Source of the DNA: an uncultured Alphaproteobacteria bacterium
GTDB lineage: Bacteria; Pseudomonadota; Alphaproteobacteria; Rhizobiales; Xanthobacteraceae
Length of the DNA: 64,000 nucleotides
Assembly: GCA_963828475.1 (NCBI GenBank)
Contig: CAWHFN010000012.1
Span: 25,439 to 89,438, forward strand
Direction of reading: 5' to 3'
Shown: piece after piece, positions 1 through 64,000 of the stretch
How positions within the stretch are numbered: position 1 is the first letter of the stretch
Layout of the letters: the number at the start of each line of letters is the position of its first letter
The notes under the pieces: model-generated
Database searches by the model: none
Told to the model about the DNA's origin: nothing
What the model saw: only the letters and a program-made list of their open reading frames with translations
Translations under genes and position numbers: made by a program

Positions 1-55
1 GATGCGCCCGAACGACGAGTTCTACATGATGGGGCGGCTGCCGAAACAGGGCTGA
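1..55 (+). CDS. 3' end of a gene entering from outside the window (…MRPNDEFYMMGRLPKQG*)
   Basis: Open frame from position 2 to TGA at 53-55 with GC-rich codon usage; too short to identify. Confidence 0.4.
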   Translation, partial: MRPNDEFYMMGRLPKQG

Positions 56-73
56 GCCCGGAGGTTTCCCGCG

Positions 74-565
74 TTGCTGGACTGGACCGAAATCATACTG
101 CGTCTCGGCATCGCCACGCTCGCGGGCGGGCTGATCGGTCTCAACCGCGATCTGCACGGCAAGCCGATCGGATTGAAGACGCTGGGGCTGGTCAGCCTCG
201 CGACGGCCATGCTGATGGTGCCGGTCCATTCGAGCGAAGCCAAAATCGTCTCGGACGCCGGCAGCCGGGTGATGCAGGGAATCGTGACGGGGATCGGTTT
301 TCTCGGCGCCGGCGTCATTGTCCACGCAGGACGTCATTTCAGGGTTCGCGGGCTCACCAGTGCCGCCTGCACCTGGCTGGCGGCCTGTATCGGAATTGTC
401 TGCGGCCTCGGACAATGGCGCGTGGTGATCATCGCATTGGTCATCACCTTCGCGGTCCTGACCATTGGCGGCCGAATGGAACGCTGGTTGCACAAGAGGC
501 TTGGCGGCGAGGACGAGACCGGGCAGGAACCGCCTCCGGCCCCGTCGGACAGACGACCGACGTAG
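74..565 (+). CDS. MgtC/SapB family membrane protein
   Basis: N-terminal RLGIATLAGGLIGLNR, GLKT and GIGFLGAGVI motifs typical of the MgtC family; TTG start. Confidence 0.85.
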   Translation: MLDWTEIILRLGIATLAGGLIGLNRDLHGKPIGLKTLGLVSLATAMLMVPVHSSEAKIVSDAGSRVMQGIVTGIGFLGAGVIVHAGRHFRVRGLTSAACTWLAACIGIVCGLGQWRVVIIALVITFAVLTIGGRMERWLHKRLGGEDETGQEPPPAPSDRRPT

Positions 566-574
566 GGCCGTCAT

Positions 575-1192
575 TTAATCGGGTCCGCACCAGCCCGGCA
601 GATAGACCGCGTCCTTGGTCCTGGCAAAACCGAGCGCCTTCTCCATCGCCTTGTCGAAATTCGCCTCCACGCTTTTGCGCGAGATTTTGCGGCGCAGAAA
701 ATCCGCCCACAGAAATTCGCTGAACGGGGTGATGTCCTTTGCAAAACCGCCGATGCGGCGCAATTCTCCGGCGAGGCTGCGGAATGGATCGTCTGCCAGG
801 CCCGTGACCGACTTCGGCAGGTCCTTGAAGTGCCGCCGTTCGCCCTTGGTGTCGTAGGGATAGGCCCATCGCTTGTGGTCCATCACCGTCCAGAACGCCT
901 CGCGCTCGACCATGGTGAGATCGCCGATCACCGTGACCAGGACATGCTCGACGCCCTCATCATGCAGTGCACGCGCCAGATGATGATGGTCGACGACGTA
1001 ATGGTGCTCGTCCGGCCCGAGCACGACCGGGATCATGTGCTTGCCGAGCAGTTCGGCGCGCTTCTTTTCCGACTTTTGCTCGCGCCAGCGCTTGCGCTTC
1101 TCCTTTACCTCGCGCAGGCCGACCGTCATCTGGGTCGGACGCAGTGACAGGATCGGGACCGGCTTGAGGATCGGGTCGCGCGTATTGGCCAT
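575..1192 (-). CDS. ParB-like (ParBc_2-type) protein
   Basis: LRPTQMTVG, DHHHLARAL and DDPFRSLAGELR motifs. Real start is ATG at 1192 (MANTRDP) after GTAGAGGG; the longer ORF-track extension is spurious. Confidence 0.8.
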   Translation of the reverse strand: MANTRDPILKPVPILSLRPTQMTVGLREVKEKRKRWREQKSEKKRAELLGKHMIPVVLGPDEHHYVVDHHHLARALHDEGVEHVLVTVIGDLTMVEREAFWTVMDHKRWAYPYDTKGERRHFKDLPKSVTGLADDPFRSLAGELRRIGGFAKDITPFSEFLWADFLRRKISRKSVEANFDKAMEKALGFARTKDAVYLPGWCGPD

Positions 1193-1471
1193 GGTTTGCC
1201 CCTCTACTTCGTGCCCTGATCCGCAAAATGGCTCCCAAACAGGGTTTACCATGCCATGATGGTGCGAGCCCTCAAATGACCGCGACCCGAGGCTTGCGGC
1301 AGGCATGCCAGGATGGCCCGAAGCCGAACGCCACGGGCTTCCCGATCGACGGCAACAGGTTCCATCAAACGTTGCGCGTATGGATGGCTGCTCCGCAAGC
1401 AGTAACATTTGATGTTGGAAGCGCTGCCGCTGTGCTAAGGAAGGCGCAGGATTTTTCGCGGATCGGCGGCA

Positions 1472-1876
1472 GTGAAAACCCAGCGGCCCATTATTTCGGA
1501 CGATGAGCATGTCGTGCTCAAGTTCCGGCCGCGCACCTCCGCCCACCCGCCGGGCGGACGGGAAGAATCCGATCCGGCCAAGACGCCTGGCATCAAGACG
1601 CACAATACCAAGACACCCAATACCAACACCAAGACCCCCAACGCCAGCACGTCGCCTGCGGCGAACGACCTGTCCCACTACGAGCGGCCGCGCGACGAGG
1701 GCGACGATTTCCGTCATCGCATGCTCGCCAATATCGCAGCGCTCGCGTTCACCGTGGCGCTGACCGCCATCGGCATCTGGCTTGCGGTCAGCATCGCCGA
1801 TCTGCGCAAGACCCAGGATTGCGTCCTGATGGGCCGCCGCGACTGTGCGAGGATTTCGGTGACGCCGCTGGGGTAG
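1472..1876 (+). CDS. Hypothetical single-pass membrane protein with low-complexity KTP/TNT insert
   Basis: 134 aa; one hydrophobic helix (IAALAFTVALTAIGIWLAV) then C-x4-RRDC; near-tandem ACCAAGAC(A/C)CCCAA copies at about 1607-1642. Confidence 0.7.
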   Translation: MKTQRPIISDDEHVVLKFRPRTSAHPPGGREESDPAKTPGIKTHNTKTPNTNTKTPNASTSPAANDLSHYERPRDEGDDFRHRMLANIAALAFTVALTAIGIWLAVSIADLRKTQDCVLMGRRDCARISVTPLG

Positions 1877-1906
1877 TGACGCACGATCGTCGTACCAAAT
1901 CACCGC

Positions 1907-2004
1907 GTCATACCCGCGAAGGCGGTATCCAGTACGCTGCGGCCTCTCGGTTCTATCACTGCTGTCTCTGGAATACTGGATCACCCGCCTTCGCCGGTGA
2001 TGAC
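1907..2004. repeat. About 100-bp palindromic intergenic element (GTCAT…ATGAC ends, TCCAGTA/TACTGGA arms)
   Basis: Inverted termini and internal inverted arms are visible; resembles REP/MITE-like elements of Bradyrhizobiaceae (from memory). Confidence 0.75.
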
Positions 2005-2009
2005 GACTG

Positions 2010-2600
2010 AGTATGCGTCGGCATTCTCGCGACGCATTGCGCCCGAGGTTTGCATGAAACCTTGTCCCTCCTGAGAAGAGGGAGCAGGGAATGCCGGGTG
2101 CTTGCTGCACCCGCGGTCTCGTGTGCAATGTGCACGAGGAAGTGCGCACACGAGCATACAGGTACAGCCGGAGCACGCCGGCATTCCCTGCGCAATGGGT
2201 TGACGGCTTATGCCGCGCTCTCCCTGGAGACGAATTCGTCTTGCCTCCATCGCTGCCGGCTTGATGGCAAGATCGATCCGGTTGGACCAACTTCGCCACC
2301 GGCAGCTTGACATCAGCCACGGATGCCAGGACCACACGGTTTTGCCGTACGCTTCAGCGCCGTACGTCCTGCGCACCGTTCGCCACTCATGAGGTTCAAT
2401 TCACCCTGCGACGACCTTGTGCGCCTGACGCTGCCGCGTCCACCACAACCCGTCCCAACGTTCGTGACGATGGCCAACGCCCCTCTTCTTTGGGACGGGA
2501 TGGCAGGTTTGTAGAACTGATTTGGGGTAGCGGCGAAGCGAATTATTTCTTCGCACTGGACTGGACGGGGCAAATCAGATTGAAGCTGTTGGAGAAAATC
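2010..2600. repeat. About 600-bp highly structured non-coding element (dispersed Bradyrhizobium-type repeat)
   Basis: Perfect 14-bp stem 2084-2097/2178-2191 enclosing hairpins 2096-2112 and 2118-2154; CTGATTTG…CAAATCAG arms near 2517-2580; only implausible ORFs overlap it. Confidence 0.7.
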
Positions 2601-2765
2601 GTCCCATCGCGCAAGCCCGAATAGCCGCGGTCACCGGCTCGTGGGGCCTCATCCATTCTTCATCAGCTTTGTACCAATCGAACCGGACGAGAATTAGGTG
2701 CACCGTCGCTGCAATTCCCGTTACGTTAGGTCAGGACAAAAGCAAAAAGTACGAGGGAGGCACCG

Positions 2766-3806
2766 TTGAGAATCTCAATCGCTGCGGCAAGCTTTTTTCT
2801 CGCAACTCTCCTTTCCATTCCCGCACTGGCACAGACGAGGGCTCTGGTGACTGAAGAGATGATGGTCAAGACGGCCGATCCCGGCATCGAAATATATGTC
2901 CGCAACAAACGGCCGGCGGACATGACCTCGTTCCGGCCGGAGCAGACCGTGCTCTACGTGCACGGCGCGACCTACCCATCCGAGACGGCGTTCGACCTCA
3001 AGCTCGATGGGTTGTCCTGGATGGAATACATCGCCGCGCGCGGCTATGACGTCTGGCTTCTCGACCTGCGCGGTTACGGCAAATCCACGCGCCCTGCCGA
3101 GATGGCCGACAGGCCGGAAGCCAATGCGCCTGTTGTCACCGGCAAGACCGCGGTCAAGGACATCGGCGCGGCGGTCGACTTCATCCTGCAGCGCCGCAAC
3201 ATTCCGCGTCTCAACCTTCTGGGCTGGTCCTGGGGCACGACGCTGATGGCGACCTACACCACGCAGAACGCCGCGAAGGTCGAACGTCTCGTCCTCTACG
3301 CACCGGCCTGGATCCGGCAGACGCCTTCGCTGGTTCAGGCAGGCGCCGGCAAGCTTGGCGCGTACCGAATGGTCAACCGCGATCAGGCAAAGGAGCGCTG
3401 GTACACCGGCGTGCCCGAGGACAAGAAAGCCGCCCTCATTCCCGCCGGCTGGTTCGACGCCTGGGCGGATGCGACATTCGCAACCGATCCGGTCGGCGCG
3501 AAGATGACTCCCCCGGTCCTTCGCGCCCCCAACGGCGTCGTGCAGGACAGCACCGAATTCTTCGGCGCCGGCAAGCCCTATTACGATCCGGCCAAGATCA
3601 CGGTGCCCACTTTATTGGTCGGCGCCGAATGGGACCGCGACACGCCGCCTTACATGGCACAGACGCTGTTTCCGCTGTTGGTGAACTCGCCGGGAAAGCG
3701 CTACGTCGCGCTGGCCGAGGGAACGCACACCATCATCATGGAGCGCAATCGGCTGAAGCTGTTCGAGGCGGTTCAGGCGTTTCTGGAGGAGGCGAAACGG
3801 TCGTGA
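2766..3806 (+). CDS. Secreted alpha/beta-fold hydrolase
   Basis: Signal peptide, VHGATY oxyanion region, GWSWG nucleophile elbow, GTH catalytic His; RBS GAGGGAGG before TTG. Confidence 0.85.
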   Translation: MRISIAAASFFLATLLSIPALAQTRALVTEEMMVKTADPGIEIYVRNKRPADMTSFRPEQTVLYVHGATYPSETAFDLKLDGLSWMEYIAARGYDVWLLDLRGYGKSTRPAEMADRPEANAPVVTGKTAVKDIGAAVDFILQRRNIPRLNLLGWSWGTTLMATYTTQNAAKVERLVLYAPAWIRQTPSLVQAGAGKLGAYRMVNRDQAKERWYTGVPEDKKAALIPAGWFDAWADATFATDPVGAKMTPPVLRAPNGVVQDSTEFFGAGKPYYDPAKITVPTLLVGAEWDRDTPPYMAQTLFPLLVNSPGKRYVALAEGTHTIIMERNRLKLFEAVQAFLEEAKRS

Positions 3807-3975
3807 GAGGTAGTAGCTCGTAGGACGGGTGGATCATTACGGTGACACCCATTAAGCTGACCGATTGGACTGCACCCCGTCAGTGAGACGCACCAATTTC
3901 TGAGACAGCGGTCCTACGACCAAAAGCCGCCGTTTTTGCCGCCAAATCCAATGCGGTGGGACGAGCCCCTTTCCA

Positions 3976-4004
3976 TTGAACTAAGCCCCCCGCTCCGATA
4001 TACG
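3976..4004 (+). promoter_or_regulatory. Candidate sigma70 promoter for the acpXL cluster (TTGAAC-N17-TATACG)
   Basis: Hexamers at 3976-3981 and 3999-4004 with a 17-nt spacer, about 100 nt upstream of acpXL. Confidence 0.5.
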
Positions 4005-4100
4005 GGCTGTCAACTCCGGCCGAGGGGAACAGGGCCTTCCGGGGCCGTTCACCCGCCTCCTCAAGCCGTTCCGGATTAGCTCCAATATATCAAAGGCTTA

Positions 4101-4397
4101 ATGATGTCTTCTACATTCGATCAGATCGCCAACATTATCGCGGAGACCTGCGACATTCCGCGCGACACGATCAAGCCGGAGAGCCACGCCATCGACGATC
4201 TGGGAATCGACAGCCTGGACTTCCTCGACATCGCCTTTGCCATCGACAAGGCGTTCGGGATCAAGATGCCGCTCGAAAAATGGACCCAGGAAGTCAACGA
4301 CGGCAAGGCCACGACCGAGCAATATTTCGTGCTGCAAAATCTCGCCGATCGCATCGACGAACTGGTCGCCGCCAAGAATGCAGCGCCGGGCGCCTAG
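4101..4397 (+). CDS. acpXL: Specialised acyl carrier protein for lipid A very-long-chain fatty acid
   Basis: [18 protein letters not shown] phosphopantetheine motif plus [10 protein letters not shown]…YFVL, characteristic of AcpXL; cluster context. Confidence 0.93.
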
Positions 4398-4501
4398 AGC
4401 CATTTCCGTTCCGATTGACTCGGAACGGGGCTCCAGAATTCTTGGTTTTGACGCGTTTTCTTGACGCGAACCGGCCTCCACTTCGCTGGAAAACGCATTA
4501 G
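4394..4501. repeat. RIME-like rhizobial intergenic mosaic element (two palindromic modules)
   Basis: CTAGAGC…CCGTTCCGA/TCGGAACGG…GCTCCAG module, then TTTTGACGCGTTTTCTT…GAACCGG…CCACTTCGC…GAAAACGC; second copy at 53541-53599. Confidence 0.75.
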
Positions 4502-4510
4502 TCGCCCGCC

Positions 4511-4984
4511 ATGAACCTCGATTACTTTCAGCTCATCGACCGCATCGTCGACCTCAATCTCGACGAGAAGAAAATCACGGTCGAGGCACAGGTTCCGGCT
4601 GTTCACACCATCTTCGAAGGGCATTTTCCGGGTTTCCCGATCATGCCCGGCGTGCTGCTGACCGAAGCGATGGCGCAGAGTTCCGGCTGGCTGATACTCG
4701 GCGTCCTGAAGTTCGAGCGCATGCCGTTCCTGGCCATCGTGAAGGAAGCCAAGATGCGGGGTTTCGTCAGTCCCGGTCAGTTGCTGACGATCGAGGCGAA
4801 GCTCGAGCACGAAGGTTCCGGTTTTGCCGTCACCAAGGTCAAGGGACGCGTCGGCAAGGAATTGAAGTGCAGCGCTGAATTAACCTTCGGCCTTACCCCG
4901 TTCCCCGATCCGGCGCTTCGCGTTCACATGGACGCGAAGGCCATCGAGATCGGCTTCCCATTGCAGGCGATAACGCATGACTGA
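4511..4984 (+). CDS. fabZ: FabZ/FabA-family 3-hydroxyacyl-ACP dehydratase (FabZXL)
   Basis: FEGHFPGFPIMPGVLLTEAMAQ motif; lies between acpXL and fabF. Confidence 0.9.
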   Translation: MNLDYFQLIDRIVDLNLDEKKITVEAQVPAVHTIFEGHFPGFPIMPGVLLTEAMAQSSGWLILGVLKFERMPFLAIVKEAKMRGFVSPGQLLTIEAKLEHEGSGFAVTKVKGRVGKELKCSAELTFGLTPFPDPALRVHMDAKAIEIGFPLQAITHD

Positions 4985-6179
4985 GTCCAAATCTCCGGCG
5001 GCGAAGGAAGTCTGGATCACCGGCATCGGCATCGTCTCCTCGCTCGGCGAGGGGTTGGATGCGCATTGGGATGCGCTGAACGCCAAGACCATCAACGTCG
5101 ACGACAAGCGGTTTGCGCCCTATATCGTGCATCCGCTGGCGCCGGTCTCGTTCGACGCCCAGATCCCGAAAAAGGGCGACCAGCGCCAGATGGAAGCGTG
5201 GCAGCGCATCGGCACCTATGCCGCGGGGCTGGCGCTGGATTCGGCCGGCATCAAAGGCGACAAGGAAATCCTGGGGCGGACGGACATGATCGTCGCCGCC
5301 GGCGGCGGCGAGCGCGACCTCGCGGTCGACCTTGCGATCATGACCGCCGACGCCAAGGGCAATTCGAGTCCTGGCTTCCTCAACGAACGGCTGATGAACG
5401 ATCTGCGGCCGACGCTGTTCCTGGCGCAACTCTCCAACCTGCTCGCCGGCAACATCGCCATCGTGCATGGCGTGTGCGGAACGTCGCGCACCTTCATGGG
5501 CGAGGAAGCCGCCTCCATCGACGCGGCGCGGATCGCACTTGCGCGTATCGAATCCGGGCAGAGCGACATCGCCCTCGTCGGCGCCGCTCACAATGGCGAG
5601 CGCTCCGATCTGCTGGTCCTCTATGAATTCGGCGACTTCAATCTGAAAGAGAAGTATGCCCCGGTCTGGCAGCGCGAAGGCGGAAGCGGTTTTGCGCTCG
5701 GCTCCGCCGGCTGTTTCCTGGTGCTGGAATCCCGCGAACATGCCGAAGCGCGCGGCGCCAAGCCGTATGCAAAACTGACCAAGGTGGTCGCCGACCTCGC
5801 GCAGCGCAAGCAGCCCGGCGCGGTGACCCGATCGCTGGAAGCGCTGTGGCCGAAACTCGGCGTCGCCGGCGACAGCGGCAATTTGATCACCGGCGCGACC
5901 GGCGTCGAGCCGGTGACGTCGGAAGAAAAAGCGTTCCTGCGCCAGCACCCTGGGTTCGCCGTGCGCGCCACCGGAACGATGTTCGGCCATACGCTGGAGA
6001 CCCAGTTTCCGCTCGGCCTGGCGCTGGCCGCGCTTTCGCTCTCCCGCGGCGCGCTGTTTCCGCCCAATGATCCGACCGGGCTCGAGGTTGAAAAGGCAGG
6101 TCCCCCGGACCAGATTGTGGTGGTGGGGGCCGGTCACTGGCAGGGCGAAGGCATGGCCCTGGTCGAGGCCGTCAAGTAA
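4977..6179 (+). CDS. Beta-ketoacyl-ACP synthase family protein (FabF2XL-like, lacks the canonical catalytic Cys)
   Basis: Thiolase-fold KAS motifs; GEEAAS where the active paralog has TACASG; overlaps fabZ. Confidence 0.85.
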   Translation: MTESKSPAAKEVWITGIGIVSSLGEGLDAHWDALNAKTINVDDKRFAPYIVHPLAPVSFDAQIPKKGDQRQMEAWQRIGTYAAGLALDSAGIKGDKEILGRTDMIVAAGGGERDLAVDLAIMTADAKGNSSPGFLNERLMNDLRPTLFLAQLSNLLAGNIAIVHGVCGTSRTFMGEEAASIDAARIALARIESGQSDIALVGAAHNGERSDLLVLYEFGDFNLKEKYAPVWQREGGSGFALGSAGCFLVLESREHAEARGAKPYAKLTKVVADLAQRKQPGAVTRSLEALWPKLGVAGDSGNLITGATGVEPVTSEEKAFLRQHPGFAVRATGTMFGHTLETQFPLGLALAALSLSRGALFPPNDPTGLEVEKAGPPDQIVVVGAGHWQGEGMALVEAVK

Positions 6180-6201
6180 TCGGCGCAACATCGGGGGAAC
6201 C

Positions 6202-7479
6202 ATGTCAGCACCATCAGATAAATTCGGCAGGCCGATCGTCGTCGTCACCGGCATGGGCGTGGTGACGTCGCTCGGGGCCGGCAAGACGGACAATTGGCGC
6301 AAGCTGATCGCGGGCGAGTCCGGTATCCGCACCGTGACACGCTTCCCGATCGACGGCTTGAAATCCACCATGGCGGGCACGGTCGATTTCGTCAGCGTCG
6401 ATCCCGTAACCTCGACGGGATTGACCGAACGGCTGGCGGAAATGGCGACCGAAGAAGCGCTCGAACAGGCGTCCATTGGCGCCAAGGCCGATTTTCCCGG
6501 ACCGCTGTTTCTCGCGGTAGCGCCGGTCGAGGTCGAATGGCCGCAACGGCTCGAACTCGGACGCGCGATCGGCAAGACCGAATTCGGCTATGACGACATG
6601 CTGCGCGTCAGCGGCGGCGGCCGCTTCGCAGCCTACCATCACCGCTTCATGTTCGGCTCGGTGGCGAGCCACCTGGCCGAAACCTTCGGCACCAAGGGCT
6701 CGCCGATCTCGCTCTCCACCGCCTGCGCCTCCGGCGCGACCGCAATCCAGCTCGGCGTCGAGGCGATCCGCCGCGGCGATGCGGACGCGGCGCTGTGCGT
6801 GGGGACCGACGGCTCGGTCAATCCGGAAGCGCTGGTGCGGTTTTCGCTATTGTCGGCGCTGTCGACGCAGAACGACCCGCCACAGGCCGCCTCAAAGCCG
6901 TTCTCGAAGAACCGCGACGGATTTGTGATGGCGGAAGGCGCCGGCGCGATGGTGCTGGAGAGCTATAAATCGGCGATTGCACGCGGCGCAAAAATTCTCG
7001 GTGTGGTCGCCGGCTGCGGCGAGCTGACGGATTCATTCCACCGCACCCGCTCCAGCCCGGACGGCAAGCCGATCATCGGCTGCATGCGCAAGACGCTGGC
7101 CGATGCCGGCCTCGAGCCGGAGCAGATCGACCACATCAACGCGCACGGCACCGCGACGCCGGAAAACGACAAGATGGAGTACAACACGACCGCGGTCGTG
7201 TTCGGCGAGCATCTGCCGAAGATTCCGGTGTCGTCGAACAAGTCGATGGTCGGGCATACGATTTCGGCGGCCGGCGCGGTGGAAGCCGTGTTCTCGCTGC
7301 TGACGCTGGAGCACCAGCGGATCCCACCGACCATCAATTACGAGATTCCGGATCCGGCGATCCTGTTCGATGTGGTCGGCAACACCGCGCGCGACGCCAA
7401 GGTCACCGCCGTGATGTCGAACTCGTTCGGTTTCGGCGGGCAAAACGCCTCGCTGATCCTGACGCGCGAACCGGTCTAG
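6202..7479 (+). CDS. fabF: Beta-ketoacyl-ACP synthase II (FabF1XL-like)
   Basis: STACASGA, INAHGTAT and SNSFGFGGQN motifs; start ATG 6202 after GGGGGA. Confidence 0.9.
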   Translation: MSAPSDKFGRPIVVVTGMGVVTSLGAGKTDNWRKLIAGESGIRTVTRFPIDGLKSTMAGTVDFVSVDPVTSTGLTERLAEMATEEALEQASIGAKADFPGPLFLAVAPVEVEWPQRLELGRAIGKTEFGYDDMLRVSGGGRFAAYHHRFMFGSVASHLAETFGTKGSPISLSTACASGATAIQLGVEAIRRGDADAALCVGTDGSVNPEALVRFSLLSALSTQNDPPQAASKPFSKNRDGFVMAEGAGAMVLESYKSAIARGAKILGVVAGCGELTDSFHRTRSSPDGKPIIGCMRKTLADAGLEPEQIDHINAHGTATPENDKMEYNTTAVVFGEHLPKIPVSSNKSMVGHTISAAGAVEAVFSLLTLEHQRIPPTINYEIPDPAILFDVVGNTARDAKVTAVMSNSFGFGGQNASLILTREPV

Positions 7480-7500
7480 CGAGACAGCTGCTTCGCAAAA

Positions 7501-8436
7501 ATGAACCGCCTGCTCCTACGCACAAGAGCGCGCCTGCGCGACGCCGCAAAACCTGTGGCGGAAGCCGCCGTCGGCGCGCTGACGGTCGCGCTGTTGCGCA
7601 CCACGCGCTATTTCGATCCGGACAAGACCGCCAATTTCTTCGGCCGCGTCACCCGCTTCATTGGCCGGCGGCTGCGCGAGGACCGCATCGGGCGCGAGAA
7701 TCTCACGGCAGCTTTTCCCGAAAAGTCGCCCGAGGAGATCGAAACCATTCTGGCCGGCGTCTGGGACAATCTCGGCCGCATCGGCGCCGAGTTCGCCCAT
7801 CTTGACCACATCTGGGACTACGACGTCGATCATCCGGACAAACCGAGCCGCGTCGAGTTCGGCGCGCGGACCAAGCAGATTTTCGATGCCCTGCGCGACG
7901 ACGGCAAGCCGGCGATCATCTTCGCCAGCCATCTCGGCAATTGGGAGATCCCGGCGCTCGGCGCGGTCGCCCATGGGCTGGATTGCGCGATCCTGTTCCG
8001 CCGCCCCAACATCGAGTCCGCCGACCGCGCCATCGAACGGATCCGCGCCGTCAAGATGGGCACGCTGGTGCCGGCCGGCCGCGAGGCACCGCTCAAACTC
8101 GCCGAGGCGTTGCAGCGCGGCCAGCACGTCGCGATGCTGGTCGATCAGTACATGGGCAACGGCGTCGAGGTGACGTTCTTCGGCCGCAAGACCAAGGCTA
8201 ACCCGACGCTGGCGCGGCTGTTGCGGCAGGTCGATTGCCCCGTGCACGGCGTCCGCATCATCCGCCTGCCCAACCATAAATTCCGCGCGGAACTGTCCGA
8301 AGAGGTCAAGCCGGCGCGCGATGCGACGGGGCAGATCGATATTCAAGGCACGATGCAGGCGGTGACGTCAGTGGTCGAAGGCTGGGTGCGGGAGTATCCG
8401 GACCAGTGGCTGTGGCTGCACAGAAGGTGGCGGTAG
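7501..8436 (+). CDS. lpxXL: Lipid A acyltransferase (HtrB/MsbB family)
   Basis: SHLGNWE, LVDQ and YPDQWLWLHRRWR motifs; last gene of the acpXL cluster. Confidence 0.88.
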   Translation: MNRLLLRTRARLRDAAKPVAEAAVGALTVALLRTTRYFDPDKTANFFGRVTRFIGRRLREDRIGRENLTAAFPEKSPEEIETILAGVWDNLGRIGAEFAHLDHIWDYDVDHPDKPSRVEFGARTKQIFDALRDDGKPAIIFASHLGNWEIPALGAVAHGLDCAILFRRPNIESADRAIERIRAVKMGTLVPAGREAPLKLAEALQRGQHVAMLVDQYMGNGVEVTFFGRKTKANPTLARLLRQVDCPVHGVRIIRLPNHKFRAELSEEVKPARDATGQIDIQGTMQAVTSVVEGWVREYPDQWLWLHRRWR

Positions 8437-8446
8437 TTTAGCGAGC

Positions 8447-8533
8447 GTAGCCCGAATGGAGCGAAGCGCAATCCGGGACTATTTTTTTGTGCCGTCTCGC
8501 ATTTCCCGGGTTGCGCTTCGCTTCACCCGGGCT
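8447..8533. repeat. Inverted pair of GTAG-type REP sequences
   Basis: GTAGCCCGAATGGAGCGAAGCGCAATCCGGGA (8447-8478) and a near reverse complement (8504-8533). Confidence 0.8.
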
Positions 8534-8835
8534 TTTTATTTCATATTCGCTATTGTCTCTCGTGGAGCGCGCTGCGCACAGCTCTTTCGAAGACCGCTGC
8601 TGCCAGACGCAGTCGTCGTCAATCCAGGCCACCGCCGGAGGCGGCTGCGTAGGGCCTTGACGGCGGCACCAGGAAAATGCGAATCCGTAAGAAAGCGGGT
8701 TTCACGCGTCTGTCGGGTATGCCGTCTTGGCGACCGGCGTATCGGGCGCATAGCGCCGGTCCACGGGAGGCCGCTATAGTGGAAGCGGTTGATTGCGGGA
8801 GGGGCGGAAGGTGAACGAAAAGGCTACAGGCCAGC

Positions 8836-8949
8836 CTACCCGCCGAACAGCAAGCCGAGACTCCACGCCTTCAGCGCAACGGCCGATCCCAGGATGAAGA
8901 CGATCTGCAACAGCGTGCGCGTTGAAAAGAACGTGAGAATGTTGGTCAT
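8836..8949 (-). CDS. Small 37-aa hydrophobic protein (MTNILTFFSTRTLLQIVFILGSAVALKAWSLGLLFGG)
   Basis: RBS GGGAG 6 nt before ATG, own promoter-like hexamers, one predicted TM helix. Confidence 0.6.
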   Translation of the reverse strand: MTNILTFFSTRTLLQIVFILGSAVALKAWSLGLLFGG

Positions 8950-8967
8950 GTGATGCTCCCGGCGGGA

Positions 8968-8996
8968 GCTATAGGTGTTCGCTCGGGTTTCGGCAA
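8968..8996 (-). promoter_or_regulatory. Candidate sigma70 promoter (TTGCCG-N17-TATAGC) for the 37-aa ORF
   Basis: Hexamers at 8991-8996 and 8968-8973 on the minus strand with a 17-nt spacer. Confidence 0.55.
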
Positions 8997-9066
8997 CAAG
9001 AGTTTGTGGGGAGCGTAGCCCGTTCGTCATTGCAATGACGGAGAGAACGGTCGCAGCCGCGGCGCG

Positions 9067-10174
9067 TCACTTCCCCGTCTTCACCCTGGTCCAGAGCCGG
9101 TTGATGATGCGTTGCGTGGCGGGGTCGCGGGCCTGGATGACGAATAGTTTTTTCTGCGTCGCTTCGTCCGGATAGATATTTTTATCATTGAGGATCTTCG
9201 GGTCGACCAGCTTCTGGCTCGCGAGATTACCGTTGGCGTAGGACAGGAAGTCCGAATTCTTGGCGGCGACTTCCGGACGATAGAGATAGTTGATCAGCTC
9301 GTAGGCCTCGGCGACGTTCTTGGCATCCGCGGGGATCGCGAGATTGTCGAAGAACATCTGCGCGCCCTCTTTCGGAATCGTGTAACCGATTTCGATGCCG
9401 TTCTTGGCTTCCGCCGCGCGGCTGCGCGCCTGCATGATGTCGCCCGACCATCCCACCACAAAGCAGATTTCGCCGGACGCCAGCGCGCCCAGATATTCCG
9501 AGGAATGAAACTTGCGCACATTGGGCCTGATCTTGCTGACGAGTTCGGCGGCCTTTTCCAGATCGGCCTGTCTTGGTCGAGTTCGGATCGATGCCGAGAT
9601 AGCCGAGCGCCGCGGGTAGAATGTCGTCGGCGGAATCCAGCATGTGGATGCCGCAGTCTTTGAACTTGGCGAGATTCTCCGGCTTGAACACGATGTCCCA
9701 GCTATCGATTTTCACGTCCGGCCCGAGGATTTTCTCGGCCATCTTGACGTTGTAGCCGATGCCGGTGGTGCCCCACATGTAATTGGCGGCGTAATTGTTG
9801 CCGGGATCGTAGGTGGCGAGCTGACTGGTCACGACCGGCCAGGCATTGGCGAGGTTCGGCAGCCTGGACTTGTCGAGCTTGAGAAAGACCTTCGCCGTGA
9901 TCTGGCGCTGCAGGAAATAGCCTGTCGGCACCACGACGTCGTAGCCTGATTTTCCCGCCAACAGCCGCGTCTCCAGCGTCTCGTTGGCATCGAACGTGTC
10001 GTAGACCACCTTGATGCCGGTTTTCCTGGTAAACTCCTCCAGCACCCCCGGGGCCATATAGTTCGACCAGTTGTAGAAGTTCACGGTGCGCTCCTCGGCC
10101 TGCGCGGGCGGGAGCAACAGCGCGACCGTCATCGCACCGATCAGGCGAAGCGAATTTCGGAGCAGGTCACGCAT
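9067..10174 (-). CDS. potF: Polyamine ABC transporter substrate-binding protein; one +1 frameshift near 9571
   Basis: NFYNWSNY, DVVVPT, YMWGTTGIGYN and GWSGD motifs split over two frames. Removing one base from AAGACAGGCC restores NSTKQADLEK and a 369-codon ORF. Confidence 0.85.
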
Positions 10175-10177
10175 CGG

Positions 10178-11352
10178 CTACCTCTTGCGGCGGCCGTGCA
10201 CCGCGTCCGACAAACGCTCCAGCGCGGTATCCAGCGTTTCGTCCTTTTTGGAGAAACAGAACCGCACCACCGAGGTCACCGCATCCTGCTCGTAGAACGC
10301 CGACACCGGGATCGCGGCGACTTTATAATCCGTCACGATGCGGTTGCAGAACTCGACGTCGGTCTCGTTGAGGCCGAGCGGCGACAGGTCGACGGTGAGA
10401 AAATACGTGCCCTGCGACTTCAGCACGGGAAAGCCGATGCTCTCCAGCCCCTTGGTCAGACGGTCCCTGCTCCGCGCCAGCTCCTTGCGCATGTCGTAGA
10501 AATATTCGTCCGGCTTGCCGAGGCCATAGGCGACCGCGGCCTGCAGGTTCGGCGCGGTCGTGAAGGTGAGAAACTGGTGCACTTTTGCAGCCACCCGCAA
10601 CAGCGGCGGCGCGGCGCAGACGAAGCCGATCTTCCATCCCGTCAGCGAAAAGATCTTGCCGGCGCTGCCGACCTTGATGGTGCGGTCGCGCATGCCCGGG
10701 ATCGTGATCAGCGGGATATGCTCGCGGCCGTCGAAGATCGACATGCTCCCAGACCTCGTCGCAGATCGCGATGGTGTCGAACTGCTGGCAGTACCGCGCC
10801 AGCAATTCGAGGTCCTCGCGGGGATAGACCACCGCGGCCGGATTGAGCGGGTTGTTGAACAGCACCGCCTTGGTCTTGGGATTGAAGACGCTCGCCAGCA
10901 TCTCTTCCGTCAGCCGCCAGTCCGGCGGTTCGAGCCGCAACAGGCGCGGAATACCGCCGGCCTGGCGGATGATCGGCAGATAGCTGTCATAGACCGGCTG
11001 GAAGCAGACGACCTCGTCGCCGGGTTCGACAACGGCGAGGATGGACGGCCGTCAGCGCCTCGGTGCCGCCCGAGGTCACCATCACTTCCGTCATCGGATC
11101 GAGCGCGAGCTTGTGCCAGCGGCCGTAATGGGCGGCGATCGCCTGCCGCAGTTCCGGAATGCCCATCATCGACGGGTACTGGTTGTAGCCGTTCACCGTG
11201 GCATCAGCCGCGGCGCGGCGGATGTCCTCCGGCCCGGGGGCGTCGGGAAAACCCTGGCCGAGATTGATGGCGTTGTTGTCGCGGGCGGCCTGCGACATCG
11301 CCTCGAAGACGGTGACCGGAAGGTCGGCAAAGACCTTGTTCATGGATGTCAT
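10178..11352 (-). CDS. PLP-dependent class I/II aminotransferase; two +1 frameshifts near 11049 and 10740
   Basis: INLGQGFPD, NNPLNP, CDEVWEH and SAGKIFSLTGWKIG motifs in three frames; removing 2 bases gives 391 codons. Confidence 0.85.
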
Positions 11353-11360
11353 GGTGGAGA

Positions 11361-11690
11361 TCAGCCGCCGGTTTTGGTCGGCAATCCGGCTGCCTTCCAG
11401 CCGATGATGCCGCCGGCAAGATGCTTGTCATAGGGAAGGCCCGCCGCCTGGGCCGCCAGCGAGGCCGTCACCGAGCGCTTGCCCGAACGGCAGGCGAAAA
11501 CCACCTGCTTGCCCTGCGGGTCCGGAATGGCCGCCGGATCGAAGCTCTGCAGCGGAACGACCACACCGTCCGGATAGGCTTCCACCGCGACCTCGTTGGG
11601 TTCGCGGACGTCGACCAGGAGATAGCGGCCCTGCTCCATCCCCTTCGAGACGTCTTCCGGCGTCAAATCGTGCACCTGATGGTCCGCCAC
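11361..11690 (-). CDS. Rhodanese-like domain protein
   Basis: LVDVREPNE, ACRSGKRS and LAGGIIGW motifs; GTG start after AGGAGG. Confidence 0.88.
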   Translation of the reverse strand: MADHQVHDLTPEDVSKGMEQGRYLLVDVREPNEVAVEAYPDGVVVPLQSFDPAAIPDPQGKQVVFACRSGKRSVTASLAAQAAGLPYDKHLAGGIIGWKAAGLPTKTGG

Positions 11691-11839
11691 GCAATATCCT
11701 CCTGATAACCCCGCCAAGCAGGGCTCCCATCAGCCCCGCGGCGCGGGCGCCAAAGTCGCCCCTCGCGCGGGTAAAATCAAGCGCTGTAAACGGTTTAAAG
11801 CGGCGTCCGAACCTCCGGCCTCAGCTTCGCCGGAGGCGG

Positions 11840-12286
11840 CTATGGAAGTTCTTTTGCAATCGGCCAAGTCCCCTTTGGCGCTTGAGGACCGACCACCCGG
11901 TAACCTCGCCGAAGGTAGAAGTCGCGGGCGTTTGTGCTTGCCTCTGCATGCACCGAAGGGAACTCGCGGTCGCGGATCAGCCCTTCGAGCATACCGAGCA
12001 ATCCGGCGCCCACGCCCTGCCCGGCAAACTCTGGTGCAGCATACAAACCCTCCAGACAATCGCCGCGAATGGCCCCCCAACCGACGACGATGCCGTCCTG
12101 CTCGGCAACCCAAACTTCCAGCTCACGCAACTTTTGCGCCATTCCAGCGGGCGTGAGCTGCGACGCCCACGCCTGCGCCTCGCCCCTCGGCATCGTTGGC
12201 GGCGCGAGTTCCAGGATCGATCGTCGTCGAATGTCGTGGAGACGGCTTGCGTCCTTGCGCGTCGCTGGACGGTAAACGGCACCCAT
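11840..12286 (-). CDS. GNAT N-acetyltransferase
   Basis: LYAAPEFAGQGVGAGLL acetyl-CoA motif A; ARDFYLRRGY. Confidence 0.8.
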   Translation of the reverse strand: MGAVYRPATRKDASRLHDIRRRSILELAPPTMPRGEAQAWASQLTPAGMAQKLRELEVWVAEQDGIVVGWGAIRGDCLEGLYAAPEFAGQGVGAGLLGMLEGLIRDREFPSVHAEASTNARDFYLRRGYRVVGPQAPKGTWPIAKELP

Positions 12287-12401
12287 CGTCGCCTGCCCTG
12301 AATATTATTTGTCGCAATACACGCCATCATCATGCATCGCCTTGATTTCTGCACTTTTAGAGCAAACAAATTGCAAACATGTAACTCTTGGAGGACACGC
12401 G

Positions 12402-13019
12402 ATGATGGGGCGTGGGCTCGCGTTGTTACTCGTAGGACTGCTCGGCGGCTGCATGCAAGCGACGCTTGCGCCGTCATCGAATGCCAGTTTGACCGCAAGG
12501 GATCGGCAGTTGCTCGCCCACCCGCCTTATGCGCAGGCGAGCATTCCCGAAACATATCGCCGACATATTGTCGACTACACGCGCAGGGAGCAGCCGGGCA
12601 CCATCCTGGTCGATACCAACGCGCGTTTTCTCTACTACGTCCTGCCGGGCGGCAAGGCGATCCGCTATGGCGTGACGGTGGGGGAAGAAGCGCTGGCCTG
12701 GTCAGGCGTCGCCACGGTTGGCCGCATGGCTGAATGGCCGGATTGGATCCCGACGGCGGAGATCCAGGCGCGGCTCGGCCCCTACCCGAAGCGCATTGCC
12801 GGAGGTCCGGCCAATCCGCTGGGCGCGCGGGCGCTCTATCTTTACGAGGGCAACAAGGACACCCTGTACCGCATCCATGGCACCAACCAGCCGGAATATA
12901 TCGGCCATGCCATCTCGTCCGGCTGCATCCGCATGACCAACGAGGACGTTATCGATCTCGTGAACCGGGTGAAGCCAGGCGCGATCGTCGTCGTCCTCCC
13001 GCCGGGCCGGAGTGCGTAG
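12402..13019 (+). CDS. L,D-transpeptidase (YkuD/ErfK family) lipoprotein
   Basis: LLGGC lipobox, NPLGARALYL and YRIHGT…SSGCIRM catalytic motif; RBS GGAGG. Confidence 0.9.
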   Translation: MMGRGLALLLVGLLGGCMQATLAPSSNASLTARDRQLLAHPPYAQASIPETYRRHIVDYTRREQPGTILVDTNARFLYYVLPGGKAIRYGVTVGEEALAWSGVATVGRMAEWPDWIPTAEIQARLGPYPKRIAGGPANPLGARALYLYEGNKDTLYRIHGTNQPEYIGHAISSGCIRMTNEDVIDLVNRVKPGAIVVVLPPGRSA

Positions 13020-13223
13020 GGCGCGTACTTATAAATCCCGAAACGCCCAGCGACTTGGCGATGTCCGTGCTACGCTCTGAAGCGGAAATCCGAGCTGGTC
13101 TTCAGCGCGTCTGCTTTGTGCCCGATAGCGGCCTCATGCACCGCCGGAAAACCTGCACGTAAAGGACGTGCTTCTGCGTAAGCCCGATCGCGTGCCCAGA
13201 TTTGAGGCCGGAACCAAAAGTTA

Positions 13224-13853
13224 TCATGCACCCGAACCCGGTGCGGGACTGAGCGGGGCGCCTCCGACCGAAACAGGGCCGACAGGTTTAGGCCGTGCGG
13301 AGACTGTTTTTCGCGACGTGCGGACGACCCGAGCGCGAGGTTTTGAACGTGGGATGCTGATGCTGGAAGTCGTCAACGGCGTCACAGCGCTCTGCAGAGC
13401 CTCCGCCTGCGCCGCCAATGAGGAGAGTTGACGGGATATTCTTTTCAAATCCCCCTGTTGAGTTGCAGAGGTCTGCGTGAGCGACACCAACACAGCTGCG
13501 TTTTGCTGCTGCGACAACTGAATATCGTTCAGTGCCGCGCGGACGACGGGATCTGGTAACGGGGCCAAAGCCGTCTCACGTGGAGGTGCAGCGAAGCGAT
13601 TGAAATTCGGCAAGGAGAAGTCATCGAAATTGGGCAAAGAGATATTTGGCAAAGAGAAGCCGTCGAAGCTCGGCAAGGAGAAGTAGGTGAAACTCGATAA
13701 AGACGAGGGATTGAAGCTCGGCAAGGAATTGGCGGTGGCCGCACCGATGATGGCCAAGGCGGACAAAGACACCAGTATCGCCGGCGCCCGGCCCGAAGCC
13801 CCGCGCCGTGGCTGATTGTCTTGTTGCGTTTCCTTATCCGGTGTTTCGGCCAC
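13224..13853 (-). CDS. Hypothetical membrane-anchored protein with SLP[SN]F repeats and a coiled coil
   Basis: 209 aa; hydrophobic segment, five SLP[SN][FI] units, Q-rich helix, Pro/basic tail. Confidence 0.65.
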   Translation of the reverse strand: MAETPDKETQQDNQPRRGASGRAPAILVSLSALAIIGAATANSLPSFNPSSLSSFTYFSLPSFDGFSLPNISLPNFDDFSLPNFNRFAAPPRETALAPLPDPVVRAALNDIQLSQQQNAAVLVSLTQTSATQQGDLKRISRQLSSLAAQAEALQSAVTPLTTSSISIPRSKPRARVVRTSRKTVSARPKPVGPVSVGGAPLSPAPGSGA

Positions 13854-14045
13854 CTGCGCTCCCTACGTGTCAGACCAGTCGCAAGACTTCCCTCGCATAG
13901 CCGTCGCGTGGACGATGCAGCGACGGCTCGCGCGCGAATGCCCACCCAAATTCATCGTAAATCATGCACTTATATGGTTAATGCTTGGTTATTCGCAGCC
14001 GCCTGACGCGTTGCGCAGCGTGAGGGTTGCCGCCAAGCTGCCATC

Positions 14046-16241
14046 TCACGCGGCTGGCTTGGGCCGGACCTGCTGGGCTGGAATGCTCTCGTCTCGCTCC
14101 AGCGGCAGGGTGAATTGAAAGACGGCGCCCCGAGGTTCATTCGCGCTCGCCCACATCCGCCCCCCGTGAGCCTCGACCATCGACCGGCAGATCGCGAGGC
14201 CCATGCCCATGCCCTTTGGCTTCGTCGTGTAGAAGGCCGTGAAAACGCGCTCCACGTCCGCCTGATCCAGGCCCGGACCGGAATCGCGAACTGTGACGAG
14301 CACGCCGCCGGCGGCCTCCCTCTCCGTGTTGATCCGCAGCTCGCGCGTCCCCTCGTCGAAGCCGCCCATGGCTTCAACGGCGTTGAGGATCAGGTTCAGG
14401 ATCACCTGCTGCAGTTGGGTGCGATCGCCATCCACCCTGGGTAATCCCGGCGCGAGCTCGGTCTGCAGCAAGATGCCATGATTGAGGACTTCGCTTCGGG
14501 TCAGCGCGACCATTTCGAGGACGGCTTCATTGAGGTCGAACCGATCCTTCCGCGGCGGCACCTTGTGGATGAGGGCCCGGATCCCGCTGATGACGTTGCC
14601 GGCGCGCTTGCCGTCCTCGGCGATACGGCTGAGGGAGGCGCGAACCTCGTCGAGATCGGGCGGTTGGGCGCGCAGCCAGCGCAGGGCGGCCTGGGCGTTG
14701 GCAACCGTTGCGGCGATCGGCTGGTTGACCTCATGGGCGATCGAGGCCGACAGCTCGCCCATCGTGGTGACGCGGTTGACGTGTGCGAGCTCCGCCTGCA
14801 TGGCGCGCAAGGCTTCCTCCGCGCGCCTGCGTTCGGTGATGTGCCGCCCGACGCCGCGGTAGCCGACGAAGCGCCCGGTATCGTCAAACACCGGCAGGCC
14901 AGAGACGGACACGTAACGCTTGCTGCCGTCGGGCGCAGGCCGCGCGAGCTCGAAATCACGGAATGGCAGGTGGGCATCGAGCGTCTCGCGGTGCTTGCGC
15001 CAGGCCTCCTCATCAGGCTCCAGGTACGGCACTTCCCAACGTGTCTTGCCGATCTCGGAGCCCGATTCCGGCGCGTCGGCAAGGCTCTCTGCGAACTCCT
15101 GGTGAACAAAGCGATGTTGCGCATCGGTCTCCCAGTAAACGTCAAAGGAGAACTGCACGAGGGTGCGAAAGCGCTCCTCGCTCTGCCGCAGCGCTTCCAC
15201 CGCCCGCTTGCGCTCGGTCAAATCCAGCACAAAGCCGACACCTTGACTTGTACCTTCCCCGAACATCGCCCCGCCGATCAGCACCGGCACGCGGCTTCCG
15301 TCTTTCCGCACGTATTCCTTCTCGAATGGTTGGGCAGTTCCGATTCTCCTGAGCTCTGCCACGGTACGCGCGTCGCGGTCGCGCCATTCCGGCGGCGTCA
15401 TCGTTGTCCGGTGCAGGAGACCCGCGATGAGATCCTCCCGGTCGTATCCCACCATGCGGAGAAACTCGTCATTGGCCTCTAGAATGCGGCCCTCGACTTC
15501 CCAGATGATGATCCCGATGATGTTGGAGTCGACCAGGCGCCGGATCTTCTTGTCGCGCGTCTGGATATCGCTCTGGAGCTGGAGGTTCTCCTCTGTCGCT
15601 CTTTGACGCCGGATCGCTTCGAGCCGCGCCAGCGCCAACGCGACTCCGGCCAGGGCAGCGACAATGACGATGGCGGTCGCGATCAGCCAGACTTTGCGTT
15701 GTTCGAGTGCCTCGGCGCGCCTCTCCTGATCCACGCGCAGGAAGCGCTCGTGGTCCACCATCTGGTCGATCTGCGACCTTATCTCGTCCAGGCTGCGGAT
15801 CATCGCCAGCGCGGCCGGCCCGGACGTGGTTTGCGCCGTTTTGACGATGTCATCGATCTCGCGCAGCTTTGCCACGACGGTCAGCACCAGATGTCCGGCG
15901 CGATGACTCTGCAATGGATCGCCCGCGACCAGCGCCTGGAGCGCCTGCGCGTCGCGTCGTACGCTTTCGTCGGAGATGCCGTAGGCCTTGAGATATTGCG
16001 GATCGAGGGTCAGCAGATAGCCGCGCCTTTGCAACTCCACGTCGGCGATGACGGCCCGCAGCCGGTCCAGCGTCTCGAGCACCTGACGGCCGCGCTCCTG
16101 CGCAAGCGTTGCCGCTTGTCGCTCCTGCCAATATCGGAAGCCGAGAAACCCAGTCGCGACAACTATAGTTAGAAGAACCGCGACCACCAGCGCCAGCGGA
16201 CGAGCAAACCACCGAGAGGACTGGCTCAGAAGGACTGACAT
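14046..16241 (-). CDS. Sensor histidine kinase (CHASE3 + 2 PAS + HisKA + HATPase)
   Basis: RGYLLTLDPQYL (CHASE3-like) between two TM helices, two PAS/PAC blocks, IAHEVNQP H-box, DSGPG and GMGMGL G-boxes. Confidence 0.88.
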   Translation of the reverse strand: MSVLLSQSSRWFARPLALVVAVLLTIVVATGFLGFRYWQERQAATLAQERGRQVLETLDRLRAVIADVELQRRGYLLTLDPQYLKAYGISDESVRRDAQALQALVAGDPLQSHRAGHLVLTVVAKLREIDDIVKTAQTTSGPAALAMIRSLDEIRSQIDQMVDHERFLRVDQERRAEALEQRKVWLIATAIVIVAALAGVALALARLEAIRRQRATEENLQLQSDIQTRDKKIRRLVDSNIIGIIIWEVEGRILEANDEFLRMVGYDREDLIAGLLHRTTMTPPEWRDRDARTVAELRRIGTAQPFEKEYVRKDGSRVPVLIGGAMFGEGTSQGVGFVLDLTERKRAVEALRQSEERFRTLVQFSFDVYWETDAQHRFVHQEFAESLADAPESGSEIGKTRWEVPYLEPDEEAWRKHRETLDAHLPFRDFELARPAPDGSKRYVSVSGLPVFDDTGRFVGYRGVGRHITERRRAEEALRAMQAELAHVNRVTTMGELSASIAHEVNQPIAATVANAQAALRWLRAQPPDLDEVRASLSRIAEDGKRAGNVISGIRALIHKVPPRKDRFDLNEAVLEMVALTRSEVLNHGILLQTELAPGLPRVDGDRTQLQQVILNLILNAVEAMGGFDEGTRELRINTEREAAGGVLVTVRDSGPGLDQADVERVFTAFYTTKPKGMGMGLAICRSMVEAHGGRMWASANEPRGAVFQFTLPLERDESIPAQQVRPKPAA

Positions 16242-16477
16242 TGGCCTTAAGCCTTCGATGCCCGCGTGCGGCTTTTCTGATGCCGACGCAGAGTATTGCT
16301 AGTATAACGAAAACACAGCCTTGGTCCGCACGGGTAAGCGGGAACCGGCCCACTCAATTGCGCAGATCATACCGGCTGGAAGCCTGTTAGTCCCCTTGCA
16401 AGGGGCCCGAACGTCACGGGAAAACTCCGCGCTGTGAAGTCGCATCCTTCGGCCGGAGCAACCACAGGAGCAATCAA

Positions 16478-17878
16478 ATGGCTCCAGGTGAGAAGTTGCC
16501 TGGGAAGTTGCGTGAAAAGTTGCCGCGCAGTCCAGGGTCGGCCAGCCGGCGCAGCTTCGTCAAGGGATTGGGCGTCGCGGCGGCGAGCTTGCCCGCCCTC
16601 GCCATGCTGCCGCGGTGGGGATTTGCAGAGGATGTCGCCGCTACCTATGCCAAGGCTGCGCTGGATTGGAAACAATTTGCGGGGCAGACGATTACGCTGG
16701 CGGGCGCGATCCATCCCTGGTCAAGCGCGATCGCTGCGCTTTTGCCCGACTTCACCAAGCTCACCGGTATCAGCGTCGTTCCCGACTTCCGGCTTGAGAC
16801 CACCTATCTGGGCGCGCTGCCGATTCAGCTCAACCGTGGCGACAGCACACCCGACGTCTTCATGTTCACGACCTATGGCCAGGGCATCTCGGGAGGATGG
16901 CTCGAGCCGCTGAACGCCTATTATTCCGACAAGTCGCTGACCGATCCCCCCTGGTATGATGAGAACGACATTCTCAAGACAGCGCGGACCTTTCCGTTGT
17001 GGCGGGACGGCGAACGCTACGCCATCCCGATCACTTCCGAAGCGGTGACCTTGTTCATCAACGGCGACGCACTGGCAGCCAGGAACCTGCAGGTTCCCCG
17101 GACTTTCAAAGAGTTGCTTGTCACCGCCAACGCGATCAAGACCAGTGAGATGTCCGGGATCGCGATGCGGGCCCAAGCCGGCGGCAATTCGTCCGTGCCG
17201 GCCATGAGCTTCCTGTTCTCCTATGGCGCGGCGATGGTCGAGGACAACAAGGTCGCATTCGCAAGCCCCGAAGCGATCGCGGCCATCGAGATGTACGGGA
17301 AGTTGCTCAGCCAGGCCGGGTCTCCGGGTGTGAGCGGCTACGAATGGTACCATGTGCTGGACGACTTCCTGCAGCGCAGGACGGCGATGGCGATCGACAG
17401 CAGCAATTTCGCGACCGACATCTCCAATCCGGCAAAAAGCCACGTTGCCGGCAAGGCCGTGTTTGCCGCCTTTCCACATCTCGCCGGTCGCACGTCCGTG
17501 CCCTTCATGTCGCACTGGCAGGCATGCATCAATTCCAGGTCACGAAACAAGCGGGCGGCGTTCTTGTTTCTGCTGTGGGCGACAAGCAGGCCGACCTCGA
17601 TGCGAACCGCAGCGGCAGGGCTGGCGACGACACGCGTGTCGGCCTGGTCGAGCGAAGACTTCAAGAAGGCGTTCGGCGCGCAGGCTGCGGAGGCCGCGCT
17701 GACCAACTTGCAGAATGCCGATGTCGATCGCGCCAAGGCGATCCTTTTCCATCCGCAATCGAGACCGATCCTGGACGCCTTCATGATCGGCGTGAATGAA
17801 GTGGTCTCCGGAGCGAAGCCGGCGAAGATTGCGATGACCAACGCGGCCGAGAAGGCCAATGCAGTAATTCGTGGATAG
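16478..17878 (+). CDS. Tat-exported carbohydrate ABC-type substrate-binding protein
   Basis: SRRSFVKG twin-arginine motif; YAIPITSE and AAFLFLLWATS family-1 SBP motifs; RBS AGGAG. Confidence 0.8.
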   Translation: MAPGEKLPGKLREKLPRSPGSASRRSFVKGLGVAAASLPALAMLPRWGFAEDVAATYAKAALDWKQFAGQTITLAGAIHPWSSAIAALLPDFTKLTGISVVPDFRLETTYLGALPIQLNRGDSTPDVFMFTTYGQGISGGWLEPLNAYYSDKSLTDPPWYDENDILKTARTFPLWRDGERYAIPITSEAVTLFINGDALAARNLQVPRTFKELLVTANAIKTSEMSGIAMRAQAGGNSSVPAMSFLFSYGAAMVEDNKVAFASPEAIAAIEMYGKLLSQAGSPGVSGYEWYHVLDDFLQRRTAMAIDSSNFATDISNPAKSHVAGKAVFAAFPHLAGRTSVPFMSHWQACINSRSRNKRAAFLFLLWATSRPTSMRTAAAGLATTRVSAWSSEDFKKAFGAQAAEAALTNLQNADVDRAKAILFHPQSRPILDAFMIGVNEVVSGAKPAKIAMTNAAEKANAVIRG

Positions 17879-18110
17879 TAGCGCCGTGCCCGGACCGAAG
17901 GTCAGCGACGTTGCTGTCGAGTCAAGTGGCCGAAGATTTTTCGGTCCAGTGCTGGATGTACGACTCCCTGAAGCCGGTCCCAACTCCCAACGGTAAGAAA
18001 TTTCCATCCGTCAGAGCTGGGTACTCAACGATATCGAGAAGGTGAATTGAGCGATCGAGCCGCGCAACCAGCTTCCGGAAATCGCCGACCCTCGCGTCCT
18101 GTCCCTGGCG

Positions 18111-18680
18111 CTATTTTCTTTGCCGCCACTGCATGAATTTTTCAAGCAGGGCCTGGGATTTTTCGGGCGAATCTTTGGCCGTTCCAGCGGAGGCGGGTTC
18201 GGAAACAGCCGGCTCTTCGTTTCCTTGTATGTTTTGAAACTGCTTGAATCTTTGAAGCAGTTCCTGGGAGTCGTCGGACGTCGTCACCTGGGCCGGCGTG
18301 GCCGATGCAGGGGTTGAAATGGAAACGGCGAGTTCCGAGGGCTCGCTTTTCGACCTTGGAAACACGTTGAACAAAACGAGCGCCAGGATCGCAGTGACGC
18401 CGATCGCTGCGGCAATTGCGCCCGCAATGGCGAACAGTCCGCGTCGTGGACGGCGTTCATAAGCGAATTGCGACTCCAGCGGACGGGTGACTTTGGCGAA
18501 AGCCTCCTCGCGCATCTCATCATAGCGAGACAAAGGGGGCGTGGGAGGCAAATGGTCTGATCGCTGCGGTGTCCCGTTAGATCGCGGGTTCGCCATGCCG
18601 CGCGCCGAGCGCGGTGCGTAGTACAGCGGATCTTCCGGACTATCGGGGTTGGAATGGTCGTTCGCGCCGATGAAACTCAT
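18111..18680 (-). CDS. Hypothetical single-pass membrane protein
   Basis: 189 aa; DPLYYAPR N-terminus, one TM helix, two similar C-terminal helices; RBS-like AAGGAG upstream. Confidence 0.65.
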   Translation of the reverse strand: MSFIGANDHSNPDSPEDPLYYAPRSARGMANPRSNGTPQRSDHLPPTPPLSRYDEMREEAFAKVTRPLESQFAYERRPRRGLFAIAGAIAAAIGVTAILALVLFNVFPRSKSEPSELAVSISTPASATPAQVTTSDDSQELLQRFKQFQNIQGNEEPAVSEPASAGTAKDSPEKSQALLEKFMQWRQRK

Positions 18681-18956
18681 TTGCGCTACTCCTTACAATT
18701 TCAGATCGTCGCATCGGATTATTGCCACTCAAGGCTTCAGCTTGGCCTTCCGAGCGCCGTCCACAGTCTACACGAGATGCCGAGGGCATTCGCGCCCTGC
18801 GGCCAGCCGGGTAAAACCTCGATCCGCCGACCCCCGGCTTCAAGAGACTGATCCAAACCGGGATGCGTGTGGAGTCCGATGTTCTGTTCCGCCCAAAAAA
18901 CAATGAAGCTGTTGCCGTCCTGCGACAATTGCAGGCGGAATTCACGGGTTCACGCC

Positions 18957-20885
18957 CTAGATCGTGACCTGCGTTCCCACTTCCACCACGCGGCCGGTCG
19001 GAATCTGGAAATAATCCGTGGCGTCGTTGGCGGAGCGGCTAAGGCGGATGAACAGCAAATCCTGCCAGCGCGGCATGCCCGAATGCGCGGCCGGCTTCAG
19101 CGCGCGGCGGGACAGGAAGAACGACGTCGACATGATGTCGAACTGCCAGCCGAGCTTGCGGGCGATCGCCAGCGTCTTCGGCACGTTGGGCTGCTCCATG
19201 AAGCCGAATTTCAGCGTCACCCGCGAGAAGGTCTCGCTGAGTTGCTCCATCCGCACCCGCTCGGCCGGGTCGATCCGCGGCGTCGGCGCGGTCTCGATGG
19301 TGAGGATGACGTTCTTCTCGTGCAGCACCTTGTAGTGCTTGAGGCTGTGCATCAGCGCCGTTGGCGCACATTCGGGATCGCTGGTCAGGAACACGGCCGT
19401 GCCCGAGACGCGCTGCGGCGGACGCTTCTCCAGCATCGCCACCAGATCGGCCAGCGGAAATTCCAGCTTGCGTGATTTTTCGAACAGCAGCCGGCTGCCG
19501 CGCCGCCACGTGTACATCAGGAGCATCACAATGCCGCCGAGCGCCAGCGGCACCCAGCCGCCCTCGAACACCTTCAACAGATTGGCGGCGAGGAAGGTGA
19601 GATCGAGGAACAAAAACGGTGCGATCAGCGCTGCCGCCGCGACCGGCGACCATTTCCAGACCCGCCAGATCACGACAAAGCCCATCATGGCCGTGACCAC
19701 CATGGTTCCGGTCACGGAGATGCCATAGGCCGAGGCCAGCGCGCTCGACGAGCGGAACAGACCCACCAGCAGTATCACCGCAATCAACAGCAGCAGATTG
19801 ATGCGGGGAATGTAGATCTGGCCGGAATGGGCTTCCGACGTATGGCGAATTTCGAACCGCGGCAGCAGCCCAAGCTGGATCGCCGTACGCGTCAGCGAAT
19901 AGGCGCCGGTGATGACGGCCTGGCTCGCGATCACGGTCGCCGCCGTCGCCAGCGCCACCATCGGGATCAGCGCCCAGTCCGGGAACATCAGGAAAAACGG
20001 ATTCTCGATCGTCTTGGGGTCGGCGATCAACAGCGCGCCCTGCCCCAGATAATTTATCGCCAGCGACGGCAGCACGATGAAGAGCCAGGCGGTCTGGATC
20101 GGCCGCTTGCCGAAATGGCCGAGGTCGGCGTAGAGCGCCTCCGCGCCGGTGACGGCCAGAAACACCGCGCCGAGCGTCACGAAGCCGATCATGCCGTGAT
20201 GGAGCATGAAGGAGACGGCATGAAACGGGTTCAGCGCCAGCAGCACTTCGGGATGACGCGCAATCTGCGGCACGGCCGCGACCGCGATGACGGCGAACCA
20301 GACGCACATCACCGGCCCGAAGAACGCAGCGACGCGCGCGGTGCCGCGGGATTGCACGGCAAACAGCGCCACCAGGATGATCACCGTCAGCGGCACGACA
20401 TAGTGCTCGAAGGTTACCGTGACGAGCTTGATGCCCTCGATCGCCGACAATACCGACAGCGCCGGCGTAATGACTGCGTCGCCGTAAAACAGCGCGCCGG
20501 AAATGATGCCGAGCAACATGATTGCGGCCCCGCCCCTGGTGACCGCGCGCTGCGCCAGCGCCATCAGCGCCAGCGTTCCGCCCTCGCCATTATTGTCGGC
20601 GCGCAGCAGGATGACGACGTATTTCAGCGTCACCACCACGATCAGCGCCCACAGGATCAGCGAGAGCACGCCGAGCACGGCCTGCGGCGCGGCAGCGGCT
20701 GAAGTCGTCCCGCTGGCGGCAACCACCGCCTCGCGCAGCGCGTAAAGCGGGCTGGTGCCGATGTCGCCATAGACGACGCCGATGCTGCCGAGCATCAGCG
20801 CCCTGAAGGTGGCCGTGGAATGCGCTTCGCCATGCCCATTGGCCGCGGGCGTTTCCACCGCGGGGATCGCAAACTGGACTGACAT
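18957..20885 (-). CDS. kup: KUP/HAK/KT potassium transporter, copy 1
   Basis: [32 protein letters not shown] and [10 protein letters not shown] motifs; start ATG 20885. Confidence 0.95.
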
Positions 20886-21035
20886 GAGAGGGGGCCTCGT
20901 TTGCCGCACTGCACAATGCAGGAGGGCAGCCCTATACTCCCAGCACGCCTGCATAGGTTAGCCGGAATTCAGGCCTCCGCTATGCGTCGCCCGCATGGAT
21001 CGGAACAGTCCGCCGATATGAATAATCATTATGTA

Positions 21036-22934
21036 TCAGATAGTTACCTGAGTTCCAACTTCCACCACCCGGCCAGTGGGGATCTGGAAGTAGTCGGTGG
21101 CGTCGTTCGCCGACCGGCTCATGGCGATGAACAGATGGTCCTGCCACAGCGGCATGCCCGACTGCGCCGAGGGCTTGAGTGACCGCCGCGACACGAAGAA
21201 CGACGTCGCCATGATGTCGAACTGCCAGCCGAGTTTGCGCGCGATCACCAGCGCCTTGGGTACGTTCGGCGATTCCATGAAGCCGAACCGCAATCGCACG
21301 GTGGAAAACTTCTCGCTGATGGCTTCCATCTTGACCCGCTCGGACAGATCGACGCGCGGCGTCTCGGCGGTTTCGATGGTCAGGATCACATTGTGCTCAT
21401 GCAGCACCTTGTTGTGCTTGAGGTTGTGCATCAGCGCGGTCGGCACGAAGCTCGGATCGGAGGTGAGAAACACCGCCGTGCCCTTGACGATGTGGGGCGG
21501 ACGCTTTTCCAGGCTCTTGATCAGGTCCGCCAGCGGCACCTCGATGCGCCGCGTCTTGGCGACCAAGATCGTCGCACCCCGACGCCAGGTCCAGATCATC
21601 ACCGCCACGGAGATGCCGAACAGCAGCGGCACCCAGGCGCCTTCGAACAGCTTCAAGAGGTTGGCGGCAAAGAAGCTCATGTCGACGACGACGAAAGGCA
21701 GGATCACGGCCGCTGCCGTCGCCGCGCGCCAGTTCCACAATTTCCAGACCACGACAAAGCCCATGATGCCGTCGACCACCATGGTCGTGGAAACGGCGAT
21801 GCCGTAGGCCGACGCCAGACCGCTCGAGGTGCGGAACAATAGCACCAGCAGCACGACCCCGATCAGCAGCAGCCGGTTGACGCGCGGCAGATAGATCTGG
21901 CCGGCATGGGTTTCCGAGGTATAGCGAACCTCGAAGCGCGGCAGGAGGCCGAGCTGCACGGCCTGACGGATCAGCGAAAAGGCGCCTGTGATCACCGCCT
22001 GGCTCGCGATCACGGTCGCAGCCGTCGCCAGCACCACCAGCGGCAGCAGCAGGATTTCGGGGACCAGCCGGTAGAACGGATTTTCGATCGCCGCCGGATT
22101 GGACAACACCAGCGCGCCCTGCCCGAAATAATTGATCAGTAGCGCCGGCATCACGAGATAGAACCATCCGGCCTGGATCGGCTTGCGTCCGAAATGGCCG
22201 AGATCGGCGTAAAGCGCCTCGCCGCCGGTCACGGCCAGAAACACCAGGCCCATCGTCACCAACCCGATGGTGCCGTGGGAAAGCATGAACCAGATAGCAT
22301 ACCAGGGATTGATCGCCGCCATGACCGTGGGATCGTCCGAAATGTGGACGAGGCCCATCACCGCCAATGTCGCGAACCAGATCACCATGACCGGCCCGAA
22401 GGCGGAGGCGACGCGCGCGGTGCCGCTGCTCTGCACCGAGAACAGGACGACCAGAATGAAGATCGTCAGCGGCACCACATAATGTTCGAGCCCGGGCGTG
22501 ACCAGCTTGAGACCTTCGACCGCCGACAGCACCGAAATCGCCGGCGTGATCATGGAATCGCCGATGAACATCGAGGCGCCAACCACGCCGAGCGCCAGCA
22601 ACGGCCAGCTCCGCCGGCCGAGCGCCCGCTGCCCCAGCGCCATCAGCGACAACGTACCGCCCTCGCCGTTGTTGTCGGCGCGCAACAGCAGCAGCACATA
22701 TTTGGCGGTCACGACGATGAACAACGACCACAGGATCAGCGAGAGCACGCCGAGAACGATGGTGCGCGACACCGGCGCCCCATTTGCGGCGTGGGTAACG
22801 GCCTCACGGAATGCATACAGCGGCGAGGTTCCGATATCGCCGAACACGACGCCGATGCTTCCCAGCGTCAAGGCCAAAAAGCCTGAGGTGGCCTGCCCCT
22901 CATGGGCTTCGGTAGATGTGACGCTGACAGTCAT
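21036..22934 (-). CDS. kup: KUP/HAK/KT potassium transporter, copy 2
   Basis: [25 protein letters not shown] and the same C-terminus; start ATG 22934. Confidence 0.95.
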
Positions 22935-23092
22935 GATGGAGGGGAACGTTCTCGTCGTTGGTTTGATCCGGGCGGCTATCGACGCTTCCGCGCTGCCTGT
23001 CAATCGTCGGGCAAGCATAGCACCGCATGCGATGCGTAGCTCACGCAAAGCGGATCGAAATGACGAGATGGTATTATGGTAGTTCCGCCGTA

Positions 23093-23920
23093 TTACGGCT
23101 TGAGGTTTGGCGGAAGCGGCGGATTTTCGCGCATCAATGTGATGGTGACGCGACGGTTTGCCGGCAATGTCGGATCGTCGGGAAACAATGGCTGGCTGTC
23201 GGCCCTGCCGCCGACGGCGAAGATATGCGACGGCGGCAAACCCTCGCGTTCGAGAATCTGGCGCACGGCGTTGGCGCGGTCCGCCGACAGATCGAACGCG
23301 CCATATTCGCTGCGCGCCGGCACGAAACCGGCCGAGGTGTGGCCGACAATGTTGACCCGCAGCGGGGTCGCCTTCAACGGCACGGCCAGTTTCTGGATCA
23401 GCCGGCGGGTGCGGTCGTACGGCACCTTGGAGCCGTCGGCGAACATCGAGCGCCCGTCCTGATCGACGATTTCGAGATTGAGCCCCTCTCTGGTTTCCTC
23501 GAACATGATGTGCTTGGACACTTCGGTCAGTTCCGGCATGTCCTGCAACGCCTGGCGCAACGAGGCCGAGGCGAGCGCGAACTCGCGATCGACCTTCAGT
23601 CGGGCGCCGACCTCACTCTGCCGGTCCTTTTCGTCGGGTGTCGGCGTATTGGAGGCGTCCTCAGGCGAAATATGCGCGACATTCTTCATATTCGGCCGCG
23701 TCGGCAGGCCGTCGGATTCGACGATGCCGGAATATCGGGCCTCGGTCTGCACGCCGAACGCTTCACGCATCGAGCCGGCGACGATCTTCAACTTGGCGGC
23801 ATCCTGCGTGGAAAATGCGACCAACATCACGAAAAATGCCAGCAGCAGCGCCATCAGATCGGCAAAGGTCACGAACCAGCCGTGGCCGCCGTGCGCCTCT
23901 TCGCGTTTTTTCTTGGCCAT
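23093..23920 (-). CDS. motB: Flagellar stator B subunit (MotB/PomB family, OmpA-like domain)
   Basis: [21 protein letters not shown] segment; [14 protein letters not shown] and NRRV peptidoglycan-binding motifs. Confidence 0.9.
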
Positions 23921-23951
23921 GCTCTATCTCCCGCCGGGATGCCGTCGTCGA

Positions 23952-24725
23952 TCAGGCAGGAACCAGTTCGCCTTCGTCGTGGCGATGTTTTTCAGGCAGG
24001 TAGGCCAGCAGCATCTCGCGCACCAGCGCCGGGCTCTTGGAATCGCGGATCATCAGGATGCCGTCGATGATCAGCGTGCGATTGGTTTCCTCGTCGAGCA
24101 GCTTGCCGTGCAGCTTGTCGGCAATCGGCAGGCAGATCAGGTTCGCCACCAGCGCGCCGTAGAGCGTCGCCAGCAGTGCGGTCGCCATAAACGGGCCGAG
24201 CTTCGAGGGGTCCGACATGTTCGAAAACATCTGCACCATGCCGATCAGGGTTCCAATCATGCCGAACGCAGGAGCGCAGTCACCCATGGCGCGATAGATC
24301 TTGCTGCCTTCGTTGAGATGCATCAGGAAGTTGTCGCGGTCGCGCTCCATGTTGTCGCGGATGAATTCGAGATCGTAGCCGTCGGCGACGTAGCGAATGC
24401 CCTTAGCGAGAAACGGCTCGGCGGTTTCGACTTTTTCCAGTCCAACCGGACCCTGCTTGCGGGCAATCTCGGCGATGCGAGCTAGTTCGTCGACCAGATC
24501 GCGCGCCGACAGCCGGCTCATCGTGAAGGCAAACTTCAGACCCAGCGGCAGACCGTGCAGCATGACGCCCAGCGGAAATCTGATCATGGTCGCGGCGGTT
24601 GTGCCGCCGAAGATGATGATCATCGCGTGTTCGCTGATGAACATGTGCAGATCGCCGCCCATGAACACCATCGCCGCAATAACGGCGAAACCAGCCACAA
24701 GCCCGGCGGCCGTCATAATATCCAT
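23952..24725 (-). CDS. motA: Flagellar stator A subunit (PomA-like)
   Basis: APAFGMIGTLIGMV and ALLATLYG motifs; start ATG 24725 (MDIMTAAG). Confidence 0.9.
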   Translation of the reverse strand: MDIMTAAGLVAGFAVIAAMVFMGGDLHMFISEHAMIIIFGGTTAATMIRFPLGVMLHGLPLGLKFAFTMSRLSARDLVDELARIAEIARKQGPVGLEKVETAEPFLAKGIRYVADGYDLEFIRDNMERDRDNFLMHLNEGSKIYRAMGDCAPAFGMIGTLIGMVQMFSNMSDPSKLGPFMATALLATLYGALVANLICLPIADKLHGKLLDEETNRTLIIDGILMIRDSKSPALVREMLLAYLPEKHRHDEGELVPA

Positions 24726-24810
24726 GAAAAACTCCGACGCGTACGCGATACCCGGCCATTCTGGACGGTGCGCGACCCAAGCAACGTAGCGCAAACCTAC
24801 GACCTCGCCA

Positions 24811-24825
24811 TTAAAGAGGCGTAAA
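24811..24825. promoter_or_regulatory. Imperfect CtrA box (TTAA-N7-TAAA) upstream of the stator operon
   Basis: One mismatch to TTAA-N7-TTAA; CtrA control of flagellar genes is established in Alphaproteobacteria. Confidence 0.4.
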
Positions 24826-24916
24826 GCTTAAACTCGACGAGGGATCGTAGAAATGCGGGTGTAACCCGCGCGATCGCAAGGATTCGCTAACCATGATGCG
24901 TCCGCTCGCGCCGGCG

Positions 24917-25551
24917 TTACCACCTCAGGATACGCCTGCCGGCGAAATAGCCGGCCAGCACCACGGAGCCGATGGCGAGTGGATACCAGGTGATGACGAA
25001 CAACGGACTGTCGTCGAAGCAGTTCGCCGCATAGAATACGGCTGCAAGGCTGCCCGCAGCAAGACCAGCCGCCGCGCCGGCCAATCCCGGATTTGCCGGC
25101 GCACCGCTTTTCAGCGCCATGATGAAGAGCGCGAGCGGACCGCTGGCGAGCAGCGGGATCAATGTCATGCAGTTCGGGGCGTTGCTGCCGACCAGGCGGA
25201 CCGACCAGTCCGATCGCGATGTCGTCAGCAATTCGGCAGCGACGCCGGCGGCAAGCAGCATCAACGGAACGAGCAGCAATCTGGCCCACCAGCCCCGTTC
25301 GAATACCGGCCCGATGCTTCGGTACAATGCGGCCAGAGATACCGCAGCGAGCGGCACGACGACCGCAAATTTGAACAGGAAGCGAACGGTGCGCAGCGCG
25401 GCGTCGATGTCGTCGCGGAAGCCGATCCTGGAGAAGAAAAAATCGCAACAACGGCGATGGCCGGCACGAAGGCCGCCAAGAACGTCAGCCACGGTTTTCG
25501 TCCGACGACCCGGTCGGCAACCAGCGCCTGAATGAAATCTTCCGTTGTCAT
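24917..25551 (-). CDS. NrsF/OsrA-like (DUF1109) anti-sigma membrane protein; -1 frameshift in an A6 run near 25437-25442
   Basis: MTTEDFIQAL start, FLFKF, NCMTLIPLLASGP, GAPANPGLAGA and NCFDDSPLFVITWY motifs; 635 nt, one short of 212 codons. Confidence 0.75.
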
Positions 25552-25628
25552 CGCAAGATATCCCTGCAGAGCCTGCAAGCGGCCTTCGCAGTGCCGACGA
25601 GGCTGCGCCCGATAGTCCCGTCCACTAC

Positions 25629-25654
25629 TTCGCGCGGACCTCGCCGAATGTTAC
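25629..25654 (-). promoter_or_regulatory. SigF/EcfF-type ECF promoter (GTAACA-N16-CGAA)
   Basis: Exact spacing on the minus strand, 78 nt upstream of the DUF1109 gene; matches the GTAAC-N16-CGAA consensus recalled for Caulobacter SigF and B. japonicum EcfF. Confidence 0.65.
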
Positions 25655-25701
25655 TCACCTCCACAGTTCGCCGAACAAAAGGTCAAAACCTCCAGGAAAG
25701 A

Positions 25702-26238
25702 TCAGGGCCTCGGGGCGAGTTGCTCCAGCGTTTTGCGCACCTGATCGTGGTGCCTCCGTCGCGCGATCCATTCCTCCAGCGACAGCTTGCCGGGTCCACC
25801 CAACGCCAGCGCCACCAGCCCAGCCAGATAAAGCAGCAGGATTTCGTAGCCGACCGACCCGAATCTGATTCCGGTTTCGGTGACTTCCGCGAGCTTCACC
25901 GAGAAGAACCCGTATGGCAGGTGGACCGTAACGAGCGCCGTCAGCAGAACGCCCGCCATCGGTATGCTGACCCACGGGATCAATACGCCAAGCATCACCG
26001 CCGCGCCCCCGATCAGTTCCGTCAGCGTCGCCGCCCATGCCGCCAACTCGGGCGCGGGGACGCCGAGCGTGTGCAGAACGACCGCGAAAGTCTCCGGGCC
26101 ACGCGAGAACTTGGCATAGCCATGGGCCATGAAGCCGTAGCCGACCGCAAGGCGGATCGGCAGCGGCGCCCAGGCGGCAAGCGCGGGCATCAATGACGTC
26201 GAGGCTTTCTCGGAAGGCGGGCTTGGAATTTTCATCAT
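25702..26238 (-). CDS. DoxX family membrane protein
   Basis: RLAVGYGFMAHGYAK, ELIGGAAVMLG, GYEILL and GPGKLSLE motifs; start 26238. Confidence 0.85.
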   Translation of the reverse strand: MMKIPSPPSEKASTSLMPALAAWAPLPIRLAVGYGFMAHGYAKFSRGPETFAVVLHTLGVPAPELAAWAATLTELIGGAAVMLGVLIPWVSIPMAGVLLTALVTVHLPYGFFSVKLAEVTETGIRFGSVGYEILLLYLAGLVALALGGPGKLSLEEWIARRRHHDQVRKTLEQLAPRP

Positions 26239-26286
26239 TTCTATTCCGATTGTTGGTTGACGGTCATCGCGCATCAAGGCGCGCCT

Positions 26287-26303
26287 CCTTAAGCCAGCCT
26301 TAA
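26287..26303. promoter_or_regulatory. OmpR-family tandem box CCTTAAGCCAGCCTTAA, copy upstream of doxX
   Basis: Identical to 29583-29599; 11-bp periodic direct repeat. Confidence 0.7.
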
Positions 26304-26339
26304 ATCGCGACGGCGCGGGCATCACCCGATCGATCACGC

Positions 26340-27005
26340 TCAGAGAACCACGACCTTGGCGCCGAGCGGAACGCGGGCATAGAGATCGATGACGTCCTGG
26401 TTCATCATGCGGATGCAGCCGGAGGAAACCGCCTTGCCGATGCTGTCGGGCTCGGTCGTGCCATGGATCCGGTAGCGCGTGTCCTGCCCGTTCCTGAACA
26501 GGTAGAGCGCCCTGGCGCCGAGCGGATTTCCCGCGCCGCCGTCCATGCCGCCGGCCCACTTCGCGTAGCGTTTCGGCTCGCGCGCGATCATGGCCGGCGT
26601 CGGCGTCCAATGCGGCCATTCCTTCTTCTCCTGCACCGTGCCCGTGCCCGCAAAGGCCAGCCCTTCGCGGCCGACGCCGACGCCGTAACGGATGGCCTTG
26701 CCGCCTTTCTGGACCAGATAGAGAAAGCGCTTGTGGGGGTCGACCACGACGGTGCCAGGCGGGTTCGTCGAGCGATAGTCGACGATCTGCTTGAGGTATT
26801 GAGGATCGACATGCGATGTGTCGACGGCGTCCACCGCAAATTTCTCGGCCGCGCGCGCGGCGTAATGCGCGGTCACCGGCGACGGAACGCCTGAAAATTC
26901 GGAGTTTCGTAGCCCGTCGCCGGTGACCGCGCATCCGGCAAGGGCGAGCGACAGCAGCAATGCGGCGAGCCGCCGGCGTGCCTGTCGAGCGAACAGGTTC
27001 ATCAT
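26340..27005 (-). CDS. L,D-transpeptidase (YkuD family) lipoprotein
   Basis: LAGC lipobox, NPLGARALYL, YRIHGT…SSGCIRM. Confidence 0.9.
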   Translation of the reverse strand: MMNLFARQARRRLAALLLSLALAGCAVTGDGLRNSEFSGVPSPVTAHYAARAAEKFAVDAVDTSHVDPQYLKQIVDYRSTNPPGTVVVDPHKRFLYLVQKGGKAIRYGVGVGREGLAFAGTGTVQEKKEWPHWTPTPAMIAREPKRYAKWAGGMDGGAGNPLGARALYLFRNGQDTRYRIHGTTEPDSIGKAVSSGCIRMMNQDVIDLYARVPLGAKVVVL

Positions 27006-27041
27006 GATTTCGGTATCCGGATTAGGTTTGTGCAGCCTGGA

Positions 27042-27686
27042 CTATTTGGTCGTCTTCGCCCGCGCCCGCGCATCCGCCACGACCTTGATGAAGCCGTCAT
27101 AGTTGAGCGCCTGGTTGACCTTGTAGGCGCCGACCAGGAAGCCGGGAGTGCCTTGCAGGCCGATCGCGTCGGCAATGCTCAGGTTGCGCTTGATCAGGCG
27201 CAGGATGTCATCGGCGTGCGCCGCGATATCGGCGTCGAGCCGCGGCTGGTCGACGCCGGTCTTTCGGACCGCCTCCAGCATCTGCTCCCGGGAGATGCCG
27301 TAGCCCGGGATATCCATCAGCGCATGGTGAACCGGCAGATATTGGTCCTGATATTTCGCACCCAGCGCCAGCCGGGCGCCGACGATCGAGGTCTCGGCCA
27401 GGATCGGCCAGTCCTTGTAGACGAGGCGGATATTGCCGTCGGCCTTGACGATCTTTTCAAGGCTCTTTGCCGCCATCTTGCAGTACGGGCAGTTGTAGTC
27501 GAAGAAATCGACAACGGTGAGATCGCCATCGGGATTTCCAGCCACCGGCGCGTCCGGATCGTTCAGGATCATGTCGTGCGTGATGTGATTGTCGTCAGCG
27601 CGCGCCTGTCCTGGAATGACGAGTACGGCGGACATCGCCGCCAAGCGCAGGAATCCGGCGCGAGATATCGGATCGAGCATGTTCAT
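27042..27686 (-). CDS. DsbA-family (Com1/ScsC-like) thioredoxin-fold oxidoreductase
   Basis: FFDYNCPYC active site, YKDWPIL and GTPGF cis-Pro loop; export signal; RBS GGAG. Confidence 0.85.
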   Translation of the reverse strand: MNMLDPISRAGFLRLAAMSAVLVIPGQARADDNHITHDMILNDPDAPVAGNPDGDLTVVDFFDYNCPYCKMAAKSLEKIVKADGNIRLVYKDWPILAETSIVGARLALGAKYQDQYLPVHHALMDIPGYGISREQMLEAVRKTGVDQPRLDADIAAHADDILRLIKRNLSIADAIGLQGTPGFLVGAYKVNQALNYDGFIKVVADARARAKTTK

Positions 27687-27701
27687 TTCTCCTTGAAGGG
27701 G

Positions 27702-29537
27702 TTAGACGCGTGAGGCCTTGATGCGTGAGACCTTGGCGATCTTGCCGAGGAACCCATCGACGCCGATGTCGCCCACGACGCGCGCCTCGGCGATCTCGGT
27801 TCCGTCGGGATTGAGGAAGACGATCGTCGGCGGCCCGACCACCGCGAAACGCTGCATCAGATTTTTGCTCGACAGGTCGAAATGGGTGAGGTCGGCGCGA
27901 ATGAGCAGCATGCCGCGAAGCCGCTGCTGCACCTCGTCGCGGGCAAAGATGTTTTGCTCCATGAGCCGGCATTCGGTGCACCAGTCGGCCGAAAAATCGA
28001 CCATGATGGCCGTGCCCTGCTTGCGGCCGAGGTCGATCGCCTTGTCGAGTTCGGCTTCATTGGACACGACCTGGAAACCGCCGGCGCGGGCGTCCGGGGC
28101 CGAGGCGACCAGGCCGGCGGAAATCAGGGGCCGCAGCGGCCCATAGTCGGAGAGCGCGGCTCCGATGACGAGGACACAACCGTAAAACAGCGCCAGCACG
28201 CCGGAGGCGGCTCTCGCAAGGTTGGCCGGCCGCCACCGCGGCTCCTCAAACAGCGAGGGAACATCGAGGTAGAGGCCGACTGCGATACACAATCCGCCCG
28301 ATGCGGTCGCGGTTAGCGCGACCGGCAAAACGCGCGAAGCCATCCAGATCGCCAGCGCGACGAAGATGAAGCCGAAAATATGCTTCACACGCAACAGCCA
28401 TGCACCCGAGCGCGGCAGTATCCGTGTGCCGAGCACGCCGAACGCGATCAGCGGAAGCCCCATGCCGAGCCCGAGCGAGAACAGCGCCAGCGAACCGCGC
28501 AGCACATCGCCGGTTTGCGCCACATACACCAGCGCCGCGGCGAGTGGCGGCGTCACGCATGGACCGACAATCAGCGCCGATCCAAAGCCCATAAGTGCGG
28601 CGCCGCCGATCGACCCTTTGCTTCCGGCTGCCGCCGTCAGCCTCGCGGTCCAGGATTGCGGCAACTGCAATTCGTAAAGACCAAACATCGATAGCCCGAG
28701 GGCGACAAATGCCGCACTCATGGCCAGCACAGCCGGCGGCGTCTGCAGCGATGCCTGCAGATTTTCGCCGGACCAGGCAACGAAGATTCCAAGCGTGCCG
28801 TACGCTGTCGCCATCGCCAGAACGTAGGACACGGAGAGCACGAAACTGCGCGGCACGGATATACGGCCACCGGCGCGTGCGAGCATTCCCGACAGAATCG
28901 GAATCATCGGAAACACGCAGGGCGTCAGCGACAACAGCAGTCCGAATCCCAAGAATGCCAGCACCGTCGAAGCAAGGCTGCCGCCGAGCGTGCCGGCCTC
29001 GGTTTCGAGGCCGCCCGACGACGAAGGCGTCCAGGTCGGAACGTCGGGATTATCCTCGTTGCCGCCATGGGTCGGCGGGGGCATCGTCGCGCTTCCCGCC
29101 TGCGCGTCCTCGATCAGCAATGTCGCGAGGTCGATAGCCTTCGAGATTGGCGGGTAGCAGATCGAATTTTCAGCGCAGCCCTGATAGGTGACGACGATGC
29201 GACCCTTCTCCGGCAGCAATTCCGCCGGTACCGTCGCGATGCCCGTGCCGTGATAGACTTCGGTCAGACCGAAATTCGGATCGTCTTTGGGGTCGCCCTT
29301 TTCCGCCGCGATCCTGATGCGCTGGCCAGCGAGGGTGACGGCAATCCGGTCACGATAGAGGTAGTGGCCGGGGGCGATCGACCAGGTCAGTTCGATCCCC
29401 TCCTCCTCATCCAGTTGCGCGCGGAGCTGGAAGGCCTGATCCGCCGGCATCGGCGTCGCCGCCCAAACGGAACCGGCGGCAGCCATCACAAGCCTCAGCA
29501 GCAACGTAACGAAACCGGCAATGCGAACGTAGGGCAT
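27702..29537 (-). CDS. dsbD: Thiol:disulfide interchange protein DsbD
   Basis: Three redox modules: QGCAENSICYPP, LTPCVFPM/GPCVTPP and ADWCTEC; start ATG 29537 after AGAAGG. Confidence 0.92.
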   Translation of the reverse strand: MPYVRIAGFVTLLLRLVMAAAGSVWAATPMPADQAFQLRAQLDEEEGIELTWSIAPGHYLYRDRIAVTLAGQRIRIAAEKGDPKDDPNFGLTEVYHGTGIATVPAELLPEKGRIVVTYQGCAENSICYPPISKAIDLATLLIEDAQAGSATMPPPTHGGNEDNPDVPTWTPSSSGGLETEAGTLGGSLASTVLAFLGFGLLLSLTPCVFPMIPILSGMLARAGGRISVPRSFVLSVSYVLAMATAYGTLGIFVAWSGENLQASLQTPPAVLAMSAAFVALGLSMFGLYELQLPQSWTARLTAAAGSKGSIGGAALMGFGSALIVGPCVTPPLAAALVYVAQTGDVLRGSLALFSLGLGMGLPLIAFGVLGTRILPRSGAWLLRVKHIFGFIFVALAIWMASRVLPVALTATASGGLCIAVGLYLDVPSLFEEPRWRPANLARAASGVLALFYGCVLVIGAALSDYGPLRPLISAGLVASAPDARAGGFQVVSNEAELDKAIDLGRKQGTAIMVDFSADWCTECRLMEQNIFARDEVQQRLRGMLLIRADLTHFDLSSKNLMQRFAVVGPPTIVFLNPDGTEIAEARVVGDIGVDGFLGKIAKVSRIKASRV

Positions 29538-29582
29538 GGGGTACCTTCTGTGAACGATCCGGCGGCCCATGTGGCCTTGCGA

Positions 29583-29599
29583 CCTTAAGCCAGCCTTAA
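29583..29599. promoter_or_regulatory. OmpR-family tandem box CCTTAAGCCAGCCTTAA in the dsbD/response regulator divergent promoter
   Basis: CTTAAG-N5-CTTAAG; identical to 26287-26303. Confidence 0.75.
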
Positions 29600-29641
29600 G
29601 CCTGGAAGCCGACGCGGAAGTCCAAACGGGGAGCGGCTTGC

Positions 29642-30307
29642 ATGCGGATTTTGGTTGTTGAAGATGACCCGGTGCTCTCGGACGGATTGAAGGTCGGGCT
29701 CGGGCTATACGGCGCGACGCTCGACATCGTCGCCAGTTGCGCCGACGGTCACGCGGCGCTTGCGGCGGACGAATTCGACGCACTGGTTCTCGATCTGATG
29801 CTGCCGGACGGGTCTGGCCTCGATCTGTTGGCCGCGCTGCGCTCGCGCGGCGACCGCACTCCGGTGCTGCTGTTGACCGCGCTCGACGAAGTCGCTGACC
29901 GCATCAGGGGATTGGATGCCGGGGCGGACGACTATCTCGGCAAACCCTTCGATCTGGAGGAGCTTGCCGCCCGTGTCCGTGCCATCAGCCGGCGGAATGA
30001 GGGCCGCGCCTCGCCCCAGGCGTCCTACAATGGTGTGACGCTCAACCTCGCCCGACTGACCGTTACCGTCAGTGGAACATGCATCGGTCTTTCCCGCCGC
30101 GAGTTCGCCGTTCTCGCAGCGCTGATGGACCGGCCAGGCGCGGTTTTGTCCAAGAGCGACCTGGAAGCAAAGCTCTACGGCTGGCAGGAAGAAGTCGAAA
30201 GCAATACCGTCGAAGTCCACGTCCATAAATTGCGCACGAAAATCGGACGGACGAAGATCGAAACCCTGCGCGGGATCGGGTACCGGATGAGGCCCGTCGC
30301 CCCATGA
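29642..30307 (+). CDS. OmpR/PmrA/QseB-family response regulator (DsbR-like)
   Basis: LVVEDD, LDLMLPD, GADDYLGKPF and winged-helix VEVHVHKLRTK…TLRGIGY. Confidence 0.92.
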   Translation: MRILVVEDDPVLSDGLKVGLGLYGATLDIVASCADGHAALAADEFDALVLDLMLPDGSGLDLLAALRSRGDRTPVLLLTALDEVADRIRGLDAGADDYLGKPFDLEELAARVRAISRRNEGRASPQASYNGVTLNLARLTVTVSGTCIGLSRREFAVLAALMDRPGAVLSKSDLEAKLYGWQEEVESNTVEVHVHKLRTKIGRTKIETLRGIGYRMRPVAP

Positions 30308-31659
30308 ATTCGCTGAGAAGAAAACTCTTCCTGATCCTTGTCGCGGCCACCAGCCTGATATGGCTCGCCGCGACCTGCTGGATTTACGTCGGCGCCAGGC
30401 GGGAAGTCGAAAGCGTGCTGGACGCAAGACTGCAGGAAGCGGCGCGCATGGTGCTGTCGCTCGCGGGCAACGGCGTCGGTACCGCACAAAAGGGAGCAGA
30501 CCCCGGACAGGCTCCGGAGATCCTGAGTTACGAGCGACAGCTTTCCTGCCAGATATGGTCACTCGACGGCCGGCTGGTGGCGCGCTCCAGTGGAGCGCCG
30601 AACGAAAGCCTGAGCGACAGGAGAGCGGGCTTCTCCGAACGCCTCATCAACGGAGAGACGTGGCGCGTCTTTACGGCGGAAGACGGCGCCAAGGGCGTTC
30701 GCGTTCTGGTGGGAGACCGGCTCGGCCTGCGCGACCATTTCGTCGCGGAAATCATGAAGGGCATTCTCGCGCCGATGGCTCTTACGGTCCCATTGCTCGG
30801 ATTCCTGATCTGGGCAAGCCTCAATCGCGGGCTACGTCCGTTGCGGGGGCTCGCCGAAGAACTGGCGCGCAGAAGCGCCGACGACATGCGCCCCGTCGAG
30901 ACTGGCAAAATACCAACGGAAATCCGGCCGGTCATCGACTCGCTCAATTCCCTTTTCGCCAGGGTCCAGGATGCGTTGCGGCACGAGCGGGATCTCACCG
31001 CTTTCGCCGCACATGAGTTGCGGACGCCGCTGGCAGGATTGCGGACCCAGGCCCAGGTCGCAATGGCGGCCCGTGACGAGACAACGCGCGCCACGGCGCT
31101 CCGTCAAATCCTTGTCGGCGTCGATCGTACCACCCGCCTCGTTCGCCAGTTGCTCGCCATCGCGAAACTCGATTCGGCGCCGGAGACGATCCGGGCGAAC
31201 CAGATCAGCATCGGGGGCGTGATCGAAGAGGTCATCGACGCGCTGCCACTGTCGGACCGGGCCGTCCCCGTTACCGTCGATCCGGCCCTGACGGGCACCA
31301 TGGTTACGGCCAACCGGGAATTCCTTCTGCTGGCGGTTCGCAACCTGCATGAGAATGCCGCACGTCACATGTCGCAGCCGGGCGCCATTCGATGGTCGAT
31401 GGAGAAGGAATCCGATGCGCTTGCCGTTTATGTCGACGATGAGGGCCCGGGCATACCGCAGGAAGAGATTGCGCTGGTTACGAACCGTTTTTTCCGCGGC
31501 CGCAACAAGAGCCCGCTTGGGAGCGGCCTCGGACTATCAATTGTCGAGCTCGCCCTGCGCGCCAGCGGCGCACGGCTGATCCTCCAGAACAGAAGAGATG
31601 GGACTGGCCTGCGGGCGCAAATCGTATGGAGGCTCACGCCGGACGGCGTGACGCGGTGA
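30304..31659 (+). CDS. QseC-family sensor histidine kinase (DsbS-like)
   Basis: ATGA overlap with the regulator; periplasmic YERQLSCQIW (Cys82), HAMP, AAHELRTPL H-box, DEGPG and GSGLGL. Confidence 0.9.
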   Translation: MNSLRRKLFLILVAATSLIWLAATCWIYVGARREVESVLDARLQEAARMVLSLAGNGVGTAQKGADPGQAPEILSYERQLSCQIWSLDGRLVARSSGAPNESLSDRRAGFSERLINGETWRVFTAEDGAKGVRVLVGDRLGLRDHFVAEIMKGILAPMALTVPLLGFLIWASLNRGLRPLRGLAEELARRSADDMRPVETGKIPTEIRPVIDSLNSLFARVQDALRHERDLTAFAAHELRTPLAGLRTQAQVAMAARDETTRATALRQILVGVDRTTRLVRQLLAIAKLDSAPETIRANQISIGGVIEEVIDALPLSDRAVPVTVDPALTGTMVTANREFLLLAVRNLHENAARHMSQPGAIRWSMEKESDALAVYVDDEGPGIPQEEIALVTNRFFRGRNKSPLGSGLGLSIVELALRASGARLILQNRRDGTGLRAQIVWRLTPDGVTR

Positions 31660-31713
31660 GGATGCTGCCGGATCTGATCGCTTGCGGAATTCAATATCCA
31701 TCGAGGCGTTCCG

Positions 31714-32175
31714 ATGCGCATTGAAGTCTACCGTGCAGACCGCAGCTCGCTGCTGCCTCTGTTTGATCTTGCCGACGATTCCCGGGCACAGATTTGCAGT
31801 TACATTTCCCGCGGCAAAGTGCTCGTCGCCCGCGCCAGCGATACCGTGATTGGGCACCTGCAAATCCTCGAGACTGACGCTGCCGGCGTATTCGAGCTCA
31901 AGAGCATGGCGGTGGAGGCGGGCCACCAAGGCCAGGGCATCGGACGCAGCCTCGTCGAGGCGGCGGTCACTCATTGTCGTCTCCGCGATGGTCATCGGCT
32001 GTTTGTCTCGACGGCCACTGCCGATATCGGCAATCTGCGCTTCTACCAGCGTCAGGGCTTCCGCATGTACCGAATCGTGCAGGACGCATTCAGGCCCGAA
32101 GGCGGGTACGCGGAGGGAGTTCTGGTCGACGGAATACCGCTGCGCGACCAGGTGTTTCTCGAACTCCATCTCTGA
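31714..32175 (+). CDS. GNAT N-acetyltransferase
   Basis: MAVEAGHQGQGIGRSLV and NLRFYQRQGF. Confidence 0.85.
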   Translation: MRIEVYRADRSSLLPLFDLADDSRAQICSYISRGKVLVARASDTVIGHLQILETDAAGVFELKSMAVEAGHQGQGIGRSLVEAAVTHCRLRDGHRLFVSTATADIGNLRFYQRQGFRMYRIVQDAFRPEGGYAEGVLVDGIPLRDQVFLELHL

Positions 32176-32203
32176 CCGGGAGCGGTCCGCCTGACCGCGG
32201 CGC

Positions 32204-33172
32204 TCACTGCGCCTGCACGCCGATGCCGGCGGCCTTGATGATCGGCCACCATTTTTCGATTTCGGCCTTCTGGAAGGCGGCAAGGCCCTCCGGCGTCTGT
32301 TGCGCGCGCGGCGCGACGTCGAGACCGAGTTCGGTAAAGCGCTTCTGGATCGCAGGGTCAGCCAACGCCTCCACCGTCGCAGCGTTGAGTTTTGCGATGA
32401 CATCCTTCGGCGTGCCCTTTGGCGCCCAGAAGCCGAACCAGCCGGACATATAGAGGCCGGGTACGCCGGTTTCGTCCGAGGTCGGAATGTCAGGCATCGA
32501 GGCCGAACGCGCGGGCGAAAGATTGGCGAGCGCCTTGATCTTGCCGGCGCGGATTTGCGGCAGCGCCACCGCGCCCTGCACCACCAGCAGATCCACCGTA
32601 CCGGAGATCAGGTCGGTCATCGCGGGGCCGGCGCCGCGATAGGGAATGAACTGCACCTTCTGCCTGGTCAGGTTCTCGAACAGCACGCCGGTGACGTTCG
32701 CCGCCGCGTTCTGGTTGACGAAATTGATCTTGCCGGGATTTTCCTTCATCCACGCGACCAGCTCGGCCAGCGTCTTCGCCGGCAGGTCGTTCTTGGCGAC
32801 CATGAGCTGGGGATTGTTCGAAACAAGCGCGATCGGCTCAAAATCCTTTTCGAGGTCGTAGTCGAGCTTGTAGATGATGCTGCCGACATGGGTGTCCCAC
32901 TGGCCGATGTCGAAGGTGTAACCATCAGGCGCGGCGCGGGCGACGCGCCCGACGCCAATGCTGCCGCCGGCGCCGCCGACATTTTCGATCACGACGGACT
33001 GCCCGAGGAAGCTACGCATCCGCTCGGCCATGATCCGGGCGGCGGCATCGGTCGATCCGCCCGGCGGGAACGGCACCACCAGCGTGATCGGCCGCGAGGG
33101 GTAGGTTTGCGCTTGTGCTGGTACCGCACTGAAGAGGATCAGGAATGACAGCGCCGCCCGGAACCCCTTCAT
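32204..33172 (-). CDS. Bug/TctC tripartite tricarboxylate transporter substrate-binding protein
   Basis: YPSRPITLVVPFPPGGSTD, ENVGGAGGSIG, PYRGAGPA and PKGTPKDV. Confidence 0.9.
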   Translation of the reverse strand: MKGFRAALSFLILFSAVPAQAQTYPSRPITLVVPFPPGGSTDAAARIMAERMRSFLGQSVVIENVGGAGGSIGVGRVARAAPDGYTFDIGQWDTHVGSIIYKLDYDLEKDFEPIALVSNNPQLMVAKNDLPAKTLAELVAWMKENPGKINFVNQNAAANVTGVLFENLTRQKVQFIPYRGAGPAMTDLISGTVDLLVVQGAVALPQIRAGKIKALANLSPARSASMPDIPTSDETGVPGLYMSGWFGFWAPKGTPKDVIAKLNAATVEALADPAIQKRFTELGLDVAPRAQQTPEGLAAFQKAEIEKWWPIIKAAGIGVQAQ

Positions 33173-33207
33173 GACGTTTCCCCCTGTTTGTCGAACCCTG
33201 ACTTTTG

Positions 33208-33927
33208 TCAGTGGATCTCGGACGAGCGCTTCAGCGCCTCTTTCAGTTTTTCCAGCGTGAAGTCCGGGCTGCGTGCGATGTCCAGGATCGGCGTCTCGCG
33301 CCGGCCGCAGAGTTCGGCGGCTTCCGGAATCTTCGCCGCGATATCGATGGGGATCACGATGGCGCCGTGCTGGTCGGCGTGGATCAGATCATCGGAATGC
33401 ACCGTCATGCCGGCGACGCGCACTTCGCCGCCCCAGTGTTCGGCATGGACCCAGGCATGCGACGGCCCGACCGAACCGGCCAGCGCCTGAAAGCCCGGCG
33501 CCCATTGCGGGATGTCGCGGATCGAGCCGTCGGTGATGACGCCGAGGCAGCCGAGCGCCTTGTGCACGTTGCTCTGCACCTCACCCCAGAACGCGCCGTA
33601 GCCGGCATCGGCGCCGTCGATATCCTGGATCACGGTGATGCGCGGGCCGAAACCGGTGCCGACATATTCGTAATAGGCGATGCGGCGCTTCGACTGCTCG
33701 TCGGCCGGAAGCGTGGATTTGAGCACCGAGCGGATCGTCACGGTGCGGGCGTAACCCACCATCGGCGGCAAATCGGGGAACGGGCAGACCAGCGGCTTGG
33801 TGGTGTAGCCGATCAGGCGGCGTTCGGGCGCGACGATTTCCATCGCATTGCAAATCGTCGGCGTGTCATAGCGCGCCAGCGCCTCGAGGACGGAAGCAGG
33901 CAGCGGGGCGGTAACGGCTTTGTTCAC
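33208..33927 (-). CDS. RraA family protein (HMG/CHA aldolase-like)
   Basis: DTPTICNA, MVGYARTV, FWGEV, TDGSIRD and DLIHADQHG; GTG start after GGAGAG. Confidence 0.85.
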   Translation of the reverse strand: MNKAVTAPLPASVLEALARYDTPTICNAMEIVAPERRLIGYTTKPLVCPFPDLPPMVGYARTVTIRSVLKSTLPADEQSKRRIAYYEYVGTGFGPRITVIQDIDGADAGYGAFWGEVQSNVHKALGCLGVITDGSIRDIPQWAPGFQALAGSVGPSHAWVHAEHWGGEVRVAGMTVHSDDLIHADQHGAIVIPIDIAAKIPEAAELCGRRETPILDIARSPDFTLEKLKEALKRSSEIH

Positions 33928-34057
33928 GGCGTTCTCTCCTGATTTTTCGGCCCGGCTCTTCGAGGCCGTACGTCGCTTTAGCCCTATAGCCGAGATTGGA
34001 GGAGAACCCAACTCGGCGGCGGCTCATGGCAGATATATCGGAAGCGGTGCGAGATGC

Positions 34058-34945
34058 TCAGTTCAGCCGCGCCGGCCGCTCGTCCTCGGCATCATCAGAG
34101 GCGGGCGAAAACGTCGCGGCCGGCGTTGACGGTGCGGCGCCTTCAGCCGTTGCCGCCGGCTGCGCGGCAAGGGCGGCATTGCGCTCGTGGTCGCGATAGG
34201 TCTTCCAGCCCCAGGGCAGGCTCGCGAGGTACAGCACCGAGCCGATCGACAGGATGTGCCAGGGATAGCCGATCAACAGGGCTACGAAGAACACCACGGA
34301 GACGAAAACCGGCAGCACCATTTCGGGCGGCACCCGCATCCGCACCGTTTTGCCGGAAAAGACCGGCAGGCGCGACACCATCAGGAAGGCGATCAGCAGC
34401 GTGTAGGCCGCGGTCAGCATGGCCGGCGGCTTCGAGACGCCGAGGAACGCCAGATAGAACGGCAGCATCGCAAGGATCGCGCCGGCCGGCGCCGGCACGC
34501 CGGTGAAGTAGTTCGCCGCAAAGGCTGGCTTGTTCGGATCGTCGATCGAGGCGTTGAAGCGCGCCAGCCGCAGGCCGCCCGCGATCGCAAACACCATGGC
34601 CGCGATCCAGCCGCCATTGTTCAACTCTTGCAGCTGCCAGAAATACAGCATCAGGCCGGGCGCAACGCCGAAATTGACGAAATCCGCAAGGCTGTCGAGT
34701 TCAGCGCCGAATTTCGACTGGCCCTTGATCATGCGCGCGACGCGGCCGTCGACTCCGTCGAGTATGGCTGCGAACACGATGGCCGCGACCGCGAGCTCCA
34801 TCCGCCCTTCGATCGACAGCCGGATCGCCGTCAGCCCGGCGCAGATCGCGAGCAAGGTGATGACGTTGGGCACCAGCATCCGCACCGGTATCGGACGAAA
34901 CCGGCGGCGGCGCAGCTCAGGGTATTTGGGATCGGGGGTCAGCAT
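34058..34945 (-). CDS. pssA: CDP-diacylglycerol--serine O-phosphatidyltransferase
   Basis: DGVDGRVAR…GAELDSLAD CDP-alcohol phosphotransferase motif, LRLARFN and FTGVPAP; directly downstream of psd. Confidence 0.92.
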   Translation of the reverse strand: MLTPDPKYPELRRRRFRPIPVRMLVPNVITLLAICAGLTAIRLSIEGRMELAVAAIVFAAILDGVDGRVARMIKGQSKFGAELDSLADFVNFGVAPGLMLYFWQLQELNNGGWIAAMVFAIAGGLRLARFNASIDDPNKPAFAANYFTGVPAPAGAILAMLPFYLAFLGVSKPPAMLTAAYTLLIAFLMVSRLPVFSGKTVRMRVPPEMVLPVFVSVVFFVALLIGYPWHILSIGSVLYLASLPWGWKTYRDHERNAALAAQPAATAEGAAPSTPAATFSPASDDAEDERPARLN

Positions 34946-35020
34946 GCCTGCCACTATATAGCAAGCGGTGGCCCGGTTCACCATTGGCGGCGGCTTAGCC
35001 GTTTGGGCCGCCGGCGACGG

Positions 35021-35719
35021 TTAATCGGCCCGAAACGTTCGCCCCTGCTCGCTCGACCCGAAATCGGCCAAAATCGTCTCGCCAGCCACTGCCGTCTGGC
35101 CCTCGGAAACCAGCGATTTCGAACCTTCCGGCAAATATACGTCCAGACGCGAGCCAAAACGGATCAGGCCGAACCGCTCGCCGGCGCCGATCGACTGGCC
35201 TTCCCGCACGAATGAGACAATCCGCCGCGCCACCAGGCCAGCGATCTGGACCACGCCGATCCGACCCTGCGCGGTCGAGATGACAAGCGAATTGCGCTCA
35301 TTATCTTCGCTGGCCTTGTCGAGCTCGGCGTTGATGAAGGCGCCGGGCCGGTAGGCGATGCGGTCGATGCGGCCCGCCACCGGGCTGCGGTTCACGTGGC
35401 AGTTGAACACGCTCATGAAGATCGAAATGCGCGGCAGCGGCCGGTCGCCAAGGCCGAGTTCGGCCGGCGGCAACACCTGTGCGATCATGGAGACGCGGCC
35501 ATCGGCCGGCGCCACCACGATGCCGTCGCGCACCGGCGTGACGCGAACGGGATCGCGGAAGAACAGCGCGCACCAGATGGTCAACAGCGTGCCGATCCAG
35601 CCGAGCGGCGTCCAGATCCAGAACAGGATCAGGCTGACCAGCGCAAAGCCGCCGATGAAGGGATAGCCCTCGGGATGAATCGGCGGGATCTGCGTGCGGA
35701 TGGAATTCGCAATCGACAT
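35021..35719 (-). CDS. psd: Phosphatidylserine decarboxylase proenzyme
   Basis: [16 protein letters not shown] and IRFGSRLD (GS autocleavage site). Confidence 0.95.
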
Positions 35720-35776
35720 TAGGGCTCGCTGTTGTCTGGCCGACTTCCGTTTTAGGGAAGTAGCGCCGTATTTGGA

Positions 35777-37781
35777 TTATTCCGCGGCGGTTGCCAAGGG
35801 ATCTTTGGACAAGGGATCCTTGGGTGCGGACGGGTCCCTGGATTGATCATTGAGCGGATCATCGACCGGCGGTGGAGCGCGGTTCGGCGCCTCGTTGCCC
35901 TCGTCGATCTGGGCAAGCTTCTCCCGCGCCTCCTCGGCCTCGCGCTGCCTGTTCCACATGCTGGCATAGAGCCCGTCGGACGCCAAAAGCTGGATATGGG
36001 TGCCACGCTCGGCAATGCGCCCTTGATCCAGCACGATAATTTCATCGGCGCCTACAATGGTCGACAGCCGGTGTGCGATCACGAGCGAAGTGCGGCCACG
36101 CGAGACGCGCTCCAACGCTTCCTGGATTTCATGCTCGGTGTGGCTGTCGAGCGCGGACGTCGCCTCATCCAGCACCAGGATCGGCGGCGCTTTCAGCACC
36201 GTGCGCGCAATTGCCACGCGCTGCTTCTCGCCACCGGACAGTTTCAGGCCGCGTTCGCCGACCTGGGTTTCATACCCCTTCGGCGATAGGCGGATGAAAG
36301 TGTCGATCTGCGCCAGTTGCGCCGCCTCCTCCACCTCGGCATCGCTCGCCCCCCAGCGGCCGTAACGGATGTTGTAGCGGATGGTGTCGTTGAACAGCAC
36401 GGTATCCTGCGGCACCATGCCGATCGAAGCGCGCAGGCTCGCCTGCGTGACGTTGCGGATATCCTGACCGTCGATCAGGATTTTTCCGCTGGAGACGTCG
36501 TAAAGACGAAACAGCAATCGCGAAATCGTCGACTTGCCGGCGCCGGAAGGACCGACGATCGCCACCGTCTTGCCGGCGGGCACTTCGAAACTGAGGCCCT
36601 TGAGGATCGGCCGCTCCGCATCATAGGCGAAGCGCACGTCGTCGAAGCGCACATTGCCCGAGCTGACGACGAGCGGCGCGGCGCCCGGGATATCCTTGAT
36701 CTCGGGATTACGCTGCAGCACGTTGAACATCTTCTCGATGTCGATGACCGCCTGCTTGATCTCGCGATAGACCATGCCCATGAAATTCAGCGGCTGGTAA
36801 AGCTGGATCATCATGGCGTTGACCATGACGAAATCGCCGACCGTATTGGTGCCGTTGCGCACACCGAACGCGCACATCAGCATGGTCGCGGTGAGGCCGA
36901 AGGTGAAGATGATCGCCTGCCCGGTGTTGAGCACCGCTAGCGAGGTATAGGTCTTCACGCTGTTGCGCTCGTAGCGCTCCATCGAACGGTCGTAGCGCTC
37001 GGCTTCGCGTTGCTCAGAGCTGAAATATTTCACCGTCTCGTAATTGAGCAGCGAGTTCGATCGCCTTGGTGTTCGCCTCGGTGTCGGAATCGTTCATCTT
37101 GCGCCGGATTTCGATCCGCCATTCGGTGGCGAGATAAGTGAAACCCATGAAGATCACGACCGTGATCAGAACGGCGGCGACATAGCGCCAGTCGAATTGC
37201 CAAAACAGCACCGCCGCCAGCAGCGACACCTCGACGATTGTCGGGATCAACTGCAAGATCACCATCCGCACGATCACCTCGATGCCGGTGCGGCCACGCT
37301 CCAGCACGCGCGTCAGGCCGCCGGTCTTGCGCTCCAGATGGAAGCGCAGCGACAATTCGTGCATGTGGACGAAGGTGATGTAGGCGAGCTTGCGCACCGC
37401 ATGCATGGCGACGCGGGCAAAGATGCCGTCGCGCCACTGCGTCAGCACCGCCATCAGCACCCGTATCGCGCCGTAGCTTGCGGTCATCAGCAGGGGCGAT
37501 GCGATCAGCCACAGCATCCAGTTCGACGCTTCGACCGGCGCGGTGCCCATGCCGTTGAGCGCATCAATCGCCCATTTGAAGGTGAACGGCACCGTCAGCG
37601 TCGCGAGCTTGGCCGCCAGCAGCAGCACCATCGACCAGACCACGCGCATCTTCAGGTCAGCGCGATCGCCGGGCCAGATATAGGGCCACAGATGCACCAG
37701 CGTCCCGATCAGGGTCGCCTTTTCGGGCGAGTTGCTGGCCGGAGGTTGGGCGGCACGGTCGGGCGAATCAGGATCAGCCAT
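35777..37781 (-). CDS. Atm1/ABCB-family ABC exporter (TMD+NBD); +1 frameshift near 37061
   Basis: FHLERKTGGL, GPSGAGKST Walker A, LSGGEKQR and LDEATS. GAACTCG to GACTCG restores KAIDSLLNYE and 668 codons. Confidence 0.88.
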
Positions 37782-37993
37782 CGCTGTCGCGCCCAACGCA
37801 GGATGGCGCACCGGCCGCCGTCAGATGGTTTCTGATGATCTGCATATGCCCGTCATATAGAGCCTTTAACTCTGCCGTACAGCCTTGAAAGATAAATCTT
37901 TCCCCCGTTTGGTTCGATTTCGGGCCTATTTCTGCTGCATCAGCGAAACGAACCAGACTTGAGCTTTTCTGGGTGCAGTGCCACATGATCTCC

Positions 37994-38599
37994 ATGGATC
38001 AAATCAAAACTGTCTGTGTCTATTGCGGCTCCGGCGCCGGCTCCAGCCCCCGCTTTGTCGAAGCCGCGCTCGCCCTGGGAAAGATTTTCGCCGAGAATAA
38101 TATCCGGCTCGTCTATGGCGGCGGATCGGTCGGGCTGATGGGCGCGGTCGCCAAGGCCACGCTGGACCATGGCGGCCTGGTCACCGGGATCATTCCGGAT
38201 TTCCTCAGATCGCGCGAACATATGCTGTCCCGCGTTCAGGAAATGATCGTCACGCCCGACATGCACGAGCGCAAACGGCTGATGTTCGAACATTCCGATG
38301 CGTTCGTCGCCCTGCCCGGCGGCGTCGGCACGCTGGAAGAACTGGTCGAGCAGATGACCTGGCAGCAGCTCGGCCGCCACTCCAAGCCGGTTCTGCTCGC
38401 CAACATCGACGGCTTCTGGGAGCCGCTGATGGCGCTGTTGGCGCATATGCGCGAAACCGAGTTCATCCGGCCATCGCTCAACGTCGATATCCTCAAGGCC
38501 GATCGGGTCGAGGATATCGTGCCGCGCCTGCGCGCCGCCGCAGCGCTTACGCCCGAAGGCAGCAAGCAAATGGCGCCGGAATTGGCGCGAAAATTGTAG
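37994..38599 (+). CDS. LOG family nucleotide phosphoribohydrolase (TIGR00730 type)
   Basis: VYCGS, YGGGSVGLMG, MHERK and PGGVGTLEE motifs. Confidence 0.9.
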   Translation: MDQIKTVCVYCGSGAGSSPRFVEAALALGKIFAENNIRLVYGGGSVGLMGAVAKATLDHGGLVTGIIPDFLRSREHMLSRVQEMIVTPDMHERKRLMFEHSDAFVALPGGVGTLEELVEQMTWQQLGRHSKPVLLANIDGFWEPLMALLAHMRETEFIRPSLNVDILKADRVEDIVPRLRAAAALTPEGSKQMAPELARKL

Positions 38600-38602
38600 G
38601 CT

Positions 38603-38979
38603 TTACTCGCTGGGAAACGTCACCGCCTCGATGCGGTTGCCGTCGGGATCGATGGCAAAGGCGGCGTAATACTTGACGCGGTCATGCGGCCGAATTCCGG
38701 GCGCGCCGTCGGAGCGGCCGCCGGCGCTGAGCGCTGCGGCGTGAAACGCATCGACATCACCGGTCGTTTTGGCGCGAAGGCAGATATGCGTGCCGCTCTC
38801 GGGCGGGACCGGCGCCATGCCGGCGCGCAGGTTGATCCAGAATTCGGGGTAGGATTTGCCGAAGCCGATCGTGGCTGGACGGGTAACGAGACGGGAAAGC
38901 CCGAGCGGCGCGAGTGTCGCCTCGTAGAAGCGCGCGGCCGTTCGAGGTCGGCGACGCCGACGGAGATGTGGTCGATCAT
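38603..38979 (-). CDS. VOC/glyoxalase family protein; -1 frameshift near 38939
   Basis: MIDHISVGVADLE, HICLRA and YYAAFAIDPDGNRIEAV in two frames; adding one G restores ERAARFYE. Confidence 0.82.
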
Positions 38980-39020
38980 GGAATGGCCCCTGCGCTCTCC
39001 CCGCGGTCACTCGTAGCCCG

Positions 39021-40619
39021 TCACGCTGGCGCACCTGACTTCACCAGCTTGTAGACCACCGAATCCATCAGCGCCTGGAACGAGGCGTCGATGATATTGG
39101 GCGAGACGCCGACCGTGATCCAGCTCTCGCCGTTCTCGTCTTCGCTCTCGATCAGGACGCGCGTCACCGCTTCGGTGCCGCCATTGAGGATACGCACGCG
39201 GTAATCGATCAGCTTCAGACCCTCGATGTATTTCTGGTACTTGCCGAGGTCCTTGCGCAGGGCGACATCGAGCGCGTTGACCGGACCGTTGCCTTCCGCC
39301 GCCGAGATCAGCCGCTCGCCGGCAACGTCGACCTTGACCACCGCGAGCGCCACGGTGACGCGCTGGCCGTTGGCGTTGGAGCGCTGCTCGACATTGACGT
39401 CGAACTGCTCGACCTTGAAATATTCGGGCACCCGGCCGAGCGTACGCCGCGCCAGGAGGTCGAACGAGGCGTTGGCGGATTCATAGGCGTAGCCCGCCGC
39501 TTCCCGCTCCTTCAACTCCTCGACCAGGCGCGCCAGCTTCGGATCGCTCTTCTCGTAAGCAATGCCGGCGCGGTCGAGTTCCGCCATCACGTTGGAGCGG
39601 CCGGCCTGATCTGACACCAGCACCTTGCGATGGTTGCCGACGGATTCCGGCAAGACATGCTCGTAAGTTTGCGGATCCTTCATGACCGCGGAGGCATGAA
39701 TGCCGGTCTTGGTCACGAAGGCGCTTTCGCCAACATAGGCTGCATGGCGGTTCGGCGCGCGGTTCAGCATGTCGTCGAGCGTGCGCGACACCTTCATCAA
39801 TGTCGCCATCTTCTCCGCGGTGACGCCGATCTCGAAGGCGTCGGAGAATTCGTTCTTCAGGCTCAATGTCGGGATCAGCGAGCAGAGATTGGCGTTGCCG
39901 CAGCGCTCGCCGAGCCCATTCAGCGTGCCCTGGATCTGTCGCGCGCCCGCACGAACCGCGGCCAGCGAATTGGCGACCGCCTGCTCGGTGTCGTTATGGG
40001 CGTGGATGCCGACATGACTTCCCGGGATATGCTTGACCACAGCTCCCACGATGGTCTCGACCTCGTGCGGCATGGTGCCGCCATTGGTGTCGCACAGCAC
40101 CACCCAGCGCGCACCGGAATCATGGGCCGCCTTGGCGCAGGCCAGCGCGAAATCGGCGTTCTCCTTGTAACCGTCGAAGAAGTGCTCGCAATCGACCATC
40201 ACCTCGCGCCCCGCCGCCTTCGCAGCAACGACGCTGTCGCGGATCGAGGCGATGTTTTCTTCGTTGGTGGTCTCCAGCGCCACCCGCACCTGGTAGGCCG
40301 AGGACTTGGCGACGAAGCAGATCGCATCGGCTTTGGCCTCGATCAGCGCCGCAAGCCCCGGGTCGTTCGAGGCCGAACGGCCGGGACGGCGGGTCATGCC
40401 GAACGCGGTGAATTTGGCGCTCTCGAACCTTGGCTTGTCCGAAAAGAATTCGGTGTCGGTCGGATTGGCGCCGGGATAGCCGCCCTCGACATAGTCGATG
40501 CCGAGCTCGTCGAGCATCTGCGCGATGATCTGCTTGTCCTGCAGCGTGAAATCGACGCCGTTGGTCTGTGCGCCGTCGCGCAGCGTGGTGTCGAACAGAT
40601 AGAGGCGTTCGCGGCTCAT
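39021..40619 (-). CDS. cimA: Citramalate synthase
   Basis: DTTLRDGAQ, DCEHFFDG, CDTNGG, GIHAHND, GERCGNAN and C-terminal regulatory domain (GNGPVNALD). Confidence 0.9.
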   Translation of the reverse strand: MSRERLYLFDTTLRDGAQTNGVDFTLQDKQIIAQMLDELGIDYVEGGYPGANPTDTEFFSDKPRFESAKFTAFGMTRRPGRSASNDPGLAALIEAKADAICFVAKSSAYQVRVALETTNEENIASIRDSVVAAKAAGREVMVDCEHFFDGYKENADFALACAKAAHDSGARWVVLCDTNGGTMPHEVETIVGAVVKHIPGSHVGIHAHNDTEQAVANSLAAVRAGARQIQGTLNGLGERCGNANLCSLIPTLSLKNEFSDAFEIGVTAEKMATLMKVSRTLDDMLNRAPNRHAAYVGESAFVTKTGIHASAVMKDPQTYEHVLPESVGNHRKVLVSDQAGRSNVMAELDRAGIAYEKSDPKLARLVEELKEREAAGYAYESANASFDLLARRTLGRVPEYFKVEQFDVNVEQRSNANGQRVTVALAVVKVDVAGERLISAAEGNGPVNALDVALRKDLGKYQKYIEGLKLIDYRVRILNGGTEAVTRVLIESEDENGESWITVGVSPNIIDASFQALMDSVVYKLVKSGAPA

Positions 40620-41128
40620 GACGGAACTCCCGGCGCGGCATTGTCAGCCAGCGTCTTCTGCATCGTGGTGTTGGCGAGCCATTCGCCGTTGAGGGTGACG
40701 GTGTTGCGCTGTTTGGCGGCATAGCCGCGTTTCTTGAAGAAAGGCTCCGCGGTATCGCTGGCGTCGACCGTCAGGGATTTCGCACCGCGGGCGCCCGCCA
40801 GCTTTTCCAGCGCATCCACCAGCATCGACGCAACGCCCTGCCCGGCCACGCTCGGATGGACGAACAGCATGTCGATGTGGTCAGCGCCCTTGAGCGAGGC
40901 GAAGCCGACCGGCGCATTCTGAATGGTCGCGATCAGCGTCAATTGTCCGGCGAGCTTCTTGCCGAACGCCTCCTCGTCCTCGGCGGCCGCAGCCCAGGCT
41001 TCCTGCTGCGCCTCGCTGTAATCGTCGCCGGTCAACTCCTCGATGCTGGCAACGAAGATCGCCGCCAGCATCGGAACATCCGCCGGCAAAAACGGCCGCA
41101 AGCCGGGTTTGGGCAATGCCTGTCCCAT
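40616..41128 (-). CDS. GNAT N-acetyltransferase
   Basis: LFVHPSVAGQGVASML and FFKKRGY; stop overlaps the cimA start. Confidence 0.85.
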   Translation of the reverse strand: MGQALPKPGLRPFLPADVPMLAAIFVASIEELTGDDYSEAQQEAWAAAAEDEEAFGKKLAGQLTLIATIQNAPVGFASLKGADHIDMLFVHPSVAGQGVASMLVDALEKLAGARGAKSLTVDASDTAEPFFKKRGYAAKQRNTVTLNGEWLANTTMQKTLADNAAPGVPS

Positions 41129-41242
41129 CGCGTCAAAATACTCCGAACAGTCTCAAGGCCAGCACGACCGCGGCAACAATCAGCGCCCATTTGATGAAGA
41201 TGTAATAACGCCAGTGTTTCGGGAACGGCGTATCGGGACGGG

Positions 41243-42724
41243 TCATCGCGCGATCTCCCAAGTGGTTACGGGTTTTCCGTCGGCATCCTTGCCGTCCTTG
41301 ATGGCAACGCCCATGGCGGCGAGTTCGTCGCGGATACGATCGGACTCCTTGAAATCCTTTCGCGCTCGCGCTGCCGCACGAGACTTCAGCAGATCGTCCA
41401 CCTTCGCAGGATCAAGACCTTTCTCTCTCGCAGCCTCTTCTTGGAACGCTCGCTTAATGTCGCCTCTTACGTCGTCACTGCGAACATGATCGATTGCCTT
41501 CTCGAAGCCCAACAATTGCAAAGAACCTGCCAATTCATTTGCGGCATCAGCGGGATGATCGGTAGAGCGAGCGGCATTCGCTAGACGATACAGTTCGGTT
41601 AATACCGCCGACGTATTTAGGTCATCCGCAAGGGCATTGAGAACTCCTTCAGATGGCTTCATCTTCAATCGATTGGCAGCACTAGCCGCTTGCCGAAGTT
41701 TACCGTAACTCATCTCGGACTCGGCAAGTCCTGCGTCAGTCCAGTCGAGAGGCTGCCGATAGTGCGTTCTCAACATGTTGAAGCGCAAAATCTCGCCCCA
41801 TCGCGGATCTTTGGGACGGCCACTTAAAAGATCCCGGATCGTGAAGAAGTTGCCGAGCGACTTCGACATCTTCTCGCTTTCGAGCTGCAGGAAGCCGTTG
41901 TGCATCCAGACATTCGCCATGCGGTCGGAATGAAAGGCGCAGCAGGTCTGCGCGAGTTCGTTCTCATGGTGCGGGAACACCAGGTCGATGCCGCCGCCAT
42001 GAATGTCGAACTTTTCGCCGAGATGCTTCCAGGCCATCGCCGAGCATTCGATGTGCCAGCCGGGGCGCCCCTCCACCTTGATGCCCGCGGGCGACGGCCA
42101 CGACGGCTCGCCCGGCTTCGACGGCTTCCAGAGCACGAAATCGGTGTTGTGGCGCTTGTAGGGCGCGACGTCGACGCGGGCGCCCGCGATCATCTCGTCG
42201 AGCGAGCGTTTCGACAGCGCGCCGTAGCGCGGCATCACGGAATTGGCTTCGTTCATTGCCTGCGGCGAGAACAGTACGTGGCCCTCGGCGACATAGGCAA
42301 AGCCGCCGGCAACCAGCTTCTCGATGATCGCGCGCATCTCCGGGATATGCTCGGTCGCGCGCGGTTGTACCGTCGGCGCCAGGCAGCCGAGCGCGGTGAC
42401 GTCGTCCTGATACTGCCGATAGGTCTCTTCGGTAACCTTGCGGATCGCCTCGTTCAGGGGCACGCCGGGATAGTCGCGCGCGGCGCGCACGTTGATCTTG
42501 TCGTCGACGTCGGTGATGTTGCGAACGTACTTTACATGGCCGGCGCCATAGCGATGGCGCAGCACGCGGAACAGCACGTCGAACACGATCGCCGCGCGAC
42601 CGTTGCCGATATGGGCGAAGTCGTAGACCGTCGGCCCGCAGGCATACATGCCGACATTGTTTGGATCGAGCGGCACAAACGGCCGCTTCTCCTTCGTCAA
42701 CGTATCGTAAAGTCGCAGTTCCAT
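41243..42724 (-). CDS. cysS: Cysteine--tRNA ligase
   Basis: [15 protein letters not shown] (HIGH), [23 protein letters not shown] and KMSKS. Confidence 0.97.
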
Positions 42725-42798
42725 GGAAAACCCATCCGTTGCGGCCGGGCGTCCAGTGATCTCGGTTGGGAGAAAAGACGGCCTCAGCCAGCGAATCG

Positions 42799-42849
42799 CT
42801 AGCTAATAATCTCGCGGCAAATGCTGCAGATGGCGAGGAGACCGTTCAT
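42799..42849 (-). CDS. Putative leader peptide [16 protein letters not shown] upstream of cysS
   Basis: ATG…TAG, 16 codons with 2 Cys and 4 Ile; preceded by TTGACG-N18-AATGGT; followed by a hairpin and a U-rich tract. Confidence 0.55.
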
Positions 42850-43037
42850 GGTTCCACCATTGCGGTATCGGGGGAGCGGCGTCAAGCCTTGCTCGTGCCC
42901 GATTTGGAGCCGATCAGGCCGCCGAACCCCGCCGTAACCCTGCCATTCGCTGCCGCCCCGCTGCCTCATGGTTAATCATTATTAACACTTTGGGCCTATT
43001 CCTGAGGGCGGTTCCTCCTCCCCTGCCGGTGTCCTCC

Positions 43038-43343
43038 ATGCGATCCTCCGCACTCCTCGCCTGTGCCTTCCTGCTCGCCGCCTCGGCCGCTGCCGCCGAC
43101 AGCCGCGTTTTCATCATTGCCAACCAGGCCGATGGTTACGGCGTGGACGAATGCCTCGCCAGGGGCGAAAAATGCGGCGCCCACGCCGCCCGCTCCTATT
43201 GCCAGTCACGGGAATTTGCACAGGCCACCGCCTACCGCCGCGTCGATCCCGACGAGGTCACCGGCGCGGTTCCGAAAGACGGCGGCGATAGATGCTCCGG
43301 CCACGGCTGCCGCGAATACGTCGCCATCACCTGCCAGCGCTAG
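43038..43343 (+). CDS. Small secreted protein with six conserved-looking cysteines
   Basis: Signal peptide (…AAAA/DS); mature domain YGVDECL…CG…YC…C…C…ITCQR. Confidence 0.75.
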   Translation: MRSSALLACAFLLAASAAAADSRVFIIANQADGYGVDECLARGEKCGAHAARSYCQSREFAQATAYRRVDPDEVTGAVPKDGGDRCSGHGCREYVAITCQR

Positions 43344-43511
43344 CGGTAATTATTCCGCAGAATCAACGGTCGCTTTGCCACATCCGCGCCCCGGAAACGA
43401 CGTGACGCTGCCCTGAGAAGGGGGTATTGGATGCGGCCTTGGCCGCAGAATGCTGCCTTGGCCGCGCCGGCAGGCTTTCAAGCCGCGCGGATCAGCTCTC
43501 AATGGCCGGAT

Positions 43512-44663
43512 ATGCTGGAAATTCGCAACGCGCCCCTCTCCCTTCGGATTTTGACCTGTGCCGTCCTGCTCGGTTTGGCCCTCCGGGGCGCACCCGCTTT
43601 GGCGCAGTCGAACGATGACGCCATGGCGCAGATGAACCAGGACGCCCCGCCACAGCAGGGCGCGCAGGCCAATCCGATGTGCATACGGCTCGAAGGACAA
43701 TTGGCGACCATCGACCGTGGGGCGGGCACCGGCGACCCCGCCAAGGATGAACAGATCCGCCGCTATCAGGAAGCGCAGGGCAAGCAGCAGGCCGAACTCG
43801 ATCGGGTCACGCTGCAGGCCAAGCGGATGGGCTGCGAAAGCTCCGGCTTCTTCTCGCTGTTCAACGGCCGGTCCGCCCAGTGCGGTCCGGTCAACAACCA
43901 GATTCAGCAGATGCGCGCCAATCTCGACCAGATCACCACCAGCCTGGAGCGCCTGCGCAGCGGCGGCATCGGCGGCGCCGACCGCGAAAACCAGCGCCGC
44001 TCGGTGCTGACGGCGCTCGCGCAGAACAATTGCGGCCCGCAATATGCCGCTGCCGCGCGCGGTCCCGGCAACTTCATCGACAGTCTGTTCGGCAACAACA
44101 ACCAGACGCTCCCGCCGCCCAGCGCCGATCTCGGCGCGCCGTCCGGTACCTTCCGCACCGTCTGCGTCCGCACCTGCGACGGCGGTTATTTCCCGGTGTC
44201 GTTCGCCACCTACCAGGCGCGGTTTCAGGACGACGAGAAGACCTGCAAGGCGCTTTGTCCGGCGACGGAAGCGACGCTGTTCACCTACCGCAACCCCGGC
44301 GAGGACATCAACCAGGCGGTCTCGATCAACGGCCAGCCTTATACGTCGCTGCCGAACGCGTTCAAATTCCGCTCTGAGTTCAACCCGTCCTGCGCCTGCA
44401 AGGCCGCCGGCCAGACCTGGTCGGAAGCTCTGAAGTCAGTCGATGACAGGGCAGGCGTCGAACAAGGCGACATCATCGTTACCGAGGAGAGCGCGAGGCG
44501 CATGCAGCAGCGCGCGCAGCCGAAGGGCGCGCCACCGCCCAAGAAGGGCACCGCCGCTGCGCCGGCTGCCGCGACAGCGGCCCCGGCCGATACAACCGCT
44601 ACCGCCGCCGCCAAGGACAAGATCCGCACCGTCGGCCCGACCTTCATCCCGCCGAAGCAGTAG
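43512..44663 (+). CDS. DUF2865-domain secreted protein
   Basis: Signal peptide, coiled coil, FRTVCVRTCDGGYFP…CKALCP…CAC motif; start uncertain (43431 or 43512). Confidence 0.8.
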   Translation: MLEIRNAPLSLRILTCAVLLGLALRGAPALAQSNDDAMAQMNQDAPPQQGAQANPMCIRLEGQLATIDRGAGTGDPAKDEQIRRYQEAQGKQQAELDRVTLQAKRMGCESSGFFSLFNGRSAQCGPVNNQIQQMRANLDQITTSLERLRSGGIGGADRENQRRSVLTALAQNNCGPQYAAAARGPGNFIDSLFGNNNQTLPPPSADLGAPSGTFRTVCVRTCDGGYFPVSFATYQARFQDDEKTCKALCPATEATLFTYRNPGEDINQAVSINGQPYTSLPNAFKFRSEFNPSCACKAAGQTWSEALKSVDDRAGVEQGDIIVTEESARRMQQRAQPKGAPPPKKGTAAAPAAATAAPADTTATAAAKDKIRTVGPTFIPPKQ

Positions 44664-44674
44664 TGTAGCGAAAT

Positions 44675-46426
44675 TTATCCTTCGAACGCGTCCGCCGAGG
44701 CGCGGCCGGCGCGGGCGACCAGTTTCTCATCGGGCGCGGGCAACGCCTTGCCATTGTCGCGGAAGCGGTTGGTGATGGGATAGCGGCGGTCGCGGCCAAA
44801 ATTCTTTTCCGTGACCTTGACGCCCGGCGCTGCCTGCCGGCGCTTGTATTCGGCAATGTTGAGCAGCCGGTCGATCCGCGTCACCACGTCAGCCGGGAAG
44901 CCGGCCGCGATGATCGAGGCGAGCGGCTCCTCGCGCTCCACCAGCCGTTCGAGGATGCCATCCAGCATCTCGTAGGGCGGCAGCGAATCCTGGTCGGTCT
45001 GGTTCTCGCGCAACTCGGCCGTCGGCGGCCGGGTGATGATGTTGACCGGGATCACCTCGCCCGAAGGCCCCAGCGCGCCGTCCGGCTTCCATTCATTGCG
45101 CAGGCTCGAGAGACGAAACACTTCGGTCTTGTAGATGTCCTTGATCGGGTTGAAGCCGCCGTTCATGTCGCCATAGAGCGTGGCATAGCCCACCGACATT
45201 TCCGACTTGTTGCCGGTCGTCACCACCATCGCGCCGGTCTTGTTCGAAATCGCCATCAGCAACGTGCCGCGGGTACGCGCCTGCAAATTCTCCTCGGTGA
45301 TGTCGCGCGGCAGGCCGGCGAACGGGCCGGACAGGATTTTTTCAAAACCGTTGACGGCATCCGCGATCGGCAGCACCTCGTAGCGGATGCCGAGCGCTTT
45401 CGCGAGCTTTGCGGCATCGTCGAGCGACACCTGCGCGGTAAACCGAAACGGCAGCATCACGCCGCGAACCTGATCGGCGCCGAGCGCGTCGACCGCGATC
45501 GCCGCGCACAGCGCGGAATCGATGCCGCCGGAGACGCCGAGCAGGATGCCGGGGAATCCGTTCTTGCGGACGTAATCGCGCAGGCCCAGCACGCAGGCCG
45601 CATAATCGCCCTTGTCGCCCTCGACCAGCGGCGCCACCGGGCCGGAACAGCGCCAGCCGTCCGCGCTCTTGACCCATTGCAGCGTGACGATGCTCTCCTC
45701 GAACGCCGGCAGTTGCGCCGCGACCGAAAGATCGGCGTTGAGCGCGAACGACGCGCCGTCGAACACCAGTTCATCCTGCCCGCCGATCTGGTTGAGATAG
45801 ACCAGCGGCAGACCGCTCTCGGTGACGCGGGCGACCGCGATCGACAGCCGCAGATCGTTCTTGTCGCGCGCGTAGGGCGAGCCGTTCGGCACCACAAGAA
45901 TTTCCGCGCCGGTCTCGGCGAGGCATTCGACGATGTTTTCGTATTCCTCTGATTCTTCGAGCCAGATGTCCTCGCAGATGGGAACGCCGACCCGGATGCC
46001 CTTGACGGTCACCGGCCCCGCGGCCGGCCCGCGCGCGAACAGGCGTTTTTCGTCGAACACGCCGTAATTCGGCAGGTTCGCCTTGAAGCGAAGGGCGATG
46101 ATGCGTCCTTCATCGAGCAGCGCGCAGGCATTATAGAGCTTGCCGTCCTCGACCCAGGGTGTGCCGATCAGCATGGCCGGGCCACCGCCCGCAGTCTCGC
46201 GCGCCAGTTCCTCAACGGCGGCGCGGCAAGCGGCCTGCAGCGCGGGCTTCAACACCAGGTCTTCCGGCGGATAGCCGCAAATGAACAATTCCGGCAGCAC
46301 CACGAGGTCGGCGCCATCGGCCTTCGCCCTCTCGCGCGCCACCCGCGCCTTGGCGGCGTTGCCGGTGACATCGCCGACGGTCGGGTTTAGCTGGGCCAGC
46401 GAAATTGTGAACTTGGGTTCGGTCAT
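44675..46426 (-). CDS. nadE: Glutamine-dependent NAD+ synthetase
   Basis: Nitrilase domain (PELF, ICEDIW) plus SGGIDSA, ENLQAR and TGNKSE synthetase motifs. Confidence 0.95.
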   Translation of the reverse strand: MTEPKFTISLAQLNPTVGDVTGNAAKARVARERAKADGADLVVLPELFICGYPPEDLVLKPALQAACRAAVEELARETAGGGPAMLIGTPWVEDGKLYNACALLDEGRIIALRFKANLPNYGVFDEKRLFARGPAAGPVTVKGIRVGVPICEDIWLEESEEYENIVECLAETGAEILVVPNGSPYARDKNDLRLSIAVARVTESGLPLVYLNQIGGQDELVFDGASFALNADLSVAAQLPAFEESIVTLQWVKSADGWRCSGPVAPLVEGDKGDYAACVLGLRDYVRKNGFPGILLGVSGGIDSALCAAIAVDALGADQVRGVMLPFRFTAQVSLDDAAKLAKALGIRYEVLPIADAVNGFEKILSGPFAGLPRDITEENLQARTRGTLLMAISNKTGAMVVTTGNKSEMSVGYATLYGDMNGGFNPIKDIYKTEVFRLSSLRNEWKPDGALGPSGEVIPVNIITRPPTAELRENQTDQDSLPPYEMLDGILERLVEREEPLASIIAAGFPADVVTRIDRLLNIAEYKRRQAAPGVKVTEKNFGRDRRYPITNRFRDNGKALPAPDEKLVARAGRASADAFEG

Positions 46427-46470
46427 AAAGCAATGGTGCCTTGCACAAGAGCAAACTGCAAATGCTCGCT

Positions 46471-46824
46471 TTAGAACGCGCCTATGCGTTCGGCGATGGC
46501 AAACAGCCAGAATGCCCCGGACATCAGTAGCGCGACGCCGACCGCCGCGGAACCCATGTCCTTGACCCGCCCGATCTGTGGATCGTGGTCGGTGGTGAGC
46601 CGGTCGGCGAGCTTCTCGATCGCGGTATTGAGGATCTCGACCACCAGCACGAACGCCACCGCCGCGACCAGTTCAACCCTGCGCATCACGCTCGCGCCGA
46701 CCAGCCAGGCCAGCGGCACTGACAGCGCCAACGCAAACAGTTCCTCGCGGACGGCCTGCTCCGAGCGGATCGCAAAAGCGAGGCCATTACGGGTGTTGAT
46801 GGTGGCCCGCCAAAGTCGCAGCAA
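46471..46824 (-). CDS. dgkA: Diacylglycerol kinase
   Basis: EILNTAIEKLAD and KDMGSAAV motifs. Confidence 0.9.
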   Translation of the reverse strand: MLRLWRATINTRNGLAFAIRSEQAVREELFALALSVPLAWLVGASVMRRVELVAAVAFVLVVEILNTAIEKLADRLTTDHDPQIGRVKDMGSAAVGVALLMSGAFWLFAIAERIGAF

Positions 46825-46825
46825 G

Positions 46826-48215
46826 TCAAAGTCCCGCTGCGGCCGGCATCGGCTTGTCCTTGCCCGCCCGCTCCTGCTTGAGCAGTTCGGCGATCAGGAA
46901 AGCCATGTCGATGGATTGTTCGGCGTTGAGGCGGGGATCGCAGACCGTATGATAGCGGTCGTTGAGGTCCTCGTCGGTGATGGCGCGCGCGCCGCCGATG
47001 CATTCGGTGACGTCCTGTCCGGTCATCTCCAGATGGACGCCGCCGGCATGCGTGCCCTCCGCCGCATGGATGGCGAAGAACGACTTCACCTCCGACAGCA
47101 CCCGATCGAACGGACGAGTCTTGTAACCCGAGGTCGAGGTGATGGTGTTGCCGTGCATGGGATCGCAGGACCAGACCACGACGCGCCCTTCCCGCTGCAC
47201 GGCGCGGATCAGCGGCGCGAGATGGTCGCCGACCTTGTCGGAGCCGAAGCGGTTGATCAATGTCAGGCGTCCGGGCTCGTTGTCGGGATTGAGAATGTCG
47301 ATCAGCTTCAGCAACTCATCCGGCTTCAGCGACGGGCCGCATTTCAGGCCGATCGGGTTCTTGATGCCGCGGAAATATTCGACATGGCCGTGGTCGAGCT
47401 GGCGGGTGCGATCGCCGATCCAGATCATGTGGCCCGAAGTCGCGTACCAGTCGCCGGTCGTGGAATCGACCCGGGTGAAGGCCTGCTCGTAGCCGAGCAG
47501 CAGCGCCTCGTGGCTGGTGTAGAAATCGGTGGCGCGCAGTTCGGGATGGCTTTCGAGATCGAGGCCACAGGCGCGCATGAAGTTCAGCGCATCCGAAATA
47601 CGATCCGCCAGTTCCTTGTAGCGGCGCGACTGCGGGGAGTCCTTCAGGAAGCCGAGCATCCACTGATGCACGCTGCCGAGATTGGCAAAGCCGCCGGTCG
47701 CGAATGCGCGCAGCAGATTGAGCGTCGCCGCCGATTGACGATACGCCATCAACTGGCGCTGCGGATCGGGGATGCGCGGCTTCAGGCGTGAAGGCAATGT
47801 CGTTAATGATGTCGCCGCGGTAGCTCGGCAGTTCGACGCCGTTGATTTTTTCCGTGTTCGACGAACGCGGTTTGGCAAACTGCCCGGCGATGCGGCCGAC
47901 CTTCACCACCGGCAGCGCGCCGGCATAGGTGAGGACAACAGCCATCTGCAGCAGCACGCGGAAGAAATCGCGGATGTTGTTGGCGCCATGCTCGGCAAAG
48001 CTCTCGGCGCAATCGCCGCCCTGCAGCAGGAAGGCTTCGCCCGCGGCGACGCGCGCCAGCGCTTTCTTCAGGTTGCGGGCTTCGCCGGCAAACACCAGCG
48101 GCGGAAACGTGGCGAGCTGCGCCTCGACATCAGCCAATGCCTTGGCATCGGGATAATCGGGGACCTGCAGCACCGGCCTGGTGCGCCAGCTATCGGGCGT
48201 CCACCGCTCGGACAT
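46826..48215 (-). CDS. Class II DAHP synthase; +1 frameshift near 47779
   Basis: [41 protein letters not shown] and CDPRLN. GAAGCCGCGC to GAAGCGCGC restores EARIPDPQR and 463 codons. Confidence 0.9.
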
Positions 48216-48328
48216 GACGTTAACTCCTGAGCAAAAACCGCAACTTACAAGCGATTGTGAAGGCCGGTTTATACACAGGCCTTTAGCCGACCGCCAGTTA
48301 GATTTCCGGTAGTCCTGACAAACCCTTG

Positions 48329-48355
48329 CAGCAAAAGCCGATTTCGCTTTTGCTG
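48329..48355. promoter_or_regulatory. Perfect 10-bp inverted repeat CAGCAAAAGC-N7-GCTTTTGCTG (operator-like)
   Basis: Visible in the divergent DAHP synthase/hydrolase intergenic region. Confidence 0.5.
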
Positions 48356-48384
48356 TGGCCGCTCGCAACCGAGGAGAAGAAGCA

Positions 48385-48910
48385 GTGGCCGAGCCGGGGC
48401 TGGACGACGTATTCAGCGACGATATCACAGTGCCCGCGACGGACGGATATCCCCTCGCCGCAACGCTTTTTCTGCCCGCGGGGCCAAGCGCCACGCCGTC
48501 CTGATCAATTCGGCGACCGCCGTCCCTCGCAAGCTCTACCGCGGCTTTGCCGATTATCTCGCCAAGCGCGGTTGCGCGGTTTTGACCTACGACTATCGCG
48601 GCACCGGCGATAGCAGACAGCAGGCGCTGACCGGTTACAACCGGCCGAAATCGCTGGTCGGCTTCAAGGCTTCGAAGTCGGACTGGGCCGCATGCGGCGG
48701 CGGTCGCCTGGATGCGCGAGCGCTACAAGGCGCTGCCCTTCGCCCATGTCGGACATTCGTTCGGCGGACAGGCGCTCGGCCTGTTGCCGAACAATTCGGA
48801 GATTTCGCGCGCGCTGTTCATTGCAGCCCAGGCCGGCTACTGGAAACTGATGACGGCGCCGGAGCGCTACCGCGTCTATGCGCTGCTGAATTTCGTCGGC
48901 GCCCCCTTAC
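48385..48910 (+). pseudogene. Degraded, 3'-truncated alpha/beta hydrolase
   Basis: GTG start after GAGGAG. INSATAV, YDYRGTG and GHSFGG motifs lie in three frames (lesions near 48478 and 48693); similarity ends at NFVGAPL. Confidence 0.8.
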
Positions 48911-49083
48911 GCCCAGAAGCGTGCAAGCGCCAGACGGCGGTCCGGTTTGCCAAGATATTTAGTCAGGTAACTGCCACACCAGCCGTGCGCCCGGTGACCG
49001 TGATGCCGGTGTTGAGGACGCGCATTCGCCTCGACGGAAAAGACGAACAGCAGAACAGAAGCGGCCGCGAGAGGCTTCAACAT
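48907..49083 (-). pseudogene. 58-aa secreted-protein ORF, probably 3'-truncated
   Basis: RBS GGAG, signal peptide MLKPLAAASVLLFVFSVEANA, His-rich linker, WCGSY…LARFWA then stop exactly where the opposite pseudogene ends; absent from the ORF track. Confidence 0.6.
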
Positions 49084-49275
49084 CGGTTACTCCACAAACG
49101 CTGATGGCTGGAACAAGCGCGCCGCCAACAGCGCACGTTTCGGATAGTTCCGGCATGACTGCCATTCGTCCGCAGCAGAATGAGCGCCAAAATGAGCGTC
49201 AAGCCGGCCTTGAGGTACCGTTGAAACCAGTTCCTGCTTGCCGGATTAGCCTTCCAGCAATGTGAGAGGCCATCC

Positions 49276-49866
49276 ATGGAAGGCATTCGCGACGCAGTGC
49301 ATCTGTGCATCGACATGCAGAACATCTTCGGCAAAGACGGCGTGTGGGAAACGCCGTGGATGGAAAGGGTATTGCCGGTCATCGCGGATATCTGCGCGCG
49401 GTACACGGAACGGACGGTGTTCACGCGCTTCATCACGCCCGAGCAGCCGCAAGACCGGCGCGGCCAGTGGCAGGCCTACTTTACGACATGGCAGCGCGCG
49501 ACGCGCGGCAATCTCGCACCCGACGCGCTCGATATCGTGCCTGAGCTTGCGCGCTATTCGCCGCCGGCACTTGTCATCGACAAGCCCGCCTATTCGGCAT
49601 TCTTCGGCTCACGGCTCGGTCATTTGCTGGTGGAGCGACATGTCGGGACGGTGGTGGTGTCAGGCGCAGAGACCGACGTCTGCGTACTTTCCACCGTGCT
49701 CGGCGCGGTCGATCTCGGTTTTCGCGTGGTGATCGTGCAGGACGCCCTGTGCAGTTCCTCGGACACCGGCCACGATGCGCTGATGACCATGTACCGGACG
49801 CGGTTCAACAAGCAGATTGATCTGGTCAGCGCAGAGGAGCTGTTCGAGATGTGGCCTCCGGATTAG
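49276..49866 (+). CDS. Isochorismatase-family cysteine hydrolase
   Basis: IDMQN, DKPAYSAF and GAETDVCVLST catalytic motifs. Confidence 0.88.
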   Translation: MEGIRDAVHLCIDMQNIFGKDGVWETPWMERVLPVIADICARYTERTVFTRFITPEQPQDRRGQWQAYFTTWQRATRGNLAPDALDIVPELARYSPPALVIDKPAYSAFFGSRLGHLLVERHVGTVVVSGAETDVCVLSTVLGAVDLGFRVVIVQDALCSSSDTGHDALMTMYRTRFNKQIDLVSAEELFEMWPPD

Positions 49867-49936
49867 CCGCGCCGGGAACTGCCGCTACCCGTCCGACGTT
49901 GACTTCATTGCAGTCATCGCAGGAGAGGATCAACCT

Positions 49937-51013
49937 ATGACGGAGCCGGACGTTCGCCAGGGAATGCCGTCCGTCAAATTGCCCCGCTCGGAATTCGAGA
50001 AGCGCTATCGCGGCCGCTTCGTCGATCCGGCCTTCCAGCCGCTGCAGCGCGAACTCGACGCCATCGTCGCGGCCGCGTGGGATGCCTATAGCCATTCGCG
50101 AAAGGCGCCGCACACCCGCAAGGCCGGCCCCGGCTTCGCCGATCCGGACTATGAGATTTCGGTGGACTGGCTCGCCGCGCGCGAGGCTATTCTTGAAGCC
50201 CAGCGACGCCACGACGACGTAACCGCGCAACCGCGCATGCTCATCGTCAACGGCTCGACACGCAGCGAGCATACCTGCCCAGGCGAAATGTCGAAGAGCT
50301 GGCGGCTGGTCAAGCTCGCCGAGCCGGTGCTTGTCGAAATGGGATTCGCCGTCGACATCCTCGACCTGTCACGGCTGGCGTCGGAATACGGCCGGCAGAT
50401 TCATCCCTGCAAATCCTGCGTCTCCACCGCGATGCCGCTCTGTCACTGGCCGTGCAGTTGCTATCCGAATTATTCGCTCGGCCAGACCGACGATTGGATG
50501 AACGCGATCTATCCGCTGTGGGTCGCGGCCCACGGCATCCTGATCGTGGCGCCGGTGAACTGGTATCACGCTTCGACCGCGCTGAAGGCGATGATGGATC
50601 GCCTGGTGTGTGCCGACGGCGGCAATCCCGATCCGACGTCGACGCACGGCAAGCACGCCGATCAGGCCAAGGCGCTCGAGCTGAAGGGCTGGCCCTATCC
50701 GCGCCATCTGGCCGGGCGGCATTTCGGGCTCGTCGTGCACGGCGACAGCGCGGGCGCGGAGACATTTCGCCGCTCGCTTTCGGACTGGCTGACTGACATG
50801 GCGTTGATCTCGGCCGGGCGGACCAGCGTGGCCGATGGCTATATCGGCTATATGGAGCCCTACGCCACCTCGCACCAGGCACTCGACAAGGACCGTGAGT
50901 TTCAGGACGAGACGATCAACGTCGCCCGCGCGCTTGGCAATGCTGTGAAGCTCGCGCGTGCGGGGAAGCTGGAGAATCCGGCAGAGGGTCTTGCGGAGCC
51001 CAATCCGAAGTAG
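49937..51013 (+). CDS. Flavodoxin-like NAD(P)H-dependent FMN reductase with Cys cluster
   Basis: VNGSTRS, PCKSCVSTAMPLCHWPCSC, APVNWY and MDRLVC; RBS AGGAGAGG; start ATG 49937. Confidence 0.82.
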   Translation: MTEPDVRQGMPSVKLPRSEFEKRYRGRFVDPAFQPLQRELDAIVAAAWDAYSHSRKAPHTRKAGPGFADPDYEISVDWLAAREAILEAQRRHDDVTAQPRMLIVNGSTRSEHTCPGEMSKSWRLVKLAEPVLVEMGFAVDILDLSRLASEYGRQIHPCKSCVSTAMPLCHWPCSCYPNYSLGQTDDWMNAIYPLWVAAHGILIVAPVNWYHASTALKAMMDRLVCADGGNPDPTSTHGKHADQAKALELKGWPYPRHLAGRHFGLVVHGDSAGAETFRRSLSDWLTDMALISAGRTSVADGYIGYMEPYATSHQALDKDREFQDETINVARALGNAVKLARAGKLENPAEGLAEPNPK

Positions 51014-51016
51014 CTT

Positions 51017-51094
51017 CGTAGGATGCGTTGAGCGCAGCTATACCCATCACTCTCCGCGCAAGAAATGATGGGTATCGCTGCGACCCATCCTACG
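51017..51094. repeat. Inverted pair of GTAG-type REP sequences
   Basis: CGTAGGATG…ATACCCATCA followed by TGATGGGTAT…CATCCTACG between convergent genes. Confidence 0.78.
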
Positions 51095-51102
51095 CGCCGC
51101 AG

Positions 51103-51960
51103 CTACGCGCCCTTCCCGTAGCTGTAAAACCCCTGCCCGGTTTTGCGGCCGAGATGGCCGGCGGCGACCATTTCCTTCAGCAGCGGCGCGGGGCGGTATT
51201 TCGGATCGTTGAAGCCCTGGTAGAAGACTTCCATCACCGACAGCATGGTGTCGAGACCGATCATGTCGGCGAGCGCCAGCGGGCCGATCGGGTGGTTGCA
51301 GCCGAGCTTCATGCCGGCGTCGAGGTCTTCGGCCGTGGCGATGCCTTCCTGAAGCGCAAAGATCGCCTCGTTGATCATCGGGCACAGGATGCGGTTGACC
51401 GCAAAGCCCGGGCTGTTCTTCGCCGTGATCGAGACCTTGCCGATCTTTTTCGAAAACGCTTCCGCCTTGGCATGCGTATCGTCCGACGTCTGCAGGCCGC
51501 GGATCAATTCCAGCAGCGCCATCAGCGGCACCGGATTGAAGAAGTGCAGGCCGATGAAGCGGTCCGGCCTATCCGTCGCGGCGGCGAGCTTGGTGATCGA
51601 GATCGATGAGGTGTTGGTGGCGAGCAGCGCCCGCGGCTGCAGCTTTGCGCAGAGATCCTTCAGGATCTTCACCTTCAGGTCTTCGTTCTCGGTCGCCGCC
51701 TCGATCACGAGATCGCAGGTGGAAAATTTCGCCGTGTCCGTGCTCGTCGTGATCCGCGCCAGCGCGGCCTGCCTGTCGGCATCGGTCATCTTCTGCTTGT
51801 TGACCAGCCGCTCCAGGCTGTTCGACACCACCGACATGCCGCGGGTTAGCGCTGCGTCGGAGATGTCGGTCATGACGACGGGAAGACCGGCGGCGGCACA
51901 CACCTGCGCGATGCCGTTGCCCATGGTGCCCGCGCCGACGATGCCGATTGTTTCGATCAT
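51103..51960 (-). CDS. 3-hydroxybutyryl-CoA / 3-hydroxyacyl-CoA dehydrogenase
   Basis: GAGTMGNG, IEAATE, TNTSSISIT, GLHFFNP, NHPIGP and GRKTGQGFY. Confidence 0.92.
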   Translation of the reverse strand: MIETIGIVGAGTMGNGIAQVCAAAGLPVVMTDISDAALTRGMSVVSNSLERLVNKQKMTDADRQAALARITTSTDTAKFSTCDLVIEAATENEDLKVKILKDLCAKLQPRALLATNTSSISITKLAAATDRPDRFIGLHFFNPVPLMALLELIRGLQTSDDTHAKAEAFSKKIGKVSITAKNSPGFAVNRILCPMINEAIFALQEGIATAEDLDAGMKLGCNHPIGPLALADMIGLDTMLSVMEVFYQGFNDPKYRPAPLLKEMVAAGHLGRKTGQGFYSYGKGA

Positions 51961-52034
51961 GGGGAAAACTCCGTTATTGAATGCATGCCCGCATCGTTAT
52001 CAGAGTGCCGCAGCCGTCGGTAGTGTGCAGAGCT

Positions 52035-52114
52035 TAGTATGGGTGGAGCGAAGCGATACCCATCAATGGTGCTTCAAGGAAGGTGAAGGGTATCGCTTCG
52101 CTCCACCCATCCTA
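52035..52114. repeat. Inverted pair of REP sequences (same family as 51017-51094)
   Basis: ATGGGTGGAGCGAAGCGATACCC and its reverse complement GGGTATCGCTTCGCTCCACCCAT. Confidence 0.8.
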
Positions 52115-52120
52115 AGCCCC

Positions 52121-53506
52121 CTACTCCGCCGCCTGCCTCACATACCTTGCCGTCGGCGTGCGCATCGTCACCAGCTCTTCCGCCGCGGTCGGATGGAGCG
52201 CGATGGTCGCGTCGAAATCGGCCTTGGTCGCCTTCATCTTCACGGCGATGGCGACCGCCTGGACGATTTCGGCCGCCGTGTCGCCGACGATATGACAGCC
52301 GAGTACGCGGTCCGTCGTGCCGTCGACCACGAGCTTCATCAGCACGCGGGTGTCCCGGCCCGACATCGTCGCCTTGATGGGGCGGAAATCGGCCTTGTAG
52401 ATATCGACGTGACTGAATTCCGCGCGGGCTTCGGCTTCGGTCAGGCCCACCGTGCCGACTTCGGGCTGCGAGAACACCGCCGTCGGGATCGTCGCGTGAT
52501 CTACTGCTACCTGCCGCTTGCCGAATACGGTATCGGCGAAGGCATGGCCCTCGCGGATCGCAACCGGCGTCAAATTGAGGCGATGAGTGACGTCGCCGAT
52601 GGCGTAGATGTTGTCGACCGAGGTCTTCGACCAGCCGTCGACGGCGATGCCACCATTCGCCGGGTTGATGGCGACGCCGGCCTTCTCGAGCCCAAGATTG
52701 GCGACGTTCGGGTGCCGCCCGATCGCGAACATCACTTTCTCTGAGGCAATGCTCGAACCGCTCGAAAGGTGTGTGGTGAATTCGTTGCCGTGCCTGTCCA
52801 CCTTGTCGATGGTGCAGCCGGTGATGATGGTAATGCCCTGCTTCTCCATCTCGGCGCGGACGTGGTTGCGGACGTCCTCGTCGAAGCCTCGCAAAATGTT
52901 GTCGCCGCGATAGATCACCGTCACGTCGGAGCCGTAGCCGGCAAAAATGCCGGCGAATTCCAGCGCGATATAGCCGCCGCCCTGGATCACGATGCGCTTC
53001 GGCAGTTCGGTGAGATGAAACGCCTCGTTCGAGGAAATGACGTGCTCGATGCCGGGAATTTCGCGCCCGTGGTTGGGCGCGCCGCCGGTCGCGATCAGGA
53101 TGTATTTTGCGGTGACCTTTTCGCCGGTCATCAGCCGCAGCGTGTGGGCGTCTTCCAGCACCGCGCGGGTCTTTGCGATGCGGGCGCCTGATTTCTCGAC
53201 ATTGGCGGCGTAGATGCTTTCGAGGCGGGCGATCTCCTTGTCCTTGTTGGCGACCAGCGTCGGCCAGTCGAAGGAAACGTCCGATATGGTCCAGCCGAAA
53301 CCGGCTGCGTCCGCGATCTCGTGACGGACGTGCGAACCCATCACGAACAATTTTTTCGGCACGCACCCGCGGATCACGCAGGTGCCGCCCATCCGGTATT
53401 CTTCGGCGACCATGACCCTGGCGCCGTAGCCGGCGGCGATGCGGGCGGCGCGAACGCCGCCCGAACCACCACCGATGACGAACAGATCGACGTCGAACTC
53501 AGCCAT
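52121..53506 (-). CDS. gor: Glutathione-disulfide reductase
   Basis: GGGSGG, GGTCVIRGCVPKK redox disulfide, GGGYIA and HPTAAEE. Confidence 0.95.
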   Translation of the reverse strand: MAEFDVDLFVIGGGSGGVRAARIAAGYGARVMVAEEYRMGGTCVIRGCVPKKLFVMGSHVRHEIADAAGFGWTISDVSFDWPTLVANKDKEIARLESIYAANVEKSGARIAKTRAVLEDAHTLRLMTGEKVTAKYILIATGGAPNHGREIPGIEHVISSNEAFHLTELPKRIVIQGGGYIALEFAGIFAGYGSDVTVIYRGDNILRGFDEDVRNHVRAEMEKQGITIITGCTIDKVDRHGNEFTTHLSSGSSIASEKVMFAIGRHPNVANLGLEKAGVAINPANGGIAVDGWSKTSVDNIYAIGDVTHRLNLTPVAIREGHAFADTVFGKRQVAVDHATIPTAVFSQPEVGTVGLTEAEARAEFSHVDIYKADFRPIKATMSGRDTRVLMKLVVDGTTDRVLGCHIVGDTAAEIVQAVAIAVKMKATKADFDATIALHPTAAEELVTMRTPTARYVRQAAE

Positions 53507-53540
53507 ATCAATCTCGCCCGAAGCCGCTTCTGGTTTCTCT

Positions 53541-53599
53541 TCTTGTTTGACGCGTTTTCTTCATGCGAACCGGAAGTCCACTTCGCGTGAAAACGCTAT
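53541..53599. repeat. RIME-like module (second copy)
   Basis: TTTGACGCGTTTTCTT…GCGAACCGG…TCCACTTCGC…GAAAACGC matches 4449-4497. Confidence 0.78.
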
Positions 53600-54138
53600 C
53601 AAATATCCTTGCCGCGCTTCTTCATCTCGGCGCGGAACTGGCCGTTGATGACTTCGGCGAAGGCCTGCGCCCACTGGTTCATGTAGGACATGCTGAACTG
53701 GATGGCGCGAGGCTCGGCGGCCAGCAGTTTCTGGCCGAGCGGCGACTTGTAGAAGGTGACGAGGTCCTTCAGCTCCTGCTCGGTGAACTCGTTGGCGTAG
53801 ACCTGCGCCATGCCCTCGCCGATTTCCTTCTCGCGGCCGGCAAGATTCTTGGCAACGATCACAGCGACCTCGTTGAGGTCCTTCTGGTAGTTCAGATTGC
53901 TCTGCATCAGCACGTTCTTGGTCTGCTCGACGAGATTGGGAACGGCGTTGGCATACATCGCGCTCGCGTTCTTCATCGCCAGGATTTCCTTGGCGGCGGC
54001 GATCGCCGCCGGCGAGCCGGGCTTGAGTTGCGCGGTAGCGGCAGGCGCATTTTTCTGCTGCGCCTCGGCCGGAATGGCGGTCAGCGCCAGTCCTGCTGCA
54101 AGGCCGGCCGCCGACAAAATCCGTGAAAGGCTCTTCAT
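53599..54138 (-). CDS. DUF2059-domain periplasmic protein
   Basis: Signal peptide; FTEQELKDLVTFYKSPLGQK motif; start ATG 54138. Confidence 0.85.
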   Translation of the reverse strand: MKSLSRILSAAGLAAGLALTAIPAEAQQKNAPAATAQLKPGSPAAIAAAKEILAMKNASAMYANAVPNLVEQTKNVLMQSNLNYQKDLNEVAVIVAKNLAGREKEIGEGMAQVYANEFTEQELKDLVTFYKSPLGQKLLAAEPRAIQFSMSYMNQWAQAFAEVINGQFRAEMKKRGKDI

Positions 54139-54163
54139 TCCGATTTCTCCTCGATTACCGGCG

Positions 54164-54862
54164 TTACCGCCGCTCAACTACGCGAATTCCCTGGGCACCT
54201 GCCAGGACGGCGATGCTGGCCAGGCCAATGAACAACCCGTGTTCGACGACACCCGGGATCAGGCTCAAGAGGCCCGCCAGACGCGGCGCATCCACGATGC
54301 GCCCGAGATGGGCATCGACAATCCAGTGGCCGCCATCGGTGACAAAAACGTGGCCGTCCTTGCCCTTGCGGAGCCCCATTTGCCCGGAAACGCCGCTTTG
54401 GGCAAATGCCGTGGCCATGGCCCGTTGGGTAGCGGCCAGCCCGAATGGAATTACCTCCACAGGTAGGGGAAAACGGCCGAGAACATCGACCCATTTGGTA
54501 TCGTCGGCAATCACGATCATGCGATCGGAGGCCGCCGCCACGATCTTCTCGCGCAACAGCGCGCCGCCGCCGCCCTTGATCAGGTTCAGCGCGCCATCGA
54601 GCTCGTCGGCGCCGTCGACGGTGAGATCGAGCCGGTCGATTTCATCGAGCGTGGTCAGCGGAATTTTGCACGCTTCGGCCTGGGCGCGGGTCGCTTCCGA
54701 TGTCGGTACGCCCACCACGCGTAACCCGCCGGCAACCCTCTGGCCGAGCAGGTCGACGAAATGCCTGGCGGTCGAGCCGGTGCCGAGTCCGAGCTTCATG
54801 CCGTCCTGCACATGCTCCAGCGCCTGTGCCGCCGCCTGCCGCTTAAGTCCGTCCATATCCAC
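54164..54862 (-). CDS. rpiA: Ribose-5-phosphate isomerase A
   Basis: [23 protein letters not shown] and GVVEHGLF. Confidence 0.95.
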
Positions 54863-54958
54863 GTGCCGAATGCCTTCCGAAATCCGCCGATCCGCGGGCG
54901 CATGTCTAGCGTCGTTTGGGCCGCAGGAATAGCGCCATAAGACGCTATGCAAGGGGGA

Positions 54959-55795
54959 TTATGGAGCCTCTACCCGATCCATCGCGGCCAGAATGGCGGC
55001 AAATCGCGGCTCGACCTGGGCCCGCATGCCGGGATGGGTGAAAATGTAGAGTTCTTCCTCCCGGATCGCGGCCAGCACGCGCGCGGCGACGGTGGCGGGA
55101 TCGAGCCCCGCCTCGATCTGCCGTGCGATCTCGGCGACCATGGCGGCCGCCGGACTGGCGGGATCGAGCGGCTGCGATTGCCCGTAACGCACCGGCCGGT
55201 TGCGCCCGCTCTCGCCGATCCGGGTACGGACGAAGCTCGGACACAGGACGCTTACGCCGATGCCGAATGGCTTGAGCTGAAGGCTAAGGCCCTCCGACAT
55301 GCTGACGACGGCAAACTTGCTCGCCGCGTAAGGACTAAACCCCAGTCCGCCGTCCATGCCCGCCATCGATGCGGTGTTGACGATATGACCGCCTTCGCCG
55401 TGGGCGCGGATGTGCGGCAGGAAGCTTTTGATGCCGTGAAGCACGCCCATCAGGTTCACGTCGATGACCCATCGCCAATTATCCAGCGAGATGTGGTCGA
55501 TACCGCCGCCGGCAGCGACGCCGGCATTGTTGCAGACCACATGCACATTCCCAAAGGCGTCGAATGCGGCCTGCGCCGCGCGCTCGACGCTTGCAGCGTC
55601 GGCCACATCGCAGATGGTGCCGCTTATGTCGGGGGAGATTTCCTGCAGGCTTTTGACGGCAGCCTGCAGGGCATCCGGCTCGATATCGGCCAGCATCACC
55701 TTCATGCCGGATTGTGCAAACGCCCGGCCGAGCGCAAGCCCGATACCTGCGGCTCCGCCGGTTACAAAGGCTGTCTTGCCGGCGAATTCTCGCAT
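54959..55795 (-). CDS. SDR family NAD(P)-dependent oxidoreductase
   Basis: TGGAAGIG, NNAG, NTAS and YAASK. Confidence 0.9.
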   Translation of the reverse strand: MREFAGKTAFVTGGAAGIGLALGRAFAQSGMKVMLADIEPDALQAAVKSLQEISPDISGTICDVADAASVERAAQAAFDAFGNVHVVCNNAGVAAGGGIDHISLDNWRWVIDVNLMGVLHGIKSFLPHIRAHGEGGHIVNTASMAGMDGGLGFSPYAASKFAVVSMSEGLSLQLKPFGIGVSVLCPSFVRTRIGESGRNRPVRYGQSQPLDPASPAAAMVAEIARQIEAGLDPATVAARVLAAIREEELYIFTHPGMRAQVEPRFAAILAAMDRVEAP

Positions 55796-55862
55796 GGCGG
55801 TTCCTCCCGGGATTTGAACTTCCCTACTTGCATGATGCTTTGCCTGCCGCTAGCGAATTCCC

Positions 55863-56549
55863 ATGACCCTTCCCCGCACCATTGTCTTCGACCTCGATGG
55901 CACCCTCGTCGACACCGCGCCCGACCTGATCGCCGCGCTCAATTTCGTGCTCGACCGTGAAGGCGTGCCGCCCGTCCCGCTGAAATCGGCGCGCAACATG
56001 ATCGGCGCCGGCGCCCGCAAGCTGATCGAGCGCGGCCTCGAGCTGGAAGGCCTCACGATGAGCGTCGAGGACGTCAACCGCCTCTTCCGCAATTTCATCG
56101 ACTATTACGCCGCCCACATTGCGGACGCCTCGCGGCCGTTCGAGGGGCTGGAAGCCGCCCTCGATGAGCTTGCGGCGCAGGGCTGCCGCTTCGCGGTGTG
56201 CACCAACAAGCTGGAATGGCTGTCGAAGCGGCTGCTCGACCAATTGGGCCTGGGCGGACGATTTTCCGCCATCTGCGGCGCCGACACGTTCGGCGTCTCG
56301 AAGCCTGACCCCATCATCCTGCAGCAGACGGTGGCGCGGGCGGGCGGCGACATGGCTGCAACCATCATGGTCGGCGATGCCGGTCCCGACGTCGGCGTGG
56401 CGAGGCGAGCCGGCATTCCCGTGATCGGGGTCGAGTTCGGCTACACCGATGTGCCGATCGCCGAACTGAAGCCCGACCGGCTGATCGGGCATATGTGCGA
56501 GCTGCCGGCGGCGGTGGAAAGCCTCAGCAAGGCTCCGTCCCGTTCATAA
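55863..56549 (+). CDS. gph: HAD-family phosphoglycolate phosphatase
   Basis: FDLDGTLVD, CTNK, KPDP and MVGD motifs. Confidence 0.82.
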   Translation: MTLPRTIVFDLDGTLVDTAPDLIAALNFVLDREGVPPVPLKSARNMIGAGARKLIERGLELEGLTMSVEDVNRLFRNFIDYYAAHIADASRPFEGLEAALDELAAQGCRFAVCTNKLEWLSKRLLDQLGLGGRFSAICGADTFGVSKPDPIILQQTVARAGGDMAATIMVGDAGPDVGVARRAGIPVIGVEFGYTDVPIAELKPDRLIGHMCELPAAVESLSKAPSRS

Positions 56550-56592
56550 CCATCTGATTTGTCAGATGTATTTAAATAGCTAATACTCGGCG

Positions 56593-56607
56593 TTAACCAT
56601 TCTTTAA
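56593..56607. promoter_or_regulatory. Perfect CtrA box TTAA-CCATTCT-TTAA
   Basis: Exact TTAA-N7-TTAA, about 95 nt upstream of the lipoprotein gene. Confidence 0.65.
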
Positions 56608-56702
56608 CGATTTTGCCCTGATTGGTTGCAGCTTTGTTCTTGCGCTCCTATGGTTCGCCGTTGGGGACTGTGGCGGATTGCCGCAAGTCAGAGTGATCCA
56701 TC

Positions 56703-57136
56703 ATGCGTCGTGTCATCGCGATTGCCGTCGCGGGGCTAGCCTCGCCGGCTGCTCGGCGTTTTCTCTGGATTCCTTCAAGCCGGCGCCGCCGACGGTGAAG
56801 GTTGCGCTGGAATCGGCGCCACCGGGAGCGGATGCCACGACATCACTCGGACCGGCCTGCAAAACCCCCTGCTCGATCGACGTGCCCGCACCCGACGCCG
56901 GCTTCTCCGTCACCTTCGCCAGCCCCAAGTTCCAGCCGGTCACGGTTCCGGTCCAGGTGATCCGCAATCCCGGCGATTTTGCCTCGCCGGCGGCGACCAT
57001 CATCGATCCGAGCCCGGTGTTCGCGGAACTCACGCCGGCCGCGCCGCCGCCGAAGGCGCGCAAGCCGATGCGCCCGAAGAAGCCCAAGGCCGCCGCGGCG
57101 CCGACCGCTGCCCCGGAGCAGCCTGCGACCCGCTGA
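56703..57136 (+). CDS. PEGA-like lipoprotein; -1 frameshift in the G4 run at 56732-56735
   Basis: MRRVIAIAVAG joins ASLAGC (lipobox) if one G is added, giving 145 codons; SAPPGADA and CKTPC motifs. Confidence 0.72.
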
Positions 57137-57271
57137 ATCCCGGCGGCGCCTCCCGGACCTCGCAACTGCACCTGCAAGCTTGCTGATTGTAGGCGCCTTA
57201 CAACGTGCCTAGATTATGCTAGCGAGCTAACACCTGAAGACCCGGTACAAGGCAGTTGCAAGGCAGCTTGA

Positions 57272-58300
57272 ATGAGCGGATTCCCGTCACACGATCAGTT
57301 GTTCCAGCCGATGGTCGACCCTTTCGGCCGGACCATCCGGTACCTGCGCGTGTCGGTAACCGATCGCTGCGACCTGCGTTGCTTCTACTGCATGTCCGAG
57401 GACATGACCTTCCTGCCGAAAGCCGATCTCTTGACGCTGGAAGAACTCGACCGGCTGTGCTCGGCCTTCATCGCCAAGGGCGTGCGCAAGATCCGCCTCA
57501 CCGGCGGCGAACCGCTGGTCCGGCGCAACGTGATGTCGCTGGTACGCTCGCTGTCGCGGCATCTTTCGAGCGGCGCGCTTGATGAACTGACGCTGACGAC
57601 CAACGCTTCGCAACTGGCGCGCTTCGCCGGCGAATTGCGCGACTGCGGCGTTCGTCGCGTCAACGTCTCGCTCGACACGCTCGATGCGCAGAAATTCCGC
57701 GCCATCACGCGCTGGGGCGATCTCGACAAGGTGTTGGCTGGCATCGAAGCCGCGCGCGACGCAGGCCTCGCGGTCAAGATCAACGCGGTCGCGCTGAAGA
57801 ACATGAACGAGGAGGAAATCCCCTCGCTGATGGAATGGGCGCACGGCAAGGGCATGGCACTGACGCTGATCGAAGTCATGCCGATGGGCGACATCGGCGA
57901 AGGCCGGATCGACCAGTACGTGCCGCTGTCGCTGCTCCGCGCCCGCCTCGCCCAGCACTACACGCTGACCGACCTCGATGAAGATACCGGCGGCCCCGCC
58001 CGTTACGTCCGGGTCGGTGAAACCGGCGGCAAGCTCGGCTTCATCACGCCGATGACCCATAATTTCTGCGAGTCCTGTAACCGGGTACGGATCACCTGCA
58101 CCGGGACGCTGCACACCTGCCTCGGCCATGAGGATGCCTCCGATTTGCGCAGGCCGTTGCGAGCCTCCGCCGACGACGACCTGCTGTCGGCCGCGATCGA
58201 TCGCGCCATCGGGCTGAAGCCGAAGGGGCACGACTTCATCATCGACCGCCGGCATAACCGCCCCAGTGTCAGCCGGCACATGAGCGTTACCGGCGGTTGA
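57272..58300 (+). CDS. moaA: GTP 3',8-cyclase (molybdopterin biosynthesis)
   Basis: [15 protein letters not shown] radical SAM motif, TGGEP and FCESCNRVR…TC. Confidence 0.95.
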
Positions 58301-58653
58301 AATTTTCGGTGCGAGGTTAAGGCTGTTCGGCAACAATTGCGCCCTGCGCGCCGATTTTCCATTCCCCAATTGACGCCGCCCCGCCGCACTGAAATGGTGC
58401 GGCCGCTTTCACGCCAGCACGGCCGCGACAGGCCGCTGCATCTTCAAGGTGCAGTCAAGACGGCGGTAGCACGAGATGGGGGGACTATCGTCGCAATCGC
58501 TCCAGCGAATGAGCTGTGGATCCGCGCGCGCTTCGCGCCGGAACGACCCCGCGCGCCTGCCGCGCGGCGGCGGCTCTGCATGCCTGGCGGGACGTTGCGA
58601 TGCAATATCAATGAAAAATCCGGTGCGTCGATGACGTGTCCGAGGAGAGCGCA

Positions 58654-59193
58654 ATGCGTCCATTGCTGGCACTGAGCAATTCAATCGATTGGCTCAATGA
58701 GAAACTAGGCGGCATCTGCAACTGGCTCGTGCTCGCAGCCTGCGTGGTGAGCGCCGCCAACGCCATGATCCGCTACGCCTTCGGCTACTCTTCCAACGCC
58801 TGGCTCGAATTGCAGTGGTACATGTTCGCCGTCTTCGTGATGTTCGGCGCCTCCTATACCTTCAAGAAGAACGAGCATGTTCGCGTCGAAATTCTCTATC
58901 TGATGCTGTCCGAGCGCGGCCAGCTCCGGCTCGATCTGATCGGAACGCTTTGCTTCCTGATCCCGTCCTGCCTGCTGCTCAGCTATCTATCCTGGCCATT
59001 CTTCATGCAGGCCTACGTCGTCGGCGAGGCCTCGAGCAATGCCGGCGGCCTGCTGCGCTGGCCGATCAAGCTCGTCGTTCCCGTGGGCTTCGTTCTGCTG
59101 GCGCTGCAGGGCGTCTCCGAGGTGATCAAGCGCATCGCTGCGCTGAAGGGTTATGTCGTGATCGATGCGAAATACGAGAGGCCCACCCAATGA
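58654..59193 (+). CDS. TRAP transporter small permease DctQ, copy 1
   Basis: ELQWYMF and NEHVRVE motifs, four TM helices; RBS GAGGAG. Confidence 0.88.
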   Translation: MRPLLALSNSIDWLNEKLGGICNWLVLAACVVSAANAMIRYAFGYSSNAWLELQWYMFAVFVMFGASYTFKKNEHVRVEILYLMLSERGQLRLDLIGTLCFLIPSCLLLSYLSWPFFMQAYVVGEASSNAGGLLRWPIKLVVPVGFVLLALQGVSEVIKRIAALKGYVVIDAKYERPTQ

Positions 59194-60794
59194 TCACGCT
59201 GGAGATGATGCCGCCGCTGATGTTCGGCGGCTTGATTCTCGCCATGCTGATCGGCTTTCCGGTGGCCTTCACGCTGGCCGCGCTTGGGCTGTCGTTCGGG
59301 TTCCTGTCGATCTATCTCGGCTTCTTCGACATGAACTTCCTGCAGGCTATCCCCGGGCGAATCTTCGGCAGCGTGCTTTCCAACGAATTGCTGCTGGCTA
59401 TCCCCTTCTTCACGTTCATGGGCTCTGTGCTCGAGCGCTGCGGCCTGGCCGAAGACATGCTGGATTCGATGGGCCAGTTGTTCGGCCCGGTTCGCGGCGG
59501 CCTCGGCTATTCCGTCATCATCGTCGGCTTCATCCTCGGCGCGATCACCGGCACGGTGGCGGCGCAAGTCATCGCCATGGCGCTGATCTCGATGCCTGTG
59601 ATGCTGCGCTATGGCTACAATGTGCGCTACATCACCGGCGTGCTCGCCGCATCCGGCACCATCACCCAATTGGTGCCGCCCTCGCTGGTGCTGATCGTGA
59701 TGGCCGACCAGCTCGGCAAGTCGGTCGGCGACATGTATCTCGGCGCCTGGGGGCCGTCGGTGCTCCAGATCGCGCTGTTCGCCGGCTACACGTTCTTCCT
59801 CGGGCTGTTCCTGCCCCATCACGTGCCGGCCGTGCCGAAGGAAGCGCGGACGCTGACCGGCTGGCCGCTCTGGCGCAAATGCCTGATGGGCATCATTCCC
59901 TCGGCCGTGCTGATCTTCGTGGTGCTGGGTACCATGATGCTCGGCCTGGCGACGCCGACCGAAGCCGGCGCGATGGGCGCGATCGGCGCCATCGTTCTCG
60001 CCGCCATTCACCACAAGGAGCTGAGCGGCAAGGGGCACAAGATGCTGTTGATCGGCATCGCCGCCACCGGCGTCGGCGCGATCGTCGGAATCATGCTCGG
60101 TGAAGGCAAGCTGTTCAAGCTGACCTTCGCGGTGGTCTATCTCGCCGTTGTCTGGCTTTGCCTCGAAGCCGTCCGCATTCCGGACCTGCGCGACCTGATC
60201 AGGCAGGGCTACGAGTCGACGATGCGCCTCTCCACCATGGTGGTGTTCATCCTGATCGGCTCGACCTGCTTCTCCGTGGTGTTCCTCGGCGTCTCCGGCG
60301 GCGTCTGGCTCGAGCACCATCTGACCTCGCTTCCCGGCGGGGTCTGGGGCTTTCTGATCTTCATCAACCTCTTCATTTTCTTCCTGGCGTTCTTCCTCGA
60401 CTTCTTCGAGATCGCCTTCATCATCCTGCCGATGGTGGCGCCGATCGCGCAGAAGGTGCTGGCGCCGGTCGTGGGGCCGGATGCCGCGCTGATCTGGTTC
60501 GGCGTCATGCTGTGCGTCAATATGCAGACGTCGTTCCTGCATCCGCCATTTGGTTTTGCGCTGTTCTATTTGCGCGGCGTCGCGCCCAAGGAAGTGAAGA
60601 GTTCCGACATCTATTGGGGCGCGTTGCCCTGGATCGGCCTGCAGGCGATCATGGTGGCGATCGTGATCGCCTTCCCCGTCACGGTAACGGCGCTGCTCGA
60701 CAAGCCGCTCGACGTCGATCTCAGCAAGGTCAAGATCGTGGTACCGGAAATCGAGCTCCCTCCACCGCTGGATTTCGGCTCTCAAAAGCAATAG
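59190..60794 (+). CDS. TRAP transporter large permease DctM, copy 1
   Basis: LAIPFFTFMG, GTITQLVPPS, TPTEAGA and QTSFLHPPFG; ATGA overlap with dctQ. Confidence 0.92.
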   Translation: MITLEMMPPLMFGGLILAMLIGFPVAFTLAALGLSFGFLSIYLGFFDMNFLQAIPGRIFGSVLSNELLLAIPFFTFMGSVLERCGLAEDMLDSMGQLFGPVRGGLGYSVIIVGFILGAITGTVAAQVIAMALISMPVMLRYGYNVRYITGVLAASGTITQLVPPSLVLIVMADQLGKSVGDMYLGAWGPSVLQIALFAGYTFFLGLFLPHHVPAVPKEARTLTGWPLWRKCLMGIIPSAVLIFVVLGTMMLGLATPTEAGAMGAIGAIVLAAIHHKELSGKGHKMLLIGIAATGVGAIVGIMLGEGKLFKLTFAVVYLAVVWLCLEAVRIPDLRDLIRQGYESTMRLSTMVVFILIGSTCFSVVFLGVSGGVWLEHHLTSLPGGVWGFLIFINLFIFFLAFFLDFFEIAFIILPMVAPIAQKVLAPVVGPDAALIWFGVMLCVNMQTSFLHPPFGFALFYLRGVAPKEVKSSDIYWGALPWIGLQAIMVAIVIAFPVTVTALLDKPLDVDLSKVKIVVPEIELPPPLDFGSQKQ

Positions 60795-60999
60795 CTGGCG
60801 CCGGGCCGGACAGGCCGGCGCCCGGGGGTGGCGACCCCGATCCACAGGGCCAATTCCCTTTCAATATCAACAAACTTCCAATTGACGACGGCCGCGCCCG
60901 CTGGTTTGGTGCGGGGGCTTCATGCTAGCCCGGCTGGATAGGCCGCGGCGCCCTCAGGGCGCCGTCAAGACTGCAGATGCGAATTGGGGAGGGTTACCG

Positions 61000-61581
61000 T
61001 TGCAAGCGCTCTTGAAACTGAGCCGTGGAATTGACGCGTTCACGAGATGGACGGGCAAGCGCCTGGCCTGGTTAATTCTCGTTGCCGTGGTGATATCGGC
61101 CGTCAACGCGATCATGCGCAAGACGTTCGACATTTCATCCAACTCATGGCTCGAGCTGCAATGGGTGCTTTTCAGCATCGTCTTTCTGCTTTGCTCGCCA
61201 TGGACTTTGCTCGACAACGAACACATCCGGATCGACATCGTCAGTAATGCGATGCCGAAGACCGCACGCAACGTGATCGATGTCGTCGGACACACTTTCT
61301 TTCTGATTCCGCTGTGCATCGTCATGATCATCACCGGCGGCCCGTTCTTCATGCGGTCGTTCGAAGTCAACGAGCAGTCGGGCAATGCAGGCGGGCTTCC
61401 GCAATGGCCGGCAAAATCGCTGGTTATCATCGGGTTCACGTTCTTGCTGGTTCAGGGTATCTCCGAGCTCATCAAGCGCATCGCCGTCATGCGCGGCCTT
61501 ATTCCGGATCCACACGCATCACAGGTCCACGCGCTCGAGGCCGAGGTCGAACACCTCGTCGAGGCGATCGAAAAACGCTGA
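61000..61581 (+). CDS. TRAP transporter small permease DctQ, copy 2
   Basis: ELQWVLF and NEHIRID; TTG start after GGGGAGG. Confidence 0.86.
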   Translation: MQALLKLSRGIDAFTRWTGKRLAWLILVAVVISAVNAIMRKTFDISSNSWLELQWVLFSIVFLLCSPWTLLDNEHIRIDIVSNAMPKTARNVIDVVGHTFFLIPLCIVMIITGGPFFMRSFEVNEQSGNAGGLPQWPAKSLVIIGFTFLLVQGISELIKRIAVMRGLIPDPHASQVHALEAEVEHLVEAIEKR

Positions 61582-61609
61582 TCGCGCACGCGCTGGCAGA
61601 GGACAAGAG

Positions 61610-63265
61610 ATGACAGCCTTTCTTATCGCCAACATGGCGCCAATTATGTTCGCCTCGCTGGTGGTCATGCTGCTGCTTGGCTATCCGGCGGCATTTTCGC
61701 TCGGCGCGGTCGGCCTGCTTTTCGCCATCGTCGGCATCGAACTTGGAGAGTTCCGCCCGGACTTCCTGCAAGCGCTTCCCGAGCGCGTTTACGGCGTGAT
61801 GAGCAACGACACGCTGCTCGCGATCCCGTTCTTTACGTTCATGGGTTTGGTGCTGGAGCGATCCGGCATGGCCGAGGATCTGCTCGATACCATCGGACAA
61901 TTGTTCGGCACCATCCGCGGCGGTCTCGCCTATGCCGTCGTGTTCGTCGGCGCCCTGCTCGCCGCTACGACCGGCGTCGTTGCCGCTTCCGTGATCTCGA
62001 TGGGCCTGATCTCGCTGCCGATCATGTTGCGCTACGGCTACGACCGCCGGATGGCGACGGGCATCATCGCGGCCTCCGGCACTTTGGCGCAAATCATTCC
62101 GCCTTCGCTGGTTCTGATCGTGATGGCCGACCAACTCGGCAAGTCGGTCGGCGACATGTACGAAGGCGCCTTCATCCCGGGCATGGTGCTTGCGGGCCTG
62201 TATGCCTCATATGCCTTTCTCGTGACGATGATCTTCCCGAAGGCGGCGCCGGGGCTGCCGGCGGAGGCCATTGGCTTCCGGGAAAAGGACGGCAGCCGCG
62301 GACTATGGTCTCTCGGCGTGCTCACGCTGGCCAGTGTGGTTTTCGGCTGGTTCATGATGCGGCATTCCGAGACGCACGGCGCCGATTACGTCGTGCTGAG
62401 CATGTTCTACGGCATCCTGTTCGCGTTCTTCGTGGCGGTGCTAAATTGGGTGATCGACAAGCTTACAGGGTTCCGTTTCCTCTCGGCAATGGCGCAACAA
62501 ACGACGTTTGTCATGGTGCCGCCGCTGTTCCTGATCTTCCTCGTGCTCGGTACGATCTTCATCGGCATCGCGACCCCGACCGAGGGCGGCGCGATGGGCG
62601 CCGCTGGCGCGCTCATTCTCGGCGCGGCCAAGCGACGATTAAGCTGGGACCTGATCCGGCAGGCCACTGAATCGACCGCGAAGCTTTCTGCCTTCGTCGT
62701 GTTCATCCTGATCGGCGCGCGCGTGTTTTCGTTGACCTTCTACGGCGTGAACGGCCACGTATGGGTCGAGCATCTGCTGACTTCCCTGCCCGGCGGCCAG
62801 GTCGGCTTCCTCGTTTTCGTCAACGCACTTGTCTTCGTTCTTGCCTTCTTCCTCGACTTCTTCGAACTAGCCTTCATCATCATCCCGCTGCTCGGGCCGG
62901 TGGCGGAAAAACTCGGCATCGACCTGATCTGGTTCGGCGTGATCCTCGGCGTCAACATGCAGACTTCATTCATGCATCCGCCGTTCGGGTTCGCATTGTT
63001 CTATTTGCGCTCCGTCGCCCCGAAAGAATCCTACATCGATCGGGTCACCGGCAAGCGTATGGATCCGATCACGACCGGTCAGATTTATTGGGGCGCCGTG
63101 CCGTTCGTGGTCATCCAGGTCATCATGGTGCTGTTGGTGATCACGTTCCCGCAGATGGTGATGCATTATAAGGGCGTTGCCTCGACGATCGATCCGAACA
63201 CGATCAAGATCGAGGTACCGCAGATCGAGATGCCACCGTTGGATTTCGGACAACCCAAGAACTGA
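61610..63265 (+). CDS. TRAP transporter large permease DctM, copy 2
   Basis: LAIPFFTFMG, GTLAQIIPPS, TPTEGGA and QTSFMHPPFG; start ATG 61610 after AGAGG. Confidence 0.92.
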   Translation: MTAFLIANMAPIMFASLVVMLLLGYPAAFSLGAVGLLFAIVGIELGEFRPDFLQALPERVYGVMSNDTLLAIPFFTFMGLVLERSGMAEDLLDTIGQLFGTIRGGLAYAVVFVGALLAATTGVVAASVISMGLISLPIMLRYGYDRRMATGIIAASGTLAQIIPPSLVLIVMADQLGKSVGDMYEGAFIPGMVLAGLYASYAFLVTMIFPKAAPGLPAEAIGFREKDGSRGLWSLGVLTLASVVFGWFMMRHSETHGADYVVLSMFYGILFAFFVAVLNWVIDKLTGFRFLSAMAQQTTFVMVPPLFLIFLVLGTIFIGIATPTEGGAMGAAGALILGAAKRRLSWDLIRQATESTAKLSAFVVFILIGARVFSLTFYGVNGHVWVEHLLTSLPGGQVGFLVFVNALVFVLAFFLDFFELAFIIIPLLGPVAEKLGIDLIWFGVILGVNMQTSFMHPPFGFALFYLRSVAPKESYIDRVTGKRMDPITTGQIYWGAVPFVVIQVIMVLLVITFPQMVMHYKGVASTIDPNTIKIEVPQIEMPPLDFGQPKN

Positions 63266-63335
63266 TCGGGATCGGTGGATCGATTCTGATCATCGGTTCG
63301 GCTGCAGGCGTTGCTGCGACGGGTCTCGAAAGCTT

Positions 63336-63382
63336 GGCCAAAAAAATAACCCCGGAGCAAGCTCCGGGGTTTGTTTTTGGCC
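63336..63382. terminator. Bidirectional intrinsic terminator
   Basis: CCCCGGAGC-AA-GCTCCGGGG stem flanked by an A-tract and a T-rich tract, between convergent genes. Confidence 0.85.
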
Positions 63383-63400
63383 GAATGGACCTGATCCCCA

Positions 63401-64000
63401 TCAACTCTGCGAATGACGCGCCATGAAGTTGTCGTAGCCGACTTCGGCGACCTGGAACCACTGATACCCGTTGTTGGAGAAAGTAGTCAGCGATTCGTAG
63501 ACCTTCTTGAAATCGGCATTGGTGGCCGAGACTTCGCTGTGCAATTCCTTCGCCGCCTTGTAGGAGGCTTGCATCACAGGCGCCGGGAACGCGTGCAGTT
63601 TGGCGCCCCCCGCAAGCAGTTTGCGCAGGGCCGCAGGATTGGCCTGATCGTACCTCGCCATCATCCAGTTGTTGGCCTGGTGGCCCGCCTGCTCGAGCAC
63701 GGATTGATAGAACTTCGGCAGCGCATTCCATTTGTCGAGGTTGACGAAGGCCAGAAGCATCGGCCCGCCTTCCCACCAACCCGGGTAGTAGTAGTGGGGC
63801 GCAACCTTGTAGAAGCCGAGCTTCTCGTCATCGTAGGGACCGACCCACTCGGCACCGTCGATCGTACCTTTCTCGAGCGCAGGGTAGATGTCGCCGCCGG
63901 CGATCTGCTGCGGCACAGCGCCCAGCTTCTGCATGACCTTTCCGGAGAATCCGCCGATACGGAATTTGAGGCCCTTGAGGTCCTCGACCGTCTTTATCTC
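63401..64000 (-). CDS. TRAP substrate-binding protein DctP (TakP-like), 5' part outside the window
   Basis: DLKGLKFRIGG, GGDIYPALEKGTIDGAEWVGPYDDEKLG and YYPGWWE; frame is open to the window edge. Confidence 0.9.
   Translation of the reverse strand, partial: EIKTVEDLKGLKFRIGGFSGKVMQKLGAVPQQIAGGDIYPALEKGTIDGAEWVGPYDDEKLGFYKVAPHYYYPGWWEGGPMLLAFVNLDKWNALPKFYQSVLEQAGHQANNWMMARYDQANPAALRKLLAGGAKLHAFPAPVMQASYKAAKELHSEVSATNADFKKVYESLTTFSNNGYQWFQVAEVGYDNFMARHSQS

Follow-up and report, generated by a model that had tools for sequence, protein, structure and literature searches.

A probable alphaproteobacterial counterpart of the Pseudomonas DsbRS-dsbDEG system, with an L,D-transpeptidase among its cargo

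Genes and features of the island

The island occupies positions 24917-31659 of the window, the whole 64,000-nucleotide stretch of DNA that was analysed; the host is a soil alphaproteobacterium. The seven genes were checked by Pfam, by NCBIfam and by direct reading, and all lie where the initial annotation had placed them, with nrsF carrying a -1 frameshift rather than being an intact open reading frame. The genes and sites are:

24917-25551, minus strand: nrsF (PF06532; DUF1109 anti-sigma), an orphan paralogue with a -1 frameshift near 25430-25445
25629-25654, minus strand: GTAACA-N16-CGAA, an ECF SigF/EcfF-type promoter-like motif 5' of nrsF (sequence)
25702-26238, minus strand: doxX (PF07681), DoxX-family inner-membrane protein (Pfam)
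26287-26303, minus strand: predicted DsbR box 2, TTAAGGCTGGCTTAAGG (sequence and PWM)
26340-27005, minus strand: ykuD (PF03734), lipoprotein L,D-transpeptidase of 221 aa (Pfam)
27042-27686, minus strand: DsbA-like/ScsC-like secreted thioredoxin-fold protein with CPYC (Pfam Thioredoxin_4/DSBA)
27702-29537, minus strand: dsbD, three-domain protein-disulfide reductase (Pfam and NCBIfam NF001419)
29583-29600, minus strand: predicted DsbR box 1, CTTAAGGCTGGCTTAAGG, of the form TTAA-N7-TTAA (sequence and PWM)
29642-30307, plus strand: DsbR-type OmpR-family response regulator of 221 aa (Pfam Response_reg and Trans_reg_C)
30304-31659, plus strand: DsbS-type sensor histidine kinase (2CSK_N/HisKA/HATPase) of 451 aa (Pfam)

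The 3' end of the regulator gene overlaps the start of the kinase gene by 4 nt. dsbD heads an operon divergent from this pair. The same arrangement is found in Pseudomonas and predominates in a neighbourhood survey of the pair, which covered 41 alphaproteobacterial loci of 16 GTDB families.

The DsbD protein retains all three cysteine pairs, C121/C127 in the alpha domain, C207/C327 in the membrane domain and CTEC at 520-523 in the gamma domain (numbering that counts one residue upstream of the ATG). Downstream of it is encoded a DsbA-like protein with the Thioredoxin_4/DsbA fold and the CPxC active site of the ScsC family, and without a long N-terminal oligomerisation helix. Its best solved relatives are 3gyk, 4gxz (Salmonella ScsC) and Proteus ScsC, with 4xvw and 6nen also among the PDB matches. 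The active site is CPYC, the motif of E. coli DsbG, and the linked proteins of the surveyed loci carry either CPFC or CPYC. ScsB was ruled out as the adjacent redox partner, the neighbour being a canonical DsbD with a DsbD_N domain and a score of 501 bits against NF001419 (cut-off 330).

The combination of a DsbA-fold Thioredoxin_4 CPxC protein with a DsbD-type membrane reductase recalls the copper-induced ScsABCD systems of Salmonella, Proteus and Caulobacter, and ScsC relatives have been linked to copper tolerance. The island differs from these systems in having canonical DsbD in place of ScsB, in lacking ScsA and ScsD, in co-encoding an L,D-transpeptidase and in its predicted control by DsbRS instead of CpxRA. 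DsbD is the presumed partner of the ScsC-like protein, and the direction assigned to the latter, as reductase, isomerase or oxidase, is likewise presumed; a role in promoting disulfide formation is reported for Salmonella ScsC.

The regulator-kinase pair and its boxes

Hydrophobic segments of the kinase at residues 6-31 and 150-173, identified by hydropathy, place Cys82 (YERQLSCQIW), within the motif LSCQIWS, in a periplasmic loop. The H-box, AAHELRTPL, provides His237 and Thr241, and the regulator has its phospho-acceptor, D51, within LVLDLMLPD. In P. aeruginosa the dsbDEG genes are PA2476-2478, and the regulator and kinase are PA2479/PA2480. The Pseudomonas comparison drew on 66 named species, P. 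poae among them, whose DsbS has the length and the C82/H235/S239 numbering published for PA2480. The P. poae DsbS is 440 aa long and has C82, H235 and S239, matching the numbering of Yu et al. (bioRxiv 10.1101/2020.08.17.255257) for PA2480. Against it, the window kinase aligns by BLASTP with E 7e-58 at only 31% identity, without gaps across residues 1-120 and with C82 falling on C82, as expected from the suggestion in the initial annotation that the pair is DsbRS-like and its cysteine the sensor. The regulator is 46-47% identical to the Pseudomonas DsbR genes, and the P. poae locus has dsbD-dsbE-dsbG divergent from the pair and a TTAA-N7-TTAA box.

Alignments A1 and A3 show the sensor cysteine without exception, and all 41 alphaproteobacterial kinases have it within a CQ[IVL]W motif. 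In a wider set of 84 aligned full-length sequences from a 50%-identity library (the window kinase and 83 of the best 150 sensor-domain matches), 44 have Cys in the C82 column, mostly the better-scoring ones; the more distant have Phe or Tyr, and nine of ten loci of this Phe/Tyr type lack both a dsb or ykuD neighbour and a box. Other periplasmic residues, D40, Q83, W120, R121 and D138, are also common to the Pseudomonas and alphaproteobacterial proteins, with M49 present in at least 90%. In an AF2 model of the kinase, Cys82 belongs to the first strand (81-86), which follows a loop of low confidence at 56-78. Thr is the usual phosphatase residue in HisKA kinases, and it is Thr241 that occupies this position here, as against Ser239 in Pseudomonas. 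Yu et al. (bioRxiv 10.1101/2020.08.17.255257) describe Ser239 of DsbS as conserved only ‘to a lesser extent’.

The published DsbR motif is TTAA-N7-TTAA (Yu et al., bioRxiv 10.1101/2020.08.17.255257), and this direct repeat is present in the dsbD/regulator intergenic region as box 1, though with TTAAG half-sites where Pseudomonas has TTAAT. Its centre is ~55 nt from the dsbD ATG and ~50 nt from the regulator ATG; being nearly equidistant, it is predicted to be able to serve both divergent promoters. Box 2 repeats the 17-nt core of box 1 exactly, is centred ~57-60 nt upstream of the doxX start and is retained 5' of doxX in the relatives L162-L165. When the 6.46-Mb genome was scanned with a PWM trained on 47 boxes from other genomes, only these two loci emerged, box 1 as the top site with 35.6 bits and box 2, with 24.3 bits, as the only other locus above 14 bits. 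The description of the island as ‘self-contained’ is thus borne out in a regulatory sense: no further regulon site, such as one at dsbB, is detectable in the genome by PWM, a difference from P. aeruginosa. Taken together, the cysteine, D51, the divergent dsbD and the published motif mark the pair, as far as sequence can identify it, as the orthologue of Pseudomonas DsbRS.

In the survey, 50 of the 56 TTAA-N7-TTAA boxes of the 41 loci precede a module gene by no more than 400 nt, the usual distance to the estimated start codon being 50-60 nt. The pair has ykuD as a neighbour in 34 of the 41 loci, a DsbA/ScsC-like gene in 34 and dsbD in 33, and this recurrence argues that the arrangement is not a chance one. 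doxX, which had been proposed as a fourth companion, is linked in only one of the 41 (L182, boxed and beside the pair) and in the present lineage. Thus, among the genes initially regarded as extra cargo, ykuD holds its place, as the last gene of the predicted dsbD operon, whereas doxX is lineage-specific cargo with its own predicted copy of the box and not a general member. Elsewhere, cytochrome c, DsrE-like and RND-pump genes lie behind the same box, so that the regulon is not solely one of thiol repair; the survey shows the DsbR box to be a movable tag by which diverse genes, doxX among them, are recruited as cargo.

Signal, mechanism and alternatives

We consider it probable that the island corresponds by orthology to the copper-stress system DsbRS-dsbDEG of Pseudomonas, with different cargo in this alphaproteobacterial form. 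Common to both are an OmpR-type regulator and a 2CSK_N kinase divergent from a neighbouring dsbD, the periplasmic Cys82, D51 of the regulator, the H-box histidine and the intergenic TTAA-N7-TTAA repeat. They differ in what accompanies dsbD: DsbE (TlpA-like) and DsbG in P. aeruginosa, and here the ScsC-like CPYC protein, the L,D-transpeptidase and the separately boxed doxX. In P. aeruginosa, unsignalled DsbS dephosphorylates DsbR, and binding of copper or nickel to its periplasmic domain, which needs Cys82, blocks the phosphatase activity. Copper is carried over from that system by analogy as the presumed signal.

On this model, the kinase would dephosphorylate the regulator until copper (or nickel), bound by the Cys82-dependent periplasmic domain, stopped the reaction. 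The regulator, phosphorylated at D51, would then bind the direct repeat TTAAG-N6-TTAAG, with box 1 driving dsbD, the ScsC-like gene, ykuD and probably dsbRS as well, and box 2 driving doxX. DsbD would carry electrons from cytoplasmic thioredoxin to the periplasm and so keep the CPYC protein reduced, enabling it to repair copper-induced mis-oxidation and to shield single-cysteine proteins; the L,D-transpeptidase encoded alongside suggests itself as the client. The extra transpeptidase copy could also substitute for copper-poisoned enzymes. DoxX may be a quinone-linked membrane redox partner or a sulfur-handling one. The protein has no cysteines, and no second copy is found in the genome at E 1e-10; its NCBIfam score as HvfX, the DoxX protein of Cu-binding RiPP operons, is 68.6 bits, under the cut-off of 80, and neither the MNIO nor the precursor genes of the HvfX context are present in the island.

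The same circuit could respond to another signal, with Cys82 reporting reactive sulfur species, another thiophilic metal (Ni, Ag, Cd) or, more generally, thiol or oxidative stress in the periplasm, and the cargo handling that stress. Several contexts are suggestive here. The module is found on conjugative plasmids, where it adjoins persulfide/sulfite genes (Bradyrhizobium SK17) or ArsR-type regulators (Bosea AS-1), and the DsrE-like, cytochrome c and RND-pump genes boxed in other genomes would fit, as would the thiosulfate:quinone oxidoreductase subunits that belong to the DoxX family. P. aeruginosa DsbS also binds nickel, which induces dsbD (Yu et al., bioRxiv 10.1101/2020.08.17.255257). However, experiments have defined only copper and nickel as ligands in this sensor family, the shared periplasmic residues argue for the same type of ligand in Pseudomonas and the alphaproteobacteria, and the tie of ScsC relatives to copper tolerance points the same way, so that a different signal seems unlikely.

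A broader scheme, close to the initial annotation, would make all seven genes, NrsF included, one envelope thiol-repair module with an ECF pathway wired to DsbRS. The dsb genes do indeed have doxX and nrsF next to them, both in the window and in L162-L165, the two sensing-type cysteines of NrsF (NCMTLI, NCFDDS) are kept, and transcription from the boxed doxX promoter could run on into nrsF, as terminator prediction gave none between the two genes. In its PF06532 fold, its two conserved periplasmic cysteines and its GTAAC-N16-CGAA promoter-like motif, nrsF resembles the SigF-NrsF and EcfF-OsrA systems of Caulobacter and Bradyrhizobium. But unlike in those systems, the gene is frameshifted and has no sigma gene next to it, the canonical ECF sigma-NrsF pair being elsewhere in the genome (C19:362001-363223). 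Compared by DNA alignment with intact relatives of 211 aa, it is one base short near a T6 run at ~25430-25445, which puts the N-terminal 35-40 codons out of frame with the rest; a homopolymer sequencing error is a possible alternative. The Pfam match spans only profile positions 33-204, and the NCBIfam score is 56.9 bits against a cut-off of 300. In L162, a 91%-identical relative, the gene is truncated differently. The GTAACA-N16-CGAA motif, which resembles the SigF consensus of Caulobacter, gives nrsF a conserved promoter-like element of its own, being found also in L162 and L163, and linkage of nrsF is limited to this lineage, with none in the 41 other loci. The wiring of this gene into DsbRS is therefore very doubtful, and nrsF is a decaying neighbour anti-sigma gene under an ECF-type promoter, outside the DsbR regulon.

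That the pair is a generic QseC/PmrB-like system adjoining dsb genes which it does not regulate is barely credible, for although its top NCBIfam matches are the QseC, QseB and PmrA models (all under their cut-offs) and public annotation names the kinase QseC, the box keeps the same intergenic position in nearly all 41 loci, is confined to the island within the genome and is repeated in front of relocated cargo genes, and the dsb neighbours are missing from the Phe/Tyr-type relatives.

L,D-transpeptidation as a possible protected process

Cognates of dsbRS-dsbD have been noted in many phyla, among them one Rhizobium with dsbA (Yu et al., bioRxiv 10.1101/2020.08.17.255257, Fig. S6), and the initial view that the combination was undescribed thus fails for the DsbRS-dsbD-dsbA core, which was already published. 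It stands for the transpeptidase: an L,D-transpeptidase as a regular neighbour of DsbRS was not found in the searchable literature, and its place as a regular, boxed member of the regulon appears to be undescribed. About 80% of the related DsbRS copies sit beside disulfide-repair genes and an L,D-transpeptidase gene, 12 of the surveyed boxes lie directly 5' of ykuD, and in four loci (L033, L035, L078 and L190) ykuD alone accompanies the pair.

DsbG protects L,D-transpeptidases at their catalytic cysteines (PMC10907172), and copper, a known poison of their single active-site cysteine, inhibits these enzymes, according to the text of PMC12729407 that cites Peters et al. (2018). These two facts from E. 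coli are joined here in one copper-type regulon; in the literature searched, no earlier dedicated genetic system linking copper inhibition of L,D-transpeptidases with DsbG protection was found. The likeness to E. coli lies in a DsbD-fed CPYC protein together with an L,D-transpeptidase that has a single catalytic cysteine. In E. coli, however, these genes lie apart, and joint regulation by copper is not known there, whereas here they share a predicted operon and a copper-type sensor, and the present protein is monomer-like and of ScsC type, without the DsbC_N dimerisation domain.

Protection of the L,D-transpeptidase by the island is our inference. We further offer, as a tentative idea that may well prove wrong, that the main job of DsbRS in the Hyphomicrobiales is to sustain L,D-transpeptidation under copper stress, the boxed single-cysteine lipoprotein acting as a copper-tolerant stand-in or as the dedicated client of the DsbD-to-ScsC-like line. 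If so, the minimal system would be sensor, regulator and L,D-transpeptidase, as in the four genomes above, and 3-3 cross-linking, or the tethering of outer-membrane proteins to peptidoglycan, would be directly copper-regulated in polar growers that depend on these enzymes. Among the bacteria concerned are rhizobia, methylotrophs and relatives of Brucella, whose cell walls are cross-linked in large part by L,D-transpeptidases. The system is also readily accessible to experiment, having a single regulator, a single sensing cysteine and two boxes of identical core.

The linkage of ykuD exceeds what its abundance would give: with 11 ykuD-type copies per genome (the island gene and 10 paralogues), about 2.5% linkage is expected by chance. 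The linked transpeptidases also group in a tree, with 2 label changes against 9.3 in shuffles; support for a single clade is moderate (86/99), and two unlinked paralogues of this genome fall inside it. The island protein itself matches PF03734 with E 7e-24 and has the lipobox LAGC and the catalytic sequence RIHGT...SSGCIRM, the cysteine of which is the only one in the mature protein; 28 of the 36 linked L,D-transpeptidases likewise have a single cysteine in their mature form.

The island and its regulatory pair

The initial annotation placed here a DsbRS-like two-component pair together with dsbD, a DsbA-like gene, ykuD, doxX and an NrsF-like gene. ORF listing and Pfam/NCBIfam scans bear out this gene list, with every member present, the one qualification being that nrsF is frameshifted, one base short relative to 211-aa relatives.

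Genes of the island (window coordinates; ORF listing, Pfam/NCBIfam)
24917-25551, minus: nrsF
25702-26238, minus: doxX
26340-27005, minus: ykuD, L,D-transpeptidase (LDT)
27042-27686, minus: DsbA/Thioredoxin_4 protein with CPYC
27702-29537, minus: dsbD
29642-30307, plus, divergent from the dsbD side: OmpR-type regulator
30304-31659, plus: 2CSK_N/HisKA/HATPase kinase

The regulator has D51, and DsbD retains all three of its cysteine pairs. The CPYC protein is ScsC-like, its closest solved structures being 3gyk, Salmonella ScsC and Proteus ScsC, and the LDT is a lipoprotein (LAGC) whose sole cysteine besides that of the lipobox is catalytic (SSGCIRM). A sigma-70 promoter scan of the island gave no match. 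Between the kinase and tctC, the window and the relative L162 also carry a GNAT acetyltransferase gene (31714-32175, plus) that is missing from three further relatives, L163-L165, apparently as a small indel of cargo unrelated to the module.

According to Yu et al. (bioRxiv 10.1101/2020.08.17.255257), copper bound at the periplasmic domain shuts off the phosphatase activity of Pseudomonas aeruginosa DsbS. Cys82 is indispensable, catalysis depends on His235 and Ser239, D51 is the phospho-acceptor of DsbR, the DsbR site contains TTAA-N7-TTAA, and the operon divergent from dsbRS starts with dsbD. Fig. S6 of that preprint shows cognates of the pair across many phyla, one of them from a Rhizobium, with dsbA.

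A scan of genome contigs for Pseudomonas kinases gave, as its best 80 loci, named Pseudomonas species other than P. aeruginosa, mostly of the fluorescens group, and the reference set is therefore P. poae plus 65 other named species, with length and residue numbering as published for P. aeruginosa DsbS (PA2480). Pseudomonadaceae loci were recovered in a phylum-wide genome search, one of them from Pseudomonas poae DSM 14936. Its 440-aa kinase has C82, H235 and S239, as in the published DsbS numbering; dsbD, a Redoxin/TlpA-type dsbE and a DsbC_N-type dsbG lie divergent from the pair, and the intergenic region holds GGTTAATCATCGGTTAATC. The sequence MACQVSSLRGE around Cys82 is common to all 66 named species.

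The window kinase is 31% identical to P. poae DsbS by BLASTP (E 7e-58), with a gapless alignment over residues 1-120. Cys82 (YERQLSCQIW), which the initial annotation had compared with the copper-sensing cysteine of DsbS, is periplasmic, since the hydrophobic segments of the kinase are at 6-31 and 150-173, and it aligns with Cys82 of P. poae DsbS, here the proxy for PA2480. Cys82 is among the 14 invariant columns of a 12-sequence sensor alignment drawn from alphaproteobacteria, gammaproteobacteria and elsewhere in the phylum, and is also invariant among 41 sequences. A wider alignment joined to the window kinase those 83 proteins of full length that ranked within the best 150 sensor-domain matches in a 50%-identity representative library; cysteine occupies this column in 44 of its 84 sequences, mainly the higher-scoring matches, while remoter matches have Phe or Tyr, like QseC-like kinases. 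As a control, nine of ten Phe/Tyr-type loci had neither a dsbD, dsbA or ykuD neighbour nor a box. The single exception, L197 (G348:C20:292000-307000), has Tyr at this position in a 43%-GC region with dsbD adjoining the pair and the box CTTAAGGGAAAATTAAGG. In an AF2 model of the full-length kinase (pLDDT 78, read as secondary structure), Cys82 lies in strand 81-86, the first of five predicted periplasmic strands, preceded by a low-confidence loop (56-78); D40, M49 and D138 are speculative candidates for its co-ligands. Judged by sequence, both proteins of the pair and their box are orthologous to those of the DsbRS system.

Boxes, cargo and the transpeptidase

Two copies of the DsbR motif lie within the island.

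DsbR boxes of the island (window coordinates)
29583-29600: box 1, CCTTAAGCCAGCCTTAAG, in the dsbD/regulator intergenic region
26287-26303: box 2, between ykuD and doxX, identical to the 17-nt core of box 1

Box 1 is TTAA-N7-TTAA, that is, a direct repeat TTAAG-N6-TTAAG. Oriented toward the cargo genes, both boxes read TTAAGGCTGGCTTAAGG, and their centres are some 55-60 nt upstream of the start codon. With a weight matrix trained solely on 47 boxes of other genomes, the two sites score 35.6 and 24.3 bits, while scores elsewhere in the 6.46-Mb genome do not rise above 14 bits; the predicted DsbR regulon is therefore the island alone. One predicted cargo unit would comprise dsbD, the ScsC-like gene and ykuD, the other doxX, and the pair itself is probably autoregulated.

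The initial annotation suggested checking whether the gene combination recurs beside such pairs, and for most of the cargo it does. Within about 15 kb around each of 41 alphaproteobacterial orthologues, which represent 16 GTDB families, ykuD is present at 34 loci, a DsbA-like gene also at 34 (CPFC in 20 genes, CPYC in 15) and dsbD at 33; doxX is found at one and nrsF at none. Chance linkage of ykuD is put at about 2.5%, given 11 copies per genome (the island gene and ten paralogues). Of 56 TTAA-N7-TTAA boxes in these loci, 50 precede a module gene by no more than 400 nt, and 12 boxes lie immediately before a ykuD. A relocated ykuD has its own box in five loci (L167, L169, L175, L180 and L080), and ykuD is the sole cargo in four (L033, L035, L078 and L190). 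Elsewhere in the Hyphomicrobiales, CTTAAG-N5-CTTAAG boxes (L172:720 and 12356; L181:2098; L189:3520) precede genes for a cytochrome c (cbb3 subunit III-like), a DsrE-like protein, a thioredoxin-fold lipoprotein and an AcrB-type RND pump. The cargo of the DsbR regulon is variable and in part sulfur-related.

In a maximum-likelihood tree, 37 linked LDTs group with two unlinked paralogues of the window genome (support 86/99), and eight further paralogues of that genome fall outside this clade. The ‘linked’ label requires 2 changes on the tree versus 9.3 in shuffles, and in 28 of 36 linked LDTs the mature protein contains just one cysteine. As the sequence comparisons show, the LDT is co-inherited with the DsbRS pair. 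One of the only two unlinked paralogues inside the clade lies in the window itself, at about 12480-12998 (plus; C12:37918-38436 of the genome), and is 52% identical to the island LDT.

A possible role in copper stress

With DsbRS and box orthology, operon structure and LDT co-inheritance established by sequence comparison, a role for the module can be proposed. By analogy with P. aeruginosa, copper would be the signal to the DsbS-type sensor. DsbD would reduce the ScsC-like CPYC protein, which in its reduced form would protect or repair the single-cysteine LDT and other envelope proteins, and the extra LDT copy would make up for copper-poisoned enzymes. The protection and replacement roles are suggested because in E. 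coli DsbG safeguards the catalytic cysteines of L,D-transpeptidases (PMC10907172) and because copper is reported to inhibit these enzymes (Peters et al. 2018, as cited in PMC12729407).

The DsbRS-dsbD(-dsbA) core is already published, so that what appears to be new here is the regular boxed LDT, the apparent box duplication at doxX and the alphaproteobacterial half-site, which sets the window locus apart from Pseudomonas DsbRS. The view that the combination had not been described thus appears to hold for the boxed, regular LDT but not for the core. In the searchable literature, DsbD, YkuD and copper were not found together in one paper, and DsbRS is treated only for Pseudomonas.

Lineage-specific neighbours and distribution

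Four metagenomic relatives (L162-L165; kinase identity 80-91%) occupy the same chromosomal site as the window and keep both boxes, in the shared layout kup-kup-motB-motA / nrsF-doxX-[ykuD]-dsbA-dsbD <> RR-HK-[GNAT]-tctC, with ykuD absent from L163-L165. Among the survey loci, a boxed doxX adjoins the pair in only one other genome (L182), and doxX appears to have been recruited to the regulon by box duplication. A bufferin/HvfX identity for doxX was rejected, as its NCBIfam HvfX score is under the cut-off and the partner genes are absent; the protein has no cysteines.

The NrsF-like anti-sigma factor, proposed as part of the module, does not belong to it. It has its own upstream motif, GTAACA-N16-CGAA, conserved among the relatives, and a canonical pair of ECF sigma (193 aa) and NrsF (214 aa) genes with a 4-nt overlap lies elsewhere in the genome (C19:362001-363223), the likely source of the sigma factor reading this motif. 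Aligned with the intact 211-aa proteins of L163-L165, the window gene has a -1 frameshift near a T6 run (about 25430-25445). This may be a homopolymer sequencing error; the gene of L162, the 91%-identical relative, is truncated in a different way, and the differing damage suggests relaxed selection on an orphan nrsF. From its own promoter motif, the canonical pair elsewhere and the damaged copies, nrsF is therefore a decaying extra anti-sigma neighbour, and its membership of the DsbR circuit was rejected on the motif, the frameshift and its absence from all 41 loci.

Among the genomes sampled, the pair has orthologues in 14 of 121 from the family (the window genome counted), in 27 of 401 from the order and in one of seven from the same genus, a patchy distribution that marks the module as accessory. 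Recent horizontal acquisition was rejected on base composition, GC being flat at 0.60-0.66. The pair is also carried on plasmids of Methylorubrum, Bradyrhizobium, Bosea, Methylosinus, Ensifer, Agrobacterium and others, those of Bradyrhizobium SK17 and Bosea AS-1 being typed as conjugative. On the SK17 plasmid (NZ_CP025114.1) the module adjoins, back to back, an operon annotated with a sulfur transferase, a peroxiredoxin, an MBL-fold hydrolase, an ArsR-family regulator, YeeE/YedE, TauE/SafE and DoxX, which we read as serving persulfide/sulfite handling; the DoxX near DsbRS there is a member of this separate operon and not of the module.

What the first reader, a model, noticed from the sequence alone, without database searches (positions are those of the whole stretch)
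26287..29599. Identical 17-bp tandem box at two promoters defines the island's regulon
CCTTAAGCCAGCCTTAA occurs at 26287-26303 and 29583-29599, in the same orientation, 49 and 46 nt upstream of the doxX and dsbD starts. It is an 11-bp periodic direct repeat (CTTAAG-N5-CTTAA), the architecture bound by OmpR/PmrA-family dimers, and fits the TTA-N8-TTAA motif I recall for DsbR. It implies doxX has its own regulator-dependent promoter and that the TCS may autoregulate.
Basis: partly seen in the sequence, partly recalled or inferred. Interest (0 to 1): 0.68.

Follow-up and report, generated by a model that had tools for sequence, protein, structure and literature searches.

The report
Response-regulator box before dsbD and doxX
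The repeated 17-base box is real and is most likely the docking site of the neighbouring DsbR/PmrA-type response regulator, switching on a small envelope thiol- and copper-stress gene set (dsbD, a DsbG-like protein, an L,D-transpeptidase and, from its own promoter, doxX); the type of system is already known from Pseudomonas.

Summary
Observation confirmed. CCTTAAGCCAGCCTTAA lies at 26287-26303 and 29583-29599. These are its only copies in the 6.46-Mb genome, even allowing 2 mismatches. Both are intergenic and in the same orientation, 48 and 45 nt before the doxX and dsbD start codons.

On the coding strand the box reads (C/T)TTAAG-N5-CTTAAG. That is a canonical pmra-box and fits the TTAA-N7-TTAA DsbR consensus from P. 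aeruginosa ChIP-seq.

The adjacent regulator is the only PmrA-type one in the genome. It keeps PmrA's base-contact residues. Its kinase has the DsbS hallmarks (Cys82, a Cys next to TM1, the H-box).

Comparative evidence is strong:
- The box is the only invariant block in the dsbR-dsbD spacer of 7 genomes.
- It co-occurs strictly with the regulator gene.
- doxX and ldt carry their own box when they sit elsewhere in other genomes.

A matrix trained on other genomes ranks the two window sites first and second genome-wide (35.8 and 26.1 bits; next 18.8).

The one exception is the proposed remote target: no strong remote site and no DsbB-family gene were found. Binding, transcription starts and the inducing signal remain inferred. 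This is a new member of a known kind, with doxX and ldt as modest additions to the regulon.

The parts
29583..29599 (-). Box 2. The operator in the divergent dsbD / regulator spacer, reading CTTAAGGCTGGCTTAAGG toward dsbD.
   Evidence: Exact match. It is the only invariant block in the alignment of 7 orthologous spacers. It scores 35.8 bits with a matrix trained on other genomes, the top hit in the genome.
26287..26303 (-). Box 1. An internal operator/promoter between the ldt stop codon and the doxX start, reading TTTAAGGCTGGCTTAAGG toward doxX.
   Evidence: Exact match. It scores 26.1 bits, the second-best site in the genome. No terminator and no sigma-70 consensus promoter lie nearby. doxX orthologues elsewhere carry their own box.
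27702..29537 (-). dsbD, a thiol:disulfide reductase that imports electrons into the periplasm. First gene of the operon.
   Evidence: Pfam DsbD_N, DsbD_TM and thioredoxin domains. NCBIfam DsbD 501.6 bits, above the 330 cut-off.
27042..27686 (-). Periplasmic DsbA-fold protein with a CPYC active site (DsbG/ScsC-like).
   Evidence: Pfam Thioredoxin_4 and DSBA. CPYC is visible in the translation.
26340..27005 (-). L,D-transpeptidase (YkuD family) with a catalytic cysteine.
   Evidence: Pfam YkuD, E = 7e-24. SGCIRM motif in the translation.
25702..26238 (-). doxX, a DoxX-family membrane protein with no cysteine.
   Evidence: Pfam DoxX, E = 1.2e-15. 54% identical to the B. elkanii DoxX that has its own box.
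29642..30307 (+). Response regulator of the PmrA/BasR/QseB subfamily (DsbR-like), with Asp51.
   Evidence: Pfam and NCBIfam. Best solved relatives are BasR/PmrA 8jo2 and 4s04, with S187, N188, V192, H195 at PmrA's base-contact positions. It is the only such recognition helix in the genome.
30304..31659 (+). Sensor histidine kinase (DsbS-like) with Cys25, Cys82, His237 and Thr241.
   Evidence: Pfam 2CSK_N, HisKA and HATPase_c. Cysteine positions. The motif QLSCQ(I/V/L)W(S/A)(L/F) containing Cys82 is kept in 21 orthologues.

Best explanation
The two boxes are operators for the adjacent two-component regulator, a DsbR-like member of the PmrA/BasR subfamily.

Proposed mechanism (inferred):
- When the DsbS-like kinase senses periplasmic copper or thiol stress through its Cys82-containing sensor domain, the phosphorylated regulator accumulates.
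- It binds as a head-to-tail dimer to the two (C/T)TTAAG hexamers, which are 11 bp apart.
- The bound box takes the place of the -35 element and recruits sigma-70 RNA polymerase, as in class II activation by PmrA and PhoB.
- Box 2 drives dsbD, the DsbG-like gene and ldt, probably reading through into doxX.
- Box 1 is an internal promoter that gives doxX its own regulator-dependent transcription.
- By analogy with the pmra-box position (about -37 to -21), transcription would start near 29563 for dsbD and near 26267 for doxX. That leaves leaders of about 26 and 29 nt.
- Box 2 must also overlap the promoter of the regulator gene itself, 42 nt away, so feedback on the two-component system is likely.

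Shown here: the sequences, their uniqueness, their conservation, their co-occurrence with the regulator, and the regulator's family and contact residues.

Inferred: binding, activation, transcription starts and the inducing signal.
For: Uniqueness:
- There are 2 sites in 6.46 Mb even at up to 2 mismatches.
- A matrix trained only on sites from other genomes scores them 35.8 and 26.1 bits; the next best is 18.8, and the next hits lie in coding or unrelated DNA.

Motif identity:
- The P. aeruginosa DsbR consensus is TTAA-N7-TTAA, with EMSA, footprint and ChIP-seq support.
- The pmra-box is two XTTAAY hexamers 5 nt apart that overlap the -35 element.

Regulator:
- Best structural relatives are BasR/PmrA (E = 6e-49). 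Residues S187, N188, V192, H195 stand where PmrA has T187, N188, V192, H195, which contact the TAA bases.
- It is the only PmrA-type recognition helix among the 10 OmpR-family regulators of the genome.

Kinase:
- Cys25, Cys82, His237 and Thr241 here, against Cys28, Cys82, His235 and Ser239 in DsbS.
- The Cys82 motif is kept in 21 orthologues.

Phylogenetic footprint:
- CTTAAGGCTGnCTTAAG is the only invariant block in 7 orthologous spacers that average 54% identity.

Co-occurrence:
- Among 80 DsbD loci: regulator with box 6, neither 72, regulator without box 0. Two have box-like AT-rich sequences and no regulator.
- L006 has dsbD and the dsbA-like gene but no regulator and no box.
- Among 25 genomes of the same genus, only the 2 with this DsbD have the box.
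- Across 401 genomes of the order there are 33 matches, against 6 for the reversed pattern. 16 of the 30 fetched loci sit next to the regulator or to dsbD, the dsbA-like gene, ldt or doxX.

Separate boxes on relocated members:
- doxX in B. elkanii (three copies), Bradyrhizobium sp. SYSU and L126.
- ldt in Pseudochrobactrum (unlinked), in L120, and internally in G401.

Promoter context:
- No sigma-70 consensus promoter lies in the island, as expected for activator-dependent promoters.
- No terminator lies between ldt and doxX.
Against: - There is no experimental or transcript evidence for this organism.
- No convincing -10 hexamer is conserved downstream of the boxes.
- The regulator scores below NCBIfam's PmrA and QseB equivalog cut-offs (220.8 against 330).
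- It could not be compared directly with P. aeruginosa PA2479/PA2480, so orthology to DsbRS rests on shared features.
- The core TTAA-N7-TTAA is also the CtrA core, which is common in this genome.
- In two relatives (L118, L123) the box points toward the regulator gene rather than the dsb gene, so the orientation rule is not absolute.
Confidence: 0.8

Rival explanations
1. The boxes are CtrA sites. CtrA is the alphaproteobacterial cell-cycle regulator, whose full site is TTAA-N7-TTAAC. The island would then be under cell-cycle control rather than control by its own regulator.
For: The TTAA-N7-TTAA core is shared. That spacing is enriched genome-wide (47 sites against 3-15 for other spacings), mostly as TTAAC-N5-GTTAAC, which is CtrA-like. 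A CtrA-like regulator is present.
Against: Both boxes read TTAAG, not TTAAC. The conserved extension GGCTGnC...GG is absent from the CtrA-like sites. The extended box follows the presence of the island's own regulator across genomes and is absent where that regulator is absent. The independently trained matrix separates the two sites from all CtrA-like sites by more than 7 bits.
Confidence: 0.04
2. Box 2 is the working operator, but box 1 is not a promoter. It would be either a leftover carried along when doxX was moved in behind ldt, or a second operator acting on the operon by roadblock or looping. doxX would be expressed by read-through only.
For: There is no terminator between ldt and doxX, so read-through is likely anyway. 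In B. elkanii doxX lies on the other side of the two-component genes, so a rearrangement did occur. The first hexamer of box 1 is TTTAAG and it scores lower (26.1 against 35.8 bits).
Against: A non-functional leftover would not stay identical over all 17 nt while both flanks diverged completely. The distance to the start codon (48 nt) and the orientation match box 2 and the orthologous sites. Internal or separate boxes before doxX or ldt recur independently in at least 6 other genomes.
Confidence: 0.1
3. The match is a chance recurrence of a 17-mer with no function.
For: Some exact 17-mer pair is expected by chance in roughly one 64-kb window in five (own estimate).
Against: The sequence is conserved across at least 15 genera at the same promoter position. 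The two sites are the top two of about 13 million genome positions for a matrix trained without them.
Confidence: 0.01

Closest known systems
DsbRS-dsbDEG copper-responsive module of Pseudomonas aeruginosa (bioRxiv 10.1101/2020.08.17.255257)
   Same: - A two-component operon transcribed divergently from a dsbD-first operon.
- An OmpR-family regulator with Asp51.
- A kinase with one Cys next to TM1 and Cys82 in the periplasmic domain, and an H-box His near residue 235.
- A TTAA-N7-TTAA operator in the spacer.
That paper already predicted such sites upstream of dsbD in 14 species, including a Rhizobium sp.
   Different: - There is one box in the spacer here, not two protected regions.
- The operon is dsbD, a DsbA-fold CPYC protein and ldt, rather than dsbD-dsbE-dsbG.
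- A second box gives doxX its own promoter. doxX and ldt are not mentioned in that paper.
- There is no dsbB target; no DsbB-family gene was detected.
- The +4 phosphatase residue is Thr rather than Ser.
- Copper response is untested here.
pmra-box and PmrA/BasR of Klebsiella, Salmonella and E. coli (PDB 4S04/4S05, 8JO2; PMC10570014, PMC4660055)
   Same: - Two XTTAAY hexamers separated by 5 nt.
- A regulator about 45% identical over its full length.
- Base-contact residues N188, V192 and H195 identical, and T187 replaced by S.
- By analogy, the box should replace the -35 element.
   Different: - It is not a PmrA orthologue (NCBIfam 220.8 bits against a 330 cut-off).
- Both hexamers at box 2 are the palindromic CTTAAG.
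- The targets are envelope thiol-redox genes, not lipopolysaccharide-modification genes.
- The sensor is DsbS-like, not PmrB-like.
DsbD-DsbG protection of L,D-transpeptidases (Depuydt et al. 2009, from my own knowledge) and copper inhibition of L,D-transpeptidases (Peters et al. 2018, cited in PMC8224329)
   Same: The operon encodes in order the electron importer (DsbD), a CPYC DsbG/ScsC-like protein, and a single-cysteine L,D-transpeptidase. That is the known reductive cascade together with its substrate class.
   Different: Here all three are co-transcribed under one stress-responsive operator. In E. coli the genes are dispersed and not known to share a regulator.
SigF-NrsF copper regulon with DoxX (BufD1) in Caulobacter (PMC11626156, PMC8224329)
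   Same: A DoxX-family gene is induced as part of a copper-stress regulon, and an NrsF-family gene lies next to it.
   Different: Control there is by an ECF sigma factor, and doxX is part of the bufferin gene cluster. Here doxX carries a response-regulator box and no MNIO or DUF2063 genes are present.

Membership tests
DsbRS-dsbD module (P. aeruginosa type) | Two-component operon transcribed divergently from an operon that starts with dsbD | tested here: met
   The regulator starts at 29642 (+) and dsbD at 29537 (-), with a 104-bp spacer. The same layout is found in L001-L005, L009, G016 and G401.
DsbRS-dsbD module (P. aeruginosa type) | Sensor kinase with Cys82 in the periplasmic domain, a second Cys next to TM1, an H-box His near 235 and Ser/Thr at +4 | tested here: met
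   Cys25 and Cys82 are the only cysteines. His237 and Thr241 are present. The Cys82 motif is kept in 21 orthologues. Reference values come from the paper.
DsbRS-dsbD module (P. aeruginosa type) | TTAA-N7-TTAA operator in the dsbD-dsbR spacer | tested here: met
   TTAAGCCAGCCTTAA at 29585-29599. Consensus.
DsbRS-dsbD module (P. aeruginosa type) | Direct sequence orthology to PA2479/PA2480 | not tested
   No P. aeruginosa sequence could be reached with the tools. The control genomes of the genome search gave no Pseudomonas locus.
DsbRS-dsbD module (P. aeruginosa type) | Copper-dependent activation and regulator binding to the box | not testable with these tools
   This needs EMSA or footprinting and expression assays.
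PmrA/BasR/QseB subfamily and pmra-box | Two XTTAAY hexamers separated by 5 nt | tested here: met
   CTTAAG-GCTGG-CTTAAG (box 2) and TTTAAG-GCTGG-CTTAAG (box 1) on the coding strand. Definition in PMC10570014.
PmrA/BasR/QseB subfamily and pmra-box | Recognition-helix residues that contact the TAA bases (T187, N188, V192, H195 in PmrA) | tested here: met
   A gap-free alignment to 8jo2_H gives S187, N188, V192, H195. The contact residues are named.
PmrA/BasR/QseB subfamily and pmra-box | Orthology to PmrA or QseB (NCBIfam equivalog cut-off) | tested here: not met
   PmrA 220.8 bits against 330; QseB 209.6 against 345. It belongs to the subfamily but is not an orthologue of either.
PmrA/BasR/QseB subfamily and pmra-box | Box overlaps or replaces the -35 element of a sigma-70 promoter | tested here: inconclusive
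   No -35/-10 consensus promoter is found in the region, which is consistent. The distance to the ATG allows it (45-48 nt). No transcription-start data exist and the -10 is weak.
CtrA box | TTAA-N7-TTAAC, typically TTAAC-N5-GTTAAC in this genome | tested here: not met
   The boxes read TTAAG on both strands, and their conserved extension differs from that of the CtrA-like sites.

The most novel reading that the evidence does not exclude
In Hyphomicrobiales the DsbR-type regulon has taken in DoxX as a dedicated, separately promoted member, along with the L,D-transpeptidase that the DsbD/DsbG-like pair protects.

This genome shows no DsbB or VKOR family gene. DoxX is distantly related to MauE and to the quinone-binding DoxD. 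It could therefore be the membrane, quinone-linked partner of the island's periplasmic thiol-redox proteins under copper stress.

A second unexcluded point concerns the hexamers. Because CTTAAG is palindromic, the tandem repeat can be read in both directions, so one site might serve both divergent promoters.
Probability: 0.12. Interest if true: 0.6.

Novelty: new member of a known kind. Interest (0 to 1): 0.32.

Why it matters
The result gives a clean, testable regulon for an accessory envelope-stress island in a Bradyrhizobium-like genome: two promoters, one regulator, four structural genes.

It extends the DsbRS model from Pseudomonas to Hyphomicrobiales. It also links two gene families to that regulon by comparative evidence. 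One is DoxX, whose function is still unclear even in the Caulobacter copper regulon. The other is an L,D-transpeptidase, a copper-sensitive single-cysteine enzyme.

This is incremental rather than surprising. The operator type and its conservation upstream of dsbD were already reported.

Tried and rejected
- My first doxX coordinates (25702-26236) were off-frame and gave no Pfam hit. With 25702-26238 the protein is clearly DoxX.
- TTAA-N7-TTAA alone as a regulon probe: rejected. Most of the 47 genome sites are CtrA-like, not DsbR-like.
- The next-best matrix hits (C28, C11, C14, C20) were inspected. They lie in coding DNA or beside unrelated or doubtful ORFs and were not taken as targets.
- Of the 30 order-wide exact-pattern loci, 14 have unrelated neighbours, mostly with a spacer other than CTGN. 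I treated them as chance matches or as sites of other regulators.
- A search for dsbB or VKOR as remote targets found no such gene.
- An attempt to reach P. aeruginosa DsbRS through the control genomes failed.
- No conserved -10 hexamer could be defined. CCACAT/CACATG in Bradyrhizobium, TAGTAT in Pseudochrobactrum and CTTGAT at doxX are only weak candidates.
- Duplication of a longer promoter segment was rejected, because identity ends at 17 nt.
Full report
**1. Observation**

The 17-mer CCTTAAGCCAGCCTTAA occurs exactly at 26287-26303 and 29583-29599 on the + strand. Even with 3 mismatches nothing else in the window matches, against 0.04 expected. In the whole 6.46-Mb assembly (window = C12:25439-89438) these are the only sites at up to 2 mismatches. 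The flanks are unrelated, so this is not a duplicated segment. It is the only perfect repeat of 17 nt or more in the island.

**2. Gene map**

On the minus strand:
- dsbD, 27702-29537. It has DsbD_N, DsbD_TM and thioredoxin domains, and NCBIfam DsbD scores 501.6 bits.
- A DsbA-fold protein with a CPYC active site, 27042-27686.
- A YkuD L,D-transpeptidase, 26340-27005.
- doxX, 25702-26238.

On the plus strand:
- An OmpR-family regulator, 29642-30307.
- A histidine kinase, 30304-31659.

My first doxX coordinates were off by two bases and gave no hit. The correct frame gives Pfam DoxX at E = 1.2e-15.

Box 2 sits in the 104-bp divergent spacer, 45 nt from the dsbD ATG and 42 nt from the regulator ATG. 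Box 1 sits 36 nt after the ldt stop codon and 48 nt before the doxX ATG.

The genes flanking the island are housekeeping: two Kup transporters, MotAB, TctC, an RraA-like protein, pss and psd. The island is therefore only about 7 kb and has no cop or cus genes.

**3. What the box is**

On the coding strand the boxes read CTTAAG-GCTGG-CTTAAG-G (dsbD) and TTTAAG-GCTGG-CTTAAG-G (doxX). This matches two described operators:
- The TTAA-N7-TTAA consensus found by ChIP-seq for P. aeruginosa DsbR. DsbR binds the dsbD-dsbR spacer and activates dsbDEG and dsbRS in response to copper (bioRxiv 10.1101/2020.08.17.255257).

**4. The regulator and kinase**

The closest solved relatives of the regulator are BasR/PmrA (8jo2, 4s04; E about 6e-49). 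The alignment is gap-free. It puts S187, N188, V192, H195 where PmrA has T187, N188, V192, H195, the residues that contact the TAA bases.

It falls below the NCBIfam cut-offs for PmrA and QseB. It is therefore a subfamily member, not an orthologue of either.

Among the 10 OmpR-family regulators detectable in the genome, it is the only one with this recognition helix. The nearest paralogue is 41% identical and has a different helix.

The kinase has a 2CSK_N sensor domain. Its only two cysteines are Cys25, next to TM1, and Cys82. It has His237 and Thr241. P. aeruginosa DsbS has Cys28, Cys82, His235 and Ser239, and Cys82 is needed there for copper binding. The motif around Cys82, QLSCQ(I/V/L)W(S/A)(L/F), is kept in 21 orthologous kinases that are only 49-82% identical overall.

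**5. Comparative evidence that the box is functional and belongs to this regulator**

(a) Conservation upstream of dsbD. The box TTAAGGCTGnCTTAA lies upstream of dsbD in Bradyrhizobium elkanii, Bradyrhizobium sp. SYSU, a Devosiaceae genome, Pseudochrobactrum, Martelella and Kaistia. The distance is about 60-75 nt, except about 137 nt in Pseudochrobactrum. An alignment of seven dsbR-dsbD spacers has 54% mean identity, and CTTAAGGCTGnCTTAAG is its only invariant block.

(b) Co-occurrence with the regulator among 80 DsbD-homologue loci:

| | Box upstream | No box |
|---|---|---|
| Divergent regulator present | 6 | 0 |
| No divergent regulator | 2 (AT-rich look-alikes) | 72 |

L006 has dsbD and the dsbA-like gene but no regulator and no box.

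(c) Distribution within the genus. Among 25 genomes of the same genus, only the 2 that carry this DsbD carry the box. The island is therefore accessory. A further same-genus genome drawn in the order-wide scan (G401) carries a more divergent version of the island, again with the box.

(d) Distribution across the order. In 401 genomes the exact pattern TTAAGGCTNNCTTAAG occurs 33 times, against 6 for the reversed control. Of the 30 loci fetched, 16 lie beside the regulator or beside dsbD, the dsbA-like gene, ldt or doxX. All 16 have the spacer CTG(G/A/C)C. The other 14 have unrelated neighbours and mostly other spacers.

(e) Independent matrix. A weight matrix built only from sites in other genomes scores the two window sites 35.8 and 26.1 bits. 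These are the top two of about 13 million positions, and the next is 18.8. The next hits lie in coding or unrelated DNA.

**6. Does doxX have its own promoter?**

The comparative pattern says yes.
- In B. elkanii WSM2783, doxX (54% identical) lies on the far side of the kinase gene. It has its own box 55 nt upstream. The same holds in two further copies of the island in that genome.
- In Bradyrhizobium sp. SYSU, doxX lies in the same relocated position, with TTAAGTCTGCTTTAA upstream.
- In locus L126, doxX is the first recognisable gene downstream of the box, divergent from the regulator.

The same logic applies to ldt.
- In Pseudochrobactrum it is unlinked, on another contig, and carries TTAAGACTGACTTAAG 48 nt upstream.
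- In L120 a box precedes ldt.
- In G401, of the same genus, an internal TTAAGCCCGGCTTAAG lies between the dsbA-like gene and ldt.

Genes that keep the box after moving are the signature of direct regulon members.

In the window there is no terminator between ldt and doxX, and no sigma-70 consensus promoter anywhere in the island. doxX is therefore probably transcribed both by read-through and from box 1.

**7. Mechanism (inferred)**

By analogy with PmrA and PhoB class II activation, the phosphorylated dimer binds head-to-tail on the two hexamers and substitutes for the -35 element. Taking the pmra-box position as about -37 to -21 puts the transcription starts near 29563 and 26267. That leaves leaders of roughly 26 and 29 nt, which contain the GAAGG and GGAA ribosome-binding sequences.

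The -10 candidates are weak and not conserved.

The distance from the box to the regulator's ATG is 35-55 nt in nearly all relatives. The regulator's own promoter must therefore overlap the box, and feedback is likely. In P. aeruginosa this feedback is positive; here its sign is unknown.

The biological logic fits established knowledge:
- DsbD passes electrons to DsbG-type CPYC proteins.
- Those proteins keep the single catalytic cysteine of L,D-transpeptidases reduced (Depuydt et al. 2009, from my own knowledge).
- Copper inhibits L,D-transpeptidases (Peters et al. 2018, cited in PMC8224329).

DoxX here has no cysteine and its role is unknown. In Caulobacter a DoxX gene (bufD1) is copper-induced through SigF but is dispensable for bufferin function.

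**8. Rivals**

- CtrA also recognises TTAA-N7-TTAA, and CtrA-like TTAAC-N5-GTTAAC sites explain most of the genome-wide excess of that spacing (47 sites against 3-15 for other spacings). The island boxes have TTAAG and a different conserved extension, and they track the island's own regulator.
- Box 1 as a non-promoter relic is unlikely, given its perfect identity within diverged flanks and the recurrence of independent doxX and ldt boxes.
- Chance is excluded by the conservation.

**9. Novelty**

The system is of a known kind. The DsbRS paper already predicted DsbR sites upstream of dsbD in 14 species, including a Rhizobium. It does not mention DoxX or an L,D-transpeptidase.

New here:
- Assignment of doxX and ldt to the regulon in Hyphomicrobiales.
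- The internal promoter architecture.
- The finding that in this genome the strong-site regulon is just these two promoters.
- The absence of a dsbB target, since no DsbB or VKOR gene was detected.

**10. Verdict**

This is a new member of a known kind, of modest interest.

Noticed in passing
window 26865-26885 and 26914-26934 (inside ldt, minus strand): A perfect 21-bp inverted repeat with a 28-nt loop lies in the 5' coding part of the L,D-transpeptidase gene, in the linker after the lipobox. As RNA it folds at -54.8 kcal/mol (z = -6.2). The arms are unique in the genome, so it is not a dispersed REP element. Its function is unknown.
   Followed up: partly
window 24917-25551 (minus strand): The NrsF-family gene downstream of doxX appears frameshifted at a T-run near 25441-25446. 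The N-terminus MTTEDFIQALVADR... starts at the ATG at 25551, in a different frame from the ORF 24917-25492. The B. elkanii orthologue is intact in one frame. This is either a pseudogene or a homopolymer assembly error. GTAACA-N16-CGAA, the SigF-type promoter as I recall it from Caulobacter, lies upstream at about 25626-25651. No sigma gene is adjacent, and the genome has two other NrsF loci.
   Followed up: partly
whole genome (G000): Six-frame searches found no DsbB (PF02600) or VKOR (PF07884) family gene in the 94%-complete assembly, although DsbA-fold proteins are present.
   Followed up: partly
whole genome (G000), e.g. C13:267667, C14:244158, C23:136114: TTAA is rare (2572 copies in 6.46 Mb), yet TTAA-N7-TTAA occurs 47 times against 3-15 for other spacings. 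Most are TTAAC-N5-GTTAAC, the CtrA-type box. So the bare core motif is not specific for the DsbR-like regulator in alphaproteobacteria.
   Followed up: partly
B. elkanii WSM2783: L092/L101 (C22), L096/L104 (C208), L098/L099/L100/L106 (C209): This genome carries three copies of the island, each with a doxX box and a dsbD-type box; one dsbD looks truncated. A further perfect box in L100 lies about 490 nt upstream of an ECF sigma-factor gene (L100:2007-2549).
   Followed up: partly
L097 (Pseudochrobactrum, contig C5) and L137:11230-11245 (G401, same genus as the window): An unlinked L,D-transpeptidase gene has its own one-mismatch box 48 nt upstream. In G401 an internal box lies between the dsbA-like gene and ldt. 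Internal and relocated boxes are a recurring feature of this regulon.
   Followed up: yes
L118 and L123: In two genomes the box, read as TTAAGGCTGG, points toward the regulator gene, with the dsbA-like gene divergent. These boxes are nearly symmetric (CCTTAAGG...CTTAAGG on both strands), which hints that the palindromic CTTAAG hexamers may work in both directions.
   Followed up: no

Follow-up and report, generated by a model that had tools for sequence, protein, structure and literature searches.

Copper stress and thiol homeostasis in the periplasm have been connected in several described systems. In Pseudomonas, the two-component system DsbRS is encoded divergently from dsbDEG. The sensor DsbS detects copper via its periplasmic Cys82, the regulator DsbR binds a TTAA-N7-TTAA motif, and the authors note cognates from numerous phyla, one of them at a Rhizobium locus that contains dsbA (bioRxiv 10.1101/2020.08.17.255257). 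In E. coli, DsbG, which is fed by DsbD, preserves the catalytic cysteine of L,D-transpeptidases (review PMC10907172), and a passage of PMC11390936 that cites Peters 2018 states that copper specifically inhibits these enzymes. Both statements had been taken as established in the preliminary description of the locus presented here and are borne out by these sources. ScsC proteins and DsbG have a CPYC active site and a similar redox potential in common, and a review of the Scs systems lists CPYC, a lysine pair and a Thr-cisPro as residues common to both; in Salmonella ScsC, the thiolate-stabilising lysines are K70 and K96 and the Thr-cisPro is T174-P175 (PMC10907172). Characterised ScsC proteins show oxidase as well as reductase activity, and their clients include CueP, ArtI and SodC (PMC10907172 for ScsC).

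Here we describe an alphaproteobacterial locus in which genes for DsbD, an ScsC-like oxidoreductase and an L,D-transpeptidase follow one another behind a DsbRS-like regulator pair. All coordinates refer to the window, i.e. the whole stretch of 64,000 nucleotides that was analysed.

Organisation of the gene cluster

The genes form a compact run on the minus strand, spanning 25.7-29.5 kb of the window. The first of the three core genes is dsbD (27702-29537, minus strand), followed after 15 nt by the gene for the ScsC-type oxidoreductase (27042-27686, minus strand) and, after a further 36 nt, by ykuD (26340-27005, minus strand), which encodes a lipoprotein L,D-transpeptidase of 221 aa. The latter two reading frames had been recognised earlier as a DsbA-like gene and a YkuD gene, and Pfam confirms the identities at these coordinates. 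The start of ykuD had been placed 37 nt behind the DsbA-like gene, which agrees with a stop codon ending at 27042, an ATG at 27005 and hence a 36-nt spacer. For dsbD, the ATG at 29537 is the likely start, because the GTG at 29783 of a longer open reading frame overlaps the regulator gene. A terminator scan detected no terminator-like sites between dsbD, the ScsC-like gene and ykuD, its few matches being intragenic and at chance level, and a promoter scan of the locus revealed no sigma-70-like promoter. That the three genes are co-regulated and co-transcribed is highly probable.

Downstream of ykuD lies doxX (25702-26238, minus strand), coding for a DoxX-family membrane protein of 178 aa (Pfam DoxX, 58 bits). 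The RNA fold of the ykuD-doxX spacer was not significant (z = -1.6). A gene for an NrsF/DUF1109-like membrane protein (24917-25551, minus strand; frame analysis) lies downstream of doxX and has a single frameshift, located in the area of a T-run around 25441-25455; its N- and C-terminal parts are in separate frames here and in a single frame in nine of nine close relatives (L001-L009). The fragments had no Pfam match, and whether this gene is a member of the operon is uncertain.

The oxidoreductase and DsbD

The 214-aa oxidoreductase has a CPYC active site and matches the Pfam families Thioredoxin_4 (65 bits) and DSBA (59 bits). Its best solved relatives are 3gyk (DsbA-like, Silicibacter; 1e-38) and Salmonella ScsC (4gxz; 3e-23), while Proteus ScsC was found with 2e-18 (4xvw) and 6nen and 6mhh with about 1e-18. 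Across 32 orthologues, C66, P67, C69, K70, K91, the cis-Pro loop G179-T180-P181 and G186 are invariant, and CP[YF]C is present in all 65 ScsC-like orthologues that adjoin a ykuD gene. By these features the putative oxidoreductase belongs to the ScsC family and carries the reductase/isomerase signature common to ScsC and DsbG. A match to the ScsC_N trimerisation domain was not detected with Pfam, and the mature N-terminus is situated only about five residues before the region that aligns to residues 54-223 of 4xvw. As an N-terminal trimerisation stalk is lacking, the protein is probably monomeric like Salmonella ScsC.

Its putative membrane reductase partner is encoded directly upstream in the same operon. 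The dsbD product contains the alpha, transmembrane and gamma domains (Pfam DsbD_N, DsbD_TM and Thioredoxin_7), scores 501 bits against the NCBIfam DsbD model (cut-off 330) and has all six redox cysteines in its translation (YQGC..ICYPP, LTPCVFP, VGPCVTP, WCTEC). It is the sole three-domain DsbD of the genome. A search of the genome assembly, which is 94% complete, detected no DsbB and no VKOR; this result argues, weakly, against an oxidase role of the ScsC-like protein.

The transpeptidase and its clade

The ykuD product matches Pfam YkuD (PF03734) with 85.4 bits (cut-off 23.4) over residues 85-220. It is a short protein without an additional peptidoglycan-binding domain, and its lipobox (LALAGC) predicts export to the periplasm as a lipoprotein. 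A regular expression detected a lipobox-like motif in all 85 clade members checked. The catalytic motif HGT...SSGCIRM comprises H181 and S195-G196-C197-I198-R199, of which H181, S195, G196, C197 and R199 do not vary among the 32 orthologues compared. Apart from the lipobox cysteine the protein contains a single cysteine, as do 82 of the 85 clade members. Its nearest solved structure is 6v45 (2e-55), and its closest relatives are ordinary L,D-transpeptidases of Hyphomicrobiales.

The genome contains 19 YkuD matches. In a maximum-likelihood tree of 117 rows, a branch with an SH-aLRT support of 99 has all transpeptidases from the operons on the same side, and this split was recovered with a support of 90 in an IQ-TREE analysis of 105 rows, to which 29 further unlinked homologues had been added. 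Nine paralogues encoded elsewhere in the genome and about 50 homologues without the linkage lie outside the operon clade. A FastTree calculation (145 rows) put one unlinked long-branch sequence, L125, inside the operon clade with a support of 58. We regard this placement as an artefact, since IQ-TREE groups L125 with unlinked short L,D-transpeptidases and the genes next to L125 are unrelated. The clade differs from the paralogues at two positions: W150 (96% versus 14%) and M201 (92% versus 3%), the latter located just after the catalytic cysteine in the sequence (GCIRMM).

The regulator pair and its putative binding site

Divergent from dsbD, an OmpR/PhoB-family response regulator (29642-30307, plus strand; Pfam Response_reg and Trans_reg_C) and a sensor histidine kinase with a periplasmic 2CSK_N domain (30304-31659, plus strand) are encoded; the same divergence from a dsbD-led operon was observed in 66 related loci. 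The best NCBIfam matches of the regulator are PmrA/QseB-like, and the pair as a whole is nearest to QseBC/PmrAB, in each case below the equivalog cut-offs; its likeness to DsbRS rests on described features. The only cysteines of the kinase are Cys25 and Cys82, and its phospho-acceptor is His237 (HELRTP). Among its orthologues, a cysteine aligns to position 82 in 65 of 65 sequences and a histidine to position 237 in 63 of 65.

The 104-nt intergenic region between dsbD and the regulator gene contains the 17-mer TTAAGGCTGGCTTAAGG, a direct repeat of the form TTAA-N7-TTAA (29583-29599, minus strand), 45 nt before the dsbD ATG. An identical 17-mer is located between ykuD and doxX (26287-26303, minus strand), 48 nt before the doxX ATG, so that doxX carries its own copy of this DsbR-type box; the copy marks a second putative promoter under this control, situated behind ykuD. 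By chance, 0.04 exact copies would be expected in the window, and no third copy was found in the 6.46-Mb genome even with two mismatches allowed. In agreement with the preliminary description, the other YkuD gene of the window (noted at 12402-13019, with a match at about 12600-12995) has no such box. Each of the 66 related loci has a TTAA-N7-TTAA box (TTAAGSCWGSCTTAA) in front of the regulator gene, at a distance of 32-83 nt. The divergent gene pair, the sensor Cys82 and histidine and the TTAA-N7-TTAA box therefore place the regulatory frame among DsbRS-type systems, which are already known. By analogy with Pseudomonas, copper would be the signal for the pair; the literature searched contained no measurement of copper induction in any member of this bacterial order.

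Conservation and probable mobility of the gene linkage

We compared 80 loci of the closest transpeptidase relatives, from Bradyrhizobium, Afipia, Bosea, Microvirga, Xanthobacter, Mesorhizobium, Kaistia and others. Wherever sufficient upstream DNA was available (78 of 78 loci), Dsb genes, i.e. dsbD and/or the ScsC-like gene, directly precede the transpeptidase gene. The order dsbD, ScsC-like gene, ykuD was found in 42 loci and the order dsbD, TlpA-like gene, ykuD in 18, while in 19 of the 80 loci the operon lacks dsbD and the regulator pair is followed by the ScsC-like gene and ykuD alone. Since these 19 loci keep only that pair behind the regulators, it is the part of the operon that is most often retained. 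The gap between the two genes has a median of 31 nt across 65 loci, and in seven loci they overlap by 4 nt. On the 3' side of ykuD the loci differ, with doxX, a methyltransferase gene, a gene for a Blh-like protein, a second DsbA-like gene or unrelated genes, which indicates that the conserved unit ends with the transpeptidase gene. Specifically, doxX is downstream of ykuD in 11 of the 80 loci and restricted to the closest, Bradyrhizobium-like relatives. The retention of the pairing across the whole bacterial order suggests that wall cross-linking is protected from copper poisoning.

Linkage of YkuD and thioredoxin-fold genes also occurs outside this clade. Two genomes (L091 and L115) have the reversed order, ykuD followed by a DsbA-like gene. 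In another cluster, genes for a multicopper oxidase, two YkuD proteins, a ScsB/DsbD-like protein, a trimeric ScsC and an HMA copper ATPase follow one another in this order. Furthermore, we detected an island in which the same boxes precede a set of three YkuD and five thioredoxin-fold genes. Its first part consists of genes for a DsbA-like protein, a YkuD protein with peptidoglycan-binding domain and a DsbG/C-like protein, followed by the box and genes for DsbD, a TlpA-like protein and YkuD; its second part is a divergent unit of a YkuD gene, the box and a thioredoxin-like gene. This island is 98.5-100% identical over 8-12.6 kb in records named Shinella, Tardiphaga, Rhodospirillales and Bradyrhizobiaceae, a near-identity that implies horizontal movement unless some of the bins are contaminated. 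A near-identity search against the PLSDB plasmids gave only short matches of 5-6%, which does not show a plasmid origin.

ScsC-like genes also stand alone: eight other genomes contain copies that are 45-53% identical, with neither a YkuD gene nor a regulator pair nearby, and in seven of these eight dsbD is absent as well. The linkage is thus one-sided, and the oxidoreductase family is not specific for transpeptidases. These results bear on the proposal of the preliminary description that the operon co-produces a replacement transpeptidase and its dedicated reductase under metal or oxidative stress. Co-production under such stress gains strong support from the operon spacing, the DsbRS-type regulator with its box and the conserved synteny, and co-regulation under copper or thiol stress can be regarded as well supported. 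The word 'dedicated' goes beyond the present results, in view of the stand-alone genes and of the other clients of characterised ScsC proteins, and so does the word 'replacement' for the transpeptidase.

Proposed mechanism and alternative explanations

From the observed gene content, catalytic motifs, operon spacing, box, conserved synteny and separate transpeptidase clade, we propose the following mechanism. Periplasmic copper or thiol oxidation would be sensed via Cys82 of the kinase, and the phosphorylated regulator would bind the TTAA-N7-TTAA box in the divergent promoter as well as its second copy before doxX. In response, dsbD, the ScsC-like gene and ykuD would be transcribed as one unit. 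Electrons would pass from cytoplasmic thioredoxin to DsbD and, in the direction we infer, from there to the ScsC-like protein, which would maintain the thiols of the periplasm in a reduced, copper-free state. Among its clients would be the sole free cysteine of the lipoprotein L,D-transpeptidase made from the same operon, and LD-transpeptidation could thereby go on while copper poisons the other transpeptidases of the cell.

The main rival to such a client relationship is co-regulation without it: the ScsC-like protein and DsbD may buffer copper(I) and repair disulfides in a general way, and the transpeptidase may be a co-induced reinforcement of the envelope, comparable to Cpx-induced ldtD. 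ScsC proteins bind Cu(I) and have many proteins as repair substrates, the stand-alone ScsC-like genes fit such a general function, and stress-induced L,D-transpeptidases exist under ChvGI and Cpx control. General copper protection already explains the Dsb genes, since the Pseudomonas DsbRS paper describes control of dsbDEG without a transpeptidase (0 mentions in the paper). However, co-regulation does not readily account for the persistence of the ScsC-like/ykuD pair in the 19 loci where dsbD has left the operon or for the ScsC-like stop and ykuD start that often overlap, and the several separate YkuD clades that adjoin different thioredoxin-fold genes in both orders exceed what a shared regulon needs. 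We consider co-regulation without a client relationship unlikely, and it is nevertheless the explanation against which the proposed mechanism has to be weighed.

Other alternatives concern the function of the individual proteins. The YkuD protein may not mainly catalyse 3-3 cross-linking; it could anchor lipoproteins or outer membrane proteins in the peptidoglycan, shorten peptide stems or be a lipoprotein whose thiol binds copper sacrificially, in which case Trp150 and Met201 would be part of a metal site. This would be in line with the diverse acceptors that YkuD enzymes use, with the short lipoprotein architecture and with the two residues that set the clade apart from its paralogues. Against it stand the invariance of all catalytic residues and the position of ordinary Hyphomicrobiales L,D-transpeptidases as closest relatives, and no metal-binding motif came to light; this alternative is distinctly improbable. 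It could also be argued that the DsbA-fold protein is an oxidase, i.e. a true DsbA, with DsbD serving for instance cytochrome maturation and the transpeptidase being an incidental neighbour. The match to Pfam DSBA and the capability of monomeric ScsC for oxidase activity would allow this. Yet the DsbG/ScsC signature, CP[YF]C together with Thr-cisPro, does not vary in the orthologues, dsbD is part of the same operon, DsbB and VKOR were not found, the transpeptidase offers no cysteine pair to oxidise, and the synteny is far too conserved for an incidental neighbour; an oxidase role is very improbable.

With these alternatives weighed, we lean slightly towards the reading that the dsbD-scsC-ldt operon is the main output of a DsbRS-type copper/thiol-stress system in which the ScsC-like protein guards the transpeptidase cysteine. 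The direct client relationship between the ScsC-like protein and the transpeptidase, taken by itself, is close to an even call. A complex prediction for residues 31-214 of the ScsC-like protein and residues 58-221 of the transpeptidase (32-row alignments) gave no answer (score 0.00) and weighs neither way.

Implications for cell wall synthesis under copper stress

Polar growth in Hyphomicrobiales relies heavily on LD-cross-links. To our knowledge, L,D-transpeptidases that are poisoned by copper and rescued by DsbG have been described only in E. coli-type systems, whose genes are scattered. Here, the relationship of enzyme and reductase appears to be written into the genome architecture, with a distinct transpeptidase clade that was found only inside copper/thiol-stress Dsb operons. 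Other YkuD clades repeat the linkage independently, in a copper-resistance cluster and in an island that seems to be spreading between genera.

It may be speculated that Hyphomicrobiales carry a mobile module for 'cross-linking insurance', in which the transpeptidase clade marked by Trp150 and Met201 works under copper only with its own ScsC/DsbD reductase. In this strict form the idea is rather unlikely. If it were true, L,D-transpeptidases would be the periplasmic target of copper that decides the physiological outcome in these bacteria, and the locus would represent the first operon that combines an enzyme of cell wall synthesis with a dedicated redox guardian. The locus provides a testable model for the questions whether copper acts primarily on wall cross-linking in rhizobia and related bacteria, which clients ScsC-type proteins have in nature, and in which way DsbRS-type regulons are built outside Pseudomonas. 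It also has a bearing on the agricultural use of copper, which affects soil and nodule bacteria.

Relation to described systems

The DsbRS-dsbDEG system, the protection of L,D-transpeptidases by DsbG, the protection of CueP by ScsBC and stress-induced L,D-transpeptidases are all known separately. A literature search on L,D-transpeptidases or YkuD proteins together with DsbD, ScsC, copper or operon yielded no paper with such a linkage, and Dsb proteins are unmentioned in a 2025 review of L,D-transpeptidases and in a study of those of Agrobacterium. An L,D-transpeptidase clade as an integral, conserved member of Dsb operons was thus not found in the searched literature.

The regulatory part resembles the DsbRS-dsbDEG system of Pseudomonas aeruginosa in the pair that diverges from a dsbD-led operon, in the sensor Cys82 and histidine and in the intergenic TTAA-N7-TTAA. 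There the operon is composed of dsbD, dsbE and dsbG, whereas here dsbD is followed by the ScsC-like gene and the L,D-transpeptidase gene, together with a doxX gene that has its own box. P. aeruginosa DsbRS senses copper; for the locus described here, copper sensing is assumed by analogy, the two systems being likened by their described features.

With the ScsBCD-CueP system of Salmonella and the ScsC proteins of Proteus and Caulobacter, the locus shares the oxidoreductase family, CPYC, lysines equivalent to Lys70/Lys96, Thr-Pro, a membrane reductase as partner and the copper context (suppressor of copper sensitivity). Salmonella ScsC keeps a specific, co-regulated client, CueP, in its reduced state, whereas the candidate client here is a transpeptidase and not a copper chaperone. 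Moreover, the partner is a canonical DsbD instead of ScsB, ScsC_N is missing, and the regulator is DsbRS-like and not CpxRA.

An envelope-stress two-component system that raises a particular L,D-transpeptidase is also found in the Cpx-induced LdtD of E. coli and in the ChvGI-regulated L,D-transpeptidases of Agrobacterium. In contrast to the operon described here, the transpeptidase is not co-transcribed with thiol-redox enzymes in these systems.

The biochemical counterpart is E. coli DsbG/DsbC-DsbD with LdtA, LdtB and LdtC (YbiS, ErfK and YcfS), which likewise combines a DsbD-fed CPYC oxidoreductase with Thr-cisPro and single-cysteine YkuD proteins. In E. coli the dsb genes are not linked to the ldt genes, and DsbG has the DsbC fold and forms a V-shaped dimer, whereas in the locus described here an oxidoreductase of the monomer-type DsbA/ScsC fold is encoded in one operon with one transpeptidase clade.

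Sequence features of the operon-encoded proteins

The transpeptidases encoded behind Dsb genes form a clade that is told apart from the unlinked paralogues by two residues, Met201 and Trp150. In the ykuD gene of the window, the Met201 codon (26403-26405) lies four residues past the catalytic Cys197 in the motif GCIRMM, and the Trp150 codon (26556-26558) falls within the RYAKW loop. The two residues might serve in copper shielding or ligation.

A twin-arginine motif (MNRRTF, MHRRQFL and MRRRDFI in the orthologue alignment) stands at the N-terminus of several ScsC-like orthologues and suggests that these proteins would be exported by the Tat system in a folded, pre-reduced state. The copy in the window (N-terminal part at 27597-27686, minus strand) and its nearest relatives carry a degenerate form of this motif, SRAGFLR. 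As for the remaining disulfide machinery, neither DsbB (PF02600) nor VKOR (PF07884) was found in the whole genome of the organism (a 94%-complete assembly), which encodes a single three-domain DsbD along with three short proteins that resemble CcdA.

Flanking genes and related loci

Downstream of doxX lies an NrsF/DUF1109-like gene (24917-25551, minus strand) whose reading frame shifts once, at a T-run near 25441-25455. Its N- and C-terminal parts share one frame in all nine close relatives (L001-L009), and the split gene is either a pseudogene or the product of a homopolymer assembly error. A paralogue with 43% identity is located on contig C19. Just outside the cluster, two tandem genes for Kup-type K+ transporters (665 and 670 amino acids) and a MotA/ExbB-family gene occupy 18957-24794 on the minus strand.

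In locus L017 (6743-8053) and eight similar loci, mostly from Bosea, ykuD is followed by a Blh-type fusion of a BLH_phosphatase domain and a metallo-beta-lactamase fold of the persulfide-dioxygenase type, which is a further sulfur/thiol-stress gene in this neighbourhood. A Dsb/transpeptidase island that combines three YkuD genes with five genes for thioredoxin-fold proteins and has two DsbR-type boxes (TTAA-N7-TTAA) was detected in locus L029 (300-9600) and also in L025, L026, L028, L030 and L031. Its identity of 98.5-100% across 8-12.6 kb among records labelled Shinella, Tardiphaga, Rhodospirillales, Bradyrhizobiaceae and a 'Bordetella' MAG indicates either recent horizontal spread or contaminated bins; a near-identity search did not find the island on PLSDB plasmids.

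YkuD genes also occur in a copper-resistance cluster from a different family of the same order (L094, 3318-12653), which encodes, in this order, a multicopper oxidase, two YkuD transpeptidases, a ScsB/DsbD-like protein, a ScsC with the ScsC_N trimerisation domain and an HMA copper P-type ATPase.

Follow-up and report, generated by a model that had tools for sequence, protein, structure and literature searches.

The cysS gene of this soil Bradyrhizobium-like bacterium appears to combine two allele classes by recombination, one of the lineage's own kind in codons 1-297 and 448-493, and one that we call type B in codons 298-447. The gene occupies positions 41243..42724, on the minus strand, of the window, i.e., the whole stretch of 64,000 nucleotides of DNA that was analyzed. 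In the explanation that we hold to be very probable, type B is a homeoallele module exchanged within the family, which was recombined into cysS at conserved arms inside the gene; the hybrid is the sole CysRS found, it is constrained, and its AT-rich codons are a feature of the class as a whole. We know of no report of CysRS as a homeoallele. This would be the first described homeoallele of CysRS at the level of a domain, and its two crossover points recur in lineages across a bacterial family. Mosaic genes and alternative forms of aaRS are already known, which makes the swap itself a modest addition. The compositional result is of greater value: two allele classes at the same locus, in the same mutational and expression environment, keep a synonymous GC content of about 0.5 and about 0.85, respectively, despite saturation.

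Identity of the gene and its product

The open reading frame, the Pfam matches and the match to the Escherichia coli enzyme identify the 493-residue product as a cysteine--tRNA ligase. Pfam places tRNA-synt_1e, the catalytic Rossmann domain, at residues 16-336 (PF01406, E 1.7e-105), DALR_2 at 363-401 (23 bits for a cut-off of 22) and CysS_C at 439-480. The signatures HIGN and KMSKS are found at residues 38-41 and 285-289; the HIGN variant of the HIGH motif is common to all relatives. The E. coli CysRS (1li5, 1u0b) is the best match both in sequence (E 1e-103) and in fold, where the AlphaFold model (pLDDT 84.7) is closest to 1u0b_B, from the CysRS-tRNA complex (E 4e-33). Residues C29, C227 (in HIECSAM) and H252-H253-E254-N-E256 (in FPHHENE) align with identical stretches of the E. 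coli enzyme, whose zinc/cysteine-binding residues we take to be C28, C209, H234 and E238. C29, C227 and the FPHHENE residues are invariant in 57 type-B proteins. This cysS is the only copy found, with one match in the genome (G000), about 6% of which is missing. A single match per genome is also the rule in nearly all of the 400 genomes of the genus that were searched.

A block of low GC and rare codons inside cysS

The tract of codons 298-447 (41384..41833, minus strand) is the lowest-GC stretch of 450 nucleotides in the whole window, and just 0.43% of the 450-nucleotide windows of the genome (6.46 Mb) are as low. Its GC content is 52.2%, compared with 63.1% in codons 1-297. An earlier note on this DNA had counted 222 G+C in the 420 bases of 41401-41820 (52.9%), which is exact, and had named GC3 as a check on the segment. 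Third positions are indeed poor in G+C there: GC3 is 0.50 in codons 298-447, compared with 0.85 in codons 1-297 and 0.65 in the last stretch, codons 448-493 (Fisher p = 5e-13). In windows of 40 codons, GC3 ranges from 0.75 to 0.97 over codons 1-300, falls to 0.40-0.50 over codons ~330-440, and then recovers towards the stop. Ranked by its intragenic GC3 contrast, cysS comes about 20th among 2705 long ORFs. A second apparent dip of this kind, at 58700-60791, is only the non-coding 5' extension of a stop-to-stop ORF.

Codon usage is unusual in the tract as well. Codons used fewer than 3 times per 1000 in this genome (TTA, CTA, AGA, AGT, TCT, ACT and others) account for 15 of the 150 codons of the tract and for 2 of the other 343. 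Among the codons that the note had called foreign, TTA and CTA are both rare and enriched in the tract, and AAT is found 5 times where 1.4 are expected; GTA has no specificity for the tract, with 2 occurrences inside it and 4 outside. The reading frame is intact throughout.

Parts and junctions of the hybrid

The catalytic part of the enzyme (codons 1-297, 41834..42724, minus strand; the 'N1' type) has 96-98% amino acid and 93-94% nucleotide identity to the nearest congeners, which carry the common form that we call type A (L002 of genome G004 and L003 of genome G001, with a CysRS of 471 residues). The C-terminal alpha/beta anticodon-binding domain (codons 448-493 and the stop, 41243..41383, minus strand), recognized by CysS_C, is also of the lineage's own type and has 91-93% amino acid identity to the same two congeners. 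Between them lies the type-B cassette, which is recognized by the drop of identity, its own clade and the structural model. It takes in the last part of the stem-contact fold along with the DALR_2 helical bundle and the linker, and is about 22 residues longer than type A. It starts nine residues past KMSKS and ends at the start of the C-terminal anticodon-binding domain. The positions of the Pfam domains and of KMSKS thus agree with the earlier placement of the segment in the helical region between these two landmarks. The tract aligns to residues ~277-421 of the E. coli CysRS, presumably the helical bundle with the later part of the stem-contact fold before it and the linker or start of the anticodon-binding domain after it.

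The AlphaFold model predicts confident helices at residues 309-318, 330-347, 359-366, 371-385, 391-404, 419-434 and 439-454. Two insertions are specific to type B in the alignments. One is the pentapeptide RPKDP (residues 303-307, 41804..41818, minus strand), which precedes a conserved stretch of 17 residues and follows the stem-contact helix, where the E. coli enzyme lacks it. The other is a segment of 29 residues after LLGF (residues 408-436, 41417..41503, minus strand), modelled as a loop with an extra helix (419-434) that would take the place of the short linker seen in E. coli and in type A.

At the 5' junction, the codon alignment places the homology arm, of 16 residues, at codons 285-300 (41825..41872, minus strand). 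The gene is identical to type A through ATC CGG GAT CT and is of type B from TTA AGT GGC CGT, i.e., the switch lies between codons 297 and 300, directly past a 16-residue stretch. At the other end, near-identity to the type-A congeners is regained in a homology arm of 24 residues (codons 449-472, 41309..41380, minus strand). The switch falls around codons 448-452, where a 20-residue stretch begins, and the sliding identity to L002 climbs from 59% to 72% and then 86% across 41510-41241. The position of these breakpoints suggests that the module was exchanged by homologous recombination, and the crossovers would have fallen in an almost invariant stretch on either side of it, one of 14 residues on the KMSKS side and one of 17 residues. 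The region 41100-42000 has no relevant match to known RNA families (Rfam), and no relevant promoter-like site, terminator, or direct or inverted repeat. Since there are no repeats or signs of mobility at the tract, an integration scar, which had been one of the causes considered, is not supported.

Different relatives for the tract and its flanks

We compared the gene with those of its close relatives over 4.6 kb, including the upstream genes, cysS, GNAT and cimA. In windows of 90 nucleotides, L002 and L003 are 90-98% identical to it over the whole length apart from 41421-41780, where identity drops to 52-60%. Over the tract, L002-L004 have 41-45% amino acid and 47-50% nucleotide identity to this gene, with several indels. 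There is no such gap with a congener that carries type B, MAG MFD06298.bin.2.74 (G268; L033/L062): its identity is 88-96% across the whole 4.6 kb, tract included, and the tract itself is 94% identical in amino acids and 91% in nucleotides.

The trees tell the same story, with the reservation that they are quick trees with long branches and SH-aLRT support only. In the tree of the tract, type B forms one clade (starred support of 99, stem of 0.88) and type A another (starred support of 98). The type-B clade includes genes with different catalytic backgrounds: the catalytic domain is dimorphic (N1 and N2), type B occurs with either form, and other backgrounds are also present in the clade. In the tree of codons 1-297, the carriers of type B are scattered among those of type A, and the starred branches force at least five switches between the two. 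The cysS studied here belongs in that tree to a clade (starred support of 100) that is made up of six genes of type A and three of type B. In the AU test on the N-domain alignment, the monophyly of type B is rejected (p 4e-12), as is that of its close subgroup B1 (p 3e-43); on the alignment of the tract, the N-domain clade of nine rows (this gene, L033, L066 and L002-L007) is rejected as well (p 4e-7). The type-B module thus seems to have been reshuffled against at least five catalytic-domain backgrounds. The separate phylogenies of segment and flanks that the note had called for are hence strongly incongruent (p 4e-12 to 3e-43 for type B), and together with breakpoints at conserved motifs they sustain its idea of a cassette-like, recombinational replacement in an essential single-copy gene.

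Distribution of the type-B class

Type B was identified in 4 of 400 species-representative genomes of the genus and in 2 of 400 of the family, the latter from two other genera. The tract was found in none of 400 genomes of the order and none of 400 of the class. One genus of another family (g148) has a longer, distant variant of 537 residues, and its GC3 is normal. No reservoir was found in plasmids or phages: tblastn with the tract resulted only in matches of 34% identity on Sinorhizobium megareplicons and none in phages. A search with residues 296-450 retrieved many type-B CysRS, with a close group (B1) at 70-96% identity and a wider group at 50-62%; the few that are named come from 'Bradyrhizobium sp.' and 'Xanthobacteraceae bacterium'. 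A third rare form of the tract, 'type C', is found in L024 and L026. Carriers of type B keep the native gene order DUF2865-cysS-GNAT-cimA, which is the same neighbourhood as in carriers of type A. A distant donor, as evoked in the note, is hence not supported: every type-B tract that we found belongs to a high-GC host of the same family and sits at the native cysS locus. In Bradyrhizobium and other Xanthobacteraceae (in the sense of GTDB), type A is the common form, and type B appears to be its rare, deeply diverged counterpart. In the reading that we favour, the module would behave as a sub-genic homeoallele, with one type per genome, always at the same locus, and repeated exchange between lineages of the family.

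One might have thought that a part of the native gene had been remodelled in place, by rapid divergence or by diversifying selection from a toxin or a phage, since the region of the tract is the least conserved part of CysRS in all relatives. This has next to no chance of being correct. Tracts of the same class, with 50-96% identity, are present in many other lineages and make up a single clade, which refutes it, and a shift of 0.35 in GC3 cannot arise in one gene while its flanks stay 94% identical to those of congeners. The dN/dS values within type B, given below, also speak against it.

Age and reality of the replacement

In both trees, this gene, that of G268 (L033) and that of a metagenome contig (L066) form a clade. 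The pairwise dS values of this trio (G000/L033/L066) are 0.37/0.39/0.19 in the tract and 0.27/0.39/0.18 in the N part. Since the tract has diverged about as much as the N part, the swap is older than the divergence of the three. In the family-exchange explanation, type B would have taken the place of type A in a common ancestor of G000, G268 and several metagenome lineages, and would have been inherited with its flanks since then. Whether this took one event or two, and in which direction (type B gained by this lineage or type A re-gained by its neighbours), is judged by parsimony on the N-domain tree.

The genome and all the close carriers of type B are MAGs or metagenome contigs, and in one short-read MAG the gene is broken at contig ends inside the tract (L064/L065). 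One could thus suspect a chimera of assembly or binning, in which reads of two organisms were joined at the conserved motifs. Yet the same mosaic, with both junctions spanned, is present in nine other members of the 90% protein cluster, which come from JGI, ENA and NCBI assemblies and lie on contigs of up to 659 kb. Such repetition in independent assemblies, together with the length of the contigs, makes a chimera very unlikely, to the point that we give it almost no credit. The two junctions are in this way repeated in ten distinct sequences, with contigs that reach 304, 587, 659, 672 and 1223 kb, the pairwise divergence of the tract matches that of the flanks, and two switches would need long exact k-mers common to sequences with GC3 of 0.5 and of 0.85.

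Constraint on the module

Within type B, dN/dS is 0.05-0.14, compared with 0.08-0.26 within type A, which points to strong purifying selection. Values as low as or lower than those of type A exclude a relaxed protein constraint, and the ongoing diversifying selection that had been suggested for the segment finds no support in them. To our eyes, the type-B module appears to be functional and under constraint within the only CysRS found. The genome has one tRNA-Cys(GCA); with a single cysS and these dN/dS values, this suggests that the hybrid enzyme aminoacylates tRNA-Cys. The 74-nucleotide tRNA-Cys(GCA) is 100% identical across the hosts compared, which carry type A (G001, G004, G006, G007, G010, G011 and G024), type B (G000 and G268) and type C (G021). 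Co-evolution with the tRNA is therefore excluded as the source of the different forms.

Relation to aaRS homeoalleles and mosaic genes

Homeoalleles of aaRS are reportedly the subject of work by Andam, Williams and Gogarten in 2010. Common and rare divergent forms have been described for TyrRS, ThrRS, SerRS and LeuRS (Andam & Gogarten 2011, Biol Direct 6:47, PMC3191353). Types A and B of CysRS resemble them in several ways (PMC3191353): the forms are deeply divergent and have the same function (deduced here from the identical tRNA-Cys), they coexist in a higher taxon with one per genome, one common and one rare, and recombination takes place in conserved flanks with synteny kept. In the known homeoalleles, the distribution of the forms conflicts with the phylogeny (PMC3191353); for CysRS, the strong conflict is with the N-domain tree of cysS, which is itself a recombining marker. 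Unlike in the known cases (PMC3191353), the unit of exchange in CysRS is an internal module of 150 codons instead of a gene, crossovers are at motifs of the coding sequence, and the exchange group is a single family. The rare form of CysRS also has a GC3 depression across the class, whereas the term 'GC content' has 0 occurrences in PMC3191353.

Like the penA/pbp mosaics of Neisseria (PMC10926701) and the general framework of mosaic genes (PMC3241670), cysS has in-frame donor blocks in an essential gene with native flanks, revealed by a local drop of identity and by phylogenetic incongruence. The differences are in degree and in kind: the donor block of cysS is about 55% diverged in protein, compared with 5-25% in DNA for mosaic genes (PMC10926701, PMC3241670), and its boundaries recur across many lineages, unlike those of penA/pbp (PMC10926701). 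For these mosaics, in contrast with cysS, there is a known selective agent (PMC10926701).

One might ask why a rare type persists. Types A and B could be held together by frequency-dependent selection, e.g., from an inhibitor directed at CysRS, a toxin or a phage factor, which is compatible with the exchange of modules within the family and addresses precisely this persistence. The rare type is deeply diverged, persistent and repeatedly moved across backgrounds, a further rare form exists (type C), and for homeoalleles the reviewer discussion of PMC3191353 raises antibiotics against one form of an aaRS as a potential driver. However, no agent suggests itself as a candidate, the conserved neighbourhood has no linked gene for immunity or a toxin, and positive selection has left no signal. 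We consider such selection improbable.

A low GC3 across the type-B class

The dip in GC3 is not particular to this genome. Among 22 type-B genes available as DNA, 21 have a tract GC3 of 0.45-0.62 for an N part at 0.76-0.92, and the exception has 0.74 in the tract and 0.82 in the N part. The dip is seen with N1 as well as N2 backgrounds, in three genera, and in both long-read MAGs and short-read contigs. In eight type-A genes, the GC3 of the homologous tract is 0.75-0.90. On the average of 14 type-B genes, the edges are sharp at codons ~300 and ~450, and GC3 drops from 0.87 to 0.55 over codons 281-310. The between-gene differences that Lassalle and colleagues described in 2015 are said to be far smaller than the effect of 0.35 in GC3 seen within cysS.

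Third-position identity between the subclades of type B is 0.28-0.39, i.e., these sites are essentially saturated. The positions of A/T-ending codons are not common to the subclades (odds ratio ~1), and GC3 is alike at conserved and variable residues (0.57 and 0.53, respectively), which together exclude site-specific selection for rare codons. Since 21 of 22 carriers have the same dip despite saturated synonymous sites, the low GC3 does not stem from a single recent import. Judging from sequence comparison, it seems to be a regional and long-lived property of the type-B allele class.

These data bear on a more classical reading of such blocks, in which the tract was recently imported from a distant, AT-richer organism and, being unameliorated, keeps the composition of its donor. 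The compositional anomaly and the rare codons are real, the long stem of type B (0.88) fits an origin outside the sampled diversity, and two type-B lineages, L035 and L036, have a higher GC3 (0.62 and 0.74), as if partly ameliorated. We nevertheless find a recent import unlikely. All 22 type-B genes have high-GC3 flanks (0.76-0.92) and native synteny, there is no match similar to type B among the 400 genomes of the order, the 400 of the class, plasmids and phages, and the sole distant relative, in genus g148, has a normal GC3. The subclades are synonymously saturated, yet all have a GC3 near 0.5. The tract has also co-diverged with its flanks for a dS of ~0.2-0.4 with no excess of W>S changes (W>S:S>W of 14:17). 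Two other type-B trios have counts of 34:39 and 39:27, and the comparison is of low power because the flanks also have an S>W excess. A block of low GC and rare codons is thus not, on its own, evidence of a recent or distant import, which calls for caution in annotation.

The dip is regional and sharp-edged, as expected if a second function encoded in the same DNA imposed its AT-richness, e.g., a gene that overlaps the tract or lies antisense to it, a structured RNA or an internal promoter of GNAT-cimA. But every alternative frame is closed across carriers, with 2-19 stops each, and this excludes an overlapping or antisense ORF. Rfam matches, promoter-like sites and repeats are lacking in the tract, and third positions, including the A/T-ending ones, are not shared between carriers. 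A second function is, in our view, highly improbable.

What would keep type B at a low GC3, once exchanged within the family? Two causes are possible, to the same modest degree. In the first, the rare allele seldom meets a homologous partner and loses a force that raises GC and depends on recombination; potential partners for type B are found in only ~1% of related genomes. In the second, the module re-enters frequently from an unsampled, AT-richer reservoir; among the 22 type-B genes examined as DNA, no relative has a low GC3 over the whole gene. Selection for AT-ending codons, or something else, is a candidate ranked below these two. A stronger version of the first, which we find doubtful, is that type B is recombinationally isolated and that its synonymous sites have relaxed to an AT-biased mutational equilibrium, at a GC3 of ~0.5, while the flanks are held at ~0.85.

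There is a parallel between genes, where less homologous exchange goes with AT-richer synonymous sites within a genome, independently of selection on codon usage (Lassalle et al. 2015, PLoS Genet 11:e1004941, PMC4450053). The rarely recombining sequence of cysS would similarly be AT-richer at synonymous sites; unlike in PMC4450053, the contrast is found within one gene and one transcript, and goes with the allele class. The locus offers a compact system in which to ask why bacteria of high GC content keep it when mutation is biased towards AT. If type B were indeed isolated, a high GC3 would be kept by a recombination-dependent force (GC-biased gene conversion, gBGC) and not by expression-linked selection on codons. 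The locus would then provide a natural control within a gene, along with the AT-shifted type C, whose tract also has a low GC3 (0.48 in L024 and 0.55 in L026).

Modular structure of cysS

To the two forms of the tract, the common type A and the type B of the source genome (G000), we add a second dimorphism within the cysS of the genus. It concerns the catalytic domain, which exists in two forms, N1 and N2, and is seen when L015-L018, L022, L024, L026, L036, L068, and L167 are set against L002-L014; it maps to codons ~120-225 of the cysS of the window (42050-42365). N1 is recognized by the motif EHI, the insertion SPQAMN..PRYG, and a further hallmark of 15 residues (not shown), while N2 carries DFVLPRADGKxDM and SPWGRGRPGWH, as do other Rhizobiales. 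GC3 is normal in both forms. Since N1 and N2 each occur with A, B, and C tracts, cysS is a patchwork of multiple modules.

Type C is a third and rare form of the tract homologous to 41384-41833, found in L024 (genome G018) and L026 (G021). It carries an insertion past the KMSKS region (TEKFGGNRW or TKRFGGRKW), and its GC3 is also depressed, i.e., 0.48 and 0.55 in these two loci, versus 0.73-0.76 in the N part of the gene. Intragenic contrasts in GC3 are found elsewhere in G000, where about 20 further long ORFs have a contrast at least as large as that of cysS. Examples are C2:53989-57903, C20:61439-62608, C14:427145-428278, C19:994310-995833, and C12:101400-103307.

Expansions at the type-B insertion site

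The protein P0087 (564 aa, from a JGI metagenome) has around four tandem copies of a unit of ~20 residues (HVKEDNSLRExLMKAFDEHAAR...) within the type-B-specific insertion. These repeats show that large expansions are tolerated at this site. The CysRS of L164-L166 (genus g148 of family f18), of 537 aa, are ~50% identical to part of type B, and their helical insertion, likewise placed after LLGF, is longer still. The GC3 of these loci is normal (0.7-0.95).

We also observed that in the MAG Bradyrhizobium sp. MGr3G3H3I bin_152 cysS is spread over two contig ends (L064 and L065), and the type-B tract is where it breaks. In a short-read assembly, such a split points to low coverage of the locus or to heterogeneity between strains there.

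Surroundings of cysS and tRNA-Cys

Some congeners have lone 3' halves of tRNA-Cys (positions 31-74, 96-100% identical), located 2-13 kb away from the full gene (G004:C17:75084-75127, G001:C160:26230-26274, and on C716 of G013). Integrative elements that have inserted at tRNA-Cys usually leave such halves behind; none is present in G000. Directly upstream of cysS, the 90 nt at 42771-42860 are 97-100% identical in congeners, versus 53-91% for the neighbouring windows, and more distant carriers are still 90-92% identical over this stretch.
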